A stretch of DNA of 64,000 nucleotides from Candidatus Magasanikiibacteriota bacterium (GTDB lineage Bacteria > Patescibacteriota > Patescibacteriia > Magasanikbacterales > JACTTX01). Below the pieces are notes generated by a model. The model made no database searches. It worked only from the letters and a program-made list of their open reading frames with translations, and was not told the DNA's origin. Position 1 is the stretch's first letter; each line of letters begins with the position of its first letter. This document shows, in pieces, positions 1 through 64,000 of this stretch. The stretch is taken from positions 856-64,855 of the forward strand of contig JACTTX010000002.1 in assembly GCA_015661005.1 (NCBI GenBank). The letters are read 5' to 3'. The translations under genes were made by a program, and so were the position numbers.

Positions 1-130
1 CCAAACCGCTTCTATCCCGCAGATCAAAAAAAGCAATCTTGCCCAAATTGCGGCGCACATGCACCCAACCCGAAAGGGTCATTGACTCCCCGACACGCCC
101 GACAATTTCTACCGCGTAAATTCTTTTCAT
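1..130 (-). CDS. aspS: aspartate--tRNA ligase, N-terminal fragment (gene continues beyond window start)
   Basis: Minus-strand translation MKRIYAVEIVGRVGESMTLSGWVHVRRNLGKIAFFDLRDRSGL matches the class IIb aaRS anticodon-binding OB fold N-terminus (GWV..RR..G...F.DLRDR.G). AsnRS is encoded separately downstream, so AspRS is the more likely identity. Confidence 0.55.
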   Translation of the reverse strand, partial: MKRIYAVEIVGRVGESMTLSGWVHVRRNLGKIAFFDLRDRSGL

Positions 131-131
131 A

Positions 132-740
132 TTATTTACTGATGTTGAGTGATGAAATAATTTGCTGATAAACCTCGCCATAGCCAAAAATTGCCAGGTC
201 CGTTTTCCCGCCGGGCAGAGTCATAATCAACCGATCAACTTTTTGTACACCGACGACCGCGTCCTGATCGTGATAAATTTTGGCGCCATAGCCGGAGACG
301 ATAATATTTTCAATTTTTTCATCCGGCAATGGGACGCGGGGCATTCCCGGCTGAATGACCACTCTTACGGTATCAAATTTTTGCTGATCAGTGAAGATGT
401 ATTCTTGGTTGGTGGGGTCAGTGAAAGAGACGCTGACATTGTAGTCGCTCGGATAGAAAAATGTGAGCGTGCCGAACGGTAGCGCGATCGTATAATGCTT
501 GAACGGGGCCGACGGTTCACATCGTCCGGCCGCCATCTGACTCCCGCTCTCACGCCGACAGGAAAAACCAGTCGGACAAGGAATTTCAATTTCCGTTCCG
601 CAGACCGCCGCTTGTCCAATCTTGATAGATTCGGTTGGTAATGTGCCGCGCCGTGAAATCGTGAAGACACCACTAAAATATGCGAGGATACCAATCAGTC
701 CGATGAGCAAGATGATGGCCGTGATCACACGCAGGGACAT
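132..740 (-). CDS. hypothetical membrane-anchored protein
   Basis: 202-aa ORF with a single N-terminal hydrophobic helix (ITAIILLIGLIGILAYF) and no recognisable motifs. Confidence 0.5.
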   Translation of the reverse strand: MSLRVITAIILLIGLIGILAYFSGVFTISRRGTLPTESIKIGQAAVCGTEIEIPCPTGFSCRRESGSQMAAGRCEPSAPFKHYTIALPFGTLTFFYPSDYNVSVSFTDPTNQEYIFTDQQKFDTVRVVIQPGMPRVPLPDEKIENIIVSGYGAKIYHDQDAVVGVQKVDRLIMTLPGGKTDLAIFGYGEVYQQIISSLNISK

Positions 741-767
741 AAAAGTTTCCGCGAAAATAAATTCTGA

Positions 768-2060
768 TTAAGGTGTTAAACGATTCAACATTCGCGGAAA
801 AGGAATGGTTTCCCGAACATGTTCCAACCCGCAGATCCAGGCGACGGTGCGCTCCAAACCAATTCCAAATCCGGAATGCGGAACGGAACCGTAGCGGCGC
901 AAATCCGTGTACCACTTAAACGCCTCCGGCGGCAGGTTGTGCTCTTTAATCCGTTGTTCCAGCAATGCCAAATCAGCAATCCGCTCGGAGCCGCCGATAA
1001 TTTCTCCGTATCCCTCCGGCGCCAGCAAATCATTATTCAGAACGCGCGCCGAATCCTCCGGATCCGGTTTCATATAAAACGCTTTGATGTTAACCGGATA
1101 ATGATGAATGAAAATCGGGCGGTCAAATTGTTTGGTGAGAATGGTTTCATCATCACCGCCAAAATCGTCGCCGGATTTGATATCTGATCCGAGGCGCGTG
1201 AGCTGGCTCACCGCTTCATCATAATGCAAACGCGGAAAATTTCCTTCCGCCGTTTTTTGGAGAGCCGTTAAATCACGCTCCAAAATTTTTAAATCATCGG
1301 CCCGGCGTTCCAGCACGCGGCGAACGACGTACACAACCAGTTCTTCCTGTAATTGCATATTCTCCTGCCAGTCCATAAAACTGGCTTCGGCTTCCAGCAT
1401 CCAAAACTCGGTCAGATGTCGGCGTGTTTTTGATTTTTCACTGCGAAAGGTCGGACCAAAACAATAGGTCTTCCCCAAAGCCGCGCTCGTTGCCTCCTGA
1501 TAAAGCTGGCCGGACTGCGAAAGATAGGCCACATCATCAAAATATTTCACTTCAAATAAATCCGTGGTGCCTTCAACGGCATTAGCCGTGAAAATCGGCG
1601 AATCGGCGCAAACAAAACCACGCTGGTGAAAAAATTCCCGGAAAGAAAACTCAATCTCATCTCTAATTTTCATTATGGCCGTTTGCCGCGCCGCGCGTAA
1701 CCAGAGGTGACGGTTGTCCATCAAAAAATCCGGACCATGCTCTTTTTTGGAAATTGGAAATTCTTCGGCGCGCTGAATAAGCGTAACGGATGTTCCCTGG
1801 ACTTCAAAACCGGACGGCGCGCGCGGTTCTTTTTTGACGACGCCGGTAATCAGAACCGATGACTCAATGGTGATTTTTTCACACGCCCCCCAAGCGGCGG
1901 CGCTGACCTCACTTTTAGAAATAACAATTTGTGCGCGGCCCGTGCCATCGCGAAATTGCAAAAAGAAAATACTTCCCGAGGAGCGGAAGTTATAGATCCA
2001 GCCCTTCAAGGTGATTTCTTTTCCTTCAAATTGCGCGATTTCTGACACGCTCGGCATACG
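768..2060 (-). CDS. asnS: asparagine--tRNA ligase
   Basis: Class II aaRS motifs: FGPTFRSEKSKTRRHLTEFWMLEAE, GEIIGGSER and DLRRYGSVPHSGFGIGLERTVAWICGLEHVRETIPFPR closely parallel E. coli AsnRS. Start moved to the internal Met (MPSVSEIAQ) from the longer ORF 768..2153. Confidence 0.85.
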   Translation of the reverse strand, partial: RMPSVSEIAQFEGKEITLKGWIYNFRSSGSIFFLQFRDGTGRAQIVISKSEVSAAAWGACEKITIESSVLITGVVKKEPRAPSGFEVQGTSVTLIQRAEEFPISKKEHGPDFLMDNRHLWLRAARQTAIMKIRDEIEFSFREFFHQRGFVCADSPIFTANAVEGTTDLFEVKYFDDVAYLSQSGQLYQEATSAALGKTYCFGPTFRSEKSKTRRHLTEFWMLEAEASFMDWQENMQLQEELVVYVVRRVLERRADDLKILERDLTALQKTAEGNFPRLHYDEAVSQLTRLGSDIKSGDDFGGDDETILTKQFDRPIFIHHYPVNIKAFYMKPDPEDSARVLNNDLLAPEGYGEIIGGSERIADLALLEQRIKEHNLPPEAFKWYTDLRRYGSVPHSGFGIGLERTVAWICGLEHVRETIPFPRMLNRLTP

Positions 2061-2149
2061 AAAAGCACTGGAAATTATAGAAAAAAATGGCCGGAAAGGC
2101 AATGGCTCGCAGAAAGGCGGGGCCGCGGCGCGGCCGCGGCCTAATGCGC

Positions 2150-2659
2150 TCATCCTAAACTTTTCAAATCAAATTCCAGATATTTTTGCACGGCGGCGCG
2201 GGCGTCTCCGATCACCGCGCCATAACCGAGACGCTTGATAACTTTTTTAGCGAATTCTTCCCACACTTCACGGCAAGCAATCAAGTTTGGGGCGGCATCA
2301 AGAGCATTCTCGGCCAAAAAAAATTCATCAAAAAGCGCCGGGTCGGAAACGCCGTCACGAGTCGCGCGCAAAAGCAATTCAGCGGCCGCGCTAAATAAAA
2401 CCAACCGCTCATGGGAGATATTTTTTGGCCGCCAAAGAGATTGCGCCTGCGCCACTTTGTCAAATCGCCGTCCGGCGGCGATCATCACTCTCACCATGGT
2501 GAATGGCTCTAAATGTCCGGAGAGTTTGCTGGTAATTTTTTTAGCGCCAACGGCAACCGCCGTGAGCCGACCACGCCCTTTGGTGTAGAAAGTCAAACGC
2601 TTATCGTTTTCACGGAAGTTTGTGCGTTCCAACACGATGGCCGAGTCGGTGAAGGTCAT
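2150..2659 (-). CDS. recO: DNA repair protein RecO-like (short form, N-terminal OB domain only)
   Basis: N-terminal pattern AIVLER..F.E.D+.LT.+T...G+L...A.GA+K..SKL.G.LEPF resembles the RecO OB fold. At 169 aa it lacks the C-terminal zinc domain. Confidence 0.5.
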   Translation of the reverse strand: MTFTDSAIVLERTNFRENDKRLTFYTKGRGRLTAVAVGAKKITSKLSGHLEPFTMVRVMIAAGRRFDKVAQAQSLWRPKNISHERLVLFSAAAELLLRATRDGVSDPALFDEFFLAENALDAAPNLIACREVWEEFAKKVIKRLGYGAVIGDARAAVQKYLEFDLKSLG

Positions 2660-3042
2660 ACTGCCCTCTTCTGCATATATGCCGCCAAAATCTCCACCGC
2701 CGCGCCAATATCTTTTTGCTTGGCGCCGGCTTTGTCCGCGGCGATGCTGGTGAAACGTTCATCCATCAAATCAACCGGCGTGTGAACGCGCTCCCGCAAA
2801 GCGCTAACAAAATCCTGCACAACAATGGCCTGCGGCCCAACCTTGCCGGATAAAGTCAAGGGCATTCCAACCACAATCCGGCTTACGTCTTCCGCAACAA
2901 CAATTTTGGCAATCTCCGCACACAACTCTTTCACCCCGCGATTTTCTAATACGCCGTAACCAACCGCCAAAGTACTCCCCTCATCGGCAATCGCCAATCC
3001 CACTCTCCGCTCGCCATAATCAATTCCCAAAACGCGTTTCAT
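2656..3042 (-). CDS. ruvX: putative pre-16S rRNA nuclease / Holliday junction resolvase-like YqgF
   Basis: MKRVLGIDYGERRVGLAIAD is the canonical YqgF/RuvX N-terminus; length 128 aa fits. Confidence 0.8.
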   Translation of the reverse strand: MKRVLGIDYGERRVGLAIADEGSTLAVGYGVLENRGVKELCAEIAKIVVAEDVSRIVVGMPLTLSGKVGPQAIVVQDFVSALRERVHTPVDLMDERFTSIAADKAGAKQKDIGAAVEILAAYMQKRAV

Positions 3043-3839
3043 ATTGTCTCACTTGGCCGCCGCGTCAAAACCTCCGCGCCTTTTTCCGTGATGGCAATCG
3101 TGTGCTCAAAATGGGCGGCCAATGATCCGTCTTCCGTTTTCACGGTCCAACCGTCTTTGTCAATGAAAACTTTTGAACCGCCGCTGGTGATCATCGGCTC
3201 AATGGCAATCACCAGTCCGGGCTTCATTTCCACCACCGGCGATTTTGGATCAACGTAGTTCGGAACTTTCGGTTCTTCATGCACTTCATAACCAACGCCG
3301 TGTCCGACATATTGCCGCACAATTCCAAAACCGAACGGCTTGATGTATTCCTGAACGGTCGCGCCGATGTCGGAAATTTTTGCGCCCGGCTCTGCCACGG
3401 CAATGGCGCGATACAAACTTTCCCGCGTGGCGTCCACCAGCTCATAAGATTTTTTGGAGCCGCGGCCGACAATGACCGTCAAAGCCGTGTCCGTGTATAA
3501 TCCGCGCCCCTTGGCCGGATAAATCATCCCAATATCCAAACCAACCACATCGCCGGTTTTCAAATGATGCTCGTGCGACGGAACGCCGTGAACAACTTCA
3601 TTGTTCACGGAAACGCAGATGGCGCAAGGGAACGATGCGTTCGGACTGCCGTAACCTTTGAAAGCTGGTCGTCCGCCCGCTTCCAGAATCCATTTCTCGG
3701 CCAAGACGTCAATTTCACCGGTGGTTTTGATTTGGCCGGAGGCAACGCCGCGCTCAAGGCGTTCTAAAATCGCGCCCAATTTCAAACCGCCCTCGCGAAG
3801 GACGGCAATTTCATCTTTTGATTTATATGTTATTGGCAT
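3039..3839 (-). CDS. map: methionine aminopeptidase type I
   Basis: 266 aa with the pita-bread fold motifs (PCAICVSVNNEVVHGVP, GDVVGLDIG, HGVGYEVHEEP). Confidence 0.9.
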   Translation of the reverse strand: MPITYKSKDEIAVLREGGLKLGAILERLERGVASGQIKTTGEIDVLAEKWILEAGGRPAFKGYGSPNASFPCAICVSVNNEVVHGVPSHEHHLKTGDVVGLDIGMIYPAKGRGLYTDTALTVIVGRGSKKSYELVDATRESLYRAIAVAEPGAKISDIGATVQEYIKPFGFGIVRQYVGHGVGYEVHEEPKVPNYVDPKSPVVEMKPGLVIAIEPMITSGGSKVFIDKDGWTVKTEDGSLAAHFEHTIAITEKGAEVLTRRPSETI

Positions 3840-3861
3840 CTTTGTGTCCGCAATTTCATAC

Positions 3862-4512
3862 CTATCTGTTCAACACGGGTCCCAAAATTGCTTTTATCTC
3901 CGCAAAAACATCATCAATGGATCCGGCGGCGTAGATTTTACGCACCAATCCTTTTTGCTCAAAAGCGGCCAAGACCGGCTCGGTATCCGCGTGATAAATT
4001 TTCAGACGTTCGCGAATGGCTGACGGTTTGTCGTCATCGCGCTGAATCAAAGCGCCGCCGCATTTGTCGCAAATCCCTTCCGCGGTCGGCGGATTGGTGA
4101 TGGTGTTATAAACGGCGCCGCATTTCTGACAAGTAAGCCGCGCGGACAAACGTTCCACCGCCACATCATCCGGCAAATCAAGCAAGATAACGTGACTGAC
4201 CGGACGCAAGGCGCCCAAAGCCGCCAACTGTTCGACGTCCCGCGGGTAGCCGTCCAAAATTACGCCGCCGCTCACATCATCTTTGTCCAAACGTTCCGCG
4301 ACAATCCGATTGGTGAGTTCCGATGGCGCCAATTTTCCGGCATTAATGTATTCCTTGATCTTGGCGCCAATCGGCGATTCGTTCTGAATGTGCGTGCGAA
4401 AAAGATCGCCGGTGGAGACGGCGGGAATGCCGTAGGCCGCGGATATTTTTGCGGCTTGCGTTCCTTTCCCTGATCCCTGCGGCCCAATGAGCACGATATT
4501 AAGTTGCGCCAT
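3862..4512 (-). CDS. adk: adenylate kinase with zinc-binding LID
   Basis: P-loop IVLIGPQGSGKGTQA and LID cysteines CQKCG...CDKCG. Confidence 0.92.
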   Translation of the reverse strand: MAQLNIVLIGPQGSGKGTQAAKISAAYGIPAVSTGDLFRTHIQNESPIGAKIKEYINAGKLAPSELTNRIVAERLDKDDVSGGVILDGYPRDVEQLAALGALRPVSHVILLDLPDDVAVERLSARLTCQKCGAVYNTITNPPTAEGICDKCGGALIQRDDDKPSAIRERLKIYHADTEPVLAAFEQKGLVRKIYAAGSIDDVFAEIKAILGPVLNR

Positions 4513-4550
4513 AAATTATATTTTACGATGCGATATAAATTCCGCCGGAT

Positions 4551-4835
4551 TTATTTACTCCGGCGCGTTAAAATTTTTTCCAAAAGTTTTTGCTTGCGGG
4601 CCAGATATTCGTTCGGATAAAGATACAGCAAAATCCTCTGCGCTTTTTCTCCGTAAAGCCAGCGGCCGGAGCGGGCGTGTTTAAGCGCCTCGTAAACGGT
4701 ACCGAAGACGCTGTGATCATCCGTGTGATGATGCTTTGTCCGCGGAAAACCAATCTCAAAAATCCAGCGTTTCAGGTCAATGCTCGGAACGTAGTACATG
4801 GCGTTCAAGGAACCGCGGCGTTTTTCTTCAGCCAT
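4551..4835 (-). CDS. hypothetical small protein
   Basis: 94-aa ORF filling the secY-adk gap, on the same strand as its neighbours; no recognisable motif. Confidence 0.35.
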   Translation of the reverse strand: MAEEKRRGSLNAMYYVPSIDLKRWIFEIGFPRTKHHHTDDHSVFGTVYEALKHARSGRWLYGEKAQRILLYLYPNEYLARKQKLLEKILTRRSK

Positions 4836-4873
4836 ACATCGTCAAATTAAAGACGCCAGTTTGAGAATGATCT

Positions 4874-6151
4874 CTACACGCGGTCGTATTGGCGCATGGT
4901 CAGTTGCGCATCAATCTGATTCACGATTTCAATCGCGACCGAAACCACAATCAAAAGCGACGTGCCGCCGACAACCAATGAACGCGTATGCGTCAAAAAT
5001 TGTTGAACGGCCAACGGCAAAACGGCAATGATGCCCAAAAATAACGCGCCGGCCAAAACAATCCGCACCATCACTTGTCCCAAATAAGCGGAAGTGGCCG
5101 TGCCCGGCCGAATGCCGGGAATGAAACCGCCCTGCTTTTGCAAATTTTCCGCCACTTTGTCCGGCTGAAAAATCACGGCCGTGTAAAAAAAAGTGAAACC
5201 GATGACGAGCAGAAAATAAATCACGCCATAGACCAATTGATTTTGAAAAGTGCGGATGACCCATTCGGCGGCGCTCACAATCCAAGCGGTTTTGGCCTTG
5301 ACCAAAAATTGCGCGATCATCGGCGGAAAAAGAATCATGGAAATGGCAAAGATGATCGGGATGACGCCGGCCATATTCACTTTAAGCGGCAGGAAACTGG
5401 TTGAGGCCGCCGTCATTCTGGTCCCGCGCATCTGCCGCGCATACTGCACCGGAATGTTGCGCTGACCTTGAGTGATGACCACAACGCCAATGATGGTAAT
5501 GAGCGCCAGCGCCACAAAAAGCACCGTATCAAAAAGCTGGGACTGATCATAAGTGGCGTAGAGTTGCTGGGCGTAAGTTGGCAAACTGGAAACAATGCCG
5601 GCAAAAATTAAAAGGGAAATGCCGTTCCCGATTTTTTTTTCGGAAATCAATTCACCAATCCACATCAGAAACATGGTGCCGCCGGTGATGGTGATCATGA
5701 TGGTGATGATTTGAAAGGCCGACAAATCCCCAATGACACCTTGGGCGCTCGTACGCAAAAGCGTAATCATGCCGTAAGATTGAAGAAGCGCCAACGGCAC
5801 CGCCAAAAGACGCGTGTACTGATTGATTTTTTGCTGACCCTGCTCCCCTTCTTTGCCCAACTCTTCAAGTTGCGGCACGATCATTTGTAAGAGCTGAAGA
5901 ATAATGGAAGCGGTGATGTACGGAGCAACGCCCATCAGCACCACGGAAAAATTTTCAAAAGTGCCGCCGGAAAAAATGTTCAAGAGTCCGAAGACCTGAT
6001 TGCTTTCCAAAAAGAGCCGCAACTTCACCAGGTCCACGCCCGGCACCGGAATGTGCGCGACAAACCGAAAAAGCACCAGCATCCCCAAAACAAAGAGGAT
6101 GCTTTTACGCAACTCCGGAACGGTCCAGATTTGTTTAAACTTTTCCCACAT
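4874..6151 (-). CDS. secY: preprotein translocase subunit SecY
   Basis: 425 aa, ten hydrophobic segments, SecY-like N-terminus, and the expected position after L15. Confidence 0.93.
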   Translation of the reverse strand: MWEKFKQIWTVPELRKSILFVLGMLVLFRFVAHIPVPGVDLVKLRLFLESNQVFGLLNIFSGGTFENFSVVLMGVAPYITASIILQLLQMIVPQLEELGKEGEQGQQKINQYTRLLAVPLALLQSYGMITLLRTSAQGVIGDLSAFQIITIMITITGGTMFLMWIGELISEKKIGNGISLLIFAGIVSSLPTYAQQLYATYDQSQLFDTVLFVALALITIIGVVVITQGQRNIPVQYARQMRGTRMTAASTSFLPLKVNMAGVIPIIFAISMILFPPMIAQFLVKAKTAWIVSAAEWVIRTFQNQLVYGVIYFLLVIGFTFFYTAVIFQPDKVAENLQKQGGFIPGIRPGTATSAYLGQVMVRIVLAGALFLGIIAVLPLAVQQFLTHTRSLVVGGTSLLIVVSVAIEIVNQIDAQLTMRQYDRV

Positions 6152-6185
6152 ATATAGAGTAAGTGGGCTGCCTCATAAGCGCATA

Positions 6186-6614
6186 TTATTCCGTTATTGA
6201 CCCACCAGCGCTGATGATCTTTTCTTTAGCGCCCGCTGAAGCCGCCACGCCTTTGACCGCCAACTTTTTTGTCATTGTACCATTCCCCAGCACTTTGACG
6301 CGAGCGCCCAATCCCTTCTTTTTGAGCGTTTCCGGTGAAACAGTTTCGCCATCATTGAAAAGACGCGCGAGCGTATCCAGATCAACAACCTCCGGTCGCT
6401 CCTTTTGTGATTTGACCCCGCGCAGTTTGGGCGTCTGCAAAATATTGCCGCGCATACCCAAAAGATGCAAACCCTTGCGTCCGCCGGTGCGCGCGCGCTG
6501 TCCTTTGGTTCCGCGTCCGGCCGTGGTTCCCAAACCCGTGCCGTGACCGCGCCCAACCTTAAACTTTTTTTTCCTGGCGCCTTTATTTGATTTTAGCGAG
6601 TGCATGGTAATCAT
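6186..6614 (-). CDS. rplO: 50S ribosomal protein L15
   Basis: Gly/Arg-rich N-terminal half (GRGHGTGLGTTAGRGTKGQRAR) typical of uL15. It overlaps the rpsE stop directly, so no L30 gene lies between S5 and L15. Confidence 0.9.
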   Translation of the reverse strand: MITMHSLKSNKGARKKKFKVGRGHGTGLGTTAGRGTKGQRARTGGRKGLHLLGMRGNILQTPKLRGVKSQKERPEVVDLDTLARLFNDGETVSPETLKKKGLGARVKVLGNGTMTKKLAVKGVAASAGAKEKIISAGGSITE

Positions 6615-7192
6615 ACCGTTTGTTTTCTCCGTAACTGTTGAAGCGCTGCAAATGTTGCTCGCACATTATTAACCTTGTTCTTTCCACCCATAATTTTGCT
6701 GGAAATATTCGGCACACCAGCCAATTCCAGCACCACCCGAACCGCCCCGCCAGCAATAACACCCGATCCTTTTGGCGCCGGCATCAATAAAACTTTAGCC
6801 GCGCCGTCTTTGACAAAAGAGCGGTGCGGAATGGATTCATTGATGAGCGGAACGGTGATCACGCGTTTGCGCGCCTGCCGCGCCGCCTTATTGATGGCAA
6901 TGGACACATCTGCGCCTTTGGCCAAACCATAGCCGACGCGCCCTTTGCGATCACCAATGATAATCAAAGCCCGAAAACGCATCCGCTTGCCGCCTTTGGT
7001 CACGCGCGTCACGCGGGAAAGTTCCAACGTTGCTTGATCAAACTCTTTATCTTCCTGTTCACGATCAAACCCGCCGCGGCGTTCACGCCGTTCACGATCG
7101 CCGCCACCGCCGCCTCCCCGCCCCTGTCCGCCGCCACGTCCTTGTCCCGGTCCGCGTCCGCGCTGATTAAATTGTCGTTGAGGTCCTGGCAT
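6611..7192 (-). CDS. rpsE: 30S ribosomal protein S5 with Gly/Arg-rich N-terminal extension
   Basis: uS5 core VTRVTKGGKRMRFRALIIIGDRKGRVGYGLAKGADVSIAINKA, preceded by a ~60-aa RGG/GGQG low-complexity extension. Confidence 0.9.
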   Translation of the reverse strand: MPGPQRQFNQRGRGPGQGRGGGQGRGGGGGGDRERRERRGGFDREQEDKEFDQATLELSRVTRVTKGGKRMRFRALIIIGDRKGRVGYGLAKGADVSIAINKAARQARKRVITVPLINESIPHRSFVKDGAAKVLLMPAPKGSGVIAGGAVRVVLELAGVPNISSKIMGGKNKVNNVRATFAALQQLRRKQTV

Positions 7193-7227
7193 AACAGTTG
7201 AATTGAGAATTGAGAATATGGAAGTGA

Positions 7228-7596
7228 TTAAAATTTCAATCCACCATCGCGGGCGCCGTCGGCTAGGGCGGCGACACGTCCTTGATAAGCAAACCCGCCG
7301 CGATCAAAAACAACAGCGTCAACTCCTTTGGCCAGGGCTTTTTCCGCCAACAACTTCCCGGTCAAATAAGCGGCCGCCACTTTCCCCTTCCGTTCGCCGG
7401 CGTTCCCTTTTAATCCGCGGCTCTCTGCGGCCACCAAAGTTTTTCCAGTAGCATCGTCAATCAATTGCGCCGTAACATAACGCAAACTCCGAAAAACGGC
7501 TAATCGCGGACGGACGGCCGTGCCAATAATCTTGGCGCGCACCCGCTTGTGCCGCCGTTCCCGTTTCATCAATTTTTCTTTGGCCTTTGATTTCAT
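7228..7596 (-). CDS. rplR: 50S ribosomal protein L18
   Basis: uL18 motifs ([18 protein letters not shown]...GFAYQGRV). Start set at the internal ATG (MKSKAKEK, 122 aa) of ORF 7228..7758. Confidence 0.85.
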
Positions 7597-7612
7597 ATTC
7601 CCGCTTAAAACT

Positions 7613-8164
7613 TTACGCCGCTCCGGCCGACTTGGCCGCCTTACCGGCCTTGCGACGAATGACTTCATCCAGATATTTAATACCTTTACCCTTATACGGC
7701 TCCGGCGGACGCAAATGCCGGATTCGCGCCGCCGTTTCCCCAACCAACTGCTTGTCAACGCCGCTCAAAGTAATTATATTCTTCTCAATAACCGCGGCGA
7801 CTCCCGCTGGCAGTTTGAATTCCACCGGATGAGAAAAACCGAGTTCCAGTTTCAAAGCGCTACCTGCCACGGCCACGCGAAAACCAATGCCGTTCACTTC
7901 CAATTTCTTTTCATAACCGGCCGTGACGCCAAGAACCAAATTCTTGACGAGCGCGCCGAACAATCCCCAAAGAGCGCGATTCTTTTTGACCGTCTCATCG
8001 GAAACATGAACATGCAACCCGTCATCTTCTTTAACAACCGTGATATGCGGATGCAAAACCAATTCCAATTTTCCTTTTGGTCCTTGGACGCCAACCTTCC
8101 CATCAGTCAACGTCACGTTGACTCCGGTTGGCACGGCAATTATTTGTTTTCCGATTCTGGACAT
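7613..8164 (-). CDS. rplF: 50S ribosomal protein L6
   Basis: [19 protein letters not shown]...GIGFRV is a uL6 signature; 183 aa. Confidence 0.92.
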
Positions 8165-8165
8165 A

Positions 8166-8555
8166 TTAGTAGACCTCGCAGATCATCTCTCCGCCCAACT
8201 TCTGTTTGTGCGCTTCTTTATTGGTCATCAAACCCTTGGACGTTGAAAGAATAGATATGCCAAACCCGCTCTGCACCACTTTAAGCTCATCCGCCTTAAC
8301 ATAAGCGCGATGCCCGGGCTTGCTGACGCGCTGAATGGAAGTAATGGCTGGCGCGCGTTCCGCATACTTCAGACGAATCCTAATCTGCGCAAATTTATCA
8401 TCCGTTTTTTCCACGCGACCCACATATCCTTCCCGTTCTAAAATCTGCGCGATATTCATTTTTAATTTTGAGTGCGGCAAAACCACCAGCGGCATATGGG
8501 CCTGCTGGGCGTTTCTGATTCTCGTCAACATGTCGGCGATGGGATCGGTCATCAT
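8166..8555 (-). CDS. rpsH: 30S ribosomal protein S8
   Basis: MTDPIADMLTRIRNA is the uS8 N-terminus. Start trimmed to an internal Met of ORF 8166..8672. Confidence 0.88.
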   Translation of the reverse strand: MMTDPIADMLTRIRNAQQAHMPLVVLPHSKLKMNIAQILEREGYVGRVEKTDDKFAQIRIRLKYAERAPAITSIQRVSKPGHRAYVKADELKVVQSGFGISILSTSKGLMTNKEAHKQKLGGEMICEVY

Positions 8556-8557
8556 AT

Positions 8558-8743
8558 TTACCAACTTGATTTTGTAATTCCCGGAATCTCTCCGCGATTG
8601 GCAAGTTCCCGGAAGCAAATGCGGCACATTCCGAAATCGCGCATAAAACCGCGCGCCCGTCCGCAACGCCAACAGCGATGCACAACGCGGGTGCGGAATT
8701 TTGGTTTCTTTTGCGACTTGGAAATTTGTGCTTCAGTTGCCAT
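8558..8743 (-). CDS. rpsZ: 30S ribosomal protein S14 type Z (zinc-binding)
   Basis: 61 aa with CWRCGRARG...CRIC zinc ribbon. Confidence 0.9.
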   Translation of the reverse strand: MATEAQISKSQKKPKFRTRVVHRCWRCGRARGFMRDFGMCRICFRELANRGEIPGITKSSW

Positions 8744-8763
8744 ACAATAATTAATGTTGTCTG

Positions 8764-9312
8764 TTATTTGTTGTTTGTTGTCTGTTGGAATGGAAACCCC
8801 AGGGCTTTGGCCAGCGCCAGACCTTCCGCAGAATTCCTGGCGGTTGTCCGCACCGTCACCTGTACGCCATGGACGGCTTCCACTTCATCCGGACGAATTT
8901 CCGGAAAGGCCAAGTGTTCGGTGAAACCAAGAGAAAAATTTCCTCCGGCATCCATAATCTTTGGCGAGAGACCGCGAAAGTCCCTCACCCGAGGAAAGGT
9001 CACGTGCACGAGCTTCTCCAAAAAGTCGTACATGCGCTTTCCCCGCAAAGTGCATTTGAGGCCAACCACTTGACCCTCGCGCACTTTGAAATTAGAAATG
9101 GATTTACGCGCCTTGGTCTCCGTCGGCTTTTGCCCGCAGATGCGCGTCAAGGTCTTCACGGCCGCGTCCACATTTTTCTGATCCTTGCTCATCTTGCCGA
9201 CGCCAACATGAACCACCACCACCGAAACTTTTGGCGCCTGCATGATGTTTTTGTAACCAAACTCGGCCTGGAGTTTTGGGATGATTTCTTTTTGGTAGCG
9301 TTCTTTCAACAT
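8764..9312 (-). CDS. rplE: 50S ribosomal protein L5
   Basis: MLKERYQKEIIPKLQAEFGYKNIMQAPKV is the uL5 N-terminus. Confidence 0.92.
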   Translation of the reverse strand: MLKERYQKEIIPKLQAEFGYKNIMQAPKVSVVVVHVGVGKMSKDQKNVDAAVKTLTRICGQKPTETKARKSISNFKVREGQVVGLKCTLRGKRMYDFLEKLVHVTFPRVRDFRGLSPKIMDAGGNFSLGFTEHLAFPEIRPDEVEAVHGVQVTVRTTARNSAEGLALAKALGFPFQQTTNNK

Positions 9313-9325
9313 ATCATTTCACGAT

Positions 9326-9577
9326 TTATTTGGCCCGATGACGCACCGGCTTACCGGCCTCATTCAATAGCATCACGTTGGAAGCGTCAAGGGGCGCCGC
9401 CAATTCAATCTTTTGTCCTTTTTCTCCGCGCTTGCGGCTACGCAAATGCTTTTTCATGACATTGGCGCCTTCCACGACAACTTTATTGGCCGCTTTGAAG
9501 ACCTGAAGTACCTTGCCGGTTTTCCCGGCATCTTTTCCGCGCATTACTTTGACATTGTCTCCGGTTTTAATCTTCAT
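9326..9577 (-). CDS. rplX: 50S ribosomal protein L24
   Basis: MKIKTGDNVKVMRGKDAGKTGKVLQV is a KOW motif; 83 aa. Confidence 0.9.
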   Translation of the reverse strand: MKIKTGDNVKVMRGKDAGKTGKVLQVFKAANKVVVEGANVMKKHLRSRKRGEKGQKIELAAPLDASNVMLLNEAGKPVRHRAK

Positions 9578-9602
9578 ATTCTTTATTCGTCAAATAGTGA
9601 TG

Positions 9603-9974
9603 TTAGAGCACTTCCGGCGCGAGCGAGATTATCTTCTGAAACCCGCGGGTGCGCAATTCCCGAGCGACCGGCCCAAAAATGCGACTGCCCTTTGGTTCAC
9701 CATTGGCTTTATCAATGATGACGGCCGCGTTCTCGTCAAAACGGATGGCTGTGCCGTCCGGCCGCGTGCTTTCTTTGCGCGTCCGCACCAAAACGGCGTG
9801 GACAACATCTCCTTTTTTCACCAATCCGTGCGGCACCGCTTCTTTGACGGCGCACGTAACAACATCCCCCACGCGGGCATAATGTTTTTTATACCCGCCG
9901 AGGACGCGAATACACTGGAGCTTTTTAGCGCCGGTATTATCCGCAACCACGAGCATGGAACGATGTTGAATCAT
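9603..9974 (-). CDS. rplN: 50S ribosomal protein L14
   Basis: [17 protein letters not shown] is the uL14 N-terminus; start overlaps the rpsQ stop as ATGA. Confidence 0.92.
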
Positions 9975-10207
9975 ATAACGCGCCAACGTTTATCTTTGGA
10001 GAGCGGCCTAGTTTCCACAAACCGCACAACGCTTCCAACCGGATGCCCGCCTTTTTCATCATGAACTTTGTACTTTTTGGAAACGACGTACTGTTTGTGA
10101 TATTTGGGATGCGCTTTCGTCCGGTCAACCTTAACCACGATGGTCTTGACCATCTTATTGGAAACAACTGTTCCCGTAAATTCTCTTTTGTGTCCAGTAT
10201 GCTCCAT
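9971..10207 (-). CDS. rpsQ: 30S ribosomal protein S17
   Basis: 78-aa OB-fold sequence [16 protein letters not shown]....HPKYHK. Confidence 0.9.
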
Positions 10208-10224
10208 ATTCCGTTCGTAATGTT

Positions 10225-10422
10225 TTATGTTTTATGTTTTATGTTAGCTTTAAGAATAGTCAGCGCTTGCGCCACCGTTTTTTTGGCATCGCGATACTGA
10301 TGGGAACGTTTCATCTGCCCTTGCATTGACTTAAGTTTCAATTCCAACACACTCCGGCGGCTGTCCGCAAGAATCCGCTGTAACTCCGCTTCCGATTTTT
10401 CCCGCAATTCTTTCATCTTCAT
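10225..10422 (-). CDS. rpmC: 50S ribosomal protein L29
   Basis: MKMKELREKSEAELQRIL is the uL29 N-terminus. Start set to the internal Met of ORF 10225..10521. Confidence 0.85.
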   Translation of the reverse strand: MKMKELREKSEAELQRILADSRRSVLELKLKSMQGQMKRSHQYRDAKKTVAQALTILKANIKHKT

Positions 10423-10423
10423 A

Positions 10424-10837
10424 TTATTCTCTGGCCACCACTTTACTGGTAACCGGCAACTTATATCCGGCCAAATGCAGGGCTTTCTTGGCATCCGCTG
10501 ACGGCACACCGTCAATTTCAAACATCACGGTGCCCGCTTTCACGATAGCCACATAATGATCAACCGCGCCTTTTCCCTTGCCCATGGGCGTCTCCGATCC
10601 CTTTTGGGTGATGGGCTTGTCCGGAAAAATGCGGATCCAAACTTTTCCGCCGCGCTTCACAAAACCGGTAATGACACGCCGCGCCGCTTCAATCTGCCTT
10701 GAGCTTACCCAGCCATATTCCATGGACTTCAAGCCGAACGCGCCGAAAGCCACGGTCGTTTTGCTGGTGGCGATGCCGGTATTTCGACGCCGCCCTTTGT
10801 GCCATTTACGATGTTTAACTTTTTTTGGAAGCAACAT
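10424..10837 (-). CDS. rplP: 50S ribosomal protein L16
   Basis: [16 protein letters not shown] is the uL16 N-terminus. Confidence 0.93.
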
Positions 10838-10846
10838 ATCTTAATT

Positions 10847-11551
10847 TCACGATTCAGTCCTGACCTTTTGTTTATCCTTTTGTTCACCGGCGCCGCGGAC
10901 AGTCGGTTTTTTCTTTTCTTCAAAGATATCCCCGCGATAAATCCAGACCTGAATGCCGATGGTGCCGTAAATTGTCCGGGCAATACCATACGCAAAATCA
11001 ATGTCGGCGCGCAAGCTGGTCAAGGGAATTTTTCCGCTGGCCAATTTTTCCGTACGCGCGATTTCCGCGCCGTTCAACCGTCCGGACATCCGCACTTTGA
11101 CACCATGGGCTCCGGCTTTCTCAATGCGATCAATCCCCATTTTCATCACGCGACGAAAAGGCATGCGTTTTTCAATATCCGTAATCATATTCTGCACCAC
11201 GATCGGCGCGGAAAGCGAGGGACGCGTAACTTCCTGAATGTTCAACTTGACATTGCCTTTGCCGAAGAATTTTTTCTGGAGCTTTTTGCGCAATTCTTCC
11301 GCGCCGGCGCCGCCCCGCCCAATCACGAACCCGGGCTTGGCCACGTTCAAAGTGATGGTTACTTCATGCTGATTGCGTTCAATCACCACGGAATCCAAAC
11401 CGGCGTCTTTCAGTTCACCGGTTAAAAATTCGCGGACATGAAAATCCTGCGCCAAAAGTTTTGGCATTTCTTTTTTACGCGAATACCATCGCGAGTCCCA
11501 AGTGCGGGTCATGCCAATGCGGAAAATTTTTGGGTGGACTTTGTGAGGCAT
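10847..11551 (-). CDS. rpsC: 30S ribosomal protein S3
   Basis: KH domain and MPHKVHPKIFRIGM N-terminus. Start set to the internal Met of ORF 10847..11629. Confidence 0.88.
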   Translation of the reverse strand: MPHKVHPKIFRIGMTRTWDSRWYSRKKEMPKLLAQDFHVREFLTGELKDAGLDSVVIERNQHEVTITLNVAKPGFVIGRGGAGAEELRKKLQKKFFGKGNVKLNIQEVTRPSLSAPIVVQNMITDIEKRMPFRRVMKMGIDRIEKAGAHGVKVRMSGRLNGAEIARTEKLASGKIPLTSLRADIDFAYGIARTIYGTIGIQVWIYRGDIFEEKKKPTVRGAGEQKDKQKVRTES

Positions 11552-11555
11552 ATAT

Positions 11556-11978
11556 TTACGCGATCTTTTTGACGCGCTGGACGCGTTTTTCTTTGTCGAC
11601 GCCGACGAATTTCTTTCCCGGACACGCAACCTTCATCTTTGGCGGTTCTGTGTCCAGCACGAGCATGATGTGCGAAGTGCGTTTTCTGATGGGTGCGGCC
11701 CGCCCATGCGCGCGCGGATGCGAACGTTTGAGTACCGGACCGCCGTCAACGTAAGCGGTTTTGACCCACAAGTCAGCGGCATTCAACTGCTGATTGTGTT
11801 CGGCGTTGGCAATGGCGGACTTGAGAAGTTTCCAAACCGGCTTGGCCGCGGCTTTCGGCATAAATTGCAGATGCGTCAAAGCGTCATTCACGCGTAAGCC
11901 GCGAACAACATCAACCACTAATCGCACCTTGCGGGGCGACATGCGGAGCATTCGGAGTTGTGCGCGGGTTTGACTCAT
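11556..11978 (-). CDS. rplV: 50S ribosomal protein L22
   Basis: uL22 fold; MSPRKVRLVVDVVRG at the N-terminus. Confidence 0.9.
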   Translation of the reverse strand: MSQTRAQLRMLRMSPRKVRLVVDVVRGLRVNDALTHLQFMPKAAAKPVWKLLKSAIANAEHNQQLNAADLWVKTAYVDGGPVLKRSHPRAHGRAAPIRKRTSHIMLVLDTEPPKMKVACPGKKFVGVDKEKRVQRVKKIA

Positions 11979-11981
11979 AAA

Positions 11982-12317
11982 TTATTTTTTACCCGGTCCA
12001 GCCGCAGGCGCTGGCGCGGCTTTGGTTCCTTCCGCTTGCTTGGTTTCCAATTCTTTCTGCATCTTACCGCCGTGGCGCGTGAACTTGCGGGTTGGCGAAA
12101 ATTCACCGAGCTTGTGTCCGACCATATTTTCCACCACATAGACGCTGATGAAATCGCGGCCATTGTGCACGGCAAAAGTGTGCCCGACCATTTCCGGGGT
12201 GATGGTGCTGGCGCGCGCCCACGTCTTCAAGACCTTCTTCTCACCCTGACGAAGATTTTGGACTTTTTTCATCAATTTTTGATCCGTGTACGGACCTTTC
12301 TTTAAACTTCGTGACAT
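11982..12317 (-). CDS. rpsS: 30S ribosomal protein S19
   Basis: [19 protein letters not shown]...[10 protein letters not shown]. Start set to the internal Met of ORF 11982..12497. Confidence 0.88.
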
Positions 12318-12318
12318 A

Positions 12319-13179
12319 TTATTTGACTTTGATGGCGCCTTCCACCTTCTGCCCGCCGCGGCGTTGAATGATGAATTTGTTTGACCATTTGTTGCGCCGA
12401 CGAGTTTTGATGCCAAATGCCGGTTTGCCCCAAACATTTTTTGGCGCCTTGAGACCAATCGGGTGCTTGCCTTCACCGCCGCCGTGCGGATGATCAACCG
12501 GATTCATGGCCTTGCCGCGAACGTGCGGACGAATGCCGCGCAAACGCATCCGGCCGGCCTTGCCCCAACGAATCAACCGACGATCCGGATTTCCCATCTG
12601 TCCAATTGAGGCGCGACAATCCTTGGCAACGGTGCGCATTTCTCCGGACGGCAGGCGCACGATGGCGTACTTTCCCTCAATGGCCATGAGTTCAGCGCTC
12701 AACCCGGCGCCGCGCACCATTTTTCCGCCGCGGCCCGCCGCGAGTTCAATAGAGTGTACCATGACGCCGGTCGGAATGAACGCCAGCGGCATACGGTTTC
12801 CGGTTTTCACTTCAATTTTTTTCTCTGACGAAAGCGCTTCATCCCCAACTTTTAATCCAAGCGGCGCCAAGATATAACGGCGTTCTTTATCAGCGTATTC
12901 CACTAGGGCAATTCTCGGGCCGCGGTTCGGGTCATATTCTATCGCGATAACTTTGGCCGGAGCGTCCAGTTTATCCTGCAAAAAATCCACGATGCGAATG
13001 AAGCGCTTGACACCGGCGCCGCGGCGGCGCACGGTAATTTTTCCGTTCATCCGTCCGGCCATTTCTTTTTTGAAGACAATTAAATTCTTCTCCGGTTCAA
13101 ACTTGGTGATGTCGGCAAAATCGTCAACCGAAGAAAAACGACGACCGGATTTATTTTTTTTGTGGAGTTTGACGGACAT
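12319..13179 (-). CDS. rplB: 50S ribosomal protein L2
   Basis: 286 aa with the GRNxxGxITxRxRGGGHKR-type motif near the C-terminus ([21 protein letters not shown]). Confidence 0.93.
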
Positions 13180-13217
13180 AGGGGTTAGAAGCCGGAAGTT
13201 GGAGAATGGAAGTGGAA

Positions 13218-13658
13218 TTAGACGCCCTCGTGCAGGGTTAACGTTTCTCCCTTCTTCAGCGTGACGATAGCGTGTTTGCGCACGCTGCGTTTTCCGGTCA
13301 AGCGTCCATAATGGACAACTTTGGCCGGCAAACGCACCATGCGCACTTGAATTGGGTGGACGCCGTAAAGACGTTGCACCGCTTTGGCGACTTCATTTTT
13401 ATTAACGCCGTCATCAACGATAAACGTGTACACGCCGAACTGTTCGCGCCCGGCGCTTTTTTCCGTCACGTGCACGCCGCGGATCAGATGCAAAGGAATG
13501 GCGGCCGTCTCTTTGATGGCCGTCAAGACGGCCTCCGGTTTTTTTTCCGCCAAATCCGCCACCGCTTTTTTCTCCGCCACGGTTTGAACCGAACCGACCG
13601 CGCCTTTGCCCGGTTCTTCTTTTTTCTTTCCTTTTTTGAAGATATCAAACCAGCCCAT
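13218..13658 (-). CDS. rplW: 50S ribosomal protein L23 with N-terminal Lys/Glu/Ala-rich extension
   Basis: uL23 core (AIPLHLIRGVHVTEKS...KVVHYGR) preceded by a ~50-aa charged extension. Start set at the internal Met (MGWFDIF). Confidence 0.8.
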   Translation of the reverse strand: MGWFDIFKKGKKKEEPGKGAVGSVQTVAEKKAVADLAEKKPEAVLTAIKETAAIPLHLIRGVHVTEKSAGREQFGVYTFIVDDGVNKNEVAKAVQRLYGVHPIQVRMVRLPAKVVHYGRLTGKRSVRKHAIVTLKKGETLTLHEGV

Positions 13659-13659
13659 A

Positions 13660-14295
13660 TTATGACAAACGTTTTTCCAGCGCTTTAACGGCCTCAACAC
13701 TCAAAATCACATAATCATTATTGATGAGTGACAAGATATCCGCGTTCCGCGCTTCTTCGGCGGTGATCTTGGGAATGTTTTTCACGATTCGCACCAGACC
13801 GCGATCCAATACCGGCGTCAGCACCAATGTTTTCCGTCCGCTTCCCGGAAGCGCGGCGCGCACTTTGGAAAACCATTTGGTTTTAAGCTCAACCGGTTTC
13901 AAATCATCAACCACAATCAGTCGTTCGGTTTTTGCTTTATCCGTCATCACCATGCGCAAAGCCACTTTAGCCAGACCGTGATTGATCTTGCGCTTATAAT
14001 TTTCCGCGTTGCGCGGACCCCAGACTACGCCGCCGCCCTTCCAGATTGGCGAACGGATGGAACCATGACGAGCGCGACCAGTGCCCTTCTGCGCCCAAGG
14101 TTTCTTGCCGCCGCCCTTAACTTCCCCTCTGGTTTTGGTATGGGCCGTGCCTTGACGGGCATTCCCGGCGGCCGCTGTCACGACTTCATGAACAACGCCG
14201 GGTTTTATAATCGCGCCAAACACACGATCCGAGAGTTCAACTTCTCCGATCGTTTGTCCGGCGAGATTGTAGAGTTTTGTTTTCATATCAGACAA
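13660..14295 (-). CDS. rplD: 50S ribosomal protein L4
   Basis: uL4 motifs (KPWAQKGTGRARHGSIRSPIWKGGG); position between L3 and L23. Confidence 0.9.
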   Translation of the reverse strand: MSDMKTKLYNLAGQTIGEVELSDRVFGAIIKPGVVHEVVTAAAGNARQGTAHTKTRGEVKGGGKKPWAQKGTGRARHGSIRSPIWKGGGVVWGPRNAENYKRKINHGLAKVALRMVMTDKAKTERLIVVDDLKPVELKTKWFSKVRAALPGSGRKTLVLTPVLDRGLVRIVKNIPKITAEEARNADILSLINNDYVILSVEAVKALEKRLS

Positions 14296-14304
14296 CAGAT
14301 AACA

Positions 14305-15021
14305 TTAGACGGATGGAGGGACGGTTTGCTCCGGCGCCGCCGACACCACTTCTTCTGCCGACGCCGCTTCCGGCGCCGTTTCAGCTTGCGGGGCAACCTC
14401 AACCTGCAATTCTCCCGGCCCTTTGATGATGAGCAGTGATCCAAAAGCGCCCGGCACCGCGCCTTTCAAAAGCAGTTCGTTTTTCTCCGCATCAATAGCC
14501 ACGACTTCCAAATTTTTAATGGTCACGCGTTCGCCGCCCATTCGTCCGGCCATGCGCACGCCTTTGAAAACCCGTTGCACGCCGCCGGCGCCGATGGCGC
14601 CCGGCGCGCGCAGGTTGTCTTTGTGTCCATGCGAGGCCGGACCGCCGGCAAAATGATGGCGCTTGACAACACCGGCAAACCCTTTTCCTTTGGAGGTGCC
14701 AATCACTTCCACCATATCTCCGGGCGCGAATGTTTTAACGGTGATGATCGCGCCACGCGTTATGTTCTCTCCAATTTTTTCCGGTTGAATGTCGCGCAAA
14801 AAACGCATTGGGGCAAGACCTTTCAGATGTCCCAGTTGGGGTTTAGCCAAATTTCTGGAAGAAGCAAAACCAATCTGGACGGCGGCGACGCCATCCTTCT
14901 CTTTGGTTTTGACTTGCGTGATGACACAAGGTCCGGCGGCCACTTTGGTAACCGGCCAAACTGTTCCGTCATCGCGGAAAACCTGTGACATCATCATTTT
15001 TTTCCCCAGGATCGCTTTCAT
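14305..15021 (-). CDS. rplC: 50S ribosomal protein L3 with Ala/Glu/Pro-rich C-terminal tail
   Basis: uL3 core (MKAILGKKMMMSQVF...GKGFAGVVKRHHF) followed by an acidic low-complexity tail. ATG at 15021 chosen inside ORF 14305..15171. Confidence 0.85.
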   Translation of the reverse strand: MKAILGKKMMMSQVFRDDGTVWPVTKVAAGPCVITQVKTKEKDGVAAVQIGFASSRNLAKPQLGHLKGLAPMRFLRDIQPEKIGENITRGAIITVKTFAPGDMVEVIGTSKGKGFAGVVKRHHFAGGPASHGHKDNLRAPGAIGAGGVQRVFKGVRMAGRMGGERVTIKNLEVVAIDAEKNELLLKGAVPGAFGSLLIIKGPGELQVEVAPQAETAPEAASAEEVVSAAPEQTVPPSV

Positions 15022-15188
15022 ATCTATCCGGCTTTTATGTTTTAAACAAAAAGCCAGAAGTCGTTTCACCACGATTGGACGTGATGGAGCGGCTTCTCGG
15101 CCTTTCGTCTTCCTCACCCCAAGGGTATCCGCTTTCCTGCCCGGACCCGTCAGGGTTTTTGCGAACGGCATTCTTAATTGACAATCTA

Positions 15189-15542
15189 TTACATTTTAAT
15201 TTCTATGTCAACACCGGCCGGCAGATTTAAACTCATCAAGGCATCAATGGTCTTTGGCGTTGGATCAATGATGTCAATTAATCTTTTGTGCACGCGCATT
15301 TCATATTGCTCGCGCGCGTCCTTATGCACAAAACTGGAACGGTTCACCGTGTATTTGGATTTCTCCGTGGGCAGTGGCACCGGCCCGACCACTTGGGCGC
15401 CACTGCGTTCAGCGGTATCCATAATGGTTTTAGTGGCCGCGTCAATGATCTTGTGATCATAAGCGCGAATCTTTATACGGATCCGCTGACCGTTGCCGGT
15501 TTCTTCTTTTTTCTTAACTTGTGTGGCTGTTGCTTCCGCCAT
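15189..15542 (-). CDS. rpsJ: 30S ribosomal protein S10
   Basis: [16 protein letters not shown]...[19 protein letters not shown] is the uS10 signature. Confidence 0.92.
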
Positions 15543-15607
15543 ACGGCTGGAATATCCAGTTTATGAACTCTGAAGCCCGCCGCTATTCTGCGACGGGCTT
15601 CCAACAA

Positions 15608-16798
15608 TTACTTAATTATCTTCACGACCGCGCCCGCGCCCACGGTTTTGCCGCCTTCGCGAATGGCGAAACGTTGTTTCTCTTCAAGCGCCACCGGCGT
15701 GATCAGCTTGACCGTGATGTCCACCGTGTCGCCGGGCATCACCATTTCCGTGCCGGCCGGCAAGGTTACTTCACCGGTCACGTCTGTGGTGCGCATATAA
15801 AACTGCGGCTTGTAACCGTTCATAAACGGCTTGTGACGTCCGCCTTCCTCTTTGGTCAGCGCATAAACCTGCGTTTCAAATTCCGTGTGCGGTGTCACAC
15901 TTCCCGGCTTGGCCAAAACCATGCCGCGTTCCACTTCATCTTTCTTGGTGCCACGCAACAAGAGTCCGGCGTTGTCACCAGCGCGACCTTCATCCAACTG
16001 CTTATTGAACATTTCAATGCCGGTCACCACGGTTTTGCGCGTTTCCGCCAAACCGACGATTTCCACTTCTTCATTGATATTAATCTTTCCGCGCTCAATA
16101 CGTCCGGTTACCACCGTGCCGCGGCCTTCAATGGAGAAGACATCTTCAATCGGCATGAGGAACGGTTTGTCTACATCGCGCTGTGGTTCAGGAATGTATG
16201 TATCCAGAGTGCTGATCAAATCCAAAATTGGTTTGGAAGCGACTTCATCCGAGGGATTCTCCAGCGCTTTCAAAGCCGAACCGCGGATGATTGGCGTGGT
16301 GTCCCCAGGGAATTGGTATTTTTTCAAAAGGTCTTTGATTTCCTCTTCCACCAAATCAATGAGTTCCGGATCCGACACTTGGTCAACTTTATTCAAAAAT
16401 ACCACGATGTAAGGCACACCAACCTGACGAGCGAGCAAAATGTGCTCACGGGTCTGGGGCATGGGGCCGTCCGCGGCGGAAACCACAAGAATGGCGGCAT
16501 CCATTTGCGCCGCGCCGGTGATCATGTTTTTAACGTAGTCAGCGTGACCCGGACAATCAACGTGCGCATAATGGCGCGCCGCCGACTCATACTCAACGTG
16601 AGCCGTGGCAATGGTGATGCCGCGGGCTTTTTCTTCCGGCGCGGCGTCAATTTCATCAACTTTCTTATCTTGAGCCGTCATGCCGTGGGCCTTCAAAACC
16701 TGAAGAATGGCCGCGGTTAAAGTTGTTTTACCGTGATCAACGTGACCGATCGTGCCCACATTGACGTGGGGCTTGGTGCGTTCAAACTTTCCTGCCAT
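15608..16798 (-). CDS. tuf: elongation factor Tu
   Basis: 396 aa; [11 protein letters not shown]1 motif, [12 protein letters not shown]. Confidence 0.97.
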
Positions 16799-16905
16799 AT
16801 TATTGGTATTTTAGGATTTTTTGAGTGAATAAAAGAGACGGCCGCAAGTATAACAGAGGGATAAAAATCGTGCAAGTGGGGCTGTGGAATAATTGCCGAG
16901 CGGGT

Positions 16906-17391
16906 TTACTCCACCGGCTCAAAAAAGAATTGCGTTTCCGTTTTCTTTTCTTCTTTTTCCGGCCCCAAAGCCGCTGGCGATTCTTCATCTTGCGTCTCCA
17001 TCAAAATATCTCTAAGCGCGGACAACCCGCTCCAAGCCGGAGCCGCGACCGGTTCCAAGTATTGCGGTTCTTCTGAAGGTGTCACTTCTAAAGGTGCCAC
17101 TTCTAAATTTTCTCTTACAGACGCCGCCAAATCCTCCGTCGTTTTTTCTTTCTTTTGAGTTTCTCTCCAGAGCGCCACATCGCGATTGATTTTATCAATC
17201 AACTGTTCACCGCCGGTTTCTATTGGCGCCGCCGGAGCCGCCGAGTTTCCGTCCACTGCGGGCAAAACTAACCGTTCATATTCAGGCACGGTCATGACGA
17301 CGTAGGAATTATCACCGTCAATCACAATGGCGCGATCTCCGGTTTTTTGAATGAGTTTAAGGAGGCGTTCAATGGGAAACATAGTGAACAT
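16906..17391 (-). CDS. hypothetical protein, Phd/YefM-like N-terminal fold followed by an acidic disordered tail
   Basis: N-terminus ERLLKLIQKTGDRAIVIDGDNSYVVMTVPEYERL resembles the Phd/YefM antitoxin fold. The rest is E/P/A-rich. A sigma70-like promoter (TTGACT-17-TAAAAT) lies about 30 nt upstream. Confidence 0.4.
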   Translation of the reverse strand: MFTMFPIERLLKLIQKTGDRAIVIDGDNSYVVMTVPEYERLVLPAVDGNSAAPAAPIETGGEQLIDKINRDVALWRETQKKEKTTEDLAASVRENLEVAPLEVTPSEEPQYLEPVAAPAWSGLSALRDILMETQDEESPAALGPEKEEKKTETQFFFEPVE

Positions 17392-17515
17392 AGTGTGGTT
17401 ATTTTAAAACCTTTATGAATACGAGTCAAATAATTAGGTTTACCGCCATCATTGACTTTCAATCTTTTAATATGATATACTCGCATTGTAGGTAATCCCT
17501 ACCGGATTTTGATCA

Positions 17516-17550
17516 AGGCCCGCCCCGCCAGGGGCTGGCCTTTGAAATTT
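17516..17550. terminator. GC-rich hairpin plus T-run, possible intrinsic terminator
   Basis: GGCCCGCCCC-gcca-GGGGCTGGCC stem followed by TTTGAAATTTT, immediately 3' of the NYN gene stop. Confidence 0.4.
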
Positions 17551-18161
17551 TATCGTCTCTGGAAACGATCCATATCTAAGCGATATTTAAAATCGTCGGC
17601 ATACAAAAGTCTCTGAATCACCCCATCTTTTACAGCATCGACAACTTCTCGCCCCACATGTCCGCGGGCACCAAATACATAGGACATCTTACGAAACGCA
17701 TCTCTCAAGTATCTAAGCGCATATACTAAATCGCCATCGCCAGAAAATAAAACAATGTCATCGTACTGATCACGCAAACGTATCAAATCCACTGCCATTT
17801 CAACATCAAAATCGCATTTCTTTTCATACCCGTTCGCCTTCAACGAATCATGAATATATTTTACCGGCTTTGTGATCACTTCAAAGCGATTCATGTTAGC
17901 CCGATTCAAAATACTAGCGGACCACAAAGAAAGTGTCGTTGATCGTTCTTTGGGTCCGAAATCGGAACCATAATAAAAGCGACGTAGTTCTTTATTGCCG
18001 TAGGAAAAAATCTTCACCAACCGCGATAGTTCCTGAATACCAACTTTCCATCCAAGATTTTCCTTCCATTTATCAACATTCCCGAAATCAACCACAACAA
18101 TAATGCGTTCCTGTTTTTGCGTAAACGAGTTAAGAAAAGTTGTAATCTCCGCAGGATTCAT
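17550..18161 (-). CDS. NYN/LabA-like (PIN-like) domain protein
   Basis: IIVVVDFGNV N-terminal acidic motif and the DIVLFSGDGDLVYALRYL 'SGDGD' motif of the LabA/NYN (DUF88) family. AT-rich gene. Confidence 0.6.
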   Translation of the reverse strand: MNPAEITTFLNSFTQKQERIIVVVDFGNVDKWKENLGWKVGIQELSRLVKIFSYGNKELRRFYYGSDFGPKERSTTLSLWSASILNRANMNRFEVITKPVKYIHDSLKANGYEKKCDFDVEMAVDLIRLRDQYDDIVLFSGDGDLVYALRYLRDAFRKMSYVFGARGHVGREVVDAVKDGVIQRLLYADDFKYRLDMDRFQRR

Positions 18162-18212
18162 ATATCGACTTTAGGAGATTATGACGAATCATTTAAGAGA
18201 GGCCGTCGTTCT

Positions 18213-19376
18213 TCAAAACAACGGCGCCGGAATGCCGAGATTCAGTGATTTAATGTCCGTTACATTTAACGGAATGGCGCCGGTGATGGCTTCCCAACCG
18301 TTTGGCGTCTGTTTTACATAGACACGCGCGACATCATCTCCCGCATAGGTCTGCACACCAACGCGAGCGTAGGATCCCAAAATTTGTTCCGTGTGGGCAA
18401 AGGCTTTTTGTTTGTACTCCGGGTCAGCGTTAATTTTTGCTTGCGCCGCTTTTTCCATTTTTTGTTTCTCGCCGGAATCAAGCTCATCGGTTTGATCGCG
18501 ATACAAAATCATTTCCGACGGCAAACGATAATCACCGGTTGATTTCCAATCATTTAATTTCCAAAGCAGAGTGCCGTCTTTTTGATAATTCAAGGAGGCC
18601 GCGCCGAGAACTTTTTCCGTTCCAACAATGCGAAAATTCACGGAAGAATTGTTTGGAACGGTGAACTCGCCGCTCATATCTCCTTCCAAAGTGCGAATGG
18701 CCGGAGCCGCGGCGGATAAAACCGCCACTAATTTGCCGCTGAATCTTGTCCCGGCCTGTTGGCTGTTCAAGACAACGGAATTGGTGGCGGGCGCGCCGTC
18801 AAAAGTCGTAACTTCAAGACCCGTCCATTTGCCGACGTATTTTTCCGGCGCAATGATGGCTTCTGCCGATGGAACCGTTGGCGCCGCCGCCGCTGATTTT
18901 TCCGCAATGGACGCAAAAACGCCGCGTGAGTCCGCATCATCCGTCACATACTCGGCATAAAAACGGTACGACGGTAAAATTTTGCGCGCCGTTTTTACGA
19001 TTTCCGGTTTGGCGGCCTTTTCAAAATCCGTTCGCGCGTCTTGGTTGTCCGCCTTGTCCGGCACAATGTAGATCCAAAGATGATTTTTATCTAAACCCTC
19101 ACCCGAAAAAATCCGAAAAGTATTTATTTTCATTGAAGTCACCCACGATGGATTGGCCGCCAGCGCATAACCCCAATACTTCGGGAGATTGATGGTGGAT
19201 GATTCACCGTAAGAATCGTCAAAAAAATCAACGCGCTCCCCGACTTCAGCGCTTGGCGCCGCGCTGGCCGCCGCCGGACTCTTTGACGGTTCAGTGGTTG
19301 GGCCGGTTTTCCCGCATCCGGCGCCAAGGAGCATCAACATTGTAAACGCGCTAACCAATAAAAATATTTTTTTCAT
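18213..19376 (-). CDS. lipoprotein, hypothetical
   Basis: Signal peptide with lipobox LLGAGC, then an Ala/Pro/Ser linker. Confidence 0.6.
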   Translation of the reverse strand: MKKIFLLVSAFTMLMLLGAGCGKTGPTTEPSKSPAAASAAPSAEVGERVDFFDDSYGESSTINLPKYWGYALAANPSWVTSMKINTFRIFSGEGLDKNHLWIYIVPDKADNQDARTDFEKAAKPEIVKTARKILPSYRFYAEYVTDDADSRGVFASIAEKSAAAAPTVPSAEAIIAPEKYVGKWTGLEVTTFDGAPATNSVVLNSQQAGTRFSGKLVAVLSAAAPAIRTLEGDMSGEFTVPNNSSVNFRIVGTEKVLGAASLNYQKDGTLLWKLNDWKSTGDYRLPSEMILYRDQTDELDSGEKQKMEKAAQAKINADPEYKQKAFAHTEQILGSYARVGVQTYAGDDVARVYVKQTPNGWEAITGAIPLNVTDIKSLNLGIPAPLF

Positions 19377-19492
19377 AATTTTTTGATCAAAATTATTCGC
19401 GCCTTCTTGTCGGCTTTTTTCTTTAATTTATTTGCGGCAACTAATCCTCCGGTTCCGCCGCCTAAAATGATGACTGTTTTTTGATCGGCCAT
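19373..19492 (-). pseudogene. remnant (39 codons) of an FAD/NAD(P)-binding oxidoreductase N-terminus (sulfide:quinone oxidoreductase / NDH-2-like)
   Basis: MADQKTVIILGGGTGGLVAANKLKKK is a Rossmann GxGxxG dinucleotide-binding start. It ends after 39 codons with a TGA that overlaps the lipoprotein ATG, and its start overlaps the pyrD stop. Confidence 0.5.
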
Positions 19493-19494
19493 AG

Positions 19495-20556
19495 TTATTG
19501 ATTAATCCCTTTATTTATTTCTCCGATAAGCTGAGGGCCTTCGTAAATCATTCCTGTTATCAATTGAATCAAGTCCGCTCCTGCGCTCAATCTTTCTCGC
19601 GCATCGTCTGCCGAGAAAATGCCGCCACAACCGACAATCACCACATTCTTACCAAAGACATCCCTGGTGTGCTTAATGAGTCTTTTCGAATTTTCGGCCG
19701 TCGGTTTGCCGCTAAAATTGCCTTTTACGTCTTTAACTCTGAAAATTTCTTTCTTGTCAAACGCCTGATTGTTTCTGTCTTTGACAAGATTAGAAAAAAT
19801 AAAACCACGAATGCCATTCTCTAAGGCCGAGCGTACCAACGTATCACTTTTGTCAAAATCGATTTCATTTGGCATTTTTACGAATATAGGTTGTGTTATA
19901 CCGCAAGAAGCCACAGCTTGGACAAGCTCCTTAAAATTTTTTAGATTAGAAAATGATTCCGACATTACCGCGTTAGGACAGCTTATATTCAGTTCAAAAT
20001 ATTTGACATAGGGTTTATCTTTGAATATGCGAAAAGTCTCCAAATAGTCATCTATGGCTTTGTTGATAGTGTTGACATCTGGAACATTGGAACTCCCCAC
20101 GCTTATACCGATCAAATGCCCCTCTAATCTTTTCCCATCTAAACGCTTGGCAACAGCTTCTGCTCCATCTGATTTAAAACCTTTATTCACCAAAATCGAT
20201 TTTGATCGTGGAAGTCGCGCAAGACGCGGCGGCTTGTTCCCCGCATATTTTTGCGCCGTTACTGTTCCCACTGTATTAAAACCAAACCCCACATGCCTCA
20301 TAACTTTTGCTAAATGTCCATTATAATCAAAACCAGCCGCCAGACCAACAAAACTTTCAAATTCCAAGCCCAAAATATTCTTTTTGATAGTTTTCTCTCC
20401 GCGCGGCAATAAAAAGCCTAGCGGCCATTTCCGATTCTCAAGACCTTCACCGATTTGCGTCACCATATTATGAACAAACTCGGCATCCAATTGGAAAAGC
20501 GCGGGCTTGATGAGATTTTTATACAAAACGCCGACTATTTTATTGTTCATATTCAA
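19495..20556 (-). CDS. pyrD: dihydroorotate dehydrogenase (quinone), class 2
   Basis: Close parallel to E. coli PyrD: KPALFQLDAEFVH, GLEFESFVGLAAGFDYNG, GFGFNTVGTVTAQKYAGNKPPRLARL, ELNISCPN, IVGCGGIFSADDARERLSAGADLIQLITGMIYEGPQLIGEI. Confidence 0.85.
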   Translation of the reverse strand: MNMNNKIVGVLYKNLIKPALFQLDAEFVHNMVTQIGEGLENRKWPLGFLLPRGEKTIKKNILGLEFESFVGLAAGFDYNGHLAKVMRHVGFGFNTVGTVTAQKYAGNKPPRLARLPRSKSILVNKGFKSDGAEAVAKRLDGKRLEGHLIGISVGSSNVPDVNTINKAIDDYLETFRIFKDKPYVKYFELNISCPNAVMSESFSNLKNFKELVQAVASCGITQPIFVKMPNEIDFDKSDTLVRSALENGIRGFIFSNLVKDRNNQAFDKKEIFRVKDVKGNFSGKPTAENSKRLIKHTRDVFGKNVVIVGCGGIFSADDARERLSAGADLIQLITGMIYEGPQLIGEINKGINQ

Positions 20557-20557
20557 T

Positions 20558-20908
20558 TTAAAATGTTAAAACTTTATCACTTTCCTTGATCAAGTTTGCC
20601 AGATCGCTCATGTGTCCCACAACAATTCCATCAATCAGTTTTTCTCGGCTTATACCACAAACTTTGAGACAGCTGGAACAGGCGACAAAAGGAACATTTT
20701 TTGCGAGCAATTCTTTCGTCAGCTCTTCCAAATTATATTCCTTTCCTTTCGCCTCTTGGTTTTCTTTACCAACATCCACGCCGTCTTCCAAGAGAAAAAT
20801 TTTAACTTTTACATCTTGGTCTAATAATTCACCGACAAGCCGTAGCGCGTTCCACGCTTTATCGTTTTTGTAGGGAAGCTCATTGATAATAATAGTAATT
20901 GTTTGCAT
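20558..20908 (-). CDS. DsrE/DsrF/TusD-like sulfur-relay family protein
   Basis: 116 aa; IIINELPYKNDKAWNALRLV...FLLEDGV...VACSSCLKVCGI matches the DsrE-family pattern with a conserved Cys. Confidence 0.6.
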   Translation of the reverse strand: MQTITIIINELPYKNDKAWNALRLVGELLDQDVKVKIFLLEDGVDVGKENQEAKGKEYNLEELTKELLAKNVPFVACSSCLKVCGISREKLIDGIVVGHMSDLANLIKESDKVLTF

Positions 20909-20912
20909 AGCG

Positions 20913-21251
20913 TTAAAATTTTTCTAATAATTTACCGTCGGCTTCCAGTTGGTCTTTCAGGGCTTTTCTTAAAGCATCATAAGCCACAAGAATTTTAGGA
21001 TTGGCGAGGGAATAGAGAATAGCGACGCCATCCCGCCGAGTTTTAACGATGTTTTGCTGACGCATTAAGCTCAGGTGTTGGGAAACATTGGCTTTCATAA
21101 TACCAAGCTTTTCAGCCATTTTAGAAACGCCCATTTCTTTTTCATCACGAAGCAAATCAATGATCTCGAGTCTCTTGGGATGAGAGAGCGTTTTACGTAC
21201 CTCGGCGTGAAGCTCAAAAATTCTTTTGTCCAGATGGTTTTTATCAGTCAT
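20913..21251 (-). CDS. ArsR/SmtB-family transcriptional regulator (no cysteines)
   Basis: HPKRLEIIDLL...VSKMAEKLGIMKANVSQHLSLMRQQNIV...RDG..ILYSL winged-HTH. It has no Cys and no alpha5 His cluster, so a metal or persulfide sensor is unlikely. Confidence 0.8.
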   Translation of the reverse strand: MTDKNHLDKRIFELHAEVRKTLSHPKRLEIIDLLRDEKEMGVSKMAEKLGIMKANVSQHLSLMRQQNIVKTRRDGVAILYSLANPKILVAYDALRKALKDQLEADGKLLEKF

Positions 21252-21540
21252 AATTATCTATTTGCAGAGTTTCGCATATATGATATATTGTAAGTATATG
21301 AAATAAAATGCCAACCAAGTTTATCCTGCCAATGAATAATATTTTGCCAATCAATATAAACATTCGACGTTTTATTAAAAATATCTTCAAGTTCTTTGAT
21401 GACCCATGGAAACAACTCTGCCAATCTTTCAATTCTTTTTGTCTTTGGAACAAACTTACATCTAAAACGCGAACATTATAGCCCGCGCACCTTTTTTTGC
21501 AAACAATTTTTTGCCAATCGCCCCGAATGTAAATCGCGCC

Positions 21541-23619
21541 TTATTTTTTCTTTCCTTCAATCACTTGCTGGGCAACATTGTTGGGCACTTCGGCGTAATG
21601 AGAAAATTCCATGGAGTATGAACCGCGGCCTTGAGTGGCGCTCCGCAATTCCGTGGCGTAACCGAACATTTCGGCCAGTGGCACCTGTGCGTCCACCACT
21701 TTAATGCCAACGCGATCGCGCATTTCCTGAATTTGTCCGCGTTTGGAATTCAAATTGCCAATAACGTCTCCCATAAATTGTTCCGGGATCAAAACTTCCA
21801 CTTTCATCATTGGCTCCAGCAATACCAAACCGGCGCGCTTGGCGCCCTCCTGAAAAGCCATGGAACCGGCAATTTTAAAAGCCGCTTCCGAGGAGTCCAC
21901 CTCATGATACGTTCCGTCATAAACGGCAACGCGAGCGTCAACCAAAGGATAGCCGGCCAAAACGCCTTTTTCCATTGCTTCTTTGATGCCTTTTTGAATG
22001 GCCGGAATATATTCGCGCGGAATGGCGCCGCCTTTGATCTCATCAACAAATTCAAAACCTGTTCCGCGCGCCATTGATTCCACGCGCAACCAGCAATGCC
22101 CGTACTGTCCGCGGCCGCCGGACTGTTTGATGTACTTCCCTTCCGCTTCCGCCGTCCCCTTGACGGTTTCTTTATACGCCACCTGCGGCGTGCCGACATT
22201 GGCTTCCACTTTGAATTCCCGTTTCATCCGGTCAACAATAATATCCAAATGCAACTCACCCATGCCGGAAATAATTGTTTGCAAGGTCTCTTCATCTGAA
22301 CGCACGCGGAAAGTGGGGTCTTCTTCCGCCAATTTGGAAAGAGCCATGCCCATCTTTTCCTGATCCTGTTTAGTTTTCGGTTCAATCGCCAGAGAAATAA
22401 CCGGCTCCGGAAACTTTATCTCTTCCAAAATAACACGATGGTCTTCATCCGAAAGAGTGTGGCCGGTGGCCGTATTTTTCAAACCAACGGCGGCCGCGAT
22501 TTCTCCGGCGTAAACATCCGTCACATCTTCCCGCGTGTTGGCGTGAAGCCGCACGATGCGCCCGATCCGTTCCTTTTCACCATTGGTGGTGTTCAAAACG
22601 TAAGATCCAGCGGAAAGATGTCCGGCGTAGACGCGAAAAAAAGTCAGTTTGCCGACAAAAGGATCCGAGGCCACTTTGAAAGCCAAGGCCGTGAACGGCT
22701 CATCGTCCGAAGCCGGACGCGCCACCACTTTTGTTTTGTCCTTGGGATCAAAAGCCAAAGTGGGAGGAATGTCCAAGGGCGAGGGCAAATAATCCTTGAC
22801 CGCGTCTAACATAAATTGCACCCCTTTATTTTTAAGGGCGCTACCACAGAGCACCGGTACAATTTCAAAGGCGCAAACGGCCTTGCGCAAAACGCGCTTG
22901 AGTTCTTCAAGTATTGGTTCGGTCCCGGCCAAATACTGATTCATCAATACCTCGTCATTCTCCACAATTTTTTCAATCAATCGCGCCCGATATTCTTCAA
23001 CCTTTTCTTTCATATCCGCCGGAACGTCTTCTTCTCTAATGTCTTTGCCCAAATCGTCCAAATAAATGTAGGCCTTGCGGGTCAGCAAATCCACGATTCC
23101 GCGAAAATTGGCTTCGGTGCCAATGGGGAGCTGTAAAGGATAAGCGTTTTTGGTCAAACGATCATGAATGGAAGCCAGATCAGTGTAAAAATCCGCGCCG
23201 GTGCGATCCAATTTATTGATAAAGCAAAGACGGGGAACTTTATAATCATCGGCGTAATGCCAGTTGGTTTCCGATTGCGGCTCAACGCCGGCCACGCCGT
23301 CAAAAATCACGCAAGCGCCGTCCAGCACGCGCAAAGAACGTTTCACTTCCACGGTAAAATCAATATGCCCGGGGGTGTCAATCAAATTAATGCGAATGCC
23401 TTTCCAAAAACAAGTGGTGGCCGCGGCCGTGATGGTGATGCCGCGCTCGCGCTCCTGTTCCATCCAGTCCATGGTGGCTTCCCCTTCATGGACTTCACCG
23501 ATTTTATGTTTCTTACCGGTATAAAATAAAATACGCTCGGAGACCGTGGTCTTGCCGGCGTCAATATGCGCGATGATGCCGATGTTCCTAGTGTTTTCCA
23601 ATGAATATTCTCTGGGCAT
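21541..23619 (-). CDS. fusA: elongation factor G
   Basis: 692 aa; [10 protein letters not shown]1 motif, DTPGHIDF, and EF-G domain IV/V signatures. Confidence 0.97.
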
Positions 23620-23714
23620 AAATTGTCCCTCTGTCGAATTGTCCCTCTGTCGATCTGATGTCTGCTGTCTCTATCCATCTGTTTGCTGTCTAACTGTCGG
23701 CCGCTCCTCTGTCC

Positions 23715-24182
23715 TCACCGCGCAAAATGCGCAAAGGCCTTGTTGGCCTCCGCCATGCGGTGCACGTCATTGCGTTTTTTGACGGCGTCGCCTTCGCCGT
23801 TGGCGGCCATCAAAAGTTCTTCCGCCAATTTTTGCACCATTGGTTTTCCGTGCCGATTGGCGGCCGCGCGAATAATCCATTTGACGCCCAAAGCAAAACG
23901 GCGTTCGCCGCGCACCGGAATTGGCACCTGATAATTGGCGCCGCCCACGCGTCTTGATTTCACTTCCACGCTCGGCCCGACATTTTTCATGGCTTCTTCA
24001 AAAATTTCCACCGGTTCTTTTTTGGATTTTTCTTTGACAATTTCAAAAGCGCCGTACACAATTTTCTGGGCGACGGATTTCTTGCCGCGTTGCATCACAT
24101 AATTGATGAGCTTGGCAATATCCGTCCGTCGAAACTTGGGATCAGGATTGATTTCTCGTTTGGGGGCTTGTTTTCCTCTCAT
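23715..24182 (-). CDS. rpsG: 30S ribosomal protein S7
   Basis: 155 aa; uS7 motifs [31 protein letters not shown]. Confidence 0.93.
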
Positions 24183-24227
24183 ACCTTTATATTCGTATTA
24201 TTAGTGCCCATTCGCATATTAGTATCG

Positions 24228-24641
24228 TTACTTTTTCTTGGCACCGTAGAGTGAGCGGCTCCGTTTGCGGTTGGCCACTCCCTGCGTGTCATAAACGCCG
24301 CGCAGGATATGGTAACGAACGCCCGGCAAATCTTTGACGCGGCCGCCGCGGATCATCACAATGGAGTGCTCCTGCAGATTGTGGCCTTCGCCGGGAATGT
24401 AAGCCGTCACTTCCATGCCGTTGGATAATCTAACGCGCGCGATTTTACGTAAAGCCGAGTTTGGTTTCTTAGGCGTCATCGTGCGGACAACAGTGCAAAC
24501 CCCACGGCGAAAGGGAGCGCCTTTGGGAAAGTCCGTGCGGCGGCGGTGCAAAGAATCAAGCCCGACCTGCATGGCCGGCGCTTTGGACTTGTAATTGATT
24601 TTCTTGCGGCCATGGCGCAAAAGTTGTCGCATCGTGGGCAT
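24228..24641 (-). CDS. rpsL: 30S ribosomal protein S12
   Basis: [14 protein letters not shown]...[10 protein letters not shown]. Start set to the internal Met of ORF 24228..24767. Confidence 0.9.
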
Positions 24642-24900
24642 ATAAAGGTATGGCGATAGTTTATAGGAAACAAAAAAAGGCGTCAATAGGCGAAACATTT
24701 GGGAGTCATCCCATAAATTCCTCTTTGGGAATCTTTGATTGTTTAACGATTGCGAGCAACGCCCCAATGTGGATCGGTTCGTTTTTCCCGTGTACGGGCG
24801 CCGACACCATTATTCCGGATTCTCCATGCCTATAGATCAGGGGCTTCCTCTGTGCCGCACGAGCATAAAACCGTTGCGCTCCAATACGACAACGAGTTTC

Positions 24901-25179
24901 TTAGCCGAAATTGGGCGCATACAGAATCTTTGCCTTCTTTGGCGCTCGTGCCTCTACCTCGTCAATAATTGGACGCAAAGCATGAGCCGGAATCTCCGCG
25001 CCTGATTCAGCCAATTCTTCCAACCAAAGCTCAAGAACTTCATGCGCCATTTTTTTTGCTTCTTCAAAAGTTCTGCCAAAAGTTACGCAACCGGGCAGCG
25101 CCGGAAATGAAACGTTATACCCACCTTCTTCGGCCGGTTCAAAAACCGCAGGATATTGTAAAATTGTCTCTTTTTTCAT
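24901..25179 (-). CDS. HicB-like (UPF0150) antitoxin-fold protein, apparently orphan
   Basis: YPAVFEPAEEGGYNVSFPALPGCVTFGRTFEEAKKMAHEVLELWLEEL is the HicB N-terminal RNase-H-like fold. No HicA-like ORF is adjacent. Confidence 0.55.
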   Translation of the reverse strand: MKKETILQYPAVFEPAEEGGYNVSFPALPGCVTFGRTFEEAKKMAHEVLELWLEELAESGAEIPAHALRPIIDEVEARAPKKAKILYAPNFG

Positions 25180-25353
25180 ATATGCACAGTGTATAATGTT
25201 GCGCATAAAAAATCAAAAGACTTAGGCGATTTAACGCATGGTGTTTTTGCCGTGTGCGAAACTGGAAAAAATCTAATTTTATTTAGATTGCAATTTTTGT
25301 TGCAGATTTTTTAATTTTAGCGTACTATAATGACTAATTACTGAATTAACCAT

Positions 25354-26145
25354 GTGATAAAACCCTACTTCGATAAACCGAATTTCAAACTCTACCGCGC
25401 TAACAGCATTGACCTGCTGGCTGAACTCCCCGAGAACTCCGTGGATATGATTTTTGCCGACCCGCCCTATCTTCTATCAAACGGCGGTTTTACCGTTCAC
25501 GCCGGTAAAATGGTAAGTGTAAATAAAGGCGAATGGGATGTCAGCAATGGTCTAAAAAAAGATTTTGAATTTCAACTGACATGGATTGAAGCGTGCCGCC
25601 GAGTATTGAAACCTGGCGGCACCATTTGGATTAGTGGCACCTACCACTCAATTTACCAATGCGGCTTTGCGTTGCAGGTTAAACACTTTCATATTCTTAA
25701 TGATATTGCGTGGTTTAAACCAAATGCCTCGCCAAATTTAAGTTGCCGTTTTTTTACGGCTAGCCACGAGACACTTATTTGGGCTCGCAAAGAAAAGAAA
25801 GCCAAACACAAATTTAATTACGAGACAATGAAAAATGGCCATTGGCCAGATGATTTTTTGAAAAAACCCAATCTACAAATGCGCAGTGTGTGGGCTGTAT
25901 ATCCGCCAAAAAGTTCGGAAAAAATCCATGGGAAACATCCGACCCAAAAACCGATTGATTTACTCGTACGTATTATTATGGCCAGCACTGACAGAGGCGA
26001 TGTAATTTTAGATCCTTTTACCGGCTCATCAACGACAGGTTTAGCGGCTATGCTAAACGATCGAAAATTCATCGGGATTGATTTAGAAAAAAAATACCTG
26101 GACTTATCAATCAAACGTTACAACGACTTAAAAAAATTGATATGA
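25354..26145 (+). CDS. type II DNA methyltransferase, beta-class N6-adenine (or N4-cytosine) MTase
   Basis: Motif IV FADPPY at the N-terminus and the AdoMet motif ILDPFTGSSTTG near the C-terminus give the beta-class order. DPPY favours N6-adenine. Strongly AT-rich. Confidence 0.85.
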   Translation: MIKPYFDKPNFKLYRANSIDLLAELPENSVDMIFADPPYLLSNGGFTVHAGKMVSVNKGEWDVSNGLKKDFEFQLTWIEACRRVLKPGGTIWISGTYHSIYQCGFALQVKHFHILNDIAWFKPNASPNLSCRFFTASHETLIWARKEKKAKHKFNYETMKNGHWPDDFLKKPNLQMRSVWAVYPPKSSEKIHGKHPTQKPIDLLVRIIMASTDRGDVILDPFTGSSTTGLAAMLNDRKFIGIDLEKKYLDLSIKRYNDLKKLI

Positions 26146-26666
26146 AAAAACGCGGAAAAGGCGGGGCAAACACACAAACAGGATTAAGATTTGAAAGCAA
26201 AGTTGATTTTTTGACTTTTATAAAAAACCAAGAAAAGTACAGCGTCAAAGGCGCTGTTATTTTTTATGATGGCAAAAAGGTCGGTCTAACTTTTAAAAAA
26301 CACGGATTTTACAAATATCTGGGGGAGAAAGGAATTGATTACAAAGAAATAATTTCACAAAAATTGCTTCCGGATGACGCAATATTTGTTATTGCTAATA
26401 ACACCATGCACATTATTGAAATTAAATTCCAAGAAGGAAGCGGATCAACTGATGAAAAATTACAAACTTGCGATTTTAAAATAAAACAATACAGAAAATT
26501 GTTATCAAGATTGAATGCGGAGGTTAAATATATTTACATCTTGAACGAGTGGTTCAAAAAACCAGGGTACAAAGATGTATTGGACTACATCATCTCCGTT
26601 GAGGGTTGCGCCTACTATTTTAATTATCTGCCTTTGCAAAAAATTGGATTGCCAGTGCCAAAATAA
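26142..26666 (+). CDS. putative type II restriction endonuclease (PD-(D/E)XK)
   Basis: Start overlaps the MTase stop (ATGA). 174 aa with PDDAIFVIANNTMHIIEIK, a PD...EIK nuclease motif. Same AT-rich composition. Confidence 0.5.
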   Translation: MKKRGKGGANTQTGLRFESKVDFLTFIKNQEKYSVKGAVIFYDGKKVGLTFKKHGFYKYLGEKGIDYKEIISQKLLPDDAIFVIANNTMHIIEIKFQEGSGSTDEKLQTCDFKIKQYRKLLSRLNAEVKYIYILNEWFKKPGYKDVLDYIISVEGCAYYFNYLPLQKIGLPVPK

Positions 26667-26757
26667 TGATGTTTTATGAACGAAATTATTTACATTCCCA
26701 TTAACGAAGTAATGCCCGGATATGTGAAAATTGGCCGAACTTCGACAGACGTCCAAA

Positions 26758-27399
26758 TTATATCGGCAACGTTCCCCCGCCAACAAACAACTGAAACAAC
26801 CAATTAATGACCGGCCGCAGGGCCTCAAAGAAAAAGAAGATGAAAATGAAAAGCAAAATTATTCCGTAGCGCTCCAAAAAAAATTTAACATTGTCATAGC
26901 GTGGCGGCAAAAAAGCGTATAAAACTTTGGAGCCGTCCAAGGGCGGAATCGGCACTAAATTGAAAACGGCCAAGAGGACGTTCGCGTAGACAATAATCGC
27001 GAGCAAACCGGAAAAAGCCCCCAAAGGCAAAACACGAACAATCATTCCAAAAACCAAAGCCACCAATAGATTGGCGCCCGGCCCGGCCAAACCAACCAAA
27101 GCCGACCCCCATTGCTGATTTTTGAGATTATACGGATTGTAGGGCACGGGCTTGGCATAAGCAAAAACAAACGAGCCCTGCGAAATCAAAAATAAAAAGA
27201 GCGGCATTAAGATGGTGCCGTAAAGATCAATGTGCGCCAAAGGATTCAAGGTGAGCCGTCCGGCCAAACGCGCCGTTGGATCGCCCATGGAGTTGGCGGC
27301 TAAGCCGTGGGCGTATTCATGGAGAATCGCGGAGGGAATAATGATGAGAAAAAAGAAGAGAAGTTGCATGCTTGCAGAATTTTTTGGAGAATGATACAA
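26758..27399 (-). CDS. site-2 protease family (M50) zinc metallopeptidase
   Basis: HExxH (LHEYAHGLAA) in a transmembrane helix plus NLVPIPPLDGSKV (LDG motif). The true start may be the internal Met at 27369. Confidence 0.8.
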   Translation of the reverse strand: MYHSPKNSASMQLLFFFLIIIPSAILHEYAHGLAANSMGDPTARLAGRLTLNPLAHIDLYGTILMPLFLFLISQGSFVFAYAKPVPYNPYNLKNQQWGSALVGLAGPGANLLVALVFGMIVRVLPLGAFSGLLAIIVYANVLLAVFNLVPIPPLDGSKVLYAFLPPRYDNVKFFLERYGIILLFIFIFFFFEALRPVINWLFQLFVGGGTLPI

Positions 27400-27432
27400 T
27401 CACTCTATCATAATTTTTCACGATTAACCAGT

Positions 27433-27609
27433 ATGGCAAAAATCTGCATTGCCTGCGGCCGCGGCCCGGTCATTGGCGCCTCGCGCAGTCACTCCAACAT
27501 CAAATCAAAAAAGTGGGTCTATCCAAATTTGCAATGGAAACGCGTTGATAATAAACGCGTGCGTCTTTGCACCAGTTGCATTAAGACAAAAATTAAAAAA
27601 GTCAGATAA
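27433..27609 (+). CDS. rpmB: 50S ribosomal protein L28
   Basis: MAKICIACGRGPVIGASRSHSNIKSKKWVYPNLQ matches bL28. ATG at 27433 lies inside ORF 27307..27609. Confidence 0.85.
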   Translation: MAKICIACGRGPVIGASRSHSNIKSKKWVYPNLQWKRVDNKRVRLCTSCIKTKIKKVR

Positions 27610-27611
27610 GC

Positions 27612-27684
27612 AAAAAGGACAGCGCATTGCAAATAGCGTGTTCTTCAATCAAGAACGCCATTGGCAATGCGCTGTCCTTTTTTG
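27612..27684. terminator. bidirectional intrinsic terminator / palindromic element, copy A
   Basis: 14-bp perfect outer stem GGACAGCGCATTGC/GCAATGCGCTGTCC around the inner core CGTGTTCTtCAATCAAGAACG. Flanked by an A-run on the 5' side and a T-run on the 3' side, between convergent rpmB and 27701..28174. Confidence 0.6.
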
Positions 27685-27700
27685 TCCCTTTGTCCATCTG

Positions 27701-28174
27701 TCACTCAAACCGAATTTCAATTTGATCCTTGTCTTTCATTTTATAATTTTCAAAGTCGCTGTTCGGCGCGCCGTTCACAAAAAATTTAACCGTGCCGTCC
27801 GACCCGTTGCACTGGTCAAAAATACAATCGCGATCAAACTTTTTTCCCCAGATGCCAAAAAATCGGCCGAGCTTAGTGTCACTTTCATGCACTGTGCCGC
27901 CGTATTCCAGATGAATAATGCCGTCGGCGGCATGGGTGTGTAGCGGACTTTCCACCGGCCCTAAACCCACTTCTTCCGGAATTTCTTGCGCTACACCTTT
28001 GATAGAGATGGCAAGATGCGGATGCCAGTGAATACCAGAACGAGAAATAATTTGATCCCCGCTCACAGTTGCTCCATTTTCTTGGGCGGCGTTTCCTTTA
28101 TGCGCCACCAGCCAACCAAAGCCGGCAATGACCGCAACGACGGCAATAATTTCCAAAATAATTTTCTTGTTCAT
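27701..28174 (-). CDS. hypothetical membrane-anchored protein with HWHPH motif
   Basis: N-terminal TM helix, then GIHWHPHLAI...HTHAADGIIHLEYGG His-rich motifs suggesting metal binding. Last gene of the BlaI-headed operon. Confidence 0.5.
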   Translation of the reverse strand: MNKKIILEIIAVVAVIAGFGWLVAHKGNAAQENGATVSGDQIISRSGIHWHPHLAISIKGVAQEIPEEVGLGPVESPLHTHAADGIIHLEYGGTVHESDTKLGRFFGIWGKKFDRDCIFDQCNGSDGTVKFFVNGAPNSDFENYKMKDKDQIEIRFE

Positions 28175-28176
28175 AG

Positions 28177-28785
28177 TTATTGGTGGTGAGAGTTATGTTC
28201 AGCGGCGGACATAGTGTTCGGCGCCAGTGGAACGGAAACGGCCGCTGTCCGCGCTGACGGCGTCGCGACGGTCATTTCTTTTTTCACTGTCGCGATCAAC
28301 CATTGATTATACACAAGCAAAACTATAATAACCGCGCCAACGGTTCTTGGCAACGTTAGCCAACGGCTTTGAAGAAGGATAGCGCCCAAAGAAAAAATTG
28401 CCGCGCCGTATCCAATCCCTTGAAACCAGAGACGCAGGCCGGTGATATCCGGCATCCACGGCAATGCCGCCAAGAGCAATCCGGCATTCAAGGTCAAAAG
28501 ATTTTTTGTGAGCGTCGTCCGGTGTCCGCGATAAGCCAAAAATCCCAGAAGCAAAAAAATTATACCAGCCACCCAAAAATATTTCTGATACGTTACGGCA
28601 AACATGAAGGGCAGAAAATTGAGCGTCAATCCAAGCGACGCCAAGACAGTTACAATCCCTAAACATACCGAATGACAAACCGACGGCGCACTGCCAAGCG
28701 AACTCAAAGCCGCGCAAAGAATCGACGAACGCTTGGCCGGCATTATAGCGGATGGTGTGGCGGGCATACTTTTTAACGCGCTCAA
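28177..28785 (-). CDS. hypothetical polytopic membrane protein
   Basis: 202 aa, about 5 hydrophobic helices, N-terminal Cys cluster (ILCAALSSLGSAPSVCHSVC). Confidence 0.5.
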   Translation of the reverse strand: MSALKSMPATPSAIMPAKRSSILCAALSSLGSAPSVCHSVCLGIVTVLASLGLTLNFLPFMFAVTYQKYFWVAGIIFLLLGFLAYRGHRTTLTKNLLTLNAGLLLAALPWMPDITGLRLWFQGIGYGAAIFSLGAILLQSRWLTLPRTVGAVIIVLLVYNQWLIATVKKEMTVATPSARTAAVSVPLAPNTMSAAEHNSHHQ

Positions 28786-28786
28786 A

Positions 28787-29125
28787 TTAACAGCCGCCGA
28801 CCATATCCGGCAGAGCGGCGTTGCTTCCCGCGGCGGCAGCCGGAGCGGCGGACGACGCGCCGCCGGTAGCCGCCTTCACGGTCAAAGCGCCGGCTTTGGA
28901 TTTCAAACTGTACAATTGCACCGTCTGAAAGATGGTGACAATCGCCAAAAGCGCCAAAACAATCACCTGCATGTTCAGTTTTGGAATGCTGATCGTTAAA
29001 GTGCGGGCGGCGCTTTGCGGCGCTGACGCATTTGGCGACGCGGCGGCAGGCGCGACTGGCGTGCCGGACGCGTTAGCCGCGGCTGGCGCTTGTCCCTCCG
29101 AAAACGCGTGATTAAAGTAGTCCAT
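28787..29125 (-). CDS. hypothetical small membrane protein ending in GGC
   Basis: 112 aa; Ala/Pro-rich with one TM helix and a C-terminal MVGGC. Confidence 0.4.
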   Translation of the reverse strand: MDYFNHAFSEGQAPAAANASGTPVAPAAASPNASAPQSAARTLTISIPKLNMQVIVLALLAIVTIFQTVQLYSLKSKAGALTVKAATGGASSAAPAAAAGSNAALPDMVGGC

Positions 29126-29150
29126 AAGATTGAATTAAAGAATTAATAAA

Positions 29151-30461
29151 TTAAAGTTTGAAGCCGTGCATACCGTCGCTCCCCGCGCCGCCGTGATTGG
29201 CATGACCCAAAACATTTCCTCGTCCGGTGGCCAAAAGATAATCTTCAATCACGCCTTTCGGATACCAAACACCTTTCCAACGCTGAAGCTCGCCTAAAAT
29301 TTCCTCATCGGAATATTTATCGCCGTAATTTTTCAAGAGATATTTGGCAATGCTCCTCCATGCTTGGGCATGGCGACAGCCGCAATTGTTGATGTGAGTA
29401 ACGCGCGTCGGTCCGCCACAGCAATAATCGCAAGTCATCGTGCTGATAATTTTTTCAAAGCGCGATTCCAACGCGCCGTCCAAAGTGATTTGCGATTCAT
29501 ATGACTGCCAGCGTTCCAATGATCCCTCTCCGTCATCAAAAGAAATTCCTTCCGGCGCGTAAAAAGGGACGCCAGTTGGCACCATCACCACCCGCGCGTC
29601 CGCCACCGTGTCTCCGGTGTTGGGCTCGGCCGGAACTTCGGTGATGGTGGGCCACGAACCCAAGGTGGTGGTGCGCCCGTCCGGATTTAATTTGGTGGAA
29701 ATAATTTGTTTGGCGGCCGCCGCTGATGGTTTAAACAGATTCGCAATGGCGGACAACCCGGTTGTTTTTAAACCCATCGCCAACGCGGCTTGTCCAATCA
29801 TAAAGTGATTGAAAGTGAGAACGATGATCAACACGGCTGTCACCATACTTTCAATGGAGAAAATTTTAGGCAAAACTTCCGCCGGGCGCGACGTATTTTC
29901 TTCAGACGCATTTTCTTCCATTGCTTTGTCCGGAATTTCGCAGTCGGAACATTCGGCGTTCATGGCTGCCGCCGATTTTTTTGCCGAATACATTGTTGTG
30001 AAAGCCAAAAAACCAATGCTCGCGATTTTAAACTCCAATCCTTTCAACGGAAAAGCGGCTACACCACTCGCCACGCCGAGGAGTTGCAATAAAAATGCGC
30101 CGCAGATCGGGCAAGCGGAACCGAACGCGCCAAAAATCGCGCCGAAACTACCAACGCTCCCGATTTTTATTTTTCCCAATCGCGAATGCCGCCAATGCCA
30201 AGCCGTAAACGCGGCGGCCGCGCCGAACAGCAAAATCATTATGACGGTGAGCAAAATATAAGTGACGGCGTAAGCCACGCTGAAACGCCCGAAATCTCCC
30301 GTTTTAGTCATGCTGATAAACTGCCCGATAGTGGTAACTTGAAGAAACAGCCAATAATTCAGATACGCAAACCCCAAAGCGGCAACCAACGCCAACCAGC
30401 GGTAAAACCGCGTTTTGAAAACCAAACGGCCGAAAGAAATTGTTTGTTTCAACAAATTCAT
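29151..30461 (-). CDS. Cys/His-rich polytopic membrane protein with CPIC motif and C-terminal putative metal-binding domain
   Basis: N-terminal half has about 6 TM helices with GSACPICGAFLLQLL. The C-terminal soluble part carries CDYCCGGP...NNCGCRHAQ and HANHGGAGSDGMHG. Confidence 0.5.
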   Translation of the reverse strand: MNLLKQTISFGRLVFKTRFYRWLALVAALGFAYLNYWLFLQVTTIGQFISMTKTGDFGRFSVAYAVTYILLTVIMILLFGAAAAFTAWHWRHSRLGKIKIGSVGSFGAIFGAFGSACPICGAFLLQLLGVASGVAAFPLKGLEFKIASIGFLAFTTMYSAKKSAAAMNAECSDCEIPDKAMEENASEENTSRPAEVLPKIFSIESMVTAVLIIVLTFNHFMIGQAALAMGLKTTGLSAIANLFKPSAAAAKQIISTKLNPDGRTTTLGSWPTITEVPAEPNTGDTVADARVVMVPTGVPFYAPEGISFDDGEGSLERWQSYESQITLDGALESRFEKIISTMTCDYCCGGPTRVTHINNCGCRHAQAWRSIAKYLLKNYGDKYSDEEILGELQRWKGVWYPKGVIEDYLLATGRGNVLGHANHGGAGSDGMHGFKL

Positions 30462-30462
30462 A

Positions 30463-31614
30463 TCACTGGGGTGTTCCGGTGGCGCTCAAACCTGCCGCCG
30501 CGGTCTTGGCGGCCGGACGAATCACCAAATTTTTAGTCAGGTCTTTATAGATAACATCGCCAATGGCCTCAATTTTTCTGAAAACGTAAGCGCCGTCTTT
30601 TTCCACGGTTCCGACCGCCGGCCAAACGCTTTTGAGCTGGTTGTACACATCTGCATCTTTAGAAAGAATAATTGTCGGCACGTTGACGATTTTATATTGA
30701 TTGACCAATCCTTTTCCTTGAGGCGAAGACACATCAACTACTTCACTGTTGGTCACCGCCACGCCCATACTGGATAAAAGGCCATTGTGTTTGGCAGGAT
30801 CATAACATTCATTACACGATTTGTCGGCGAGCATGGTCATTCGCAATTTGCCGAGAATTTTATTTTGCGCCAGATCAAAATATGGCGGGATCATTTGCCG
30901 GAAAACGTAAACGCCGTCGCTTTGCGTTTCACCGATAGTTAAATTTTTAAAGATGTCATAATACTTCACGTCCTCGGAAAGAATGATTTGCGGAAAAGCG
31001 GTAATTTTATATTTTGCCGTCAAACTTTTTCCATCTTCGGAAAAAGGCGACACGGTTTTGGTATCGGCAATAAAAATGCCGGCATTCTTCATTTGATTGA
31101 TGAGCTCGCTCGGCTGCGCACAGCCAACGCATAATTTAGGATCGTTCAAAATAGTAACATAAATTTTTCCGCGCTCGGCGCCGTCTTTGGGATCAATGTA
31201 GACCGGCGGGGTTTTGGTGAAAATAAAATTATTGTTAGCCAGTCGGCCGTTTTGCGCAATAAACCCCGCCAGCTTTTCATTGGTAACGTCTCCGCTCGCC
31301 ACAAAAGTTGGAAGCCGCTCCAGTCCAAAATCCGCCACCAGTTTTTTCCCTTCTTCGCTGTCAAAGATCAGCGTCTTTTCCGCCGTCACTTCCACCGGAA
31401 ACTTTTTAAACGCCGCCACGGCTTTCTGAATATCAAAACAATCTGGACAACTCGGCGTCGTCAATATCTGGAGTGTGATTTTTGCCGGTTGATTTTTTTC
31501 TTCGGCCACTTTGATTTGTTTGCCAATGGCGGTGTTAGTTTGAAAAGAAATAATAGCGCCAGACAGTGCGGCAAGAAAAGCAATCCCAAGTAGCGCGCGA
31601 TTGACAGTGATCAT
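30463..31614 (-). CDS. membrane-anchored protein with three tandem thioredoxin-like CxxC domains
   Basis: Three ~110-aa internal repeats, each with a CxxC (SCPDC, CVGC, CNEC) and a downstream cis-Pro-like motif (LPTFVAS, FPQIIL, VPTIIL). Confidence 0.7.
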   Translation of the reverse strand: MITVNRALLGIAFLAALSGAIISFQTNTAIGKQIKVAEEKNQPAKITLQILTTPSCPDCFDIQKAVAAFKKFPVEVTAEKTLIFDSEEGKKLVADFGLERLPTFVASGDVTNEKLAGFIAQNGRLANNNFIFTKTPPVYIDPKDGAERGKIYVTILNDPKLCVGCAQPSELINQMKNAGIFIADTKTVSPFSEDGKSLTAKYKITAFPQIILSEDVKYYDIFKNLTIGETQSDGVYVFRQMIPPYFDLAQNKILGKLRMTMLADKSCNECYDPAKHNGLLSSMGVAVTNSEVVDVSSPQGKGLVNQYKIVNVPTIILSKDADVYNQLKSVWPAVGTVEKDGAYVFRKIEAIGDVIYKDLTKNLVIRPAAKTAAAGLSATGTPQ

Positions 31615-32432
31615 AAATTATAGGGAATTTTGTGAATCGGATTTAAAATCATTGGCGACTCGGCGGATTGACTTTCCGAACACGGCAAAACGGCAACCGT
31701 TTGCGCTTTTGTTGACGGGACAAAGGCCGCCAGTAAAATCGCGAGTACCATAACGCTCACAAAAATCTTTGTCAAGGTGAGCGGCGCAAATTTCAATCCC
31801 CTGCCTTCCAAAACAGCGATGCGAATGGCAAGAGTTGACTGTTCGGCAAATCCAAAAAATGCGGCCGGTGCGGACGGACGTCCCGAGAGTTTAATCAGAG
31901 CCGAGACCAAAGAAATTTTTCCCTTCTCACCGTTTTGAGCGGCGGCATCAGCGGCCACTTCTCTGGCGGCCAGCCATCTTTTTTCAAAATCCGCCACGAT
32001 TGGCAAAAACCAAAAAGCGGTGCGTGCGGCGTGAAGCAAAGCGCCCATCAGCGGATCATATGATTGCTGATGATGCCGCTCATGAGATAAAACCGCCAGC
32101 AGTTCCGCCTCCGTCAGAACGCTCGCCGCCGAGGTACTCAAATAAATTTGCGGTTTAAAAAATCCAACGCAAAAACATTTTGATTGATCGGACGCAAAAA
32201 TCCGAATATTATTTATTTGCTTGTTTTCAATCAAAGCGGCAAGACGCGGCGGAACCGCCGCCGACGCCAACAATGAGAGTGAGCGCAATAATTTTCCGGT
32301 GGCCAGAACTTGGCGAACCAAAGAAACAATAAAAATTCCTAAAACCGACAATCCGGCCGCCCAACCAACGCCATGCCAAAAATTGCCATGCGTAATCGCG
32401 GAAAAAAAATTGTCACAGCGAGTGATCGCCAT
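31611..32432 (-). CDS. BlaR1/MecR1-like M56 peptidase-domain membrane protein (no sensor domain)
   Basis: HERHHQQ is an HExxH in an M56-like 4-TM context, and the gene lies immediately downstream of a BlaI-family repressor. At 273 aa it lacks a C-terminal sensor domain. Confidence 0.6.
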   Translation of the reverse strand: MAITRCDNFFSAITHGNFWHGVGWAAGLSVLGIFIVSLVRQVLATGKLLRSLSLLASAAVPPRLAALIENKQINNIRIFASDQSKCFCVGFFKPQIYLSTSAASVLTEAELLAVLSHERHHQQSYDPLMGALLHAARTAFWFLPIVADFEKRWLAAREVAADAAAQNGEKGKISLVSALIKLSGRPSAPAAFFGFAEQSTLAIRIAVLEGRGLKFAPLTLTKIFVSVMVLAILLAAFVPSTKAQTVAVLPCSESQSAESPMILNPIHKIPYNL

Positions 32433-32433
32433 A

Positions 32434-32826
32434 TTAACTCCGGCCGCGTTTTAAATCCGCCAACAACTTTTTCAACTTCTTGCGATCAACTTTGTCCGTC
32501 TCTTCCAAAAAACAAGCAATGGCAACCTCTCCGAATTCTTTTCTAATCCGTCCGAGCGTTTCTCCGGCCAGCGTCCGATAAAATTCTTGCCGCGTCAGAC
32601 GCGGACAAAAAACATGCTGACCGGCGCGAATATTTTTTTTGAGCACGCCTTTCTTAACCAGCCGATTCATAATGGTCATGATGGTGGTATAGGCGACATC
32701 AATTTTTTTATGCAAATGATCAACGACGTCCCGCACCGAACCCCCCTCCGGACGCGACCACAAAATATCCAGGATGTCTTTTTCCCGTTCGCCAAGCAAG
32801 CGTCCAACATGAGACGGTGTCCGCAT
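32434..32826 (-). CDS. BlaI/MecI/CopY-family transcriptional repressor
   Basis: LGEREKDILDILWSRPEGGSVRDVVDHL...YTTIMTIMNRLVKKGVLKK winged helix of the penicillinase-repressor family. No C-terminal Cys cluster, so BlaI-like rather than CopY-like. Confidence 0.8.
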   Translation of the reverse strand: MRTPSHVGRLLGEREKDILDILWSRPEGGSVRDVVDHLHKKIDVAYTTIMTIMNRLVKKGVLKKNIRAGQHVFCPRLTRQEFYRTLAGETLGRIRKEFGEVAIACFLEETDKVDRKKLKKLLADLKRGRS

Positions 32827-32837
32827 ATAAAAATTTA

Positions 32838-32857
32838 TCTACTACATTATGTAGAAG
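32838..32857. promoter_or_regulatory. putative BlaI-family operator (palindrome CTACA-TTA-TGTAG)
   Basis: The 13-bp perfect dyad contains TACA/TGTA half-sites like bla/mec/cop boxes. It sits 12 bp upstream of the blaI-like start and shares the 11-mer TACTACATTAT with 33311..33325. Confidence 0.5.
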
Positions 32858-32920
32858 ACAAGTCCAACGGTCAACCGGTTTTATCCACAGCGCAAAATTT
32901 TACCTCAACCATTCCCGTTT

Positions 32921-33301
32921 TCATCTGACCCACTCCCGCCACGATTTTGGCCAACCGCGTAGCAACAACAAGGCCAGAGGCGCGCCCCAGTTGGCCCATC
33001 TTTCCACAAAATCCCAAAACGATTCGCCAACCAACGGACGTAAAATGGCGGTCCAGAAACCCCAAACGGCGGCCCAAGCCAGCACACCGCGCACCGGCTT
33101 CACCAAAATAATCAAAGCCACAATCAGATCCATAATACCAATCGCCAACAAAATTTTGCCGGCCAAGACGGCGTCTGTCTGCAAAATTTCCTGAATCCAT
33201 TTGATCCACTGCGCTTTGCCTTGAATGGCAAAGACGCCGTGTCCGACGAATTCTCCAAAAATCGCGAGCCGCAAGGCCCAATGAGCAAGTTTATTTTCCA
33301 T
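32921..33301 (-). CDS. DoxX-like small membrane protein
   Basis: 126 aa with 3-4 TM helices and DoxX-like topology; weak assignment. Confidence 0.4.
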   Translation of the reverse strand: MENKLAHWALRLAIFGEFVGHGVFAIQGKAQWIKWIQEILQTDAVLAGKILLAIGIMDLIVALIILVKPVRGVLAWAAVWGFWTAILRPLVGESFWDFVERWANWGAPLALLLLRGWPKSWREWVR

Positions 33302-33310
33302 ATATTTATT

Positions 33311-33325
33311 TTACTACATTATACC
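33311..33325. promoter_or_regulatory. second TACTACATTAT box (operator half-site)
   Basis: ATTTATTTTACTACATTATACC lies 10 bp upstream of the DoxX-like start and shares ATTTAT..TACTACATTAT with the blaI operator region. Confidence 0.4.
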
Positions 33326-33329
33326 ACGA

Positions 33330-33716
33330 TTACTTGACGCCCTCCGGAAGAACGCAACCGCTTTCCCGCGCCAATCCGCTTAATCCTAATTCCCCCGCTA
33401 ACTTGCGACCGTCGGAAAAGATCCAGGTCGGATATTTTTCCACACCCTTATCAAGGCATGTTTGGGGATTATTCGGACACTCCACGTACTTCACAAATTG
33501 GAACGCGTCCCCGAAAGCCGCTTTTTCATTCTGGCAATGCGGACACCAGGCGGCGCCGTACATCGTGATGTCTTTTGTGGCAAGGCATTGGGCAAAAGAA
33601 TCCAGCGGCGCGGTGGCTGATTTTTTTTCCGACCATCTTGATATCGTCACAATTCCCGCAACAATGAGCGCGACTACCCCCGCCGAAATTAATAATGATT
33701 TCATATCATACAGCAA
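33330..33716 (-). CDS. membrane-anchored thioredoxin-like protein (VKOR-associated Trx-like type)
   Basis: MYGAAWCPHCQNEKAAFGDAF...YVEC closely matches the Trx-like domain usually fused to bacterial VKOR homologues. Confidence 0.7.
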   Translation of the reverse strand: MLYDMKSLLISAGVVALIVAGIVTISRWSEKKSATAPLDSFAQCLATKDITMYGAAWCPHCQNEKAAFGDAFQFVKYVECPNNPQTCLDKGVEKYPTWIFSDGRKLAGELGLSGLARESGCVLPEGVK

Positions 33717-33747
33717 ATATTTGAATTTTGAAAGTGACCTGCCAGTG

Positions 33748-33882
33748 GCGAATGGAAAGGCGCAAATGTCGTGTTGCTTAGAACAATAACGCTACAGTGA
33801 CTGGAGAATGGAAGGACGCAAATATCGTGTTCTCCAATCAAGAACGATATTTGCGTCCTTCCATTCTCTATTCTCTATTCTC
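33748..33882. repeat. palindromic element copy B (plus a degenerate half copy upstream)
   Basis: 24-bp perfect inverted repeat GAGAATGGAAGGACGCAAATATCG/CGATATTTGCGTCCTTCCATTCTC around the same inner core CGTGTTCTcCAATCAAGAACG as copy A. It is preceded by a partial left-arm copy and followed by a (TTCTCTA)n run. Confidence 0.6.
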
Positions 33883-33884
33883 TG

Positions 33885-34340
33885 TCAACAACATTGTTCC
33901 ATCTTCTTCTCCAGATCTTCCACGCGCCGCTGACTCCCGCCGGACTTACCAACACGCAGGCATATGGCGGCCGTCACGAGCATCACCGTCAAAGCCAAAA
34001 GCAGAATCCACCACCAACTTTGAGTCACGCCATAAACGGCCGTGAAGCCGGCCGGAATAAAAATCATTTTCCAAGCGAGCGGCTTAATGTGCGGCGCCAG
34101 ATATTTCTCCGCTTGATAAGCAATGCCGACAACGGATCCGCCCATCAGAATTGTCGGCACAAAAAGATCAATCGTGAATCCCGCCGGATGCCAGCCGCCA
34201 AAATAAAGCGCCAACATCCAAATCCAAGTTCCGGCCGCACCGGCGCAAATTGGACACAAACGCTTGCCGGTCGCGCGGTTAAGCAGCGCCGCCAGCCCGG
34301 CAATCGTGTAAAGGGAAATTAAAGCGATGAGAATATTCAT
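33885..34340 (-). CDS. DsbB/VKOR-like candidate: small polytopic membrane protein with CPIC motif
   Basis: 151 aa, about 4-5 TM helices, LCPICAGAAG at a TM boundary, C-terminal QCC. Neighbours a Trx-like protein of the VKOR-partner type and CcdA. Confidence 0.4.
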   Translation of the reverse strand: MNILIALISLYTIAGLAALLNRATGKRLCPICAGAAGTWIWMLALYFGGWHPAGFTIDLFVPTILMGGSVVGIAYQAEKYLAPHIKPLAWKMIFIPAGFTAVYGVTQSWWWILLLALTVMLVTAAICLRVGKSGGSQRRVEDLEKKMEQCC

Positions 34341-35119
34341 AACAGAAAAATTATTACACCAAGAATGACCATCAACAAGCCGTCGGCCCAGCGCATTTTT
34401 CCGCGGACGCGCGCCTGCCAGACCTGAACTTTTTCAATGACCGCGCTTTTACTCGCGATTACTAAAATAATCACGAGCGGCAGAATAAAGATTAAATTGT
34501 AGTAGAGAAGATACGCCAAACCGCGCAGGAAGGTGGCGTTGTCATGCAAGAGTCCGAGCACCATGAGATACGGGCCGCCAGTGCAGGGAAATTCGCAAAG
34601 CCCAACGAGCGCTCCCAAAAGAAAAGCCGTTGGCGCGGAAGCGCGATCCATAAGCGCGGCCATGCGATGATGAACGCCTTGCGGAATACGGAGCTTGATT
34701 GGGAACGAAGGAAAGTATTCATTCACCAAATTCACGAGACCAAGTACAATCAAAATCCCGGCGCCGATCTTGGCCATGAAATGCGGCGTGTTGAAAAGAT
34801 GCAGGGTCTGCAAAATCCCCAGCCCAATCAAGATGTAGACCGCAAAAATCCCAAAAATGTAAGTGCCGCCAATAGCCAGAATCCGCCCGCGCAATTTTCC
34901 GATGCTTGCCAAAAAGGCAATCGTCAGAATCAAGATGGAAAAAGCGCAGGGGTTGATGCTGTCAACAACGGCCGCCACGGTAACGAGCGGCAGGAGCAAT
35001 TGTCCGCCATTGCTGATTTTCCACAAAACACCGGCCCCGGCCGCGCCGGAAAAACCGATAATTGATACAACAACAAACGCCGCCGACACTACAATAATGA
35101 ACAACCATTTTTTTTTCAT
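34337..35119 (-). CDS. ccdA: cytochrome c-type biogenesis protein CcdA / DsbD transmembrane-domain family
   Basis: Conserved Cys in TM1 (DSINPCAF) and TM4 (LCEFPCTGGPYL); 260 aa. Confidence 0.8.
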   Translation of the reverse strand: MKKKWLFIIVVSAAFVVVSIIGFSGAAGAGVLWKISNGGQLLLPLVTVAAVVDSINPCAFSILILTIAFLASIGKLRGRILAIGGTYIFGIFAVYILIGLGILQTLHLFNTPHFMAKIGAGILIVLGLVNLVNEYFPSFPIKLRIPQGVHHRMAALMDRASAPTAFLLGALVGLCEFPCTGGPYLMVLGLLHDNATFLRGLAYLLYYNLIFILPLVIILVIASKSAVIEKVQVWQARVRGKMRWADGLLMVILGVIIFLL

Positions 35120-35127
35120 AATCGCGA

Positions 35128-35622
35128 TTAAGGCGTGACCGTGGCCGTAAAATTCAACTCCAGCGGCCGACCGTTCGGATTATCCAAGTAAACGATGCGG
35201 GAGATTTTTCCAACACCGGCCGGTCCGTGCGCCGCCGGATCAAACGTTACTTCCACGGTGGCCTCTTCACCCGCTTCTATAACTTCATTGATGGTCGGAA
35301 CCGGCAGATGTCCGGGCATACCAACCGGTCCGAAAGTTTTTCCGTTATGCATGACTTTCGCCTCCGTGCACATGCAGGACGTATAGAACTTCACGATTTT
35401 CGCCGACTCACTGCCGTTGTTTTTAACTTTGAATTCATGGGTAACTTTCCCTTTGGCCATGGAAACCGTGCCGAAGTCATAAGAATTTTCCAGTGCGGTC
35501 AAAACGCCTTTGGCGTCAATGGTTTGTTTTTCCTCCGGCGCCGCGCCGGATCGGGCAAACCAAATCAGGGCTCCGGCAATGACGGCAATCGCCGCCACGT
35601 TGATAATCATTTTTGAATTCAT
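35128..35622 (-). CDS. DUF1573 domain-containing membrane-anchored protein
   Basis: N-terminal TM helix, then an Ig-like domain with the CMC motif (FYTSCMCTEAK) typical of DUF1573. Confidence 0.6.
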   Translation of the reverse strand: MNSKMIINVAAIAVIAGALIWFARSGAAPEEKQTIDAKGVLTALENSYDFGTVSMAKGKVTHEFKVKNNGSESAKIVKFYTSCMCTEAKVMHNGKTFGPVGMPGHLPVPTINEVIEAGEEATVEVTFDPAAHGPAGVGKISRIVYLDNPNGRPLELNFTATVTP

Positions 35623-35719
35623 ATAATTTTTGGTGATTAAACACGTTTACTCGCGAAACAAAAAATCCGCGTGAACGTATGAAACCGGCCGCCCCGACGT
35701 AATGTCAAGACCGACCGGA

Positions 35720-36106
35720 CTAAATCAATGACGGGCTGAATTCCAATTGCGCCAACCAGCGCAAAAAACTTTTTTGCCTTTGCAAAATTGCTTTCAGAAA
35801 AAGACGTTGCCGCGTTTTTACAAACCGCGTTCCATCAACGGCACAGGCAGTGTAAAATGACAAGAAAAAAACAGCGCCCAGCAAACCCAAAAAAATAAAA
35901 TCAACAATGACGGCGTTGGTAAAATTACGGAAGGCGGCAAAATGAAAAGCCATGGAGTCATCGGTGTGGCGCTCGTTCGGACATTCGGCGCCAAAAGCAA
36001 TGGCCGCCAAGCAACGGCCGTTTTGCGCGCCGCGACCCATTCCGCTGAATGCGCCGACGGAAATTATCACCAGCAAGGCAACAGTAATGGCAATAAAAAA
36101 TTTCAT
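35720..36106 (-). CDS. hypothetical small membrane protein
   Basis: MKFFIAITVALLVIISVGAF signal/TM region followed by a GxC...AEC segment. Start taken at the ATG at 36106, which follows the structured leader. Confidence 0.35.
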   Translation of the reverse strand: MKFFIAITVALLVIISVGAFSGMGRGAQNGRCLAAIAFGAECPNERHTDDSMAFHFAAFRNFTNAVIVDFIFLGLLGAVFFLSFYTACAVDGTRFVKTRQRLFLKAILQRQKSFLRWLAQLEFSPSLI

Positions 36107-36332
36107 GAAGCGAGTATAAACGTTTTTCAAAAAAATTACAATGGGAGTCCCCTCTGCGACCGCCGGACTCGTGACCTATCCCGTGAGGAACAGGTGGGTC
36201 GCCGCACGCGTGGCCCAAGGGCCGCGCAAATATTGGCATCCCTATTGATGAGATTGTAGAGAAAGTCATCGCCCGACGGCGGCAGGAAGAGGACACTTTC
36301 AATATACCGCGCCGCCAAGCGCGATGCAACAT
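36107..36332 (-). promoter_or_regulatory. promoter and structured ~190-nt 5' leader with terminator/antiterminator-like alternative pairings
   Basis: Minus strand: TTGCAT-17-TATATT promoter at 36329..36301. The leader ends in the hairpin GAGUCC-(14 nt)-GGACUC followed by UUGUAAUUUUUUU about 30 nt before the ATG. The 5' segment GUCCUCUUCCUGCCGCCG is complementary to the loop and 3' half of that hairpin. Confidence 0.4.
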
Positions 36333-36351
36333 GACGTAATATGCCGCAACA

Positions 36352-36391
36352 CGCGACAAAAAAAGAACGACCACTGATGTTAACAGTGGTC
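36352..36391 (-). terminator. intrinsic terminator
   Basis: Minus strand GACCACUG-uuaacau-CAGUGGUC (8-bp perfect stem) followed by GUUCUUUUUUUUG, about 55 nt after the stop of the 91-aa ORF. Confidence 0.65.
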
Positions 36392-36445
36392 GCCCCCTTA
36401 ATTCGTGTTGCCCCCTTGGACAGTGCCCTTGTTCACAGGACACTG

Positions 36446-36721
36446 TTACACTGTTGTACCGAAGACATGCTCGTCGCCGGAGAGTATAGCATCCAGATGT
36501 TCGTACGACTGGAATCTCCCGGTCCACTCCAGCTCGAGCTGACGTAGCTGTTCCACATGTAGCGGCTCCGCAAGGCCACTATTCACGCGCTGCTGCAAAG
36601 AATAGATGGCCATGTCCAAACGGGCGAGCGCTGTTTCTTGCTTGGCGTGCGCCGTCGTGACTGCTGGATAGCTGTCGCTGATCCTTCGCCAACGAACTTT
36701 CCTACCATCACCTTCTTCCAT
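36446..36721 (-). CDS. hypothetical small protein (91 aa)
   Basis: ATG at 36721 is preceded by AAGGGGG 6 nt upstream. Protein-like composition (MEEGDGRKVRWRRISDSYPAVTTAHAKQETALARLDMAIYSLQQ...). The unit is bounded by a leader upstream and the strong terminator downstream, with locally higher GC. Confidence 0.4.
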   Translation of the reverse strand: MEEGDGRKVRWRRISDSYPAVTTAHAKQETALARLDMAIYSLQQRVNSGLAEPLHVEQLRQLELEWTGRFQSYEHLDAILSGDEHVFGTTV

Positions 36722-36799
36722 ACAGCCCCCTTGGTTGATGTCCGTGTGGTCGGCCTTCGCGCCCCCTTTGAGGCGAAAGCCAAACCATTCGTGCGGCAA

Positions 36800-36890
36800 C
36801 CATATAAACTAAACCGCCCCGACGGACGTCGGGGCGGTGTGTGTCTTTCGTAATCTTATCTCATACGACACCGCCCCGGCTCAAGGATAG
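36800..36890 (-). promoter_or_regulatory. GC-rich alternative hairpins (three GGGGCGG/CCGCCCC segments) followed by U-run; either the ndk terminator or an attenuator
   Basis: Minus strand GGGGCGGUG-(29 nt)-CACCGCCCC GACGUCCGUC GGGGCGG UUUAGUUUAUAU. The middle CCGCCCC can pair with either flanking GGGGCGG, so the two structures are mutually exclusive. Confidence 0.35.
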
Positions 36891-37008
36891 CAAAAAGGAC
36901 GAACACCTTCTTAATGGTCATCGCGCGATCCGAGTGGCGGCAAACTTGCGTCATACTTTATCTATCAGACCACGGCGGCAAAAACCCTGTCAAATGAGTT
37001 ATCCACAA

Positions 37009-37461
37009 TTACTCCAGCTCCTCCGCCACATAAACGTGGATGTATTCACCCTTGTCATATTCCAAAAGTTCTTCCGGTTTAAAAAATCGCGCGATTTCTT
37101 TGGCCGCCGTCTCCACGGAATCCGAAGCGTGCACAACGTTGCAAGCCACACTCATGGCCAAATCTCCGCGGATGGAACCGGCTTCGGCGGCGCGCGCTTT
37201 AGTGATGCCGGAAATTAAACGCACCGCTTGCACGACTTCCAATCCTTCCCAAACGGAAACCACAACCGGCGAACTTTGCATAAATTGAGCGACGCCCGGG
37301 AAAAAAGGTTTGTCGGCAATGTGGGAATAATGCTCGCGCAGAACGGCTTCATCAAGACGCATCATTTTTGCGGCGACAAGTTTCAATCCTTTTTTTTCCA
37401 AACGATTAAAAACTTCCCCGACCAGTCCGCGTTGGACGCCATCCGGTTTCACGATGACCAA
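37009..37461 (-). CDS. ndk: nucleoside diphosphate kinase
   Basis: NVVHASDS (NxxHGSD) active-site motif; TLVIVKPDGVQRGLVGEV N-terminus, apparently with a TTG start. Confidence 0.9.
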   Translation of the reverse strand: MVIVKPDGVQRGLVGEVFNRLEKKGLKLVAAKMMRLDEAVLREHYSHIADKPFFPGVAQFMQSSPVVVSVWEGLEVVQAVRLISGITKARAAEAGSIRGDLAMSVACNVVHASDSVETAAKEIARFFKPEELLEYDKGEYIHVYVAEELE

Positions 37462-37600
37462 AGTTTTTTCTTTGACGCTGTGTCAACGTCAAGCCACTAA
37501 AGCCAGAACCCGAAGCGTTGGCTTCGGGTCCCGTATTGTTTCACAATATCAAAAACGCGAACTGTCCGCCAGTCCGCGTTCCCGCAAAAAAACGAATTTT

Positions 37601-39007
37601 CTAAAACGGCTGATTACCCATGCCACCGAACATGCCGCCAGTATTGGATGGTCCGCCATTATCGGACGGTCCGCCGCTGAAACCTTTTGGAATTTGCATT
37701 TGGCTGAACTGTTGAGGCGCGTTCCCCGGCATAAATCCTTCCTGTTCATGCTGTTGTCCGGTCAGTTCATCAACGCCATCGCGGAACTCGGACATCTTTT
37801 GTCCGAATTCTTCAAAAGAAGCAATCATGGAATCAGGGTCGGTCACGTTTTTAATCGCGGCCTTGACTTCCTCAAAGTTACTTTTAATTTCATTCTGCAG
37901 GGTCTGAAGTTCTTCAACGTCCAATTTCTTGGCTTTGAGCTGGCGAATCATCGCGTCATTTTTTTTAATCTCGGCCGCGATCTGTTTGGCGTACCGTGTA
38001 AATCCGGTGACCGCGTCAACAACCCCGCGAAGCTGACGCAACTCATCCATTTTCTCAAAAACATTGGTCTGTAGAGTGTCCATCACTTCTTGCGCATCTC
38101 CGCCTTTGAAAGCCTCACCGGCATGATTACGGCCGTCTTTGATGGCGGTGATTGCGGCGCTCATATTACTCAAGAGCTCACCGGCTTCAACACCGGTTCG
38201 TTTCAACCGCGCCACATCTTGAATAAATGTTTTATCTAGTTTGGCAATTTCACGATCAACTTTCTTGAACATTTCCGGAACACGGCTCAACTGTTCCAAA
38301 TCCCGCATTTTTTCATTCAAGTCCTGCATTAAATCGCCGATGTCGCCCATATCCACATCTTCAATTTCATCCATTAATTGCGCGTTGGTAACGCTCGCAA
38401 CAATGCTTTTTAATTTTCCCAGGGTCTCTAAAATTTCAGCAGGCGGTTCAATGCTGACTTTCTTGCGAAAACGGGTCAACTGTTTATCAAACTGCGTGAT
38501 CATTCGCGAAATCTGTTTGACATTTTGTTTCATCTGTTTCAAACGCTGTTCGTCTTGGCGTTTCTGTTGTTCATCCTGCATTTTTTGTTGCCGCTCCATA
38601 TCCTCATTCTGCCGATCTTCATTCATTTGATCCGGCATTTGTTTCATCATCGGCTGGGTTGACGGCAAAGGTTGCGCTTCAAATGATTTCATCTCTTGCT
38701 TTTGTTGCGGCTCCATTTGTCCTGACCGTTCTGATTTCTGCATCGGCTCAACACTTGGCATCGGCGCCGACATTGGCGAAAAACTCTGGCCGCCCGAATT
38801 CTCCTCTGCATAAACCACCTCGGCCATGGAGGATGGCGTCACATAAGCGGCGTAAGTTGAAAATGAACCCACAATAACACCAAAAAGACCAATCAAAAGC
38901 GGTCTGACGGCCGAAGATAAAAGAGCTGATAACATATATAAAGAACGAAAAGGTGATGGATTGTCTTCCCCAAGGCGCTTATCGCCGCGAAGAACAAAAT
39001 CCATCAC
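37601..39007 (-). CDS. hypothetical membrane-anchored protein with Gln/Met/Glu-rich low-complexity region and coiled coil
   Basis: The long ORF reaches 39109 and overlaps uvrD, so an internal start was chosen (Met at 39007 or 38935). TM helix LLIGLFGVIVGSF, then a QQKQEMK/MPDQMNEDRQNED low-complexity stretch and heptad-like repeats. Confidence 0.5.
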   Translation of the reverse strand: MMDFVLRGDKRLGEDNPSPFRSLYMLSALLSSAVRPLLIGLFGVIVGSFSTYAAYVTPSSMAEVVYAEENSGGQSFSPMSAPMPSVEPMQKSERSGQMEPQQKQEMKSFEAQPLPSTQPMMKQMPDQMNEDRQNEDMERQQKMQDEQQKRQDEQRLKQMKQNVKQISRMITQFDKQLTRFRKKVSIEPPAEILETLGKLKSIVASVTNAQLMDEIEDVDMGDIGDLMQDLNEKMRDLEQLSRVPEMFKKVDREIAKLDKTFIQDVARLKRTGVEAGELLSNMSAAITAIKDGRNHAGEAFKGGDAQEVMDTLQTNVFEKMDELRQLRGVVDAVTGFTRYAKQIAAEIKKNDAMIRQLKAKKLDVEELQTLQNEIKSNFEEVKAAIKNVTDPDSMIASFEEFGQKMSEFRDGVDELTGQQHEQEGFMPGNAPQQFSQMQIPKGFSGGPSDNGGPSNTGGMFGGMGNQPF

Positions 39008-39096
39008 CCATTTAATTACCGCATCAGTATACCATTTTTTGCACGATTTGGCAAGTTTTTGCAGTGCGACGTAAAAAATATTCTTTGTTGCGCGAT

Positions 39097-41136
39097 TTAC
39101 GCCGACCAAAGCAACCGCTTTCCTATTTTAGACGCGGACTTGGCTTCTCCGTCGTCATCAACATATCGAGCGTCCTCATTACCCAAAGTCCCGACGGTTT
39201 GACCATCACGTTCTATGTCTAAGAGTCCTCTATCAACACCATCAATGAACGGCGAAGCCGCGGAAATTTGGGAAGCGTCGCGGCCGCCGAGAATGGGATA
39301 AGTCAAAAAAAGATGGCGCCGCGCCCTTGTCACGGCCACATAGAAAAGCCGCCGCTCTTCCTCAATGCCGTTTGGTTCTTTGAGCGCGCGCTCGTTGGGA
39401 AATCCGCCATCCGTCAAATTAATCACAAAAACCGCGTCCCATTCCAAACCTTTGGCTTGATGAACGGTGGAGAGCACCACTTGCTCGCGTTGATTTTCTT
39501 TTTGATCGCGATCGCTGGCGTAGGATTCTGAAAGCGAAGCGTCCGCCAAAAAATGAGAAAGGTCGCGGGAGCGTTCGGCAAAACGAGTGAGCTGTTCAAT
39601 GTCATCCAAGCGATCGCGCCAATTGGTGAACTCCCCTTCCACAAACTCTTTGTAAAAAGAATTAACGCAAGCGCGAATCAGTTCCGCCGGTCTTTCTTTG
39701 GAGGCCGAGATCATGGCCTCGGCAATGCGCTGAACTTGCGCCCAGCCAGTGGCGGCGCGCGGCCCAATCTGCGCCGCCACATCCATCAAGACCACGTCTT
39801 CAAATTTCTCCATCTGCTTTAGGGCGGCGGTTATTTCTTGCGCCGTCCGCTCCCCCACTCCGGCTTGCAGTTTCAAAATTCTTGACCAAGCAATGACATC
39901 GTGGACATTGTTGAAAATGCGCAAAAATGAAAGCACGTCTTTTACATGCGCGCGGTCAAAAAATTTGAGTCCGCCGCGATAATCATACGCCACGCCGCGC
40001 TTCATCAATTCCAATTCCAACATTTGCGAATGAAAAGTGGCGCGAAAAAGCACGGCAATCTCTTTGGCGGGCACGCCGCGATTCAGAAGGGAAATAATTT
40101 TGTCGGCAATGATATGCGCTTCTTCATATTGAGTGGGCGCGGGAACAAGCAAAGGTTTGGCGAGTGGCCCACAGACGGCTTTCAAATTTTTTGGGTATTG
40201 TTTGACGTTTTGCGCAATGACGCAGTTGGCCAGATTCAAAATATCCGGCGTGGAACGATAATTGGTTTCTAAGCGGAAAACTTTGGCGCCGAAAAATTGT
40301 TTTTCAAACGCCAAAATATTTTGGATGTCGGCGGCGCGAAAAGAATAAATGGATTGGGCGTCGTCCCCGACAACCAGAATATTTTTGTGATGCGAAGACA
40401 AGGCATTTACAATACTCGCCTGAAGGCGATTAGTGTCTTGATACTCGTCAACCAGCACATATTGAAATTGTTCGGAAAATTTCTGACGCACGGACGCGTT
40501 TGTCAATAAAAGATTATTTAATTTCACCAATAAATCATCAAAGTCCATCACATTGGCCTCGCGTTTTTTTTGTTCATATTGCCGACTGATGTGTTCAATC
40601 ATTTCCAGCCGATCTAAAAATCGCGGATACTTGAGATCAAGAGTGTCGGAAATTGTGCCTTCGGCATTGCGAGAATAGGATAAGGTATCTTGAATGATGG
40701 CCAATGACGGCATTTGTTTATTTTTAACATCAATGCCTTCATCGCGCGCCACAAGTGCGATCATGCTCTGGCTGTCATCGCTGTCCAAGATGGTAAAATT
40801 AGGAGTGTGCCCCACTTCTTGAGCGTAGGCACGCAAGATTCGCAAAGCGATACGATGAAAAGTACCGCCCCAAAGCCGCGGCAAAGTCCGGCCAAGAATT
40901 GTTTCCACGCGGCCGAGCATTTCCCGCGACGCTTTGTTGGTAAAAGTAACGAGCAAGATGCGATCCTCCGGAATGCCCTGCTCCAGAAGATAAGCGACGC
41001 GATAAGTGATGGCCCGCGTTTTGCCGGAACCGGCGCCAGCCAAAACTAAACAAGCGCCGTCGCCTTTGGTCACAACGGTATACTGCTCATCATTTAAATC
41101 GGCGCGAAAATCAATCATGGAAAATCCACGAGACAA
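39097..41136 (-). CDS. uvrD: ATP-dependent DNA helicase, UvrD/PcrA/Rep family
   Basis: Helicase motifs I (AGAGSGKTRAIT), Ia (TFTNKASREM), II (VLVDEYQDTN), III, V (VHQAKGLEWDAVFV) and VI (LFYVAVTRAR). Confidence 0.93.
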   Translation of the reverse strand: MSRGFSMIDFRADLNDEQYTVVTKGDGACLVLAGAGSGKTRAITYRVAYLLEQGIPEDRILLVTFTNKASREMLGRVETILGRTLPRLWGGTFHRIALRILRAYAQEVGHTPNFTILDSDDSQSMIALVARDEGIDVKNKQMPSLAIIQDTLSYSRNAEGTISDTLDLKYPRFLDRLEMIEHISRQYEQKKREANVMDFDDLLVKLNNLLLTNASVRQKFSEQFQYVLVDEYQDTNRLQASIVNALSSHHKNILVVGDDAQSIYSFRAADIQNILAFEKQFFGAKVFRLETNYRSTPDILNLANCVIAQNVKQYPKNLKAVCGPLAKPLLVPAPTQYEEAHIIADKIISLLNRGVPAKEIAVLFRATFHSQMLELELMKRGVAYDYRGGLKFFDRAHVKDVLSFLRIFNNVHDVIAWSRILKLQAGVGERTAQEITAALKQMEKFEDVVLMDVAAQIGPRAATGWAQVQRIAEAMISASKERPAELIRACVNSFYKEFVEGEFTNWRDRLDDIEQLTRFAERSRDLSHFLADASLSESYASDRDQKENQREQVVLSTVHQAKGLEWDAVFVINLTDGGFPNERALKEPNGIEEERRLFYVAVTRARRHLFLTYPILGGRDASQISAASPFIDGVDRGLLDIERDGQTVGTLGNEDARYVDDDGEAKSASKIGKRLLWSA

Positions 41137-41177
41137 AGAGGGCGGCCTAAGCTGGCCACCCTCTTTAATTCATGCGC

Positions 41178-41627
41178 TTACGCTACCCGCAGGCGATGCA
41201 ACATCATTGCCGATGATTTTGGTATCGCTTTTTCTTCCGCCAAAACATCAATCAGCATATCAAACTTCTTATCAACGCGATTGAACCCGCCCTGAACTTC
41301 CAATCGCGTAAGTTCAAGCGTTTCCCGAAGCTCGCCAATCTGCGGAAGAATGTTCACATCCATGAACTCAATAATGTCTTGACGGAGACGATCAATTTTA
41401 TTATCTTGGGTCTCAAACCGCTTGTCCATGGTGGCAAAACGCACATCAATGGCGTCAAACCGCTTGTCCATGGTGGCAAAACGCACATCAATGGCGTCAA
41501 ACCGCTTGTCCATCATTTTTCCCAATTTTTCTAGGTCTTTATCATCCAACATATATGGTCTTTCACACATTAAAAGCGTTCGACCTTTCCCTGTCCCCCA
41601 CAAGGAACCCTCCTTGCAAAAAGACAA
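41178..41627 (-). CDS. hypothetical protein with internal 14-aa tandem repeat (DKRFDAIDVRFATM x2.3)
   Basis: The ORF contains a 42-bp direct DNA repeat. The start is uncertain (Met at 41552 or 41570 are alternatives). Confidence 0.45.
   Translation of the reverse strand: MSFCKEGSLWGTGKGRTLLMCERPYMLDDKDLEKLGKMMDKRFDAIDVRFATMDKRFDAIDVRFATMDKRFETQDNKIDRLRQDIIEFMDVNILPQIGELRETLELTRLEVQGGFNRVDKKFDMLIDVLAEEKAIPKSSAMMLHRLRVA
41417..41513. repeat. 42-bp perfect tandem direct repeat, 2.3 copies, in-frame within the CDS
   Basis: ACCGCTTGTCCATGGTGGCAAAACGCACATCAATGGCGTCAA occurs twice, followed by a 13-bp partial third copy. Confidence 0.85.
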
Positions 41628-41718
41628 CGCCTCTGGGTCATTATATCGGCAGAAAAATCAATGTCAAACAGTCAAATTGCGTGCAAATTCCAACAATGTG
41701 GATAAACTGTGGACACTA

Positions 41719-43077
41719 TTACGATCCAGCAATAATAATCATGACCTTGGCTCCGCTGGCTTTCTTTTCCGGCGGCACCCAATCGTGGGCGGCGTTCAAA
41801 ACAACATTTTTGTCATATAAATAATTTTCACCTTTGCGCGTTCCCGGATCATTGGTGATGAATTTGTCTTTGGTGAATCCTTTGATCACGAGCATATGAT
41901 ATTCCGGCCCGCCGTTTCTAAAATTGGGATTACCGAGCATTTTACCATTGGCTGGCACAATGACCGGCACGCCACGCGCTACACTCCGTTCAATCGCGTC
42001 AAGAGTCAGCGGCGCGACGGAAACATTTTTATAACCAAAATATTCTCGCGCGATTATTGCCGTTTCTTCCGCGGTGGTGTCTTCAAAATATCCAAAACGC
42101 GTTTTCTGCCAAGCAACAAGTTTGAGTAAGGCATCTTCGGCCGATACTTTCGTCAATGACTTTGTGCCTTTGAAGTACGCATCCACCATAATAAGCGATG
42201 CTTCTTCACATGTCTCTTCATGAACCGGATCCCAGTTGGCAAATGGCGCCTGCGACGTGAAAGGCACGGCCAGATTTTTTTGCGTGCCGACCGTTGGCGT
42301 TGACACCGAGGCGACCACAGAATTAATTTCCGGCGGCGGGCTTTCTTTGGTAACATCAGTAAAAAGCTCCGCCGTCGGGACCGCCACTTGTTTACGCAAA
42401 TCATCAAAGGCATCGCGTAAACGAACGCGATAAAAAAAGGCGAACACCGATAACGCCAGAACGAGAGCGATGAACAGTCCGGCCAGCCGCGATTTTGATT
42501 CGGAAATTGTTTTTTTTCGCCAGAACATAATAAGAATGATTAACGTTAGCACGATCAATCCATAATTGGCAAGCATGAAGACCGGCGTTCCCCAGGAAAT
42601 GCCGTTGACATATGGCGTCGTCAGCGGAAAAAGAAAGGGGGTTGGGAAAAATACTTCGGCGTGTGTGGGGATATCAATTAAAATATGCAGGCCCCAAGAC
42701 AGGAATGGCCAAAAAAAATATTCGCGCCATTGGTGACGGGCGCCGGGACGCAGACGGGCCAGGTGATTCCGCCGCAAAATGGAAAACAGAATCAGCAGGA
42801 GAATAAAAACAAACAGCGAATGGGTAAGATTGTAGGCAACATGAACATACGAGGGCACAACAAAAGTCCGCGGATCAAATTTTCTCACGAGCCGACCGAC
42901 AACGTTTGGTAGTTCAAATAAAAATTGCAGGCCAAAAGAAAATAGGTCCGGCGCGATGCCAAAAAAAATGGCCAGCCAGCGATCCCTTTTTCTGAATCGC
43001 GTAAAAACAATGTTGCTCCAAAGACCATGAGCGAAGATGTCCATGCGATTGATTATAACAGATAACATGAAACGCAA
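41719..43077 (-). CDS. polytopic membrane protein with C-terminal papain-like (peptidase C39-like) domain
   Basis: N-terminal ~230 aa has about 6 TM helices. The C-terminal domain has a Cys-containing segment (APFANWDPVHEETCEEAS) and His/Asn further on, resembling C39_2/BtrH-like folds. Weak assignment. Confidence 0.4.
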   Translation of the reverse strand: MRFMLSVIINRMDIFAHGLWSNIVFTRFRKRDRWLAIFFGIAPDLFSFGLQFLFELPNVVGRLVRKFDPRTFVVPSYVHVAYNLTHSLFVFILLLILFSILRRNHLARLRPGARHQWREYFFWPFLSWGLHILIDIPTHAEVFFPTPFLFPLTTPYVNGISWGTPVFMLANYGLIVLTLIILIMFWRKKTISESKSRLAGLFIALVLALSVFAFFYRVRLRDAFDDLRKQVAVPTAELFTDVTKESPPPEINSVVASVSTPTVGTQKNLAVPFTSQAPFANWDPVHEETCEEASLIMVDAYFKGTKSLTKVSAEDALLKLVAWQKTRFGYFEDTTAEETAIIAREYFGYKNVSVAPLTLDAIERSVARGVPVIVPANGKMLGNPNFRNGGPEYHMLVIKGFTKDKFITNDPGTRKGENYLYDKNVVLNAAHDWVPPEKKASGAKVMIIIAGS

Positions 43078-43129
43078 AACATGGGAATACTTGCGGCGAC
43101 GATGATTTCACGATACACTTTTGCCGATT

Positions 43130-44365
43130 ATGGAAATTTTTTTTGAACGGACATCACAAGACGGTCGCGCCCGCGCGGGCGTGCTTCACACCGCTCACGG
43201 CGATGTGGAAACGCCGGTCTTTATGCCTGTTGGCACGCAGGCCACGGTCAAAGCCCTGGACTCGCGGGATCTGGCGGAGAGCGGCGCGGAAATTATTTTG
43301 GCCAATACTTATCATCTTCATTTGCGTCCGGATGAAGACGTCATCGCCCGCGCCGGCGGCATTCATAAATTTATGAATTGGAACCGCGCGCTCTTGACGG
43401 ACAGTGGCGGTTTCCAGGTTTTCAGTTTGGCGCAAAAAAAACATACTGGGGACAGGCACCCGACGCTTCGCGTCGTGAGCCAGTCCCAAGTGTTGGACCA
43501 GCCCCCAACACTTGTCTCCATTGACGACGACGGCGTTACCTTCCGTTCGCACTTGGACGGTTCCACGCATCGCTTCACGCCGGAGGAATCAATCATGATT
43601 CAGAAAAAAATTGGCGCTGATATTATTATGGCGTTTGACGAATGCACGCCGGACGACGCTGATCGCGCCCGCGTACAGGACGCAATGGACCGCACGCACG
43701 CCTGGGCTGAACGCTCTTTGGCGGAACATAAAAAAAATCCGGAGAGCATTGTGTTCGGGAACGACGGCGCCGTAAGAGGCCACCGTCAATTTCTTTTTGG
43801 CATCATTCAAGGCGGGTCGTATAAAGATTTGCGAGAGGAAAGCGCTCGCGCCATTGCTACTCTTCCCTTTGACGGCATTGCCATCGGCGGCGAATCAATT
43901 GGTTACAATATGTCAGCGACGGCGCATATTTTGGATTGGCTAGCGCCGCTCTTGCCGGAAAATAAACCGCGCTACACCATGGGCGTTGGCGTTTCACCGC
44001 TGGATCTTTTTGAAGTTGTAGAACGCGGCGTTGATATGTTTGATTGCGTGGCGCCAACGCGCATGGCGCGCAATGGTTCACTTTACTTAAAATCCGCCGG
44101 TGTTAAAAATAAATTCCGTCTTAACATCACGAACGCGCAATTTTCCGAAGATCAAGGCGCGATTGATCCCGATTGCCGTTGTTTCACTTGCGTCAATCAC
44201 ACACGCGCTTACCTCCATCATCTTTTCAAAGCTGAAGAACTGCTGGCTTACCGTCTAGCCACCATTCATAATATTCATTTTCTGCTGTCGCTAATGCAAG
44301 AGATGCGTCAAAACATCAAAAACGGAAAATTCCGCGAGTTTAAACAATCGTGGGTTGACGCCTAA
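43130..44365 (+). CDS. tgt: queuine tRNA-ribosyltransferase
   Basis: GRARAGVL..HG.VETPVFMPVGTQATVK, LTDSGGFQVFSL, and the C-terminal zinc site CRCFTC...H. Confidence 0.92.
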   Translation: MEIFFERTSQDGRARAGVLHTAHGDVETPVFMPVGTQATVKALDSRDLAESGAEIILANTYHLHLRPDEDVIARAGGIHKFMNWNRALLTDSGGFQVFSLAQKKHTGDRHPTLRVVSQSQVLDQPPTLVSIDDDGVTFRSHLDGSTHRFTPEESIMIQKKIGADIIMAFDECTPDDADRARVQDAMDRTHAWAERSLAEHKKNPESIVFGNDGAVRGHRQFLFGIIQGGSYKDLREESARAIATLPFDGIAIGGESIGYNMSATAHILDWLAPLLPENKPRYTMGVGVSPLDLFEVVERGVDMFDCVAPTRMARNGSLYLKSAGVKNKFRLNITNAQFSEDQGAIDPDCRCFTCVNHTRAYLHHLFKAEELLAYRLATIHNIHFLLSLMQEMRQNIKNGKFREFKQSWVDA

Positions 44366-44401
44366 TGTCTTTTGGACGATCTTCCGCTATAATGTGCGTA
44401 T

Positions 44402-44800
44402 ATGGAAGGTGAAGGCCGGGACAAACCCATTCCCTTAAACGCCAAACTAGAAATGAAACAAGAGCGGCTCAAAGCTGACGGCCTTTTTTTAATTGACATC
44501 ATCCCGGGCGGCGCCAAACAGAGCGACTATGGCCTGTTCAAACAAGAAGAGGTTGAACAAATTAATCAACATTTAGCGCACCTGAACCAAACATTATTGA
44601 ATGGTGAATATGGGCACGCTTTGCGCCATGTAAAAAAAATTGCCGGGGAACTGGAAAAGATATTTGAGGAGCGCAAACATGAGTCGCGATTTTTAAAAAT
44701 CAAGGCCGGAAATTTAATTGACTTAGACGCTCCGGTGCGAGCATCCCTCAAAAAAATAAAAGAACTCGCCGCAATTTTAAAAACTAAAATCACAAAATAA
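44402..44800 (+). CDS. hypothetical protein
   Basis: 132-aa ORF downstream of tgt; helical and charged; no recognisable motif. Confidence 0.4.
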   Translation: MEGEGRDKPIPLNAKLEMKQERLKADGLFLIDIIPGGAKQSDYGLFKQEEVEQINQHLAHLNQTLLNGEYGHALRHVKKIAGELEKIFEERKHESRFLKIKAGNLIDLDAPVRASLKKIKELAAILKTKITK

Positions 44801-44801
44801 T

Positions 44802-45482
44802 ATGCATCCTTTTCAATTTACACTGGCCCTTCTTGAACAAACCGTCAAAGGCGCGCCGCGATGGTTTGCCGAAGAACGGCGGCAATCAATGTTGGAGACG
44901 CTCAAAGCATATGAAATGAATCCCACCGTCGGGCGGGAAGAATTGGACAATGTCATCATTGCTTTTGGAAAAGAAATTTGGCCTTACCGCAAAGCGCTGG
45001 CCGCTTTGCATGAAAAATACGCCGCCCCGCGCGAAGAAAAATATATTCGCGCCGCTTTGGGTCAGGCGCTGGTCGGAAAATTTGATACCTATCTGCGGGA
45101 AGGCAATTCCATCACGGATTTCAAACAAGGCAAGCAGTTTGAGACATTCTTCACGCCGGACGAGCAGGCGGAAATTGTGGCCAAATACTTGGACGCTCAT
45201 GACAAAGTGATGGATGAATTCCAAAGCGAGTGCATGGGACCGCGGTTGGATGAGTGCAATCAGTTGGTGGAAGATTTTAAAAATGAATTGCCAAAAATTG
45301 AAGACGCCATTATGCGGCTTTCACTCTTGGCTGATGAATCACCAAAATGGCGCGATGAAATCATGGATAAAGTGCGCGTTTTTGAAGAGGGCTGGAGCGG
45401 CGAGGAAAAAGACGTCACGCGGGAGACGGCGGAAAAAGAAATTGAGTTTTATAAGGATGCCATTCAAGGGGAAACGGAATGA
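44802..45482 (+). CDS. hypothetical protein
   Basis: 226-aa ORF adjacent to the previous one; no recognisable motif. Confidence 0.4.
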   Translation: MHPFQFTLALLEQTVKGAPRWFAEERRQSMLETLKAYEMNPTVGREELDNVIIAFGKEIWPYRKALAALHEKYAAPREEKYIRAALGQALVGKFDTYLREGNSITDFKQGKQFETFFTPDEQAEIVAKYLDAHDKVMDEFQSECMGPRLDECNQLVEDFKNELPKIEDAIMRLSLLADESPKWRDEIMDKVRVFEEGWSGEEKDVTRETAEKEIEFYKDAIQGETE

Positions 45483-45539
45483 CGCGCGGGCAGATCAATA
45501 GCCGGAAATAAACCCGACCCCGCGGCAAGTCGCGGGTTA

Positions 45540-46592
45540 TTACGGGCTGGCAATAAACATCGCGTCGCCAAAAGAAAAAAACCGATATTTTTTGGCAATG
45601 GCTTTTTTGTAGGCGGCCAGAATAGTTTGACGGCCGACAAAAGCGGCAACGAGCATCAGGAGCGTTGATTTTGGCAGATGAAAATTGGTAATCAGCCCGT
45701 CAATAATTTGGAACTGGAACGCGGGCGTAATGAAGATATTAATGTCGCCGGAAAATTTTTTGACCGATCCATTTTTTTGCGCCACGCCTTCAAGAGCGCG
45801 CACCGCCGTTGTGCCAACGGCAATCACTCGCCTTCCTTTTTTTTTGGCGGCGCGGATTTTTTGCGCCGCCGCCGCGTCAATCTGAACCCACTCGCTGTGC
45901 ATGGTGTGATCTTCAATTTTTTCCGCCTTAACCGGACGGAAAGTTCCGACGCCGACGTGCAAAGTGATGGTTGTTGTTTTTACGCCCAAACTTTTAAGCT
46001 GGCGGAGTAGATGTTTGGTGAAATGAAAAGAAGCCGTCGGCGCGGCCACGGAACCGACGCGTTTGGCGAAAATTGTTTGATATTCTTCAAAATTCTGCGG
46101 CTCGGTCTTTATATATGGCGGAACCGGAATATGCCCAACGCGGTTAGCCAGCGCGATCACCCGCTCCGACGCCATGGGAAATTTTACCAAGAGTCGACCG
46201 TCAGAAAATTTTTCCGTCACCTCGCACCAAAATTTTTTTGTGAACTCCACGCGGGTGCCAATAGACAGAATTTTTCCGGGCCGACCAAGCGCTTCCCAAT
46301 TGTTGCCGCTCGTCGGCCTTAACAAAAAAATTTCCGCGTCGCGCCCGCGAGGTTCGCCTGTATTCGCGGACGTTCTAATCGCGCCAAGCAAACGCGCTTT
46401 GAAAACTTTGGTGTCGTTAAAAACTAAGAGATCGCCGGGCCGCAAAAATTTCGGCAGATCAAAAAAATGACGGTGTTTGAGAGAACCGCTCCGGCGGTCA
46501 AAAATCATGAGACGTGAGTGATCCCGGGGCTGAATGGATTCTTGAGCGATCAATTCTTTGGGTAGTAAATAATCGAAAAGGGAGGTAAACAT
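45540..46592 (-). CDS. queA: S-adenosylmethionine:tRNA ribosyltransferase-isomerase
   Basis: MFTSLFDYLLPKELIAQ..PRD.SRLM N-terminus and VGTTAVRALE motif. Start at 46592 inside ORF 45540..46667. Confidence 0.88.
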   Translation of the reverse strand: MFTSLFDYLLPKELIAQESIQPRDHSRLMIFDRRSGSLKHRHFFDLPKFLRPGDLLVFNDTKVFKARLLGAIRTSANTGEPRGRDAEIFLLRPTSGNNWEALGRPGKILSIGTRVEFTKKFWCEVTEKFSDGRLLVKFPMASERVIALANRVGHIPVPPYIKTEPQNFEEYQTIFAKRVGSVAAPTASFHFTKHLLRQLKSLGVKTTTITLHVGVGTFRPVKAEKIEDHTMHSEWVQIDAAAAQKIRAAKKKGRRVIAVGTTAVRALEGVAQKNGSVKKFSGDINIFITPAFQFQIIDGLITNFHLPKSTLLMLVAAFVGRQTILAAYKKAIAKKYRFFSFGDAMFIASP

Positions 46593-46596
46593 ATTT

Positions 46597-46665
46597 GGGG
46601 ACAGTTCTAAAGGGGACACTTCTAAACGCAAAGCGTTTAGAAGTGTCCCCTTTAGAACTGTCCCC
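46597..46665. repeat. 69-bp perfect palindrome (33-bp arms, 3-nt loop)
   Basis: GGGGACAGTTCTAAAGGGGACACTTCTAAACGC-aaa-GCGTTTAGAAGTGTCCCCTTTAGAACTGTCCCC lies between the queA start and the mltG stop. Confidence 0.9.
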
Positions 46666-46673
46666 ATCCCATC

Positions 46674-47705
46674 TCAAAGAAACTTTCGGTTGGAGGCATG
46701 TTCTTCAAGCGTTCGTCCGTAATGGACAACACCGTCGCGACCGGTCAAATAAAACCAAAAAGAGTTGGACTTGGGACGCAAAGCCGCTTCAATGGTGGCG
46801 ACACCCGGATTGCTGATGGGAGAGAGCGGCAAACCCGGATATTTATAAGTGTTCCAAAAAGAATCCACTTGACGATCATCAGCCGTTGTAAACAATCCTT
46901 CTTTGCCGGTCAAATAATTCACCGAGGAATCAACTTGCAAAGCCATTCCCCGTTTGAGCCGCCGCCACAAAATGTCCGCCACCATAGCGCGATCAGTGAC
47001 CTGCGGCACTTCTTTTTCCAAAATTGACGCCACAATCACAATCTCATAAAGCGAATGTCCACTCTTGTCAATCTCGCTACCGTAGACATCCACAATTTTT
47101 TTCTGAAACGTACCGAGCATTTTTTTAATAACATCTTCAAGCGTGGCATTTTTGGCTACGCGATAAGTATCGGGAAACAAAAAACCTTCCAGACTCACAT
47201 AACTCGGTTTCACTTTCAAAAAAACAAAATCATTGGAAAAATTATCGGGCTGGGGCGCGGTTTTATTCCGACGATAATCTATCGCGACTTGACCGGAAAC
47301 GGCAAAAAAATCTTTCTGCGCCGCAATCCCTTTGCTTTCAAAATATTCGGCGATCTCCCGCAGATCCCAGCCCTCGGGAATCGTGATTGTTTCTTCGGAA
47401 GTGACAGATGAGAGTAAACGCGCCAGCGCGTCTTGGATGCTCAAACCCGCGGGCATTGTGAAACTGCCGGCTTTAAGCGCGCCGGCCTTTTTTGTAATTT
47501 TGGCATACCATTCAAAAAGACGCGGATAAGTGATGACGCCTTTTTTTGCCAACTCCGCGGCAATCATGGCCGCACTCTGTCCTTTCTCAATAAAAATTGG
47601 AACCGTCGGCGCGTTGGTTTTTGGACTGCGCCAATAAACCTGATACGCGTACCAGAGAGAACCGGCGACAAAAAGAAAAATAATTAATTTCACCAACTTA
47701 AACAT
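46674..47705 (-). CDS. mltG: endolytic murein transglycosylase MltG (YceG family)
   Basis: N-terminal TM anchor and YceG-like core (TIPEGW..REIA; LASILEKE). Confidence 0.85.
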   Translation of the reverse strand: MFKLVKLIIFLFVAGSLWYAYQVYWRSPKTNAPTVPIFIEKGQSAAMIAAELAKKGVITYPRLFEWYAKITKKAGALKAGSFTMPAGLSIQDALARLLSSVTSEETITIPEGWDLREIAEYFESKGIAAQKDFFAVSGQVAIDYRRNKTAPQPDNFSNDFVFLKVKPSYVSLEGFLFPDTYRVAKNATLEDVIKKMLGTFQKKIVDVYGSEIDKSGHSLYEIVIVASILEKEVPQVTDRAMVADILWRRLKRGMALQVDSSVNYLTGKEGLFTTADDRQVDSFWNTYKYPGLPLSPISNPGVATIEAALRPKSNSFWFYLTGRDGVVHYGRTLEEHASNRKFL

Positions 47706-47708
47706 ACT

Positions 47709-48785
47709 TCACAAATATTGTTCCATCCCCCGTTTCTTCAATTCTTCCACAATATCTTTGACCTCCGCCACCCGATCTAGCGGCACCACCAAAAGCGCGT
47801 CCGGCGTGTCCACAATCACCAGATTATCAACGCCGACGGCGGTAACAACTTTCCCTTCCGGCGCATAAATCAAGGAACAAGTGGTGTCTTTGTGAATCAC
47901 AGCGCCGCGCGTTACCACATCCGAATGCGACGTGGCCAAGAGTTTCCGCACCAGCGACCACTTCCCAATGTCCGACCAGCCGACGGCGTTGGAAGTGCTC
48001 ATGATTAAGTCCGGCGCGCTGTGCGTGATGGCCGACTCAATCGTGATTGGAGAAAGCGTGGCAAAAAGTTCCCGCGCCCGCTCAAAATTATTTTGGCGTT
48101 GCGCATGGACCGCTTGTTCCACGATCATGGCCATCTCCGGACGCAACTCGCGAAACAAATTCCAAATGGCGCCGAGCCGCCAAACGTACATGCCGGTGTG
48201 AGCAAAATACCGGCCGCTCGCCACCAACTCTTCGCAAAATTCCTGCGACGGTTTTTCCACCCAGCGTTTGACGGTAAAGAGCGCCTCTTCTCCACCGTCG
48301 CTGACGCGGTCTCCCATTTCCAAATAACTGAAGCCAACGTCAACGTGACGGGGCAGGACCGCCGGTGTGACAATCGCGTCAGGATTTTTTTTAATGTAAT
48401 TTTCCGCCAGCCGCAACATTGCCGCAAAGGCCTCCACGTTCACAATGGCGTCATCCGAGGGCAGGGTGGCCACAATGGTTTCCGCGCCCCAAAGATCAAT
48501 CAGAGAAGCCACTTCAAAAGCAATCGCCGGGCCGGTATTGCGCATCTGCGGCTCTTCAATAATTTGCACGCGCGGATCGGGAATGAGCGCCCGCACGCGC
48601 GGGCTAAAATTAACATTGCTCGTGACGGCAATACTTTCCGGCGACGCAAAATGTGAAACGCGATCAAACGTTTCTTCAAGAAGCGTCCGCTCGGAGATGA
48701 GCGGCAAAAATTGCTTGGGATTATTTTGGCGGGAGAGCGGCCAGAGCCGACTGCCTGAACCGCCGGCGCGAATCACGACGTTCAT
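47709..48785 (-). CDS. manC: mannose-1-phosphate guanylyltransferase
   Basis: VIRAGGSGSRLWPLSR..PKQF nucleotidyltransferase N-terminus; 358 aa. Confidence 0.8.
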   Translation of the reverse strand: MNVVIRAGGSGSRLWPLSRQNNPKQFLPLISERTLLEETFDRVSHFASPESIAVTSNVNFSPRVRALIPDPRVQIIEEPQMRNTGPAIAFEVASLIDLWGAETIVATLPSDDAIVNVEAFAAMLRLAENYIKKNPDAIVTPAVLPRHVDVGFSYLEMGDRVSDGGEEALFTVKRWVEKPSQEFCEELVASGRYFAHTGMYVWRLGAIWNLFRELRPEMAMIVEQAVHAQRQNNFERARELFATLSPITIESAITHSAPDLIMSTSNAVGWSDIGKWSLVRKLLATSHSDVVTRGAVIHKDTTCSLIYAPEGKVVTAVGVDNLVIVDTPDALLVVPLDRVAEVKDIVEELKKRGMEQYL

Positions 48786-48791
48786 ATTGGG

Positions 48792-49424
48792 CTACGCCTT
48801 ATTAAACGACGGCGTAGGCAATGCTTTACCCAATATATAAGCAGTGATGACGCCAAGTGTCAACCCGCCGATGATGTCCAACGGATAATGCACACCGACA
48901 AAAATGCGCCCCAGTCCAACCAACGCCGCGGCCAAAATAAACCAACGCCCCAATTTTTTGTCCAAAAAATGAATCGCGAAAGCTAAAGCGAAAGCAACCG
49001 TGGCATGACCGGACGGAAAAGATTTTTCCGCTGGCGATTTTTCTATGAGCTGATGAACACCGGGGAGCGCGACGAACGGCCGTGGCCGAAACTTGAAGGC
49101 GCCAATCATAATATTCACGCCGTAAGCGATGGTCACAATCAAAACGACTTTAACTAAGGTTTGCAAAAAAAAATGCGCACCGAATTTTTTCCAATAGGTG
49201 CACAAAAAAACAATCAGACCTACGCCCATCACCATTATTAAATACTTGGCGAAAAAAATTCCCGCCAAGTCCAAAACACGCAAGCGTCCGGCCAATTCAT
49301 TGATGGCACGGAAAAGAATGATATCAAGAATCATAATTAATATTGTACCACAAAAAAAGAAAACCGGCCTGTCTGGAAAATTATTCCAAAAGAGGCCGGT
49401 GTTGTATGCGGGAAACGCACCCAC
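48792..49424 (-). CDS. PAP2-family phosphatase (undecaprenyl-diphosphatase-like)
   Basis: KFRPRPF, PSGHAT and GRIFVGVHYPLDI form the KxxxxxxRP/PSGH/SRxxxxxHxxxD triad. Confidence 0.8.
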   Translation of the reverse strand: MGAFPAYNTGLFWNNFPDRPVFFFCGTILIMILDIILFRAINELAGRLRVLDLAGIFFAKYLIMVMGVGLIVFLCTYWKKFGAHFFLQTLVKVVLIVTIAYGVNIMIGAFKFRPRPFVALPGVHQLIEKSPAEKSFPSGHATVAFALAFAIHFLDKKLGRWFILAAALVGLGRIFVGVHYPLDIIGGLTLGVITAYILGKALPTPSFNKA

Positions 49425-49995
49425 TCGCGTTCCTGCACACTCTCCTTAGCCGCAGTTGACCCGCCGCGGCAAAAAAGTTACCACCTTCCTGCTTCTGGGG
49501 TGTTCGGTATCAGGCGTCAAAGACGCGGGCGCGTGATGTGCTCCCGAAAGAGCGGCGCGTTTATGGATTGCCGAAACACGAACGATCCTCGACTCAAAGA
49601 TCGCTAAACCGGAACAGAGAAGGTAAGGGGAAAAATTCATACAGCCAGATTCTGATGAGCGGGGACTTAACGGCGCGCAATCTCCTGGAAGTCCTGTGAA
49701 ACATTAGCGGCCAAAACTGTCGTGCCCTCAATAAACCATTTGGAGAACTGGGTCATCAAGATTGTGTGTAAAAATAGTCCGGCCAGCACTCCGCCAAAAA
49801 AAATCGCGATGACGGGCAAGCGTTTATAAACATGGCGCTTGAAAAATTTGTAAAAAAAGAATGGGCGGCGTTTTGATTTCATACGAGGTCTCCGTATGAT
49901 CCACGCTCCCATTCAGCGTCAGACCGATTTTGCGCCTAAATCACGTTAACAAAATATAGTATACCAGAAAAAATCGCTTTTGTCAAAATCTATTT

Positions 49996-50550
49996 TCAAT
50001 CACGATGGCACAAATTGTTAATCTGCTGCCTAATCCCATAACCGCGACAATGTTTCAGCACCCCCAGATACGATTGCAGACTTTGTTCAAACGCTCCATT
50101 TTCCAACAAACCTTGATTAAACTTTTCATATTTAATCTTCAAACGCTTCAATAACCGCCGCTTGGTCTTGGTTCTAAGAATTGTATAATGCGGGAACGTC
50201 ACATAACCCAAAAAATCAACGCCTTGATGCCACTTGCGGAGTACGATTTTTTTAGGGTGTAGCGTTAATTGCAGGTTGCTCTCTAAAAAATCCCGAATCA
50301 TTATGGTAATACTTTCTAAAAATATCTTGCTCCGCGCGATTACCACGATATCATCGGCATACCGAATATAATTTTGAAAGCCAAACCGTTTGGTGATAAA
50401 CTGATCCAGTTCATCGAGATAGATATTTGAGAACAGCTGACTGGTGAGATTCCCGAGCGGTATTCCCTTTCCTGGTTGGTTATGAAAGCTGTATACAATC
50501 TTTTCAATCAGTCCCATCAGCTTTTCGTCAGCAACGCGCCGCCTAATCAC
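49996..50550 (-). CDS. diversity-generating retroelement (DGR) reverse transcriptase, apparently 5'-truncated (motifs 4-7 and thumb only)
   Basis: GIPLGNLTSQLFSNIY carries the DGR-specific xGxxxSQ variant of RT motif 4. Motif 5 YADD (YIRYADDIVVIA) and motifs 6/7 plus thumb are present. The ORF starts with GTG directly after the TR hairpin, with an in-frame TAA four codons upstream. No fingers or motif A (N-terminal palm) region was found. Confidence 0.75.
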   Translation of the reverse strand: MIRRRVADEKLMGLIEKIVYSFHNQPGKGIPLGNLTSQLFSNIYLDELDQFITKRFGFQNYIRYADDIVVIARSKIFLESITIMIRDFLESNLQLTLHPKKIVLRKWHQGVDFLGYVTFPHYTILRTKTKRRLLKRLKIKYEKFNQGLLENGAFEQSLQSYLGVLKHCRGYGIRQQINNLCHRD

Positions 50551-50571
50551 CCCGGCCGTTTAGCGCCGGGG
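50550..50571 (-). promoter_or_regulatory. GC hairpin between TR and RT
   Basis: Minus strand CCCCGGC-gcuaaacg-GCCGGGG lies immediately 3' of the TR and immediately before the RT start, the usual position of the DGR TR-associated stem-loop. Confidence 0.5.
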
Positions 50572-50577
50572 CAAAGA

Positions 50578-50698
50578 CTTCGGGAGAAAGAGACACCAAG
50601 ATTGTCATTGGAGTTGTCCGGTTTCCGGTTGTTGACGTTCGCGCCATCGGCATTGAAGTTGCCAACGTTCACCAGCTTCCCATTAGACGAGCGGCGCT
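50578..50698 (-). repeat. DGR template repeat (TR), non-coding, AAY-codon-rich
   Basis: About 121 bp that is ~75% identical to the 3' ends of genes 50921..53770 and 53782..54747. Read in frame with the VRs it gives RRSSNGKLVNVGNFNADGANVNNRKPDNSNDNLGVSFSRS, with 13 AAC/AAT/AAA/AAG codons. Roughly 30 mismatches to each VR, all but 1-2 at TR adenines (coding strand). Confidence 0.85.
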
Positions 50699-50920
50699 CT
50701 CTACACCTCTCCTATCCAGGGCAAGGACAAGCGGCCAAATAAGGCCGGATGCTGTATGAGCATGTAGCGGCAGCCCGGTCGCCTCAAGCGACCAGATCCG
50801 CATGAGAAAAGTGTAAGCAGTCTTTAGATATTGGCGAGGCGCATCCGTGAACGCGCCTTCATTAGCCGAGATTAGTATACCGAAACCAAATCAAAGTTTC
50901 AAGACTCAAAGTTCAAAGTT

Positions 50921-53770
50921 TCAATGACTGCGGGAGAAAGAGACGCCAAGACCGACATCGGAGTCGCCCGGCGCCCGGTCGCTGACGAGCGCGCCACCGG
51001 CATCGAAGCGGCCAACGAGCACCAGCCCCCCACCAGACGAGCGGCGGTTAGTCCATGTAAACTTATCCTCTAATAAACGGCTGTTAGTTTCAAAATACAT
51101 TAAAAGATCATACAATACTTCGGTCGGCGATTGCCGAGTAAGTTGATTTATTTTTAAGTCACCAAGTTTTTGAGCATACTTTGGCCAGTCACTGCTTTCG
51201 AGCAATACTTGTATCTCCGAATCACTCTTGCCCTGAAAATTTTGCGCGTAATAGCGCTCAAACTCGTCAATGGCGTCTTGATATTCCTGTGGCCTGGCGG
51301 CGGAGTCCTTAAAAACTTCATCAATTACATATCTGACCAGTTCCTGCGTTTGTTGAAGATAGTTCTTACTGGTTGAATTTGGAATATTTTCTTTACTCGT
51401 CAGCGCCCAGCGTACTTCCGACGTGTCGGTTTTATAAAATTTTTCGTTTGGATACCAATCTACTTTATACAGCACTTTTCCTTTCTTGCCTTTTTCAAAT
51501 TTATCTCCCAAAAGTTTATTCATCTTCTTCATGGTCAGCGGAGCATGGTCTGACGTCTTGTCAACGCGAAGCACTAAAAATTGGCCAAGCTCTTTTGCCA
51601 GTTCAAGGTCGGCTTCGGAAAAAGGAATCTCCGGAATTTCCTTGGTGTCCAATTTGATGCCAAAGGTCGCTTCCACCGCCTCTTGGCCCAAAAAATCGGA
51701 ACCCATAATTTCTGCCGCGCGTTCCAAACTGACTTCGTTTTCTTTCCCTTTGCGCCTTTCAGGCATCTTGGCCCCTTGCTTGTACAACGATAAGACGGGC
51801 TCATTGGTATCCTTGGTGACGCCAAGGAACTCATATACTTTTCCATCGGTATGTCTGATAAAATGACCCTCGCGTGCTTTGAAATCAGGCGTATAGCGTA
51901 CCCCGCCGATATCAAGCGAAGTAATAATATACTCTATCCGCTCTCCATCCTCATTCACCAAATAACTTTCAGCCACTTCCGCCTCCTCCGTTAACACCTT
52001 TTCGTATTTTACCCGCGGCGACAAGAGACCTATATCAACGGCTGTTAAATTTTCAAACTGCCGATCTTCATCCCGGGCGGGATTGTCAACATCAATAGCA
52101 AAATTTTTTAAAAATTCTTTTACCAATATTCGATCCTCGTTCGGGTAAGCGGCGCGATCCAAAAATTGCGTTTTTAACTTTTTGCCAATGAAACTTTCTA
52201 AACTCATGGCGCGACCGAGCGCTCCATACTCCTTAAGCCAACCAAGCACGGTGCCTATGTCAATAATTAAATCTTTAACATACTGCGCGTCCCCCTTGGC
52301 CTTTAATACGGTCTCACGATGTGAGAATGATTTGTTCAGCTCGTTTAAGGCATTGGCAAAACGCCAGAGATACCCCCCGCCGTTGGTTAGTTCACGTGTT
52401 TGCACATTCGCTTTCACCATTTTCCCCGCGCGTTCAATATTCTTTTTCTTCTCTTTATAGATATACGCCGGGATCACTTCAGATTTTGCCACGCGCATCC
52501 GTCCATTTTCGTCAATCAACGCGGCGAGCATCATTTCATAAATTTCCGGATCATCTCCGCTTTGTGGCGGATAATCCAAATCAACCTTGGCGAATTTGCG
52601 GAGCACTTCCGGCGGAATCTTTTTGCGCTCATAACGTTGCGAGGCCAAATTAACCATGGCGCAGTAGAGAAAATCCAAAGCGACGGTTACTTCCTCATTC
52701 GTTACCGGCATGCGGACGCGCTTGCCCGGGGTCCAAGCGGCGATCCGCGCCAACCTCTCGGTTTGTTCCGCCGACCCGAGCAGGTTAAACTCGTCATCAG
52801 CCACAATCCGACCGCGGTGCACGGGTTCGCCATCAAGCGTACTTGTTTTCCCCGTTACCGCTTCACCAATTTCCTTATATTCGTAATAAGTTCTGCCATC
52901 GGGAGCAATTTTTGGTTTGGCGATAAGATCTTGGAACCGCACATCCTTGCCGGGCGTTTCGTTATTGACGCGTTTAGTCAGGATGATGGCCGCTTGTTCA
53001 ACTAAACGAGTTTTCCCCGTACCGGATTCACCGGAAAGTAGCACCGGCTTGCCCGAAAGCGCCGCCAATTCCATTTCTTCCAAAAACTCACGACGCGAAG
53101 GCGACCAAATAAAATTATCGCGCCGCAGTTGCCCCGAGTATCCTTTGAGCGTTTCATATTCCACAAGACCGCCGAGTTCGGGATTGGTAGTTACCAAATC
53201 CCGCAGTCGTTCACGATTTGCGGAGAGCTGCCGCTTATTAGTTTCAAACATCAAGACCTCAATCTCATCGGCGGCGCCGCTACGACCCGCAAACATTTGC
53301 CGCACTGATGCGTCAAAAGCATTCTCTGCCACCTTAATTTGCTTGTCTAACGCCAGATATTTTTCATAATTGCCGTTGATTGAATCAATTTCCTTGAGAT
53401 ACCGCTTAGAGCCGACCAGATATGCCTCTCTAGTTTTCTTGTCTTCATATAAATTTTTTAAAATTGACAAGCCATTTTTCATTTTGGAAATTTCCACAGC
53501 GCCCGCCTTGACTTTTCTTCCGCTGACCAAACCCTTGATCTCTTGGAAAGCGGCCCACAGCGATTCTGCTCGCTGTTCGGGAGAAAGATACGAAAAATCT
53601 GCCGTACTTGCAGATATCTTTGCCAGCCCGGAAATCTGGTTGCATTGCTCGATCAACAAACCTACCGGATCACTTTTGATTTTCTCCGGCTTACCTAATG
53701 GCGCTCTCTCCAAACTGCTAAATTGTATTCCTCGTTCTGCCATACGATAAATCAAAGTTTCAAGACTCAA
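50921..53770 (-). CDS. AAA+ (MoxR/AAA_5-like) ATPase-containing multidomain protein with DGR-diversified C-terminal ligand-binding domain
   Basis: 949 aa. Walker A GKPVLLSGESGTGKTRL and Walker B IVADDEFNLL of the AAA_5 type. The C-terminal ~300 aa are paralogous to gene 53782..54747. The extreme C-terminus (...GLGVSFSRSH) is VR1. Confidence 0.75.
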   Translation of the reverse strand: MSLETLIYRMAERGIQFSSLERAPLGKPEKIKSDPVGLLIEQCNQISGLAKISASTADFSYLSPEQRAESLWAAFQEIKGLVSGRKVKAGAVEISKMKNGLSILKNLYEDKKTREAYLVGSKRYLKEIDSINGNYEKYLALDKQIKVAENAFDASVRQMFAGRSGAADEIEVLMFETNKRQLSANRERLRDLVTTNPELGGLVEYETLKGYSGQLRRDNFIWSPSRREFLEEMELAALSGKPVLLSGESGTGKTRLVEQAAIILTKRVNNETPGKDVRFQDLIAKPKIAPDGRTYYEYKEIGEAVTGKTSTLDGEPVHRGRIVADDEFNLLGSAEQTERLARIAAWTPGKRVRMPVTNEEVTVALDFLYCAMVNLASQRYERKKIPPEVLRKFAKVDLDYPPQSGDDPEIYEMMLAALIDENGRMRVAKSEVIPAYIYKEKKKNIERAGKMVKANVQTRELTNGGGYLWRFANALNELNKSFSHRETVLKAKGDAQYVKDLIIDIGTVLGWLKEYGALGRAMSLESFIGKKLKTQFLDRAAYPNEDRILVKEFLKNFAIDVDNPARDEDRQFENLTAVDIGLLSPRVKYEKVLTEEAEVAESYLVNEDGERIEYIITSLDIGGVRYTPDFKAREGHFIRHTDGKVYEFLGVTKDTNEPVLSLYKQGAKMPERRKGKENEVSLERAAEIMGSDFLGQEAVEATFGIKLDTKEIPEIPFSEADLELAKELGQFLVLRVDKTSDHAPLTMKKMNKLLGDKFEKGKKGKVLYKVDWYPNEKFYKTDTSEVRWALTSKENIPNSTSKNYLQQTQELVRYVIDEVFKDSAARPQEYQDAIDEFERYYAQNFQGKSDSEIQVLLESSDWPKYAQKLGDLKINQLTRQSPTEVLYDLLMYFETNSRLLEDKFTWTNRRSSGGGLVLVGRFDAGGALVSDRAPGDSDVGLGVSFSRSH
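50924..51047 (-). repeat. DGR variable repeat 1 (VR1) at the 3' end of the AAA+ gene
   Basis: Aligns to the TR with substitutions confined to positions where the TR has A on the coding strand. A shared non-A difference near the 3' end (GGC/CGC in VR versus GGT/CGA in TR) is consistent with IMH versus IMH*. Confidence 0.85.
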
Positions 53771-53781
53771 AGTTCAAAGTT

Positions 53782-54747
53782 TCAATGACTGCGGGAGAAA
53801 GAGACGCCAAGATTGCCATAGGAGCTGTCCGGCGGCCGGTCGAAGACGCCCGCGCCACCGGCATCGAAGTCGCCAACGTCCACCAGCCTCCCATTAGACG
53901 AGCGGCGCTTGGTCCAAGTGTAATCTGTCTCTAAAATCTTCGTTCCGGTATTTTGAAAATGAATGAGCATATCATACAGAGCGTCAGCCGGAGATTGCCT
54001 AGTAAGTTCATTAAGCTGTAATTCTGAAAGTTCCTTGGCATAACGCTCCCATTCGCTATCTAATAATTGTTTGATTTGCTCGGGTGTTTTGCCTTGAAAA
54101 TTGCGATCATAGTACGTTTGAAATTCATTGATCGCGGCCTGATATTGGGGTGGCAGATCCTGGTCTTTAAAAACTTCTTCAGTCAGATATTGGATTAAGG
54201 CCTGTGTTTGTTCTACATAGTTTTTGCTCTTTGAATCCGAGATGAGAGTCCGCGATGAGAGCGCCCAAGTTGCTTGAGGCGTTTCGGTGGTAAAAAATTC
54301 TGATTTTATTTTCCACCCTTCCTTTGTATCATACAATACCTTGCCCTTCCCGGCTTGGGAAAAATCAGCTTGTAAGAGTTCGTGCATTTTCCGCATGGTG
54401 AGTGGTTGACCATCTGGGGCTTTATCCGCGCGAAGCACTAAAAACTGCCCCAGCTCCTTGGCTCGTTCCAAATCTACTTTTAAAAATGGAATCTCCGGTA
54501 TTTGCTCTCGCGCCAGCCGAATACCGAACGCTTTTTCCACCGCTTCTGGTCCAAAAAAATTCTCCCGACCGATAATTGTTTCGGCCTGTTCCATCGTCAG
54601 TTTCTCGCCTCTTTTAAATTCCGGTTGCTTGTGCTTCTCCGGCCCGCCGAGTTTAGCTACTTCAGCGGTACTTAAAACTTTAAAATGGGACGATAAAGCG
54701 TCTTTAGTAATAACAAATGGTCGGTTTGATTTCAGACCTTCACGCAT
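53782..54747 (-). CDS. stand-alone paralog of the variable C-terminal domain (DGR target 2)
   Basis: 321 aa aligning to residues ~640-949 of the AAA+ protein (FGPEAVEKAFGIRLA...EIPEIPF...AKELGQFLVLR...KNY.EQTQ....DVGDFDAGGAGVFDRPPDSSYGNLGVSFSRSH). Its 3' end is VR2. Confidence 0.7.
   Translation of the reverse strand: MREGLKSNRPFVITKDALSSHFKVLSTAEVAKLGGPEKHKQPEFKRGEKLTMEQAETIIGRENFFGPEAVEKAFGIRLAREQIPEIPFLKVDLERAKELGQFLVLRADKAPDGQPLTMRKMHELLQADFSQAGKGKVLYDTKEGWKIKSEFFTTETPQATWALSSRTLISDSKSKNYVEQTQALIQYLTEEVFKDQDLPPQYQAAINEFQTYYDRNFQGKTPEQIKQLLDSEWERYAKELSELQLNELTRQSPADALYDMLIHFQNTGTKILETDYTWTKRRSSNGRLVDVGDFDAGGAGVFDRPPDSSYGNLGVSFSRSH
53785..53909 (-). repeat. DGR variable repeat 2 (VR2)
   Basis: Same TR-derived segment. 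All mismatches to the TR but one fall at TR adenines. The 3' flank is identical to that of VR1 for ~45 nt (AACTTTGAACTTTGAGTCTTGAAACTTTGATTT after the stop). Confidence 0.85.
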
Positions 54748-54751
54748 AAAA

Positions 54752-57247
54752 CTATGTTATTTTCCGTGGCCGTAATTTTTTAAATTCGTGGACGATATCT
54801 TTACCCAATATCTTTGGCAATTCTGAAAATGAGGATAAAGGCGGAGCGGCGTCGGCGCTTTGGGAAGATCCGCCAATCGTATAACTTCTAACTATCATTC
54901 CCTTAGCCTTTAAGTGCCGATGCTTAGTTTCGGTAGCTTCAAAATCATCGGGAGCGCCATCGGAAATCTCGGCGGTGTAATGAATTGGCTGTTTTTCCAG
55001 TTGAATATTCTTTTGGCGCAAATCCGCTAATTCTTTATCCAAATCGCGCTCAATAAGCTCTAAGGTTTTATGCGTTGGCGTGCCACCGCTCGCGAGCTTG
55101 GTCAGGGCGGAATAAAACGCCCACTGTTCCTTGGGTCCCCATTTATCAGTTAAATGCAGACGCACCTCCCCGGCGTCTGAAGCTAAAGTTACCATAATCT
55201 TTAAAGGGAGTAAATCCGAATCTTCCCCTTCCTGGCGGCCAATGTAGGCGCACTGCATCAAGCCGTCAACGAACAAAAGCGCGACATCGCGCTGGACGTC
55301 CGCTTTAGTGCGGCCGCTCGCCCCGTCCGGCTCGCCCATAGAACCGGATAAATCAAAAGAAAAATAGACATTGATGCCGCCAAAGTGTGTTTCTATTTTC
55401 TCAACCACCTCATCTTTTTCAAAGCCGCCGGGGTTAAACTCGCGGGAACGGATATCAATTGCGGCCTCGACCGGATTTTCCAAACGGTCGCCTTCATCCA
55501 TCCGCACCGGCCCCCGATAATCATGTCCGGCCACTTTGCGCTCTTCCACGATCTTACGCCACTCCTCTTTCACCAGGTCGCTGATAGACACGCCGGTTTC
55601 ATCTTTAATTTCCCGCACGCGATCGAGCGCTCTTAAAAATTTCCGCGCTTGTTCAGGCGTACATTCGGCCAGCTCCGAAAAGTGTTCTTCGACAACGTCA
55701 AAACGCGATTTTTTCTTTTCTCCCCCGCCACCGGCTTCTTTCTTTTTTAGATCCTTTAATTGTTTTTTAGCTTCATCCGCGGATGCCAACTCTTCATCAG
55801 GATGTTCATAGTCGCCCTCGCCGGTTTCGCCTTCTAGATCACGTTTCTGTTCATCTTCATCAATCGTCGGATCGCCTTTTGGCGTTGCGTCTAATTTGAT
55901 CGCCCGACGACTTTGGCCGTCCCAAACTTCGAGCCAAGCGTGGCCGTTGTCGGCGTGCATAATCGCGTCACCATCTTCCGTCCGGTCTTTGACATAAAAT
56001 CCGGTGACATAACGAAAATCTTTATCTATCTCAAGAAGCGCACGACAAGCAAGATCATTAGCAATCTTGCAGTCCGCCTCTTTTTTCTCCCAAATACGGT
56101 TAAAATATTCAGCGGGTCTGGCGCGATAATAACGGTATGCTTCCGGACTGTTAGAATATTTCAAAGAGTTGTGAATTAGCTTAACAATTTCTCTTTTCAG
56201 TTTAATCTTAGGAAACCGCTTGGCTTTTAGTTCTTCAATTTTTACTTTCAGGTCATTAGGGATTTCACCGGTCATCCCGACCTCTCTGAATTTTTCCGTT
56301 TCCCCAATGTATAACCGACGCCCGGCTCGCAGATTATATTGGGACACACCGGCGGCGCTGATACGCAGATACCACAAACCGTCCTGGTTTCTTGAAAGTT
56401 CAGCTGATCCTTCGGGAGCGTCAGTTTGCAGATTTTCTGGATCAAACACCCAATCGTCGGGCAGGGGCAAAGATAGGGGTTCACCGCCGCGAATTTTTCC
56501 GAAAAAAACTTTGGCGGTAGATATTTCAAAAGATTCAGGCCCGGCTTCGCTAAACTTATTTTCTTCTTTGCTCCAGCGGCCGCTTTCAACATCAAAATTT
56601 TCAAATACCAGTTGCTTGTAATAACCACCAAAAAATGGTTTGACACGAAAGAGCGGTGTGGGCGGACCTTCTTTTTTCTCTCTTCCTGTTTCCATTGACG
56701 ATCTCGCCTCTTCACTGGTTGACGGCACATCATTTTCGTCCGGTTCAGATTCTTTTTCCTCCGCTGGGACTTCAGGCGCTTCTTTCGGTTTGGCCAAATC
56801 GGTCAGATCGCGGTCAGCCAACCATTCAAGCGCCGTCTTAATTTGTGTATCGTAAATTTTCCGCTTTAAATTCCAGGAAACATCCGTGTTGGTTAGTGTT
56901 TCAAAGACGTTGATATACCCACCCCTTGTTTTTACGTTCGCTAACGGTTGTATGAACTTCAAAACCCGAACATTAACGTCTTTAAGATCAATTAATTGTT
57001 TCTGCGCCAGACAAGCCCCCAAGGTATACAAAAACTGATCGGTTAAAGGTAGCCCGCTGTCGCTCGGGGCAGGCGCTACTCCCTTCATGGCGCTTTCGAC
57101 TAAACGGCGAACGGCATGAGGTACTTCTTGTTTCCAAATCAGATACTCCTCGGCATCGGTAGCGTCTTTAAATTCAAAAGCCGCCGCCTCTTTGCCGGTT
57201 TCAATGGTTGCAATTATGGGTCGTTTTCCTTCTCCGCGTTCAGGCAT
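54752..57247 (-). CDS. transglutaminase-like cysteine protease domain + von Willebrand factor A (vWA) domain protein
   Basis: 831 aa. TGase-like triad context CKIANDLACRALLE...HAWLEVWDG. vWA MIDAS motifs VYFSFDLSGSMG and ISDGAPDD. Lies 4 bp upstream of the paralog gene on the same strand. Confidence 0.75.
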   Translation of the reverse strand: MPERGEGKRPIIATIETGKEAAAFEFKDATDAEEYLIWKQEVPHAVRRLVESAMKGVAPAPSDSGLPLTDQFLYTLGACLAQKQLIDLKDVNVRVLKFIQPLANVKTRGGYINVFETLTNTDVSWNLKRKIYDTQIKTALEWLADRDLTDLAKPKEAPEVPAEEKESEPDENDVPSTSEEARSSMETGREKKEGPPTPLFRVKPFFGGYYKQLVFENFDVESGRWSKEENKFSEAGPESFEISTAKVFFGKIRGGEPLSLPLPDDWVFDPENLQTDAPEGSAELSRNQDGLWYLRISAAGVSQYNLRAGRRLYIGETEKFREVGMTGEIPNDLKVKIEELKAKRFPKIKLKREIVKLIHNSLKYSNSPEAYRYYRARPAEYFNRIWEKKEADCKIANDLACRALLEIDKDFRYVTGFYVKDRTEDGDAIMHADNGHAWLEVWDGQSRRAIKLDATPKGDPTIDEDEQKRDLEGETGEGDYEHPDEELASADEAKKQLKDLKKKEAGGGGEKKKSRFDVVEEHFSELAECTPEQARKFLRALDRVREIKDETGVSISDLVKEEWRKIVEERKVAGHDYRGPVRMDEGDRLENPVEAAIDIRSREFNPGGFEKDEVVEKIETHFGGINVYFSFDLSGSMGEPDGASGRTKADVQRDVALLFVDGLMQCAYIGRQEGEDSDLLPLKIMVTLASDAGEVRLHLTDKWGPKEQWAFYSALTKLASGGTPTHKTLELIERDLDKELADLRQKNIQLEKQPIHYTAEISDGAPDDFEATETKHRHLKAKGMIVRSYTIGGSSQSADAAPPLSSFSELPKILGKDIVHEFKKLRPRKIT

Positions 57248-57447
57248 TTTGACTCGTATATCAAGGTAACTCTAACATAAAAAGCGTAGCTTGCCAATTT
57301 GGCGCTCATAATTTCTGAAAAACATGACCGAATAGTGAAAGGAAAATGGGTGGAAGAACTACTGCCGATTCATTTGTTTTTAATTCCATATATGTCTGAA
57401 ACGACTATAACACGACCAACTAAAAATTGCAACTCTTTTGTCAAAAA

Positions 57448-60102
57448 TTAGATTGCTCCTTTAACGCCAACACTGCGGTATTTGCCCAAGAAAATCCGTT
57501 TTGCCGCTTCAATGATCGTGATCTCAACGGCCACAATGAGGAGAATCCACCCCCAAGCCGAAACCGTGAGCGGCACGACGCCAAGTATTTGCGTGAGTGG
57601 CGGAAAATAAATAGCCGCCATGAGAAGCAGAATCCCGCCGACCACGGCAAAGTTTAAATAGCGGTTGCCAAAAATATCGCGATTAAAAATTGCCCGCGGC
57701 AGTGACCGAATGCTGTAAGCGTAAATCAAGGAATCAAGCGCGGCGACCGCAAAAACTATACTCCGCGTTTCAGAAAGCGCCACGCCGCCGGCATTAAGCT
57801 GCCAAAAGAGACCAATCACGACGGCGGCGCTTACCAAAAAAGTAACACCCATGAAAGAGCCCATTCGCCCATCAATAATCGGATCACTAAGACGCCGCGG
57901 CGGTTCCTCCATCACGCCCTTGGTATCATGCTCGGTCGTGAGCGCCATATTCGGAAGACTGTCTTCAATCACGTTAATCCATAAAATTTGCGTCGGCAGA
58001 AGCGGCAAAGGCCAGCCGGCGATCATCGCCGCCAAGAAAAGCGCGATTTCCGCAAAATCATCGGCGAGAAGAAAAATAAAAATTTTCTGAATCGTCCGGA
58101 ACATGGCGCGTCCTTGGCCGATGGCATTCACGAGCGTATGAAAGTTGTCATCAAGAAGAACAATGTCGGCAACTTCCTTGGCGGCTTCCGTTCCTGATCC
58201 CAGAGCCACGCCAACATGCGCGCTCTTCAAAGCCGGAGCGTCATTCACGCCGTCGCCGATCATCGCCACCACTTCCCCGTTTTCACGCAAAGCCCGCACG
58301 ATTCTTAATTTATGAAGTGGCGAGACGCGCGCATAGAGAGTGATTGAGCGGACGCGCTCTCTTAGTTCAGCGTCAGACATTTGATCAAGCGCTTGACCCT
58401 CAATTGCCTCTTCCGCCGACACGGTCAACCCGGCGCGGAGAGCCACGGCCAACGCGGTATTTTTATGATCGCCCGTTACGAGCACCGTGCGCACTCCGGC
58501 GCGCGCCGTCTGGATCAGCGCCTGGCGCGCATCCGGACGCACCGGATCAGTAAGGGCAATAAAACCGATGAGCGTCAGCTCGCGGACGGCGTTTAAGAGT
58601 TCACCGCGCCGCGGCCGTTCTTTTAAATGACGGTGCGCCGCGAGGACAACCCGATACCCCTCGGCTGTAAGCTCCTCAAAGCGGCGTAAAATTTTTCCGG
58701 TGTATTCGGCAGTAAAAGGCTTTGAACCGCCATTATAATCAATCCGGTTGCACGATGGAATAAGAAAATCCGGCGCGCCCACCACTTCCAGCACATAATC
58801 GCCGTCAGTCCGCATGAGCGCAATACTCATCTTGCGCGACGAATCAAAAGGAAGATGATCCACACGCCGCGCATTTATCTTCTGCCAATCAATTCCCGCT
58901 TCCGTGGCGGCCCGCAAGAGCGCTTGTTCTGTTGGCGAACCGTGAATGATTAGATGATCGCGCGCTGAATCCGGATTCTCTATAAAAGCGGAGGAGGTTT
59001 GGACGATGGCCGTCAACGCTTTAAGGTGCGAAGCGTGATGATTATTTTTTGCGCGATCGGAATCGTGAAGAAGTTCGGCAAAAGTTGTAAGAATATTGGT
59101 GACGCGCATCTGACCGGTCGTAATCGTGCCGGTTTTGTCCGTGCAAATCACGGTAACGGCGCCGAGCGTTTCATTGGCAATGAGCCGCCGGACCAGCGCC
59201 TGGCGCTTAACGAGCCGCCGCATTCCAAAAACGAGCACAATGGTGATTCCGGGGAGCAGACCGGCGGGGATTGCGGATACGGAAAGCGCCACGGCCGAGA
59301 GAAACATTTCAAAAAGAGGAAGACCGCGCAGAAATCCCAATATGAACACGATGAGGGCAAAACCCAAAACCAGAACGCCAACGAGCCGCGCCAGTTCCGC
59401 AAGTTTTTTCTGCAGAGGTGTGGGCGGCTCTTCAATGTTCCTCACCGCGCCCACGATTTTTCCAAACTCGGTAGCGGCGCCGGTTGCCGTAACGCAGGCC
59501 GTCCCTTCCCCTTCAGCAACCGTCGTGCCAAGCCAGAGCATATTCGTCCGACTATAAAGCGGAGCGTCTTCCGGAACCGGATCAATCTTTTTTTGAACGA
59601 CATCCGATTCTCCAGTCAGCGCCGCTTCATTTGTTTTAAGCGCATGCGCTTCAATGAGCCGAGCATCAGCCGGCACTTTGGCGCCGAGCCGCACGGCAAT
59701 GATATCTCCAACAACCATATCCTCGGCGTCAATGACGCGCCATGATCCGTCGCGCAAGACAACCGCTTCGGTCTTGGCAAATTTACGCAGAGCAATGAGC
59801 GCGGTCTGGGCTTTTCGCTCCTGAATAAAACCAAGTAGGCCATTGGCGATGACAACAACCGAAATAAAAAAACCGTCTACCAGATGGCCAATCGTGAAAG
59901 TAACGGCGGCGGCAAAAATCAGAATATAACCGATCGGATTGGTAAATTGCCGGATGAAAAGACGCAAGGCCCCGAGAGGGCGCTCGCGGGGAAGCGCGTT
60001 GCGGCCCCACTGTACCAGCCGCGCCGCCACTTCCTTTTGGCTTAAACCGTTCCGGGCGGCGTCAATTTCACGAACGATATTTTGGGATGAGCGTTCACTC
60101 AT
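57448..60102 (-). CDS. cation-transporting P-type ATPase (P2-type, Ca2+/Mg2+-ATPase-like)
   Basis: 884 aa. Phosphorylation motif ICTDKTGTITTG, TGES actuator motif (LTGESD), hinge GDGVNDAPALK, about 10 TM helices. Confidence 0.9.
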   Translation of the reverse strand: MSERSSQNIVREIDAARNGLSQKEVAARLVQWGRNALPRERPLGALRLFIRQFTNPIGYILIFAAAVTFTIGHLVDGFFISVVVIANGLLGFIQERKAQTALIALRKFAKTEAVVLRDGSWRVIDAEDMVVGDIIAVRLGAKVPADARLIEAHALKTNEAALTGESDVVQKKIDPVPEDAPLYSRTNMLWLGTTVAEGEGTACVTATGAATEFGKIVGAVRNIEEPPTPLQKKLAELARLVGVLVLGFALIVFILGFLRGLPLFEMFLSAVALSVSAIPAGLLPGITIVLVFGMRRLVKRQALVRRLIANETLGAVTVICTDKTGTITTGQMRVTNILTTFAELLHDSDRAKNNHHASHLKALTAIVQTSSAFIENPDSARDHLIIHGSPTEQALLRAATEAGIDWQKINARRVDHLPFDSSRKMSIALMRTDGDYVLEVVGAPDFLIPSCNRIDYNGGSKPFTAEYTGKILRRFEELTAEGYRVVLAAHRHLKERPRRGELLNAVRELTLIGFIALTDPVRPDARQALIQTARAGVRTVLVTGDHKNTALAVALRAGLTVSAEEAIEGQALDQMSDAELRERVRSITLYARVSPLHKLRIVRALRENGEVVAMIGDGVNDAPALKSAHVGVALGSGTEAAKEVADIVLLDDNFHTLVNAIGQGRAMFRTIQKIFIFLLADDFAEIALFLAAMIAGWPLPLLPTQILWINVIEDSLPNMALTTEHDTKGVMEEPPRRLSDPIIDGRMGSFMGVTFLVSAAVVIGLFWQLNAGGVALSETRSIVFAVAALDSLIYAYSIRSLPRAIFNRDIFGNRYLNFAVVGGILLLMAAIYFPPLTQILGVVPLTVSAWGWILLIVAVEITIIEAAKRIFLGKYRSVGVKGAI

Positions 60103-60135
60103 ATAAGCTGAATCGTATATAAAGCATGAAGCGCG

Positions 60136-60963
60136 TCATTTCTGACACTTGGGACAAAAATGCGTTCCGCGGCCGCCAACGCGAATTTTTTTAATAATTC
60201 CACCGTCGTTGCGGCGACATTTTTCTCCGTCACGATCATACACTTTAAGAAACGGAACGTATGTCCCCTGCTGGCCGTGCGCGTCAAGATAAGCATCAGC
60301 GGATGTCCCGCGATTTTTGATAGCCGCGGTTAAAATTTTTTTGGCGGCCGTGAACATAATCTTTAATTCGGCGGCGGATAGCCGATTGGCCGGACGCTCC
60401 GGATGAACGCCAGCCGCAAAACAAATTTCGTCAGCGTAAATGTTACCGATGCCGGCAATACAGGTTTGCTCCATTAAGACCTGTTTAATTTTTTTTCGGC
60501 CGCGGCCGCGAATACATTCAACAAATTTTTTGAAGCTGAACGCGGCGGTCAATGGTTCGGGTCCGTAATTTTGCGCCGCCAATTCTTTTTGCAATCCGGC
60601 GTCATCCATCAATTTCAAAAATCCGAACTTGCGATAGTCCTCAAAGTAAAGATCATTCTTGCCGGAGAGAATAAATTGGATATGCGTGTGCTTATTTGGC
60701 GATGTTCCCTTTTTAACAATTAAAAACCGGCCGGTCATTTTAAGATGCCCAAGCATTCTTAACCCATTGCTTAATTCAAAGACCAAAAGTTTGGCGCGTC
60801 GGCCGACGGCAAGAATCTTTTTTCCTTTGAGCATTGTCCTAAATTTTTCTGATGAAACATTCAAGCGTTTCCTAAAATTTACAATGACGCCACGGATGGT
60901 GGCGCCAACAATTTCTTTTTGCAGTTGGCGACGGATGGTTTCAACTTCCGGAAGTTCGGGCAT
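60136..60963 (-). CDS. mutM: formamidopyrimidine-DNA glycosylase
   Basis: MPELPEVE N-terminus and C-terminal zinc finger C..C...CPKCQ. Confidence 0.9.
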   Translation of the reverse strand: MPELPEVETIRRQLQKEIVGATIRGVIVNFRKRLNVSSEKFRTMLKGKKILAVGRRAKLLVFELSNGLRMLGHLKMTGRFLIVKKGTSPNKHTHIQFILSGKNDLYFEDYRKFGFLKLMDDAGLQKELAAQNYGPEPLTAAFSFKKFVECIRGRGRKKIKQVLMEQTCIAGIGNIYADEICFAAGVHPERPANRLSAAELKIMFTAAKKILTAAIKNRGTSADAYLDAHGQQGTYVPFLKVYDRDGEKCRRNDGGIIKKIRVGGRGTHFCPKCQK

Positions 60964-60998
60964 AATAAGACAACAGACAACGCAAGAAGGGATAGCTT

Positions 60999-62597
60999 CT
61001 AAATAAGCGGCCTCCCGCTCATCTCCGGCGGCGGCGCAATCCCGAGCAGTTTCAAAATCGTGGGCGCTACATCCGCCAAAACACCAACCGGTTGGGATAA
61101 ACTCAAATCCCCTTCAATGGCGTCGTTACCCATCGCGTTTTGACCTTCCCATTGCTTGCCGCAAACAATAAAGGGGATGGGATTGGTGGAATGCTCTTTG
61201 TCCTTTTCACCGGTTTTTAGATTCACCAACTCCTCGCCGTTTCCATGATCAGCCGTGAAAACCAAAACGCCGCCATGCGCCAGCGTCAAATCCAAAATCG
61301 GCCCGAGCGCTTTATCAATCGCTTCCACGCCTCTGATTGTTGCCGCCAGATCTCCGGTGTGTCCGACCATATCAGCATTCGCGAAATTCATTAAAATGCA
61401 ATCGTACTTGCTGGATTCAATGGCCGCCGCGCATGCTTTGCCTAACTCCGCCGCCGCCATTTCCGGCGCCTCGGCGTATGATGCCACCTTGGGCGAAGGA
61501 ATAATCTGGCGATCCTCTCCCGGAAACGGATCTTCAATCGTGCCATTTAGGAAAAAAGTGATGTGGGCGTATTTTTCCGTTTCCGCCAAATGAAGTTGCT
61601 TGAGTCCGGCGTTGGCCAGAAGTTCCGCCAAAGAATTTTTAATGACGTCCGGCGGATAGGCCACCGTTACCGGCAAACCCTTTTCAAATTCAGCCATGGT
61701 GGCAAAAAAAAGATTTTGAATCCGCGGACGAGTGAACTTATCAAAACTCGGAAGCACAAATGCCTTGGTCAATTCCCGCGCGCGATCCGGACGGAAGTTC
61801 ATAAAAATGACGGCATCATTGTCTTTAACATTGCCAACGGGCGCGCCATTCTTCACCATTGTTACCGGCAAAAATTCTTCATCATACACTTTGGCGGCGT
61901 AAGACGTCTCTATGGCTTTAAGCGGATCTTCAAAGATGGGTGCGTCTGACGCTGATGTCCAAGTCATGGCGCGATACATTTTTTCCACGCGCTCCCAGCG
62001 GTTATCGCGATCCATGGCAAACATCCGTCCACCGAGCGAGGCAATTTCACCAACACCAATCTCTTTCATCCGGCTCATGGCGCGGCCGATAAAGTCCTTG
62101 CCGCTGTCAAACTTAACATCGCGACCGTCAAGAATGGCATGGACTTTAACGTTGGATATTCCTTGTTGTTTGGCAAATTGGCAAAGAGCGTAAAGATGAT
62201 CTTCGGCGCCATGGACGTTCCCCGGAGAAAGAATGCCCAAAAGATGCAAAGTGGAATTATTTTTTTTGACGTGCTCGGCGGCTTGAAGGAACGCCGTGTT
62301 TTTAAAAAATTCTCCGGTCACGATTTCTTTATTGATGCGCGGAAAAGTTTGATAGTACACGCGTCCGGCTCCAATGTTCAAATGCCCGACTTCCGAGTTG
62401 CCCATTTCTCCCCAAGAAAGTCCGACTTCAATACCGGATGCCACGATGGTAACCGCCGGATATGTCCGCACCATCCGATCAAAGTTTGGTTTTTTGGCGA
62501 GGGTAATGGCATTGCCGTCCGAAGGCGGCGCCACGCCCCAACCGTCACAGATCACAAGAACGAGCGGACGAGGACGATTGGCGGAGGCGTCAGTCAT
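60999..62597 (-). CDS. gpmI: 2,3-bisphosphoglycerate-independent phosphoglycerate mutase
   Basis: 532 aa; VICDGWG, EMGNSEVGHLNIGAGR, ILDGRDV, FTADHGN. Confidence 0.92.
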   Translation of the reverse strand: MTDASANRPRPLVLVICDGWGVAPPSDGNAITLAKKPNFDRMVRTYPAVTIVASGIEVGLSWGEMGNSEVGHLNIGAGRVYYQTFPRINKEIVTGEFFKNTAFLQAAEHVKKNNSTLHLLGILSPGNVHGAEDHLYALCQFAKQQGISNVKVHAILDGRDVKFDSGKDFIGRAMSRMKEIGVGEIASLGGRMFAMDRDNRWERVEKMYRAMTWTSASDAPIFEDPLKAIETSYAAKVYDEEFLPVTMVKNGAPVGNVKDNDAVIFMNFRPDRARELTKAFVLPSFDKFTRPRIQNLFFATMAEFEKGLPVTVAYPPDVIKNSLAELLANAGLKQLHLAETEKYAHITFFLNGTIEDPFPGEDRQIIPSPKVASYAEAPEMAAAELGKACAAAIESSKYDCILMNFANADMVGHTGDLAATIRGVEAIDKALGPILDLTLAHGGVLVFTADHGNGEELVNLKTGEKDKEHSTNPIPFIVCGKQWEGQNAMGNDAIEGDLSLSQPVGVLADVAPTILKLLGIAPPPEMSGRPLI

Positions 62598-62813
62598 ATT
62601 TTTGCGCTACAAAATTTTAATCAGATTTTCAATCGTGATATCAATATCATTTAATATAACCCTTCAGAGTTTTCGGCGCCATATCGCCGCTATGATATGG
62701 TATAACCGCAAAACGTCCATCTTTATGGCGAACAAAATAATGACTTCTTTTTTGCCGCTCAATAAAAAAGCTCGCCATGGCGCTTTTAATTCACGACCGA
62801 CAAGGTACCCGCA

Positions 62814-63044
62814 TCAACCCAATTTTTTCTTCATCTCTTCAAACTGTTTTTCCGTAATTTCTCCTTTAGCAAAGCGTTCTTTCAAAATATCAAGCGGCCG
62901 GTTGCCCGCGCCACCGCTCTTAAATTCACGGAGGAGCCAACGCGCAACCGCGGCAACGACCGCGATTATAATAACCCACCAAACAATCATCATCAACATC
63001 CCTAACCAACTAAATACTCCAGACCCGTAATATGGATACATCAT
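62814..63044 (-). CDS. SHOCT-domain small membrane protein
   Basis: N-terminal TM helix followed by DILKERFAKGEITEKQFEEMKKKL (SHOCT motif). Confidence 0.7.
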   Translation of the reverse strand: MMYPYYGSGVFSWLGMLMMIVWWVIIIAVVAAVARWLLREFKSGGAGNRPLDILKERFAKGEITEKQFEEMKKKLG

Positions 63045-63048
63045 AGAA

Positions 63049-64000
63049 TTATTTTATTTCCCGCTCAATTTCCATTAAACGATTATATTTTTCCACACGC
63101 TCGGAACGCGACAGCGATCCGGTTTTGATAAATTCGGCGTTCACGGCCACGGCCAAGTCAGCAATGAAGGTGTCCGCCGTTTCACCGGAGCGGTGCGACA
63201 CAGAAATTTTGTAATTATTTTTTTGCGCGAGGAGAATGGTATCAATGGTTTCCGAAAGCGAACCGATTTGATTTAATTTTATCAAAATGGCGTTAGCGGC
63301 TCCCGTCCGGATACCTTGAGCTAAGCGCTCCTTGTTGGTGACAAAAAAATCATCGCCGACAATCGTGAATTTGTGGCCATGCTTGCTGGTGAAAGATACC
63401 CAGTTGTCCCAATCATCTTCCGCGAGCGGATCTTCAATGGAGATGAGCGGATACTTCCGGCCCCAACCCGCCGCCATCTCCATCATTTTCTCCGGCGTAA
63501 GTTTTTTTCCTTCAAAGTTGTAAATGCCGTTTTCAAAAAATTCCGAAGCGGCCACATCCATACCGAGCATAACATCATGGCCGACCTTATATCCGGCTTT
63601 GGTGATGGCCCGAACAATAACTTGCAGAGCTTTTTCCGATCCGCCGAGCCGCGGCGCAAAACCGCCTTCATCGCCAACCGAGGTGGCAAAGCCGTCGGCT
63701 TTCAAAATGCCTTTGAGGGCGTGAAATACTTCCGCGCCCATGCGCACGCGCTCATTCATTTTATTATTTTGCGGAATAATCATAAACTCCTGCACGGAAA
63801 GGCCGGAGTCCGCGTGCACGCCGCCGTTAATAATGTTCATGGTGGCCACCGGCAGACGAAAATTTTTGTGTTTCAAATTGAAAGCTTGCCGCAGATATTG
63901 GTAGAGCGGCTCCTTTGCCGACGTGGCGGCGGCACGGGCCACAGCCAAAGAAACACCAAGGATGGCGTTCGCGCCCAATCGCGATTTATTTTTTGTGCCG
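63049..64000 (-). CDS. eno: enolase, C-terminal ~315 aa (N-terminus beyond window end)
   Basis: GANAILGVSLAVARAAA, MNIINGGVHA and SHRSGETAD. The reading frame is open to the window edge. Confidence 0.9.
   Translation of the reverse strand, partial: GTKNKSRLGANAILGVSLAVARAAATSAKEPLYQYLRQAFNLKHKNFRLPVATMNIINGGVHADSGLSVQEFMIIPQNNKMNERVRMGAEVFHALKGILKADGFATSVGDEGGFAPRLGGSEKALQVIVRAITKAGYKVGHDVMLGMDVAASEFFENGIYNFEGKKLTPEKMMEMAAGWGRKYPLISIEDPLAEDDWDNWVSFTSKHGHKFTIVGDDFFVTNKERLAQGIRTGAANAILIKLNQIGSLSETIDTILLAQKNNYKISVSHRSGETADTFIADLAVAVNAEFIKTGSLSRSERVEKYNRLMEIEREIK

What the first reader, a model, noticed from the sequence alone, without database searches (positions are those of the whole stretch)
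27701..32857. BlaI/BlaR1-like regulated seven-gene envelope thiol/metal operon with a triple-thioredoxin protein
Seven minus-strand genes are packed with overlaps of 4 bp or less:
- a BlaI-family repressor;
- an M56 peptidase-domain BlaR1-like protein with no sensor domain;
- a membrane-anchored protein with three tandem CxxC thioredoxin folds;
- a 436-aa membrane protein with a CPIC motif in a TM helix and a C-terminal CDYCCGGP...NNCGC / His-rich domain;
- two further Cys-containing membrane proteins;
- a HWHPH...HTH protein.

A perfect 13-bp dyad CTACA-TTA-TGTAG, resembling TACA/TGTA bla/mec/cop boxes, sits just upstream of the repressor gene. The combination points to a proteolytically de-repressed extracytoplasmic disulfide or metal (Cu/Hg-like) stress system of unusual composition, and none of the structural genes is a textbook Dsb, Cop or Mer protein.
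Basis: partly seen in the sequence, partly recalled or inferred. Interest (0 to 1): 0.65.

Follow-up and report, generated by a model that had tools for sequence, protein, structure and literature searches.

The report
BlaI/M56-controlled envelope cysteine-relay operon
An operon in a tiny Candidatus Magasanikbacteria genome pairs a protease-and-repressor switch with four uncharacterised cysteine- and histidine-rich membrane proteins and a triple thioredoxin; the same module recurs in ultra-small bacteria and archaea, usually beside copper and thiol-redox genes, so it looks like an undescribed envelope thiol/copper system.

Summary
Seven minus-strand genes lie at 27701-32826, tightly packed apart from a 25-nt gap. 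The unique dyad CTACA-N3-TGTAG (32842-32854) overlaps the -10 box of a TTGACC-17-CATAAT promoter.

- **Regulators:** g1 is a Penicillinase_R repressor. g2 is an M56 protease with HERHH, no penicillin-binding domain, and cysteines in both short external segments.
- **g3:** three internally repeated CxxC/cis-Pro thioredoxin-like domains.
- **g4, g5, g6, g7:** no match in Pfam or NCBIfam. g4 and g7 also match no solved structure by sequence.

Across 80 related loci, g3, g4 and g5 travel together in CPR bacteria (38/39) and in DPANN archaea (36/41). In CPR, BlaI plus M56 sit upstream in 24 of 30 testable loci, and the dyad is conserved. g5 ends in an invariant MVGGC carboxy terminus.

Neighbours are enriched for CcdA-like, Trx, DsbA and AhpC genes, and for copper genes (P1B-ATPase, cupredoxins, multicopper oxidase, YHS).

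Most likely this is a proteolytically de-repressed envelope cysteine relay that responds to copper or thiol stress. That function is inferred. Whether the cargo is electrons or Cu(I) is unresolved. The regulatory logic is known (PetRP and CenIR types); the structural core is new.

The parts
32842..32854 (-). Operator-like dyad CTACA-TAA-TGTAG (6-1-6), the predicted g1 (BlaI-like) binding site
   Evidence: Unique in the window. It overlaps the -10 hexamer. ACTACA-N3-TGTAGT-type dyads sit in the same place upstream of BlaI homologues in at least 12 CPR loci, and TTACA-N5-7-(T/C)GTAA dyads sit beside TATA-like boxes in DPANN loci.
32846..32874 (-). Sigma-70-like promoter TTGACC-17 nt-CATAAT of the operon
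   Evidence: Consensus scan, 10 of 12 matches. The same TTGAC(-35)/dyad-embedded -10 layout is seen in L007, L008, L013, L027 and L033.
32434..32826 (-). g1: BlaI/MecI/CopY-family winged-helix repressor (130 aa), without a CopY metal-binding tail
   Evidence: PF03965 E 2.2e-21, 76.8 bits. CopY_TcrY and BlaI NCBIfam models score below their cut-offs. The only cysteines are C74 and C105, so there is no CxCxxxxCxC. The FG..A.A.F segment is conserved across homologues.
31611..32432 (-). g2: M56 (BlaR1-type) zinc metalloprotease without a sensor domain (273 aa). It has HERHH 117-121, two TM helices, and external Cys6 and Cys251.
   Evidence: PF05569 E 3.1e-19 and PF01435 E 3e-6. blaR1_generic scores 34.7 bits against a cut-off of 400. 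TM helices are at 18-36 and 220-238 with a 35-aa tail. All CPR homologues carry C or CxC before the TM helix that precedes the protease domain, and 1-3 Cys in the tail.
30463..31614 (-). g3: N-terminally anchored protein with three tandem thioredoxin-like CxxC domains (CPDC, CVGC, CNEC)
   Evidence: Weak Trx and PDO hits. Internal repeats with E 5e-10 and 2e-18. Three CxxC motifs and three cis-Pro residues are conserved in 67-74 of 76 aligned sequences. Single N-terminal TM helix at 4-22.
29151..30461 (-). g4: 5-TM protein (436 aa). It has CPxCG in TM3, a cytoplasmic CxxC (171/174), an external Cys/His domain (C344, C347, C348, C360, C362, H364) and a His-rich tail.
   Evidence: 191 homologues, all hypothetical and without Pfam domains. 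The Cys and His residues are invariant. The AF2 model gives pLDDT 82-97 for the C-domain. Positive-inside topology was assessed over 26 sequences. No Pfam, PDB-sequence or Foldseek relative was found.
28787..29125 (-). g5: single-pass membrane protein with a low-complexity linker and an invariant C-terminal LPxMVGGC-COOH (a tethered cysteine)
   Evidence: All 69 distinct homologues from CPR and DPANN end in MVGGC, except one that ends in MQGGC. The same tail is fused to g4-type ectodomains in some archaea.
28177..28785 (-). g6: polytopic membrane protein with CHxxC in the first TM helix
   Evidence: Family-conserved GS.Q(V/I)CH..C and MPLLFL motifs. Fused to g7 in L072. No Pfam family. The NCBI start gives 196 aa.
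27701..28174 (-). g7: membrane-anchored external beta-grasp domain with invariant H49, H51, H79, H81, H88 and C122
32921..35622 (-). Adjacent same-strand thiol-redox cluster, probably a separate transcription unit: DUF1573 (35128-35622), CcdA-like (34337-35119), 151-aa CPIC membrane protein (33885-34340), anchored CPHC thioredoxin (33330-33716), 126-aa membrane protein (32921-33301)
   Evidence: Pfam hits. Its adjacency to the BlaI operon recurs in L016 and L030. CcdA-like genes lie within 7 kb of g4 in 37 of 80 loci.

Best explanation
This is an autoregulated operon, de-repressed by proteolysis, that builds a cysteine relay at the cell envelope. It most likely answers copper and/or thiol-oxidising stress.

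**Regulation (inferred from family membership and footprinting).** The g1 dimer binds the CTACA-N3-TGTAG dyad that overlaps the -10 box and shuts off the promoter. g2 is an M56 protease whose only external parts are two short cysteine-bearing segments. It senses a thiol-reactive signal, either Cu(I)/Cu(II) or oxidation. It then cleaves g1 and the whole operon is transcribed.

**Effector (inferred from anatomy).** g4 is a five-helix membrane conduit carrying three successive cysteine stations:
- a cytoplasmic CxxC;
- a mid-membrane CPxCG;
- an external CxxCC...CxC-H domain.

g5 supplies a cysteine on a flexible arm tethered to the membrane (LPxMVGGC-COOH). g3 supplies three external thioredoxin-like CxxC domains. 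Together they would move reducing equivalents, and possibly Cu(I), between the cytoplasm and the cell surface. This would keep surface cysteines reduced or correctly paired and would bind copper. That is the role the Scs and DsbD/CcdA systems play in other bacteria.

g6 (CHxxC in a TM helix) and g7 (His-rich beta-grasp domain) are accessory metal- or electron-handling partners.

**Shown versus inferred.** Shown here: gene families, motifs and their conservation, synteny across CPR and DPANN, operator conservation, predicted topology, and genomic context. Inferred: the signal, the cleavage, the direction of flow and the cargo.
For: - **Regulators and operator:**
- **Linkage:** g3+g4+g5 are linked in 38/39 CPR and 36/41 DPANN loci. 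BlaI+M56 lie upstream in 24/30 testable CPR loci and 11/26 testable DPANN loci. BlaI-like genes or a membrane-anchored wHTH regulator occur in 27/41 DPANN loci.
- **g4 residues and topology:** nine invariant Cys plus His in g4. The family-wide positive-inside pattern gives N-in, five TM helices, C171/C174 inside and the C-domain outside. Proteins carrying only the N-domain end just after the CxxC.
- **Tethered cysteine:** the MVGGC terminus is invariant. The same tail is fused to g4-type ectodomains.
- **g3:** three repeated CxxC/cis-Pro domains.
- **Fusions to electron carriers:** the g4 N-domain to cytochrome c and g7 to a cupredoxin.
- **Context within 7 kb:** copper-type genes in 22/39 CPR and 8/41 DPANN loci; extra thiol-redox genes in 23/39 and 18/41. 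The variant locus L087 has BlaI, a PCYCGC protein, a g4 C-domain protein and a triple Trx next to a cupredoxin, a FixG-like protein, an M56 protease and DsbA genes.
- **Precedents:** PetR/PetP is a BlaI/M56 pair without a sensor domain whose proteolysis needs copper. Most BlaR homologues lack a beta-lactam domain. Caulobacter ScsC is a Trx-fold isomerase that binds Cu(I) (title and abstract).
Against: - There are no experimental data, and no expression data were examined.
- In this window no copper gene lies beside the operon; the neighbours are thiol-redox genes only.
- A CcdA-like reductant importer is a frequent neighbour (37/80 loci). That would make a second reductive conduit partly redundant and leaves room for g4 being an oxidase or a metal path.
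- The TM Cys pair plus cytoplasmic Cys pair resembles Mer metal importers more than it resembles DsbD.
- The fourth helix of g4 is only moderately hydrophobic (mean KD 1.3), so the topology rests on charge bias and the AF2 helices.
- The g4 membrane part is modelled at low confidence (pLDDT 40-60 in places).
- The cytochrome c and cupredoxin fusions are single instances.
Confidence: 0.5

Rival explanations
1. Thiophilic-metal trafficking, Mer-like in logic. The external Cys/His domain and the tethered cysteine capture Cu(I) or another soft metal. They pass it to the mid-membrane CPxCG pair and then to the cytoplasmic CxxC, or the metal moves in the reverse direction to load exported cupredoxins. 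g3 only keeps the ligand cysteines reduced, and g7 is a His-based metallochaperone.
For: - The TM Cys pair plus cytoplasmic Cys pair architecture matches what I recall of MerT, MerC and MerF (own knowledge).
- g7 is His-rich, g4 has a His-rich tail, and the g5 tail carries Met plus Cys.
- Neighbours include P1B-ATPase, cupredoxins, multicopper oxidase, YHS, DUF2933, YtkA/FixH-like and FixG-like genes.
- The regulator family includes the copper sensors CopY and PetR.
Against: - No homology to Mer, Cop or Ctr families.
- Three catalytic-looking Trx domains are universal partners, which is excessive for simple ligand upkeep.
- No copper gene lies next to the operon in this window.
- No cytoplasmic acceptor is encoded in the module.
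Confidence: 0.22
2. A quinone-independent machine for oxidative protein folding. g3 oxidises secreted proteins such as pilins and adhesins. g5 and g4 re-oxidise it. The electrons leave through g6/g7 and small copper or haem carriers, rather than through the quinones used by DsbB and VKOR. This would suit lineages that lack respiratory chains.
For: - CPR and DPANN almost entirely lack oxygen reductases and electron-transport chains.
- Fusions to cytochrome c and cupredoxin exist.
- A separate CcdA-like reductive pathway is often next door, which suggests the two have opposite directions.
- g3 is PDI/PDO-like, with several active domains.
Against: - Control by a stress-type repressor/protease switch is unusual for a housekeeping folding pathway.
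- A cytoplasmic CxxC station is not needed for an oxidase.
- Some CPR do carry VKOR next to MdbA-like oxidoreductases.
- The fusions are single cases.
Confidence: 0.15
3. A sulfur-species carrier. The terminal cysteine on the Gly-rich arm carries covalently bound sulfur (persulfide or thiosulfonate), as SoxY does. The membrane domain then relays this sulfur into cells that cannot assimilate sulfate.
For: The C-terminal GGC and GGGCG(V/A) arms resemble the SoxY GGCGG arm (the SoxY motif is from my own knowledge). One relative is fused to cytochrome c.
Against: No Sox, rhodanese, TusA or DsrE genes appear in the neighbour census. The context is dominated by copper and thiol-disulfide genes.
Confidence: 0.05

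Closest known systems
PetR/PetP of Synechocystis (BlaI/CopY-family repressor plus sensor-less M56 protease; copper-dependent proteolysis)
   Same: Adjacent, tightly coupled repressor and M56 genes. The protease has HExxH and no penicillin-binding domain. The repressor has no CopY Cys tail. Both have a copper-related context.
   Different: The PetR operator is GACN5GTC, not TACA/TGTA. PetP has four TM helices. The PetRP regulon is plastocyanin and cytochrome c6, not a cysteine-rich membrane module. Copper responsiveness is not shown here.
BlaI/BlaR1 and MecI/MecR1 of staphylococci and Bacillus
   Same: The same two protein families and a TACA/TGTA-type dyad overlapping the promoter. Autoregulation is likely.
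   Different: There is no extracellular transpeptidase-like sensor (a 35-aa tail instead). There is no beta-lactamase or PBP2a gene. The equivalog models score far below their cut-offs (34.7 against 400 bits).
CenI/CenR of Clostridioides difficile
   Same: A BlaIR-family pair without a beta-lactam domain that controls cell-envelope genes.
   Different: The regulon is different (an exported protein and the Cwp6 hydrolase), and the CenIR signal is also unknown.
ScsABCD (suppressor of copper sensitivity) and DsbD/CcdA with Trx-like partners
   Same: A membrane protein relays through cysteine pairs to membrane-tethered or secreted Trx-fold proteins. The link to copper stress is shared, and ScsC binds Cu(I). 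CcdA-like genes are frequent neighbours.
   Different: g4 has no sequence or fold match to DsbD_TM. Its cysteines form a CPxC within one helix plus a cytoplasmic CxxC, not one Cys in each of two helices. g5, g6 and g7 have no Scs or Dsb counterpart.
MerT/MerC/MerF with MerP (mercury uptake)
   Same: The logic is an external thiol ligand, then a TM Cys pair, then a cytoplasmic Cys pair (my own knowledge of the Mer proteins; g4 anatomy).
   Different: No homology and no MerA or MerR. The partner is a triple thioredoxin.
SoxY swinging-arm cysteine
   Same: A single reactive Cys at the end of a Gly-rich C-terminal arm.
   Different: SoxY is a soluble Ig-like protein ending in GGCGG. g5 is a single-pass membrane protein with a disordered linker. 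There is no Sox context.
PCYCGC domain proteins (PF13798, function unknown)
   Same: A cysteine-cluster motif of similar pattern (CxYCGC...H against CxYCCG...CGCxH). A PCYCGC gene sits inside the variant module in L087/L088.
   Different: No member of the g4 family reaches E 0.05 against PF13798. The relationship is contextual and motif-level only.

Membership tests
BlaI/MecI/CopY repressors (Penicillinase_R, PF03965) | Winged-helix domain matching the family model above its curated cut-off | tested here: met
   76.8 bits against a cut-off of 22.6, residues 11-123
BlaI/MecI/CopY repressors (Penicillinase_R, PF03965) | TACA/TGTA-type inverted repeat at its own promoter | tested here: met
   CTACA-N3-TGTAG overlaps the -10 box and is conserved in related loci. 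Binding itself was not tested.
CopY subtype (direct copper sensor) | C-terminal CxCxxxxCxC metal site; equivalog score | tested here: not met
   The only cysteines are C74 and C105. TIGR02698 scores 42.9 bits against a cut-off of 121.95.
BlaR1/MecR1 beta-lactam sensor-transducers | M56 zinc protease domain with HExxH between TM helices | tested here: met
   PF05569 scores 69.7 bits against 31; HERHH at 117-121
BlaR1/MecR1 beta-lactam sensor-transducers | C-terminal extracellular penicillin-binding (transpeptidase-like) sensor domain | tested here: not met
   Only 35 residues follow the last TM helix. blaR1_generic scores 34.7 bits against a cut-off of 400, and the match covers positions 110-249 of the 585-position model.
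BlaR1/MecR1 beta-lactam sensor-transducers | Signal-dependent cleavage of the cognate repressor | not testable with these tools
   Needs biochemistry. A conserved Phe-containing segment is present in g1 homologues, but it was not aligned to BlaI here.
Thioredoxin superfamily (g3) | CxxC active site followed about 40-45 residues later by a cis-Pro, in a Trx-fold domain | tested here: met
   Three CxxC motifs and three Pro residues are conserved in 67-74 of 76 aligned sequences. The three units are mutually homologous.
Thioredoxin superfamily (g3) | Score above the curated cut-off of a Trx family model; Trx fold in a structural model | tested here: inconclusive
   Thioredoxin_2 scores 22 against 27, Thioredoxin 21.1 against 23.5, and PDO TIGR02187 31 against 185.
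DsbD/CcdA (DsbD_TM) for g4 | Homology to the family; one essential Cys in each of two TM helices | tested here: not met
   No Pfam or NCBIfam hit for any of the 26 members. The cysteines form a CPxC in a single helix.
DsbB / VKOR for g4 or g6 | Homology to the family; 4-TM bundle with a CxxC and a loop Cys pair; quinone cofactor | tested here: not met
   No hits. Foldseek against the PDB gives no match at E <= 0.001. Quinone use is not testable.
MerT/MerC/MerF for the g4 N-domain | Homology to the Mer transporter families | tested here: not met
   No Pfam or NCBIfam hit. The resemblance is architectural only.
PCYCGC (PF13798) for the g4 C-domain | Match to the family model | tested here: not met
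   None of the 26 members matches at E <= 0.05. A true PCYCGC protein is a neighbour in L087.
DUF3105 for g7 | Sequence similarity to DUF3105 proteins of related loci | tested here: not met
   BLASTP E = 10 against the DUF3105 protein of L001. No Pfam hit in 18 members.
DUF4430 / transcobalamin beta-domain-like beta-grasp for g7 | Fold similarity | tested here: inconclusive

The most novel reading that the evidence does not exclude
g3, g4 and g5 (with g6 and g7) form a previously unrecognised class of transmembrane cysteine relay shared by CPR bacteria and DPANN archaea. Its parts are:
- a 4/5-TM CPxCG conduit with a cytoplasmic CxxC;
- a Cys/His ectodomain of unknown fold;
- a membrane-tethered 'swinging' C-terminal cysteine (MVGGC-COOH);
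- a triple thioredoxin.

On this reading it works without quinones and is unrelated to DsbB, VKOR, DsbD, CcdA or Mer. It couples surface thiol chemistry to copper in organisms that have no respiratory chain.
Probability: 0.45. Interest if true: 0.85.

Novelty: new variant of a known kind. Interest (0 to 1): 0.72.

Why it matters
CPR bacteria and DPANN archaea make up a large share of microbial diversity. They live attached to other cells and largely lack electron-transport chains. How they manage the redox state of their surface proteins, and how they handle copper, is essentially unknown.

This module is one of the few multi-gene cassettes shared across both radiations, and four of its families have no annotation at all. 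If it is a cysteine relay, it would be a new solution to a basic problem: moving thiol redox equivalents or soft metals across a membrane. It offers a clear experimental handle in an operator, a protease switch and invariant cysteines.

It also adds a well-defined case to the growing evidence that BlaI/BlaR-type switches sense signals other than beta-lactams.

Tried and rejected
1. **g7 as a divergent DUF3105.** WWE3 and Daviesbacteria loci have a DUF3105 gene in the same relative position. BLASTP gave E = 10 and there was no Pfam hit, so this was rejected.
3. **Family and structure matches for g4 and g7.** Pfam scans of every member of the g4 and g7 alignments, and PDB sequence-profile searches, found nothing credible.
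4. **CopY-type direct metal sensing by g1.** Rejected, because there is no Cys tail.
5. **The dyad as a chance palindrome.** On window statistics alone it is only marginal. This was rejected because of its conservation in position and sequence upstream of BlaI homologues.
6. **A second operator upstream of the 126-aa ORF.** Only a half-site is present (ATAATGTAGTA, 33312-33322), and there is no second match to the dyad even allowing one mismatch.
7. **RNA elements in the window.** There are no Rfam families and no tRNAs.
8. **Literature.** Six full-text searches found no description of the module.
9. **Separate census of g6 and g7.** Their profile HMMs were cross-contaminated by a g6-g7 fusion ORF (L072), so the counts are reported merged.

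Full report
**Source and anatomy.** The g4 and g7 proteins are 100% identical to hypothetical proteins HW383_106 and HW383_103 of a Candidatus Magasanikbacteria MAG, on a 73.9-kb contig. The window therefore comes from a CPR/Patescibacteria genome.

Seven minus-strand ORFs occupy 27701-32826. The junctions are a 1-nt gap, a 4-nt overlap, a 1-nt gap, a 25-nt gap, a 1-nt gap (19 nt if the NCBI start of g6 is used) and a 2-nt gap.

Immediately upstream, a consensus scan finds TTGACC-17-CATAAT at 32874-32846. The dyad CTACATAATGTAG (32842-32854) overlaps that -10 hexamer and ends 15 nt before the g1 ATG. It is the only match in 64 kb, even with one mismatch. With 0.25 sites expected and 21 of 100 shuffles giving at least one, it is not compelling on its own.

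**Regulators.** g1 matches Penicillinase_R at 76.8 bits against a cut-off of 22.6. It scores below the equivalog cut-offs for CopY, BlaI and MecI. Its only cysteines are C74 and C105, so it has no CopY metal-binding tail.

g2 matches Peptidase_M56 at 69.7 bits against 31 and has HERHH at 117-121. It has just two predicted TM helices (18-36 and 220-238) and a 35-residue tail. The match to blaR1_generic covers only the protease part, at 34.7 bits against a cut-off of 400. It is therefore a sensor-less M56 protease.

By the BlaR1 topology (my own knowledge: the protease domain is cytoplasmic, between an out-to-in and an in-to-out helix), residues 1-17 and 239-273 face outward. They carry C6 and C251. 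In every CPR homologue aligned, the segment before the TM helix that precedes the protease domain carries a C or CxC, and the tail carries one to three cysteines, for example FLCSxDxxCxxxCH. I infer a thiol-based sensor, either redox or metal. This is not shown.

**Phylogenetic footprint of the operator.** I extracted the 150 nt upstream of BlaI homologues in related loci. ACTACA-N3-TGTAGT-type dyads lie between a TTGAC -35 element and the start codon in L007, L008, L010, L013, L016, L024, L027, L032, L033 and L040. Two further loci, L030 and L035, have one farther upstream. In the promoter-proximal cases the -10 hexamer lies inside the dyad. A relaxed ACTAC-N5-(G/T)TAGT version occurs in the WWE3 and Daviesbacteria group.

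In DPANN loci the divergently transcribed BlaI-like gene is preceded by TTACA-N5-7-(T/C)GTAA, immediately next to a TATA-like TTTAAA box. This conservation in sequence and position is the real support for the operator.

**Structural genes.**
- **g3** has an N-terminal anchor and three units that are homologous to one another (E 5e-10 and 2e-18). Each unit has a CxxC and a downstream cis-Pro, conserved in 67-74 of 76 aligned sequences. Some Uhrbacteria have only two units. The Trx and PDO models hit, but below their cut-offs.
- **g4** has 191 homologues at E <= 1e-3 in the word-indexed search. Those that carry a source name are called hypothetical, and none of the 120 listed has a Pfam domain. 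Nine Cys residues are invariant (C117, C120, C171, C174, C344, C347, C348, C360, C362), as are H364, H420, H423 and H432.
- **g4 model.** AF2 gives five long helices, with a break at the CPIC motif, and a confidently modelled C-domain with pLDDT 82-97.
- **g4 topology.** Lys+Arg counts over 26 homologues are: N-terminus 3.3, loop 1 0.9, loop 2 3.0, loop 3 0.2, loop 4 5.9, and 1.2 after TM5. This supports N-in, the CxxC at 171/174 in the cytoplasm, CPxCG within TM3, and the Cys/His domain outside. Proteins that carry only the N-domain end right after the CxxC (P0225), which fits this topology.
- **g5** is the most striking protein. It has a basic stretch, one TM helix and an Ala/Ser/Gly linker. 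All 69 distinct homologues from both domains of life end in MVGGC, except one that ends in MQGGC.
- **g6** is a polytopic membrane protein with a family-conserved (Q)(V/I)CHxxC in its first helix and an MPLLFL motif. In L072 it is fused to g7.

**Distribution and synteny.** A scan of one genome per species returned 143 relatives. The 80 kept come from records titled as Patescibacteria lineages (Uhr-, Davies-, Levy-, Roizman- and Pacebacteria, WWE3 and others) and as DPANN archaea (Woese-, Pace-, Nano- and Aenigmatarchaeota). Some TPA records carry implausible labels such as 'uncultured Gammaproteobacteria'. My CPR/DPANN split follows record titles, similarity and gene order, not a phylogeny.

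Profile HMMs run against six-frame ORFs give these counts:

| Group | Distinct loci | g3 near g4 | g5 near g4 | Loci with >=2.5 kb upstream | BlaI-like | BlaI-like + M56 | g6/g7 |
|---|---|---|---|---|---|---|---|
| CPR | 39 | 39 | 38 | 30 | 25 | 24 | 25 |
| DPANN | 41 | 36 | 40 | 26 | 12 | 11 (divergent) | 30 |

A further 13 DPANN loci have a co-directional membrane-anchored wHTH gene (DUF7343/MarR-like, with weak Penicillinase_R similarity) in the same slot. Either kind of regulator is present in 27 of 41 DPANN loci.

The usual CPR order is BlaI-M56-g5-g3-g4. The window and its closest relatives (L006, L007, L016) place g5 after g4. The conserved unit is therefore regulator + g3 + g4 + g5.

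**Modularity.** An exhaustive profile search found 1448 representatives at E <= 1e-3 and 436 at E <= 1e-10. The N-terminal membrane domain and the C-terminal ectodomain often occur as separate proteins. Informative variants:
- The MVGGC tail is fused directly to g4-type ectodomains (P0196 and several DPANN g4 homologues).
- A sister ectodomain (YRPCC.NS....DC.HG...FWFP) ends in GGGCG(V/A)-COOH. It is fused to the g4 N-domain or encoded next to it (P0154, P0181, L086, L038).
- The g4 N-domain is fused to a cytochrome c domain (P0270).
- A g7 domain is fused to a type-1 cupredoxin (P0124).
- In L087/L088 the order is BlaI, a true PCYCGC (PF13798) protein, a g4 C-domain with a VGGC tail, a 72-aa protein with a VGGC tail, and a triple Trx. 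These lie next to a cupredoxin/COX2-like gene, a Fer4_5 (FixG-like) gene, an M56 protease and two DsbA genes.

The tethered terminal cysteine is therefore an integral element that works with the Cys/His ectodomain.

**Context.** I clustered the neighbours lying within 7 kb of g4.

| Neighbour | CPR loci | DPANN loci |
|---|---|---|
| CcdA-like | 22 | 15 |
| Trx | 13 | 4 |
| AhpC/Redoxin | 10 | 1 |
| DsbA-like | 2 | 5 |
| P1B-ATPase with HMBD | 9 | 3 |
| Cupredoxins (two clusters) | 9 | 4 |
| Multicopper oxidase | 3 | 1 |
| YHS | 3 | 0 |
| DUF2933 | 4 | 0 |
| YtkA/FixH-like | 4 | 14 |
| Met-rich SHOCT proteins | 3 | 5 |
| ICMT | 8 | 0 |

At least one copper-type gene is present in 22 of 39 CPR loci and 8 of 41 DPANN loci. 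For genomes of about 1 Mb this is far more than chance proximity would give (my estimate; not formally tested).

In the window itself the neighbours are thiol-redox only: DUF1573, a CcdA-like gene, a 151-aa CPIC membrane protein and a CPHC thioredoxin. The flanks are housekeeping genes.

**Mechanism.** My best reading is a BlaI/M56 switch controlling an envelope cysteine relay tied to copper and thiol stress (confidence 0.5). The regulatory half follows from family membership, the conserved operator and two precedents. PetR/PetP is a sensor-less pair whose proteolysis needs copper. CenIR, together with the survey in that paper, shows that most BlaR homologues lack a beta-lactam domain.

The effector half rests on anatomy: three cysteine stations across the membrane in g4, a tethered cysteine, and three external Trx domains.

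What the relay carries is unresolved. Reducing equivalents would make it Scs- or DsbD-like. Cu(I) would make it Mer-like in logic (0.22). It might instead run in the oxidising direction as a quinone-free folding machine (0.15), and a sulfur-carrier role is a remote possibility (0.05). The frequent CcdA-like neighbour and the Mer-like Cys geometry are the main reasons for not putting more weight on a simple reductive relay.

**Comparison and novelty.** The regulatory logic is a known kind. g3 belongs to a known superfamily. g4, g5, g6 and g7 have no characterised relatives. They failed the membership tests for DsbD/CcdA, DsbB/VKOR, Mer, PCYCGC and DUF3105. Six literature searches found no description of the module. 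The nearest published statement is that CPR are enriched in MdbA-like oxidoreductases, sometimes next to VKOR.

I rate the finding a new variant of a known kind: an envelope thiol/metal homeostasis system under a BlaIR-type switch. I give 0.45 probability that the core is a categorically new relay.

**Limits.** There are no experimental or expression data. The census uses six-frame ORFs and HMMs built from the same loci. The g6 and g7 counts are merged. The g4 membrane part is modelled at low confidence. The C-domain was never searched on its own against structure libraries. The cytochrome c and cupredoxin fusions are single sequences from short contigs.

Noticed in passing
window 33885-34340 (-): A 151-aa membrane protein with a CPIC motif ('LCPICAGAAG') and a C-terminal ...EQCC. 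It has no Pfam family and sits between a CcdA-like gene and a CPHC thioredoxin. The motif echoes the CPICGA of g4. Homologues lie next to the BlaI module in L016 and L030.
   Followed up: partly
window 33312-33322 (-), upstream of the 126-aa ORF 32921-33301: The string TATAATGTAGTA repeats the right half of the operator together with a -10-like box (compare CATAATGTAGTA at the g1 promoter). The left arm is missing. It may be a half-site or a shared promoter feature.
   Followed up: partly
L059, L063-L066, L070, L073-L075, L078, L084 (DPANN loci), directly upstream of g4: Where BlaI/M56 is absent, a co-directional membrane-anchored winged-helix protein occupies the regulator slot. It is about 166 aa, matches DUF7343/MarR and weakly Penicillinase_R, and has an external 'C..SEC' motif. 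It may be a one-component alternative to the two-protein switch.
   Followed up: partly
L002, L013, L014, L028, L031, L036, L038, L039 (CPR loci): An ICMT-family (isoprenylcysteine carboxyl methyltransferase) gene recurs within 7 kb of the module. Because g5 ends in a free C-terminal cysteine, modification of that residue is worth considering.
   Followed up: no
16 CPR loci, e.g. L026 10241-10774 and the following ORF; L016 564-1046: A recurrent gene pair of unknown function: a roughly 150-aa membrane protein with 'SCCAHY', followed by a roughly 150-aa anchored protein with 'GGHH(R)EG'. Neither has a Pfam match. They usually sit between DUF3105 and AhpC/CcdA-like genes.
   Followed up: no
L086 1337-2107; L038 12918-13943; P0154, P0181: A sister ectodomain family ('YRPCC.NS....DC.HG', 'FWFP') ends in GGGCG(V/A)-COOH. 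It is fused to the g4-type membrane domain or encoded next to it. In L086 it follows a fusion of cytochrome c with the g4 N-domain.
   Followed up: partly
window 25354-26666 (+) and 24901-25206 (-): An N4/N6 DNA methyltransferase (PF01555, E 7e-56) overlaps by 4 nt a 174-aa ORF with a weak PD-(D/E)XK match. This is a probable type II restriction-modification pair. It lies next to a HicB-like antitoxin, between the ribosomal str-operon genes and the envelope island.
   Followed up: no
many g7 homologues, e.g. P0142, P0122, L048, L058, L067: The g7 domain is often preceded, on the cytoplasmic side of its TM anchor, by a C2H2-like zinc-finger motif (C.(I/E)C...F.....L..H...KH). The window's g7 lacks it.
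   Followed up: no
L010, L011, L015, L017, L020, L024, L027, L028, L044, L050, L052 and others (record titles): Several TPA 'binchicken' MAG records that carry the module are titled 'uncultured Gammaproteobacteria' or 'Methanosarcinales'. Their gene content and similarity are those of CPR and DPANN, so the titles look like mislabels.
   Followed up: no
window 1-64000: There are no tRNA genes and no Rfam family at gathering threshold anywhere in the 64-kb window.
   Followed up: yes

Follow-up and report, generated by a model that had tools for sequence, protein, structure and literature searches.

Background

The ScsABCD (suppressor of copper sensitivity) proteins of Salmonella and other proteobacteria are encoded by one operon, in which a DsbD-family electron transporter of the membrane is joined by thiol proteins, either tethered to the membrane or periplasmic, and by a small membrane protein with a CxxC motif and without a Trx fold (PMC10907172). 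The window that we analysed, a 64,000-nucleotide stretch of contig JACTTX010000002.1 from a Candidatus Magasanikiibacteriota bacterium, contains a minus-strand gene cassette that shares these traits with Scs and also its link to copper stress, which in the case of the cassette comes from the gene neighborhood (P1B ATPase, CsoR, multicopper oxidase and CusF). However, the cassette shows no homology to ScsA or ScsC and has no ScsC-like (DsbA/DsbG-like) gene; its 260-aa CcdA-like protein corresponds to the membrane core alone, without the periplasmic domains of ScsB; its partner genes encode DUF1573, ORF1 and a CPIC-motif protein; and its host is a monoderm-like Patescibacterium. Hence, the similarity to Scs appears to be one of function rather than of membership.

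The CcdA-like protein is also comparable to the electron transporters of the CcdA-ResA and DsbD-DsbC/DsbG/CcmG pathways, which are membrane proteins of the six-helix type, have two essential cysteines in PC motifs and are encoded next to thiol proteins that act outside the cytoplasm. Unlike those transporters it scores below the Pfam and NCBIfam cut-offs, with Pfam SfLAP as the best, weak Pfam match (32.2 against a cut-off of 35), and with ArsG (E = 5e-7) as the best NCBIfam match and DsbD at E = 0.004, both far under their cut-offs; further, cytochrome c maturation genes are absent near the cassette. The thiophilic-metal proteins MerC, MerF and MerT are small, helical and membrane-bound; one of their two cysteine pairs sits within a membrane helix, the other in the cytoplasm. 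The CPIC protein of the cassette resembles them in design only, as it has no sequence or profile match to them and no mer genes lie nearby. The VKOR-thioredoxin fusion of Synechococcus (3KP8/3KP9) is the best solved match of the 128-aa thioredoxin of the cassette (E = 5e-19; next match 1.7e-7), which aligns to the last membrane helix and the Trx domain of the fusion and is thus of the VKOR-fused type, as had been proposed from the sequence; but the cassette protein has no fused or adjacent VKOR, and its CPIC neighbor is not VKOR-like.

Two further kinds of system bear on the region upstream of the cassette. Leaderless mRNAs have their -10 box about 6-10 nt before the start codon, a spacing shared by the window and by 35 of 57 orthologous loci; the window differs in having a second, upstream promoter-like site, and its leaderless start is a predicted one. 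Attenuators and riboswitches that act through intrinsic terminators resemble the upstream region insofar as two mutually exclusive pairings can be drawn in it, but it lacks a stable hairpin with a direct U tract, energetically balanced folds, conservation and a family match. Our analysis suggests that the locus probably holds two separate things that a first-pass annotation, made from the sequence of the window, had merged: a gene cassette, and an upstream region with a leaderless-type promoter and no attenuator.

A conserved cassette of cysteine-motif proteins

The minus-strand ORFs are all present as first described, and the cassette is made up as follows:

35720..36106, minus strand: ORF1, which opens the cassette and encodes a membrane protein of 128 aa with two helices
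35128..35622, minus strand: DUF1573, Ig-like, anchored in the membrane by its N-terminus and carrying C83-M-C85
34337..35119, minus strand: 260-aa membrane protein of the CcdA/DsbD superfamily, with NPC and CxFPCxGGP motifs
33885..34340, minus strand: CPIC...CC protein, 151 aa, with five predicted membrane helices
33330..33704, minus strand: thioredoxin with a membrane anchor and a WCPHC motif, of the kind found fused to VKOR in bacteria, likely start ATG 33704

A genome-locus survey recovered the order ORF1-DUF1573-CcdA-CPIC(-Trx) in 80 other genomes, giving 81 loci with the window. Alignments of homologues showed that the cysteine motifs are invariant in each product, and the original view of the locus as a thiol/disulfide-type cluster, with a CcdA-like protein and a thioredoxin of the VKOR-partner type, is borne out by the conserved cysteines in all of them. 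In ORF1, which iterated HMM searches placed directly 5' of DUF1573 in 57 loci, C32 and C42 are invariant (C-x9-C) and H55 is conserved; it has no match in Pfam or NCBIfam. The DUF1573 assignment was confirmed by a match to PF07610 above the gathering cut-off (51 bits against 26.1; E = 1.5e-13) and by the TSCMCT motif, whose CxC is 98% conserved in the homologue alignment; DUF1573 proteins also occur in selenoprotein forms, with UGC at the CxC motif (PMC9312934). Although the database scores of the CcdA-like protein are weak, its cysteines in NPC (C58) and CxFPCxGGP (C175 and C179) are invariant across 74 sequences, as expected of a CcdA/DsbD-like protein. The thioredoxin carries additional cysteine pairs that are conserved in the alignment of homologues. 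As judged from the loci surveyed, the cassette is widespread in Patescibacteria and extends to some Burkholderiales, with ORF1, DUF1573, the CcdA-like protein and CPIC...CC conserved and the VKOR-type thioredoxin usually next.

A gene for a P1B heavy-metal ATPase lies within 7 kb of the cassette in 51 of the 81 loci, on the same strand as the cassette in 92% of cases and with its stop codon at most 30 nt 5' of ORF1 in 7 loci. The TM4 motif of these ATPases is CPH in 21 loci, CPC in 19 and CPD in 5, and CsoR (PF02583, E = 2e-23) is found nearby in 28 of the 81. On a Burkholderiales chromosome (L082) the module is embedded in a copper-resistance island, flanked on one side by genes for a multicopper oxidase, a cupredoxin and CusF, and on the other by genes for a redoxin, a DsbD_TM protein and a P1B ATPase. 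No copper ATPase or CsoR gene was found adjoining the cassette in this window. The link to copper-export genes does not figure in the first-pass annotation.

On the model of Scs, which copper induces, and of the DsbD/CcdA pathways, the CcdA-like protein, whose gene is present in every occurrence of the module, may transfer reducing equivalents through the membrane to Cys-pair proteins anchored outside, which under copper excess would hold envelope thiols reduced or bind Cu(I). A copper/thiol function of this kind is suggested by the motifs, with the gene neighborhood as the only link to copper. We tentatively propose, as a reading that falls somewhat short of an even chance, that the cassette represents a copper-linked thiol system of the envelope, not described before, that is widespread in Patescibacteria and reaches some Burkholderiales, and that CPIC...CC is a new family of relay proteins with four cytoplasmic cysteines. 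Patescibacteria have tiny genomes and their stress physiology is little known; a five-gene cassette of Cys-motif proteins kept across many of their lineages and linked to copper exporters would point to a system devoted to protecting envelope thiols from copper. In addition, ORF1 and CPIC...CC constitute two uncharacterised protein families that are testable in heterologous hosts.

Predicted topology of the CPIC...CC family

The 151-aa protein does carry the CPIC motif, and its family comprises 669 representatives at 50% identity. Both C29 and C32 are invariant, as is C151 of the C-terminal CC, with C150 present in at least 90% of sequences, and the family displays a GGSVVGIAY motif. It belongs to no Pfam family, and no solved structural relative was found. 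The mean number of lysines and arginines is low in the N-tail (0), loop 2 (0.08) and loop 4 (0.23), and high in loop 1 with the end of helix 1 (about 2.2), loop 3 (3.8) and the C-tail (5.4). By the positive-inside rule, both the CPIC and the C-terminal CC are predicted to be cytoplasmic. One protein is a fusion of CPIC...CC to the 'PCC...PDCNHGMA' protein, which in other cases often comes after it.

The CPIC protein had been regarded as a possible DsbB/VKOR analogue, and together with the adjacent thioredoxin it might form a new oxidative, disulfide-forming pair replacing DsbB/VKOR. The VKOR-fused type of the thioredoxin, the position of its gene right after the CPIC gene in about 28 loci and the membrane CxxC of the CPIC protein are consistent with such a pair. 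Against it, neither DsbB nor VKOR appeared among the fold matches of the CPIC protein, sequence similarity to them was likewise absent, both cysteine motifs face the cytoplasm by the distribution of lysine and arginine, and every module includes the reductive CcdA-like partner. We consider an oxidative pair decidedly unlikely; with both motifs predicted on the cytoplasmic side, the CPIC...CC protein more probably relays metal or electrons than acts as an oxidase of the DsbB/VKOR kind.

Promoters upstream of ORF1 and the supposed attenuator

The region between the upstream transcription unit and ORF1 contains the following features:

36354..36399, minus strand: intrinsic terminator that closes the upstream transcription unit, with a U run after its 16-bp stem
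36301..36329, minus strand: distal promoter-like site TTGCAT-17-TATATT, the promoter of the first-pass annotation
36147..36296, minus strand: orphan GC-rich structured element, 150 nt, 62% GC
36145..36170, minus strand: GAGUCC-N14-GGACUC, the 'terminator' hairpin of the first-pass annotation, not predicted to form
36113..36141, minus strand: proximal promoter TTGTAA-17-TATACT, separated by 6 nt from the ATG of ORF1, so that a leaderless mRNA is predicted

The terminator of the preceding unit is strong (-23 kcal/mol, z = -6.5) and is followed by UUCUUUUUUU. Two promoter-like sites thus fall within 230 nt here, where the background rate is 0.34 per kb per strand. The proximal one has the sequence layout of a leaderless unit (-10 box about 5-10 nt from the start codon, -35 box at a spacing of 16-18 nt), reading TTGTAA-17-TATACT-6-ATG. 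Using a criterion of at least 5 of 6 matches, we found a -10 box 5-13 nt 5' of the ORF1 ATG in 35 of the 57 homologous loci, against 5.3% of all ATGs, 10% of DUF1573 starts and 4% of CcdA starts; the conserved arrangement is therefore predicted to be a leaderless or near-leaderless mRNA. The same type of promoter spacing occurs at another gene of the window, and Shine-Dalgarno motifs, on reading the sequence, are absent from the genes here and are rare across the loci. These sequence comparisons make TTGTAA-17-TATACT the most likely promoter of the cassette.

The distal site was found at 36329-36301, as reported. It matches the sigma-70 consensus at 8 of 12 positions and was not called by the promoter scan; Orthologous ORF1 promoters often have -35 hexamers of the TTGC type, and the site is also a plausible promoter. 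Among the compared loci, a second, upstream promoter-like site occurs in this window only. The start predicted for the distal site (about 36295) falls at the 5' edge of the structured element, so a transcript with a long leader may well be made.

The first-pass annotation had interpreted this leader as an attenuator or riboswitch, in which an RNA of about 190 nt from the distal promoter would toggle between terminator and antiterminator and so set read-through into the cassette. The distal site does lie just 3' of a strong terminator, its RNA would open with a stable, well-defined fold, and an upstream segment does pair, as had been proposed, with both the loop and the 3' half of the GAGUCC/GGACUC hairpin, forming the 21-bp closing helix of the minimum-free-energy fold, with which the hairpin is mutually exclusive. 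However, the hairpin itself, with 6 bp and a 14-nt loop, reaches just -9.0 kcal/mol when folded alone, has an ensemble pair probability of about 0 and is missing from the local minimum-free-energy fold; its 56-nt segment has z = +1.3, with 188 of 200 shuffles folding as well or better. Forcing it gives -56.4 against -73.6 kcal/mol, a penalty of 17 kcal/mol relative to the closing helix, and the two folds are thus far from balanced. The U7 run (36135-36129) begins 9 nt past the stem and is part of the spacer of the proximal promoter, which abuts the start codon, and the terminator scan made no call at the site. Rfam offered no matching family, in agreement with the earlier remark that no riboswitch was recognised, and no evidence was found of the ligand-controlled expression that had been suggested.

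Conservation of the leader in related genomes had been named as a test of the attenuator, and here loci with ORF1 homologues have no such leader: their promoter lies at the ATG and the median gap from ORF1 to the upstream gene is 104 nt. No copy of the leader was recovered by sequence or covariance-model searches of 0.96 Mb of related DNA. An attenuator leader is unsupported because the promoter of related genomes sits directly against the first start codon, and we regard this interpretation as very improbable. A plausible terminator/antiterminator drawn by hand may be an artefact, the 'U tract' here being promoter spacer, and comparing promoter position over orthologous loci decides such a question without transcript data.

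A structured element in the upstream region

The roughly 190 nt between the distal site and the ATG at 36106 are structured, as had been noted, with z = -3.9 for a 201-nt fold of this stretch. The 150-nt core (36147..36296) folds at -72.4 kcal/mol with z = -4.5, and its minimum-free-energy fold equals the centroid. Its closing helix pairs 36294-36271 with 36168-36147 at a probability of about 0.94 and encloses three hairpins (36270-36247, 36242-36196 and 36195-36174). As z < -3.5 is reached by about 3% of 170-nt windows of this 64-kb sequence, the structure is notable and not exceptional. The folding model predicts one dominant fold and no switch. Rfam scans at gathering thresholds and by E-value gave no match to the element. 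It has no second copy in the 64 kb and no protein similarity. Searches with nhmmer and a covariance model gave no homologue in 0.96 Mb of related DNA, in which the matching upstream region of a close relative is absent, and among the sequences compared the element appears lineage-specific.

The element may be a 5' extension from the second promoter, a small RNA or an insertion; that it is a new structured RNA particular to this lineage is a further, smaller possibility. As part of a constitutive long 5' UTR, or as an independent small RNA, it would be made from the distal promoter alongside the leaderless proximal one, for example as a stabilising 5' structure or a trans-acting RNA. A predicted start right where the closing helix begins to pair, together with the well-defined fold, is in line with this, and, as Shine-Dalgarno motifs are absent here and rare elsewhere, translation from the long transcript is possible. 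We still consider such a role rather unlikely, given that a small RNA would have no canonical terminator at its end, that neither a second copy nor a homologue exists in the DNA searched, and that equally good folds are found in 3% of windows of the same sequence.

It is unlikely, too, that the element is a functionless lineage-specific insertion, for instance what is left of a palindromic or MITE-like unit bounded by terminal inverted repeats. Its GC content stands out (62% against about 50% nearby), the 21-bp closing helix resembles terminal inverted repeats, other long perfect palindromes occur elsewhere in the window, and there is a likeness to the repeat between the CPIC and Trx genes, which the closest relative lacks; but there is no further copy in the 64 kb or in the 0.96 Mb of related DNA, and on reading the flanks no target-site duplication is visible.

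The inter-gene repeat and downstream genes

Beyond the CPIC gene the window contains:

33746..33876, no strand assigned: repeat/palindrome between the CPIC and Trx genes, with three copies of a unit of about 30 nt
32921..33301, minus strand: conserved membrane protein, 126 aa, near the cassette in about 15 loci
32434..32874, minus strand: separate downstream unit of a BlaI/CopY-family repressor, with promoter TTGACC-17-CATAAT
32432-31611: M56 peptidase gene, after the repressor gene
31614-30463: gene for a 383-aa Trx-like protein, after the M56 peptidase gene

The palindrome between the CPIC and Trx genes is present and long, as previously observed: two of its unit copies are direct and one is inverted, and the arms of the hairpin span 33 nt with 91% complementarity (z = -8.9). 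The closest relative (L003) lacks the repeat and has just 20-26 nt between the stop of the CPIC gene and the start of the Trx gene, which suggests a lineage-specific insertion. The 126-aa membrane protein had been labelled DoxX-like, but it has no DoxX match in Pfam, even at E <= 1, or in NCBIfam, and it belongs to no assigned family. The promoter of the BlaI/CopY unit bears a TACATAATGTA operator (32843-32853), followed by the repressor gene. We considered whether the cassette belongs to a BlaI/MecI/CopY regulon and rejected this, the sole TACA-N3-TGTA operator of the window being at the repressor's own promoter, with none at the cassette promoters. The operator at 32843-32853 is also conserved in L003.

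The cassette and its protein families

The gene cluster for which the first-pass annotation had proposed an oxidative-folding or reductant-export role is real and more general than that account conveyed, whereas the attenuator, the DsbB/VKOR analogue and the DoxX label that came with it are not supported.

Table. Six products encoded from 36106 to 32921 (minus strand)
ORF1, minus strand, ATG at 36106: membrane protein, 128 aa
DUF1573 protein, minus strand: PF07610, E = 1.5e-13
CcdA/DsbD-like membrane protein, minus strand: 260 aa; SfLAP, ArsG and DsbD matches all under cut-off
CPIC protein, minus strand: 151 aa, with CPIC and a C-terminal CC
Thioredoxin, minus strand: anchored, 128 aa, VKOR-partner type
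Membrane protein, minus strand: 126 aa; previously called DoxX-like, no DoxX match

Scanning a single genome for each species recovered 80 loci with the CPIC cassette, in which the DUF1573, CcdA and CPIC genes are nearly always neighbors on the same strand and the VKOR-type thioredoxin follows next in about 28. The CPIC protein, which has no family in Pfam or NCBIfam, typifies a family of about 150 aa (669 representatives at 50% identity) with a GGSVVGIAY motif, invariant Cys29, Cys32 and Cys151, and Cys150 in at least 90% of members. ORF1 appears orphan-like in a word-based search, which retrieves only itself; an iterated HMM places it directly 5' of DUF1573 in 57 loci, with C32 and C42 invariant and H55 in 92% of sequences. 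Given these residues, the C-M-C of DUF1573 and the NPC and FPCxGGP motifs of the CcdA-like protein, every product of the cassette (ORF1, DUF1573, CcdA-like and CPIC) bears conserved cysteines. DUF1573 selenoproteins with UGC at the C-M-C position exist (PMC9312934), and this form marks the C-M-C as the reactive site. The closest solved structures to the thioredoxin are those of the Trx domain of the Synechococcus VKOR-Trx fusion (3KP8/3KP9, E = 5e-19), followed by a second-best match of only E = 1.7e-7, which bears out its earlier assignment to the VKOR-fused type. Among ten ORFs at 23.7-30.5 kb that were annotated with Pfam there was no VKOR, and the other thiol cluster that the first-pass annotation had counted as the first was not located.

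Predicted topology of the CPIC protein

Across the CPIC family, lysine plus arginine counts average about 2.2 in loop 1 with the end of helix 1, 3.8 in loop 3 and 5.4 in the C-tail, as against 0 in the N-tail, 0.08 in loop 2 and 0.23 in loop 4. By the positive-inside rule, both the CPIC motif and the terminal CC are predicted to face the cytoplasm, a placement that argues against a DsbB/VKOR-like oxidase and leaves the proposed analogy unsupported. It instead suggests a four-cysteine site directed toward the cytoplasm that might act as a metal or electron relay.

Gene neighborhoods and copper

Clustering of the ORFs flanking the cassette in 81 loci revealed a P-type ATPase family in 51 of them, on the same strand in 92%, with a heavy-metal-binding domain and a CPH, CPC or CPD motif in TM4; in seven loci the ATPase stop codon lies at most 30 nt 5' of ORF1. 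CsoR (PF02583, E = 2e-23) occurs near the cassette in 28 loci, and SHOCT proteins are also among the neighbors. In a complete Burkholderiales chromosome (CP070661.1; locus L082, 500-13200) the DUF1573-CcdA-CPIC module lies inside a copper-resistance island, flanked on one side by a multicopper oxidase, a cupredoxin and CusF, and on the other by a redoxin, a canonical DsbD_TM protein and a P1B ATPase; the island also holds an outer-membrane efflux protein and a CMD-family protein. This context suggests transfer of the module between phyla. No copper ATPase or CsoR gene adjoins the cassette in the present window. Going only by gene neighborhood, we infer that the cassette may serve an envelope function in copper/thiol stress, with the DsbD/CcdA pathways and the Scs system (PMC10907172) as proposed functional analogues. 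An unassigned, membrane-anchored protein of about 311 aa (P0172) with the signature YRPCCGN...PDCNHGMA is encoded 3' of the CPIC gene in 56 of the 81 loci (e.g. L074, 7412-8347) and is absent from this window; one database protein is a direct fusion of CPIC...CC with a membrane helix and a PCC...PDCNHGMA domain.

The region 5' of ORF1

Table. Sites between the upstream unit and ORF1 (minus strand)
36329-36301, minus strand: distal promoter-like site, TTGCAT-17-TATATT
36296-36147, minus strand: structured 150-nt element
36141-36113, minus strand: proximal promoter, TTGTAA-17-TATACT
36106, minus strand: ATG of ORF1

The upstream unit ends in a strong terminator of its own (36399-36354, z = -6.5), and the distal promoter-like site, the structured stretch and the ATG noted in the first-pass annotation are all present. 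That annotation had read the stretch as an attenuator leader, with a GAGUCC-N14-GGACUC hairpin and a U7 run as terminator. By itself this hairpin has a free energy of -9.0 kcal/mol; it is missing from the local minimum-free-energy fold (56-nt segment, z = +1.3), has an ensemble pair probability of about 0 and incurs a penalty of 17 kcal/mol if forced, and the U7 run begins 9 nt past its stem. The supposed antiterminator is the 21-bp closing helix of the element, which would always win over the hairpin, so that there would be no balanced switch. Rfam scans by E-value over 33000-37000, at the gathering threshold over the whole window and permissively over 36090-36480 gave no match to the leader. 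The weak hairpin, distant U7, unbalanced folds and lack of an Rfam match thus leave the attenuator unsupported. At the gathering threshold no Rfam family was found anywhere in the 64-kb window, in which tRNA and tmRNA genes likewise number zero.

The U7 run sits within the proximal promoter, whose -10 box ends 6 nt 5' of the ATG. When the ORF1 starts of homologous loci were aligned, a -10 box (at least 5/6 matches) was found 5-13 nt 5' of the ATG in 35/57 loci, in many cases paired with a TTGnnn -35 hexamer 16-18 nt away, against a background of 5.3% for all ATG trinucleotides, 10% for DUF1573 starts and 4% for CcdA starts. The gap from ORF1 to the upstream gene has a median of 104 nt (100 nt or less in half of the loci), leaving no room for a 190-nt leader. 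This promoter position, together with the short gaps, implies that the conserved design, as read from sequence, is a predicted leaderless or near-leaderless mRNA. Conservation of the leader across related genomes was not seen at the sampled distances, the very outcome that the first-pass annotation had named as refuting its attenuator reading. Shine-Dalgarno-like motifs are absent 5' of the window's cassette genes. Another leaderless-type arrangement occurs at 17391-17429 (minus strand), where a 161-aa ORF has its ATG 9 nt past TTGACT-17-TAAAAT.

The element itself (62% GC) folds into three hairpins inside the 21-bp closing helix at -72.4 kcal/mol (z = -4.5), with the centroid identical to the minimum-free-energy fold; for scale, 3% of this strand's 170-nt windows fall below z = -3.5. 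The window contains the element just once, and nhmmer and a single-sequence covariance model (R1) over 87 sources and 0.96 Mb of related DNA recovered nothing but the element, the same-strain contigs L001 and L002 being identical across it. For covariation, ORF1 matches itself alone, the one close CPIC relative (L003/L004, 76% identity) ends inside the CcdA gene, and DUF1573 relatives reach only about 50% identity in the metagenome scan and 58% at best in the protein search. When 36100-37010 was compared by blastx with the ORFs of all loci, no match fell below E = 1. Sites of the form TTG-N16-18-(-10) number two in 230 nt here versus 0.34 per kb per strand overall, and the predicted start of the distal site falls right where pairing in the element begins. 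The distal site is plausible as a true promoter, and its transcripts would probably run on into ORF1, because no canonical terminator lies between. The element could belong to a constitutive isoform with a long leader, or be a small RNA; a regulatory RNA of unspecified type is another option, as is an inert insertion. The last is favored by the repeat at 33746-33876 between the CPIC and Trx genes, which points to insertion as a local habit.

Between ndk and the cassette lies a candidate ORF (36446-36799, minus strand, 91-117 aa) flanked by terminator-like hairpins; its 117-aa form has no family match. Downstream of ndk, at 36813-36885 (minus strand), GGGGCGGUGU...ACACCGCCCC competes with a terminator-like hairpin, ACCGCCCCGACG-UCCG-UCGGGGCGGU, followed by UUUAGUUUAU, which looks closer to a terminator/antiterminator geometry than the site first proposed; with z-scores of -1.7 to -1.9 its folding is unremarkable, and 36808-36922 gives a weak Rfam Phe_leader match (E = 4.4).

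The downstream repressor unit

The unit after the cassette has its own promoter and encodes a BlaI/CopY-family repressor, an M56 peptidase and a 383-aa Trx-like protein. At window 32838-32874 its promoter, TTGACC-17-CATAAT, overlaps the palindromic operator TACATAATGTA, which is the sole copy in the window, is kept in the closest relative (region 2700-2745 of L003) and is absent from the cassette promoters. The conserved palindrome suggests that the unit is autoregulated. The window contains no CopY box of the form TACANNTGTA.

Repeats and palindromes

33746-33876, between the CPIC and Trx genes: repeat/palindrome forming a hairpin with 33-nt arms (z = -8.9)

This repeat comprises three copies, two direct and one inverted, of a ~30-nt unit, TGGaGAATGGAAgGaCGCAAATaTCGTGTT, with no further copies in the window or the loci; the Rfam scans hit this palindrome alone, and only as a generic hairpin. 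It is missing from L003, where the CPIC-Trx gap is just 20-26 nt, and is therefore a recent insertion. Two other very long, near-perfect inverted repeats, at 46596-46666 (34-nt arms, 100% complementary, z = -13.6) and 27612-27682 (28-nt arms, 93% complementary), show no sequence relationship to one another or to the palindrome at 33.8 kb.

Follow-up and report, generated by a model that had tools for sequence, protein, structure and literature searches.

A CPR-type diversity-generating retroelement with two diversified targets and a probably disabled enzyme module

The genome part examined here is a 64-kb window (the whole stretch of DNA analysed, to which all positions refer) of a Candidatus Magasanikbacteria metagenome-assembled genome. 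In this window a 127-nt repeat occurs in three copies and nowhere else, once as a template repeat (TR) outside any gene and twice as a variable repeat (VR1 and VR2) that forms the end of a gene (Table 1). Target 1 consists of an AAA_5 (dynein/midasin-type) ATPase domain (Pfam E = 6.9e-8, residues 242-366) fused to a C-terminal paralog of target 2 of ~300 aa, the two paralogous parts being 50% identical, and fusions of AAA_5 to the target are also found at loci L048, L053, L056, L068, L082 and others. Both VRs constitute the C-termini of proteins with a C-type-lectin fold (C-type-lectin/FGE-like). The 831-aa protein encoded upstream of the targets carries, near its C-terminus, a vWA-type DxSxS motif (DLSGSM) that was spotted by eye, and has a homolog at the equivalent position in L004, L048, L056, L082 and others. 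Hundreds of homologs of the reverse transcriptase (RT) and the targets come from Patescibacteria genomes, and the protein clusters of the RT and of target 2 hold one member each.

Table 1. Positions of the cassette features in the 64-kb window; slashes in the junction sequence separate its parts.
Feature	Position	Strand	Description
RT remnant	49996..50550	-	184 codons; motifs 4-7 and thumb kept; LGNLTSQ and YADD present
Deletion junction	50547..50551		...GGCCGGGG/TGA/TTAGG...; from alignments to L004 and L048
GC stem-loop	50550..50571	-	CCCCGGC / GCUAAACG / GCCGGGG, 3' of TR
TR	50572..50698	-	template repeat, non-coding, adenine-rich (31 A in 127 nt)
Structured 5' leader of TR RNA	50699..50868	-	P1 hairpin, P0 5' strand, P2, P3, P4
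Promoter-like site	50874..50902	-	TTGAAA, 17 nt, TATACT; 10/12 consensus matches
Flank after VR1 stop codon	50888..50920	-	TTTGA-repeat element
Target gene 1	50921..53770	-	949 aa by ORF call; probable ATG start 53743
VR1	50922..51048	-	last ~41 codons of target 1; variable part 50952-51034
Flank after VR2 stop codon	53749..53781	-	tandem TTTGA/TTGAA repeats, identical to VR1 flank
Target gene 2	53782..54747	-	321 aa, stand-alone variable protein, C-type-lectin fold
VR2	53783..53909	-	last ~41 codons of target 2; variable part 53813-53895
Upstream cassette gene	54752..57247	-	831 aa; transglutaminase-like core, Pfam Transglut_core E = 9.9e-6

The three copies of the repeat were compared on the coding (minus) strand across all 127 nt. 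Relative to the TR, 27 positions are changed in VR1, 24 of them TR adenines (hypergeometric P = 1.3e-16), and 19 in VR2, 17 of them TR adenines (hypergeometric P = 6.6e-11). Altogether 26 of the 31 TR adenines are altered in at least one VR, the altered sites falling on codon positions 1, 2 and 3 in 12, 12 and 2 cases, respectively, and AAY codons account for 10 of the 40 TR codons. Both VRs match the TR at all 67 non-adenine positions of the variable segment (50602-50696). Three fixed differences are common to both VRs (50595 T>C, 50580 A>C and 50575 T>A); they sit in the last ~30 nt of the TR and all 3' of the last variable adenine, which is the pattern of an IMH and a non-identical IMH*. 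The VRs of L004 and L048 likewise have the VR-type base at 50595 and 50580, and their VR flank has a 2-nt gap at 50575, while an extra edge difference (G>C at 50697) is confined to VR1. Of ~44 further TR/VR pairs in this family, most show the adenine-specific signature too. The sequence-only reading of this stretch had already recognised a repeat in three copies, two of them at gene ends and ~121 bp long by its estimate, as well as the mismatch bias to TR adenines, which holds over the full alignment, the conservation of the other bases, which is complete inside the variable segment, the wealth of AAY codons and the C-type-lectin-like nature of the targets, for which the fold of the target proteins gives support. 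Its figure of ~30 differences per VR was too high, and its single shared difference at the 3' end correctly pointed to IMH versus IMH* but is one of three.

Compared with each other, VR1 and VR2 are identical at 95 of the 96 non-adenine repeat positions and differ at 19 of the 31 adenine positions, and 33 nt are identical behind both stop codons, even though identity between the paralogs is just 63% over the 300 nt preceding the VRs. This comparison shows concerted evolution, in which both VRs were rewritten from the TR of the window after the paralogs had diverged. Across the family, the TTTGA motif that makes up the flanks has a density of 3.8 per 55 nt behind VRs (n = 82), compared to 0.25 behind TRs (n = 32). 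These flanks are AT-rich direct repeats, not GC-rich inverted repeats, and the GC stem-loop of the window comes after the TR rather than after a VR. A GC-rich inverted repeat behind the VR occurs in 34% of DGRs (diversity-generating retroelements) and is hence not obligatory. The VR-specific tandem TTTGA flank may take the place of a GC cruciform in marking the DNA target.

The last TTGAAA of the VR1 flank is at the same time the -35 box of a putative promoter for the TR RNA, and the conserved RNA starts 6 nt downstream of this promoter-like site. Located between TR and VR1, the 170-nt leader forms a covarying RNA domain that is conserved at 41 loci. Its P2 is a 12-bp long-range helix around P3 and P4, which form hairpins in nearly all homologs, and the single strands CAUAUUUAUACA and UUGCCnnGGAU are conserved. 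RNAalifold reports compensatory changes in 16 of 26 pairs; 20 of the 26 change on both sides, 96.4% of the cells are paired as compared to ~50% in slid controls, and the observed values were reached by none of 500 shuffles. A covariance model of the leader scores 126.9 bits in the window and gives 41 full-length matches at the equivalent position in relatives. In Rfam, the leader-TR region of the window has no family match at gathering thresholds, and at E <= 10 the interval 50500-50960 gives two chance-level matches only, RT-10 being assumed to be part of Rfam 15. The GC-rich stretch at 49.4-49.65 kb likewise has no Rfam family match and folds no better than shuffles (z = -1.3).

Two further helices would connect sequences on either side of the template. 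The P0 5' strand in the leader, AAAGACU (50820-50826), can pair with AGUCUUU (50573-50579) within the last ~30 nt of the TR; in a MAFFT alignment that was not structure-fitted, P0 is paired in 85% of cells versus at most 50% in slid controls, with 13 double-change cells versus 2.8 expected. The candidate duplex P5 joins the 5' edge of the TR to its invariant 3' part and coincides exactly with the point at which adenine mutagenesis ends. Since a 3-nt change of register in some relatives precludes column-wise covariation, P5 was compared by duplex energy only, by which own partners (-15.2 kcal/mol) pair better than cross partners (-12.8 kcal/mol) and are favoured in 16 of 20 cases; P5 may be a template:primer duplex. 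The GC stem-loop, whose position beside the TR had been noted from the letters alone, shows a compensatory change from C-G to U-A between the window and L004/L048. In relatives it is followed by a T-run that is missing in the window, and hairpin and T-run together would act there as an intrinsic terminator shared with a convergent avd. With leader, P0, TR and hairpin all in place, the comparison shows the predicted template RNA gene of the window to be intact.

The enzyme module is preserved only in part. The RT frame lacks motifs 1-3, the N-terminal extension, the fingers and motif A with the first catalytic aspartate, and the window does not encode a complete, catalytically competent RT with motifs 1-7 and three catalytic aspartates. 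Pfam RVT_1 covers profile positions 117-203 of 205 only, homology to full-length relatives (300-322 aa) starts exactly at 50550, which corresponds to their residue ~125-141, and the fragment aligns with residues 174-283 of the Bordetella phage enzyme bRT, beyond the catalytic D138. The closest solved relative of the fragment is bRT (8ub7; E = 6.6e-15), as compared to 5.6e-11 for the best group II enzyme, and with a full-length homolog as query bRT is found at E = 6e-39, whereas the best group II intron enzyme reaches 3e-24. These matches support the assignment of the window RT to the DGR clade; a search against NCBIfam gave no DGR-specific match, only sub-threshold matches to group II intron, Drt and retron families.

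The accessory gene avd is found in about 70% of DGRs. Tblastn with 10 Avd sequences of the family detected none in the 64-kb window (best E = 0.045), and 3 + 10 RT queries, full-length relatives included, detected no N-terminal RT half in any frame of the 64 kb; a weak match at 63.8-63.95 kb was rejected as a piece of RT or avd, as it sits in enolase. In the normal cassette of this family, represented by ~22 loci, the transglutaminase/vWA gene is followed by a short target, an AAA_5-fused target, the leader, the TR, the hairpin with T-run, avd on the opposite strand and an RT of ~310 aa. Every relative for which the sequence extends far enough has avd, at a distance of 10-125 nt behind the TR (in L004 it scores 79.4 bits against NCBIfam DivGenRetAVD), and ~22 loci have avd together with an RT that starts at residue 1-3. 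[quoted passage not shown]

In comparison to L004, the window lacks ~0.83 kb, comprising the T-run, the entire avd, the spacer between avd and RT and RT codons 1 to ~124. The deletion begins immediately 3' of the TR hairpin; L048, the closest relative, has the same gene order and retains T-run and avd start after the hairpin. We consider it very improbable that the truncation is an artefact of assembly or binning, for example a collapse at the TR/VR repeats of a genome that in reality has a complete avd and RT: repeats of this kind commonly break or mis-join short-read assemblies, and contig L130 does end within VR1, but the junction lies 20-25 nt past the end of the repeat in unique sequence, and the missing segment is not flanked by repeats in relatives. 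Moreover, the identical junction is found in L130, an independent assembly record that differs by 2 SNPs elsewhere and that, being possibly from the same or a related sample, excludes a one-off assembler error, though not a minority-variant consensus. In L086, an insertion sequence of the DDE-transposase type with 18-bp inverted repeats is inserted in the RT gene, and its right junction is the same nucleotide as the breakpoint in the window (TGA/TTAG in both). The window contains neither a copy nor an end of this element, and an IS-mediated origin of the deletion was rejected, leaving a noteworthy coincidence but no explanation.

The remnant frame is still open and 71% identical to the nearest relative over 147 aa, which fits a recent deletion and would also fit retained function of some kind. 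Several database homologs are called at 180-200 aa with the same alignment start (for example P0052, P0019 and P0023), as would be expected if the 184-aa protein were a natural split or minimal RT, functional in its encoded form and perhaps complemented by an N-terminal half from another gene. We regard this as the least probable reading: at L001, the one case checked at the DNA level, tblastn places the N-terminal part of P0052 immediately upstream, on the same strand and in two adjoining segments, which makes the short protein a gene-calling artefact and not a member of a natural short-RT subfamily, and the window has no N-terminal RT sequence in any frame. Also missing from the fragment are the stretch that would match bRT D138, the fingertips loop and the N-terminal extension, which in the structure of bRT touch template and Avd (bioRxiv 10.1101/2023.10.23.563531).

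By its sequence anatomy the locus is a genuine chromosomal DGR of CPR type with two diversified targets and an intact template RNA gene, and most probably the cassette has lost self-diversification through the ~0.83-kb deletion that took avd and the RT N-terminus. The loss of autonomous diversification is what we infer from the absence of avd and of the front third of the RT. The clean adenine-only TR/VR pattern implies either that the loss of the enzymes is recent or that another DGR of the genome acts on the RNA in trans. In the latter case the cassette would still be active, the TR RNA and both VRs being served by a complete RT-Avd, and the lack of any non-adenine difference at the 67 such positions of each VR, the intact leader, P0, TR and hairpin, and the documented trans action and coexistence of several DGRs per genome (PMC8632793; Wu et al., 2018, PMC5758913, where ~10% of complete genomes that bear a DGR have more than one) all speak for it. 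It nevertheless appears unlikely, as no second RT or avd was found in the 64 kb and CPR genomes are small; a foreign RT-Avd would in addition need to recognise the RNA of the window, whose 3' end would be unlike that of relatives owing to the deleted terminator T-run. We therefore describe the locus as a member of the known CPR DGR clade that would be recently disabled or trans-dependent. The sequence-only reading was right to see a DGR with one TR and two VRs, an RT frame with LGNLTSQ and YADD, and an enzyme of the DGR clade rather than a group II intron or retron RT, bRT being the best solved match. It overlooked that the frame is a 184-aa C-terminal fragment without N-terminal extension, fingers and motif A, and the working element implied by its mutagenic retrohoming as in BPP-1 is not supported, avd, present in every comparable relative, being absent here as well.

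For the intact form, a mechanism can be proposed from the anatomy together with the published mechanism of the Bordetella phage. A promoter just behind VR1 would transcribe the ~170-nt structured leader, the 127-nt TR and the terminal hairpin; the RT-Avd complex would copy the TR into cDNA, misincorporating opposite adenines, and the cDNA would replace the last ~40 codons of the two paralogous C-type-lectin-fold proteins, one stand-alone and one fused to AAA_5. Diversification would be restricted to the ligand-binding face, because the adenines occupy codon positions 1 and 2. In the window, the ~0.83-kb deletion would have removed the terminator T-run, the whole avd and the ~125-130 N-terminal RT codons, including the first catalytic aspartate.

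The cassette type, including the target fused to AAA/midasin, has been catalogued for CPR bacteria before, in the 'CPR set', probably under architecture B3, with UVR4 targets that carry a Midasin/AAA domain (Wu et al., 2018, PMC5758913), and in 'DGR clade 2' (Roux et al., 2021, PMC8144416). The cassette of the relatives probably equals B3, the order being taken from the loci analysed here and not from the published definition of B3. The host group, two targets per TR, C-terminal VRs, adenine-specific mutagenesis, targets without recognisable domains except for the AAA ATPase fusion and, in the relatives, the order of targets, TR, avd and RT are shared with the DGRs of CPR/DPANN, on which Paul and co-workers reportedly wrote in 2017. 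The window copy differs from these in the loss of avd and ~125-130 N-terminal RT residues. The fold of UVR-class VRs was left open by Wu et al. (2018, PMC5758913), whereas the VRs of the window have a C-type-lectin/FGE-like fold, and we found no mention of the structured leader and the TTTGA flank in Wu et al. (2018) or Roux et al. (2021). Sequence identity to Treponema denticola TvpA (PDB 2y3c), Mtd (1yu0) and TaqVP (5vf4) is about 10%, and unlike these the family of the window carries either a helical N-terminal part of its own or an AAA_5 ATPase, and it lies beside a transglutaminase/vWA gene.

With the DGR of BPP-1 (mtd, avd, TR, brt) the locus shares the adenine mutagenesis between TR and VR, the 3' differences of IMH versus IMH*, a C-type-lectin-fold target, the I/LGxxxSQ motif of an RT whose closest solved homolog is bRT, a stem-loop just 3' of the TR and a duplex between TR-upstream and TR-downstream sequence (P0 here, avd:Sp 'cPRT Stop' in BPP-1). 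In contrast to BPP-1, it is chromosomal, has two targets, carries TTTGA direct repeats and no GC inverted repeat behind the VRs, has a broken enzyme module, with avd convergent and downstream of the TR in its relatives, and has most of its structured RNA (~170 nt) 5' of the TR, where the 140-nt Sp of BPP-1 is 3'. A DGR template is likewise joined to a conserved structured RNA in the case of the RT-10 motif (Weinberg et al., 2017, PMC5737381), which forms the spacer between TR and brt in BPP-1-type DGRs, but that RNA is situated 3' of the TR, between it and the RT gene. Covariation supports the four-helix domain (P1-P4) of ~170 nt on the 5' side as well as P0, whose AGUCUUU strand is placed just 3' of the TR in this model, the remaining 3' part being just a 7-8-bp hairpin and a terminator. 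We tentatively suggest, while leaning slightly against it, that the template RNA of the CPR DGR clade has a protein-binding scaffold permuted with respect to the Bordetella phage paradigm.

As a CPR DGR the locus is ordinary, as thousands have been catalogued and cassettes with a short and an AAA-fused target were noted before. It offers a datable example of DGR decay, with the enzyme module gone and TR, RNA scaffold and both VRs pristine, and it cautions that a TR/VR signature and an RT motif alone are insufficient to score a DGR as functional. To our knowledge there is no experimental model for the CPR DGR clade. The cis elements exposed by the family comparison, namely a covarying 5' leader RNA, a closing helix between upstream and downstream sequence and TTTGA repeats behind each VR, may be relevant to how this clade works and, if undescribed, would provide handles on priming, termination and target recognition. 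If the scaffold is indeed permuted, the window would keep all cis elements of such a system without its enzymes.

The window holds three copies of a 127-nt repeat and none elsewhere, namely a template repeat (TR) and two variable repeats (VR1 and VR2) that end the two target genes, both of which are coded on the minus strand. This bears out the three-copy arrangement proposed in an earlier sequence-only reading, whose description of the repeats was correct apart from two counts.

Repeats of the diversity-generating retroelement (DGR) and the promoter-like site beside VR1
Feature	Position	Strand	Remark
TR	50572-50698	minus	127-nt repeat
VR1	50922-51048	minus	127-nt repeat
VR2	53783-53909	minus	127-nt repeat
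Promoter-like site (TTGAAA, 17 nt, TATACT)	50902 to 50874	minus	directly past VR1 stop codon

Tallied by TR base over the 127 nt, the claimed adenine bias holds: TR adenines account for 24 of the 27 mismatches in VR1 (hypergeometric P = 1.3e-16) and for 17 of the 19 in VR2 (P = 6.6e-11), numbers that replace the earlier figure of about 30 differences per VR. Within the variable segment, neither VR differs from the TR at a non-A position (0/67 each). Altogether 26 of the 31 TR adenines are altered in at least one VR, the altered sites falling on codon positions 1, 2 and 3 in 12, 12 and 2 cases, and the TR, which reads RRSSNGKLVNVGNFNADGANVNNRKPDNSNDNLGVSFSRS, carries AAY at 10 of its 40 codons. 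Three fixed differences are common to both VRs (50595 T>C, 50580 A>C, 50575 T>A), rather than the single shared non-A difference noted before; all lie 3' of the last variable adenine and constitute the IMH/IMH* arrangement. Over the 300 nt 5' of the VRs the two target genes are just 63% identical. Between VR1 and VR2, by contrast, 95 of the 96 non-A repeat positions carry the same base, and differences occupy 19 of the 31 A positions, so both tails were rewritten from the TR after the paralogs had diverged. Mutagenic homing from the TR into VR1 and VR2 has taken place in the past.

Target 2 (321 aa) is a member of a family that spans the Patescibacteria and numbers at least 132 proteins, none of them with a Pfam domain; it ends in the consensus WTxRRxSxGxLVxVGxFDAxGAxVxxWxPxxSxGxLGVSFSRS, in which many of the variable x positions are TR-adenine codons. 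Its AlphaFold2 model, built from 38 sequences, reaches a mean pLDDT of 90.9. Target 1 consists of a module of about 300 aa of the target 2 type fused to an AAA_5 ATPase; in the classification of Wu et al. 2018 (PMC5758913) it probably falls under 'UVR4 / Midasin domain'. The protein encoded upstream (831 aa) contains a transglutaminase core and, read by eye, a vWA-type DLSGSM motif. As an AAA_5 ATPase and a vWA partner, target 1 and this protein may act as a functional pair.

The enzyme module, in contrast to the repeats, is broken. The reverse transcriptase ORF (49996-50550) comprises just 184 codons and matches Pfam RVT_1 only over profile positions 117-203 of 205, while its database homologs are 300-322 aa long. 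In tblastn searches with three full-length homologs, homology starts exactly at 50550, equivalent to homolog residue 125-141, and no counterpart of the N-terminal part was found in the 64 kb; ten further N-terminal queries against the same 64 kb again returned none, their single weak match lying within enolase. The closest solved relative is the Bordetella phage reverse transcriptase bRT (8ub7), in which I181, G182 and Q187 agree with the published numbering, and the fragment aligns to bRT residues 174-283, past the catalytic D138 (bioRxiv 10.1101/2023.10.23.563531). According to this alignment and the RVT_1 match, it retains motif 4 (LGNLTSQ), motif 5 (YADD), motifs 6-7 and the thumb, and is devoid of the N-terminal extension, the fingers and motif A. 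The sequence-only reading had recognized the two motifs but missed the truncation. The helper gene avd was not found in the window either; both avd and the reverse transcriptase N-terminus have been lost.

What was lost can be read from intact relatives. In the nearest loci, L004 (reverse transcriptase 71% identical) and L048 (target 74% identical), the TR hairpin is followed by a T-run and then by avd on the opposite strand; L004 continues past avd into a reverse transcriptase with motifs 1-3, and L048 shares the window's gene order of transglutaminase gene, 324-aa target, 940-aa AAA_5 target, spacer and TR. A survey of 79 metagenome loci with target homologs and 42 genome loci with reverse transcriptase homologs revealed a recurrent cassette: transglutaminase/vWA gene, short target, AAA_5 target, 217-340-nt spacer, TR, hairpin with T-run, avd (minus strand, 10-125 nt past the TR) and a reverse transcriptase of about 310 aa. 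In some 22 loci avd is accompanied by a reverse transcriptase that begins at residue 1-3, and the window alone among the surveyed loci has its TR abutting a truncated one. The adenine-specific signature recurs in most of about 44 other TR/VR pairs, which marks the family as a working DGR lineage. Compared with L004, the window is missing about 0.83 kb, that is, the T-run, avd, the intergenic spacer and reverse transcriptase codons 1 to about 124. The junction, GGCCGGGG/TGA/TTAGG, recurs without a single base change in L130 (ERZ27247315), a separate assembly record; the two SNPs that distinguish this record from the window lie further downstream. A one-off misassembly is therefore unlikely. An assembly artefact or an unusual enzyme is left with a very small share of probability.

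Several related loci show irregularities of their own. In L106 (6960-7965), reverse transcriptase homology falls into two pieces with an interruption of about 80 nt near residue 151-154, and the leader-RNA match, too, is weak and sits out of position; the locus may represent another cassette in decay. In L086 (3590-4512), the reverse transcriptase is split by an insertion sequence that has a 295-aa DDE/rve-type transposase and inverted repeats of 18 bp (TCAATAGCTTGTGACCAC). On the right side, the junction of this element (..CTATTGA/TTAGAAAA) lies at the same nucleotide as the window breakpoint (GGGGTGA/TTAGGCGG), the flanking codons are duplicated but diverged, and the window contains no copy of the element. 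L004, otherwise intact, carries at its TR position (4206-4327; L005 identical) an adenine-depleted copy with 8% A versus 21-31% in other TRs. The L048 TR is nearly identical to this copy, most of the differences falling on adenines of the L048 TR, and at the IMH* position the copy shows the C of the VR type (CCCGCAGTC). Its appearance is that of a TR rewritten through its own mutagenic homing once IMH* had turned IMH-like, a natural counterpart of the BPP-1 experiment in which IMH* was reportedly converted to IMH.

The 222 nt between VR1 and TR look empty but hold a conserved RNA. Conservation across the family extends from 50868 up to the TR, with clear covariation: RNAalifold on 19 sequences gives a hairpin, P1, and a 12-bp long-range helix, P2, with compensatory changes in 16 of 26 pairs. 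The covariance model derived from this alignment yields 41 matches, nearly all full-length (126.9 bits for the window) and about 20 from loci outside model building; all lie on the reverse transcriptase strand, and those located sit immediately 5' of a TR. In the model-derived alignment, which favours structure as it was fitted to the model, 96.4% of cells are paired versus 43-55% in slid controls and 20 of 26 pairs show both-side changes, values reached by none of 500 shuffles. Inside P2, two further segments (P3 and P4) fold as hairpins in nearly all homologs despite differing sequences. A further helix, P0, joins the invariant leader AAAGACU (50820-50826) to AGUCUUU (50573-50579), directly 3' of the IMH*-like TR part; on a plain MAFFT alignment it is 85% paired versus at most 50% in slid controls, double changes occur in 13 cells (2.8 expected), and one pair is seen as G-C, C-G and A-U. 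Since the corresponding VR sequence reads AGUCAUU, P0 is specific to the TR. The window RNA (50551-50868) folds with z = -3.0, its single-sequence fold giving P1, P2, P3 and P0, and the leader-TR region matches no Rfam family. A duplex between the TR 5' edge and its 3' invariant part (P5), with compensatory variants such as AAACGAG/CUCGUU in the related locus L012, is possible; its support comes from duplex energies (own -15.2 vs cross -12.8 kcal/mol).

The GC stem-loop noticed earlier is present past the TR; its stem covaries (C-G in the window to U-A in L004/L048), and a T-run follows it in relatives. The loop of this hairpin (50551-50571; alignment A4, columns 548-580) reads YUAAAYG in most relatives, unusually conserved for a terminator loop, and could be a protein-binding or priming feature. 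No GC inverted repeat was found past VR1 or VR2. The 33 nt past their stop codons (50888-50920 and 53749-53781) are identical, with tandem TTTGA/TTGAA units, and family-wide TTTGA occurs 3.8 times per 55 nt past 82 VRs versus 0.25 times past 32 TRs; the array may mark the DNA target.

Beyond the remnant reverse transcriptase, directly past its stop codon, lies the strongest promoter-like site of the region (49958-49986, minus; TTGACA, 17 nt, TATACT; 11/12 matches, with TG), upstream of an 81-aa ORF (49667-49912) that matches no family. The GC-rich stretch between this ORF and a PAP2-family membrane protein gene (49385-49660), with a hairpin and T-run at about 49340-49390, resembles an RNA, which we rejected because no Rfam family matches the stretch and its fold is no more stable than those of shuffled sequences (z = -1.3).

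Promoter, leader, TR and hairpin are all intact in the window. BPP-1 requires RT-Avd to make cDNA (PMC6182149), and one catalytic aspartate is missing from the fragment, so the cassette would be unable to diversify in cis. Either the enzyme was lost recently, as the absence of non-A substitutions (0/134 sites) and the still open remnant frame suggest, or the RNA is used in trans; we regard trans complementation of the TR RNA as unlikely, and a cassette disabled in cis that bears the footprint of recent activity as the probable state. The first bases of the L130 contig fall within the invariant 3' part of VR1 (L130:1-20, window 50945-50926), so its assembly was interrupted precisely at the border of the variable segment; branching of the graph caused by the repeats would be compatible with this, as would VR heterogeneity in the sample. 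Reads of the same population exist, since the 532-aa phosphoglycerate mutase (iPGM) at 60999-62597 is identical in ERZ27247315 and Logan SRR13434397.

In BPP-1, the essential RNA comprises a TR:Sp primer duplex, an upstream:downstream 'cPRT Stop' duplex and an Avd-binding stem-loop 3' of the TR, where the bulk of the scaffold lies (bioRxiv 10.1101/2023.10.23.563531; RT-10 motif, PMC5737381). By analogy, P0 might correspond to the stop duplex and the terminal hairpin to the Avd-binding stem-loop, while the P1-P4 domain would be the scaffold shifted to the 5' side of the TR. Such a permuted scaffold with possibly new cis elements, which we propose tentatively, would be a property of the whole clade rather than of the window. 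The locus, which has the TR/VR pairs, IMH, reverse transcriptase clade and target fold of a DGR and lacks avd as well as a full-length reverse transcriptase, has its origin in the CPR DGR lineage (Wu et al. 2018; Roux et al. 2021) and works likewise; it is a decayed member of that already described lineage.
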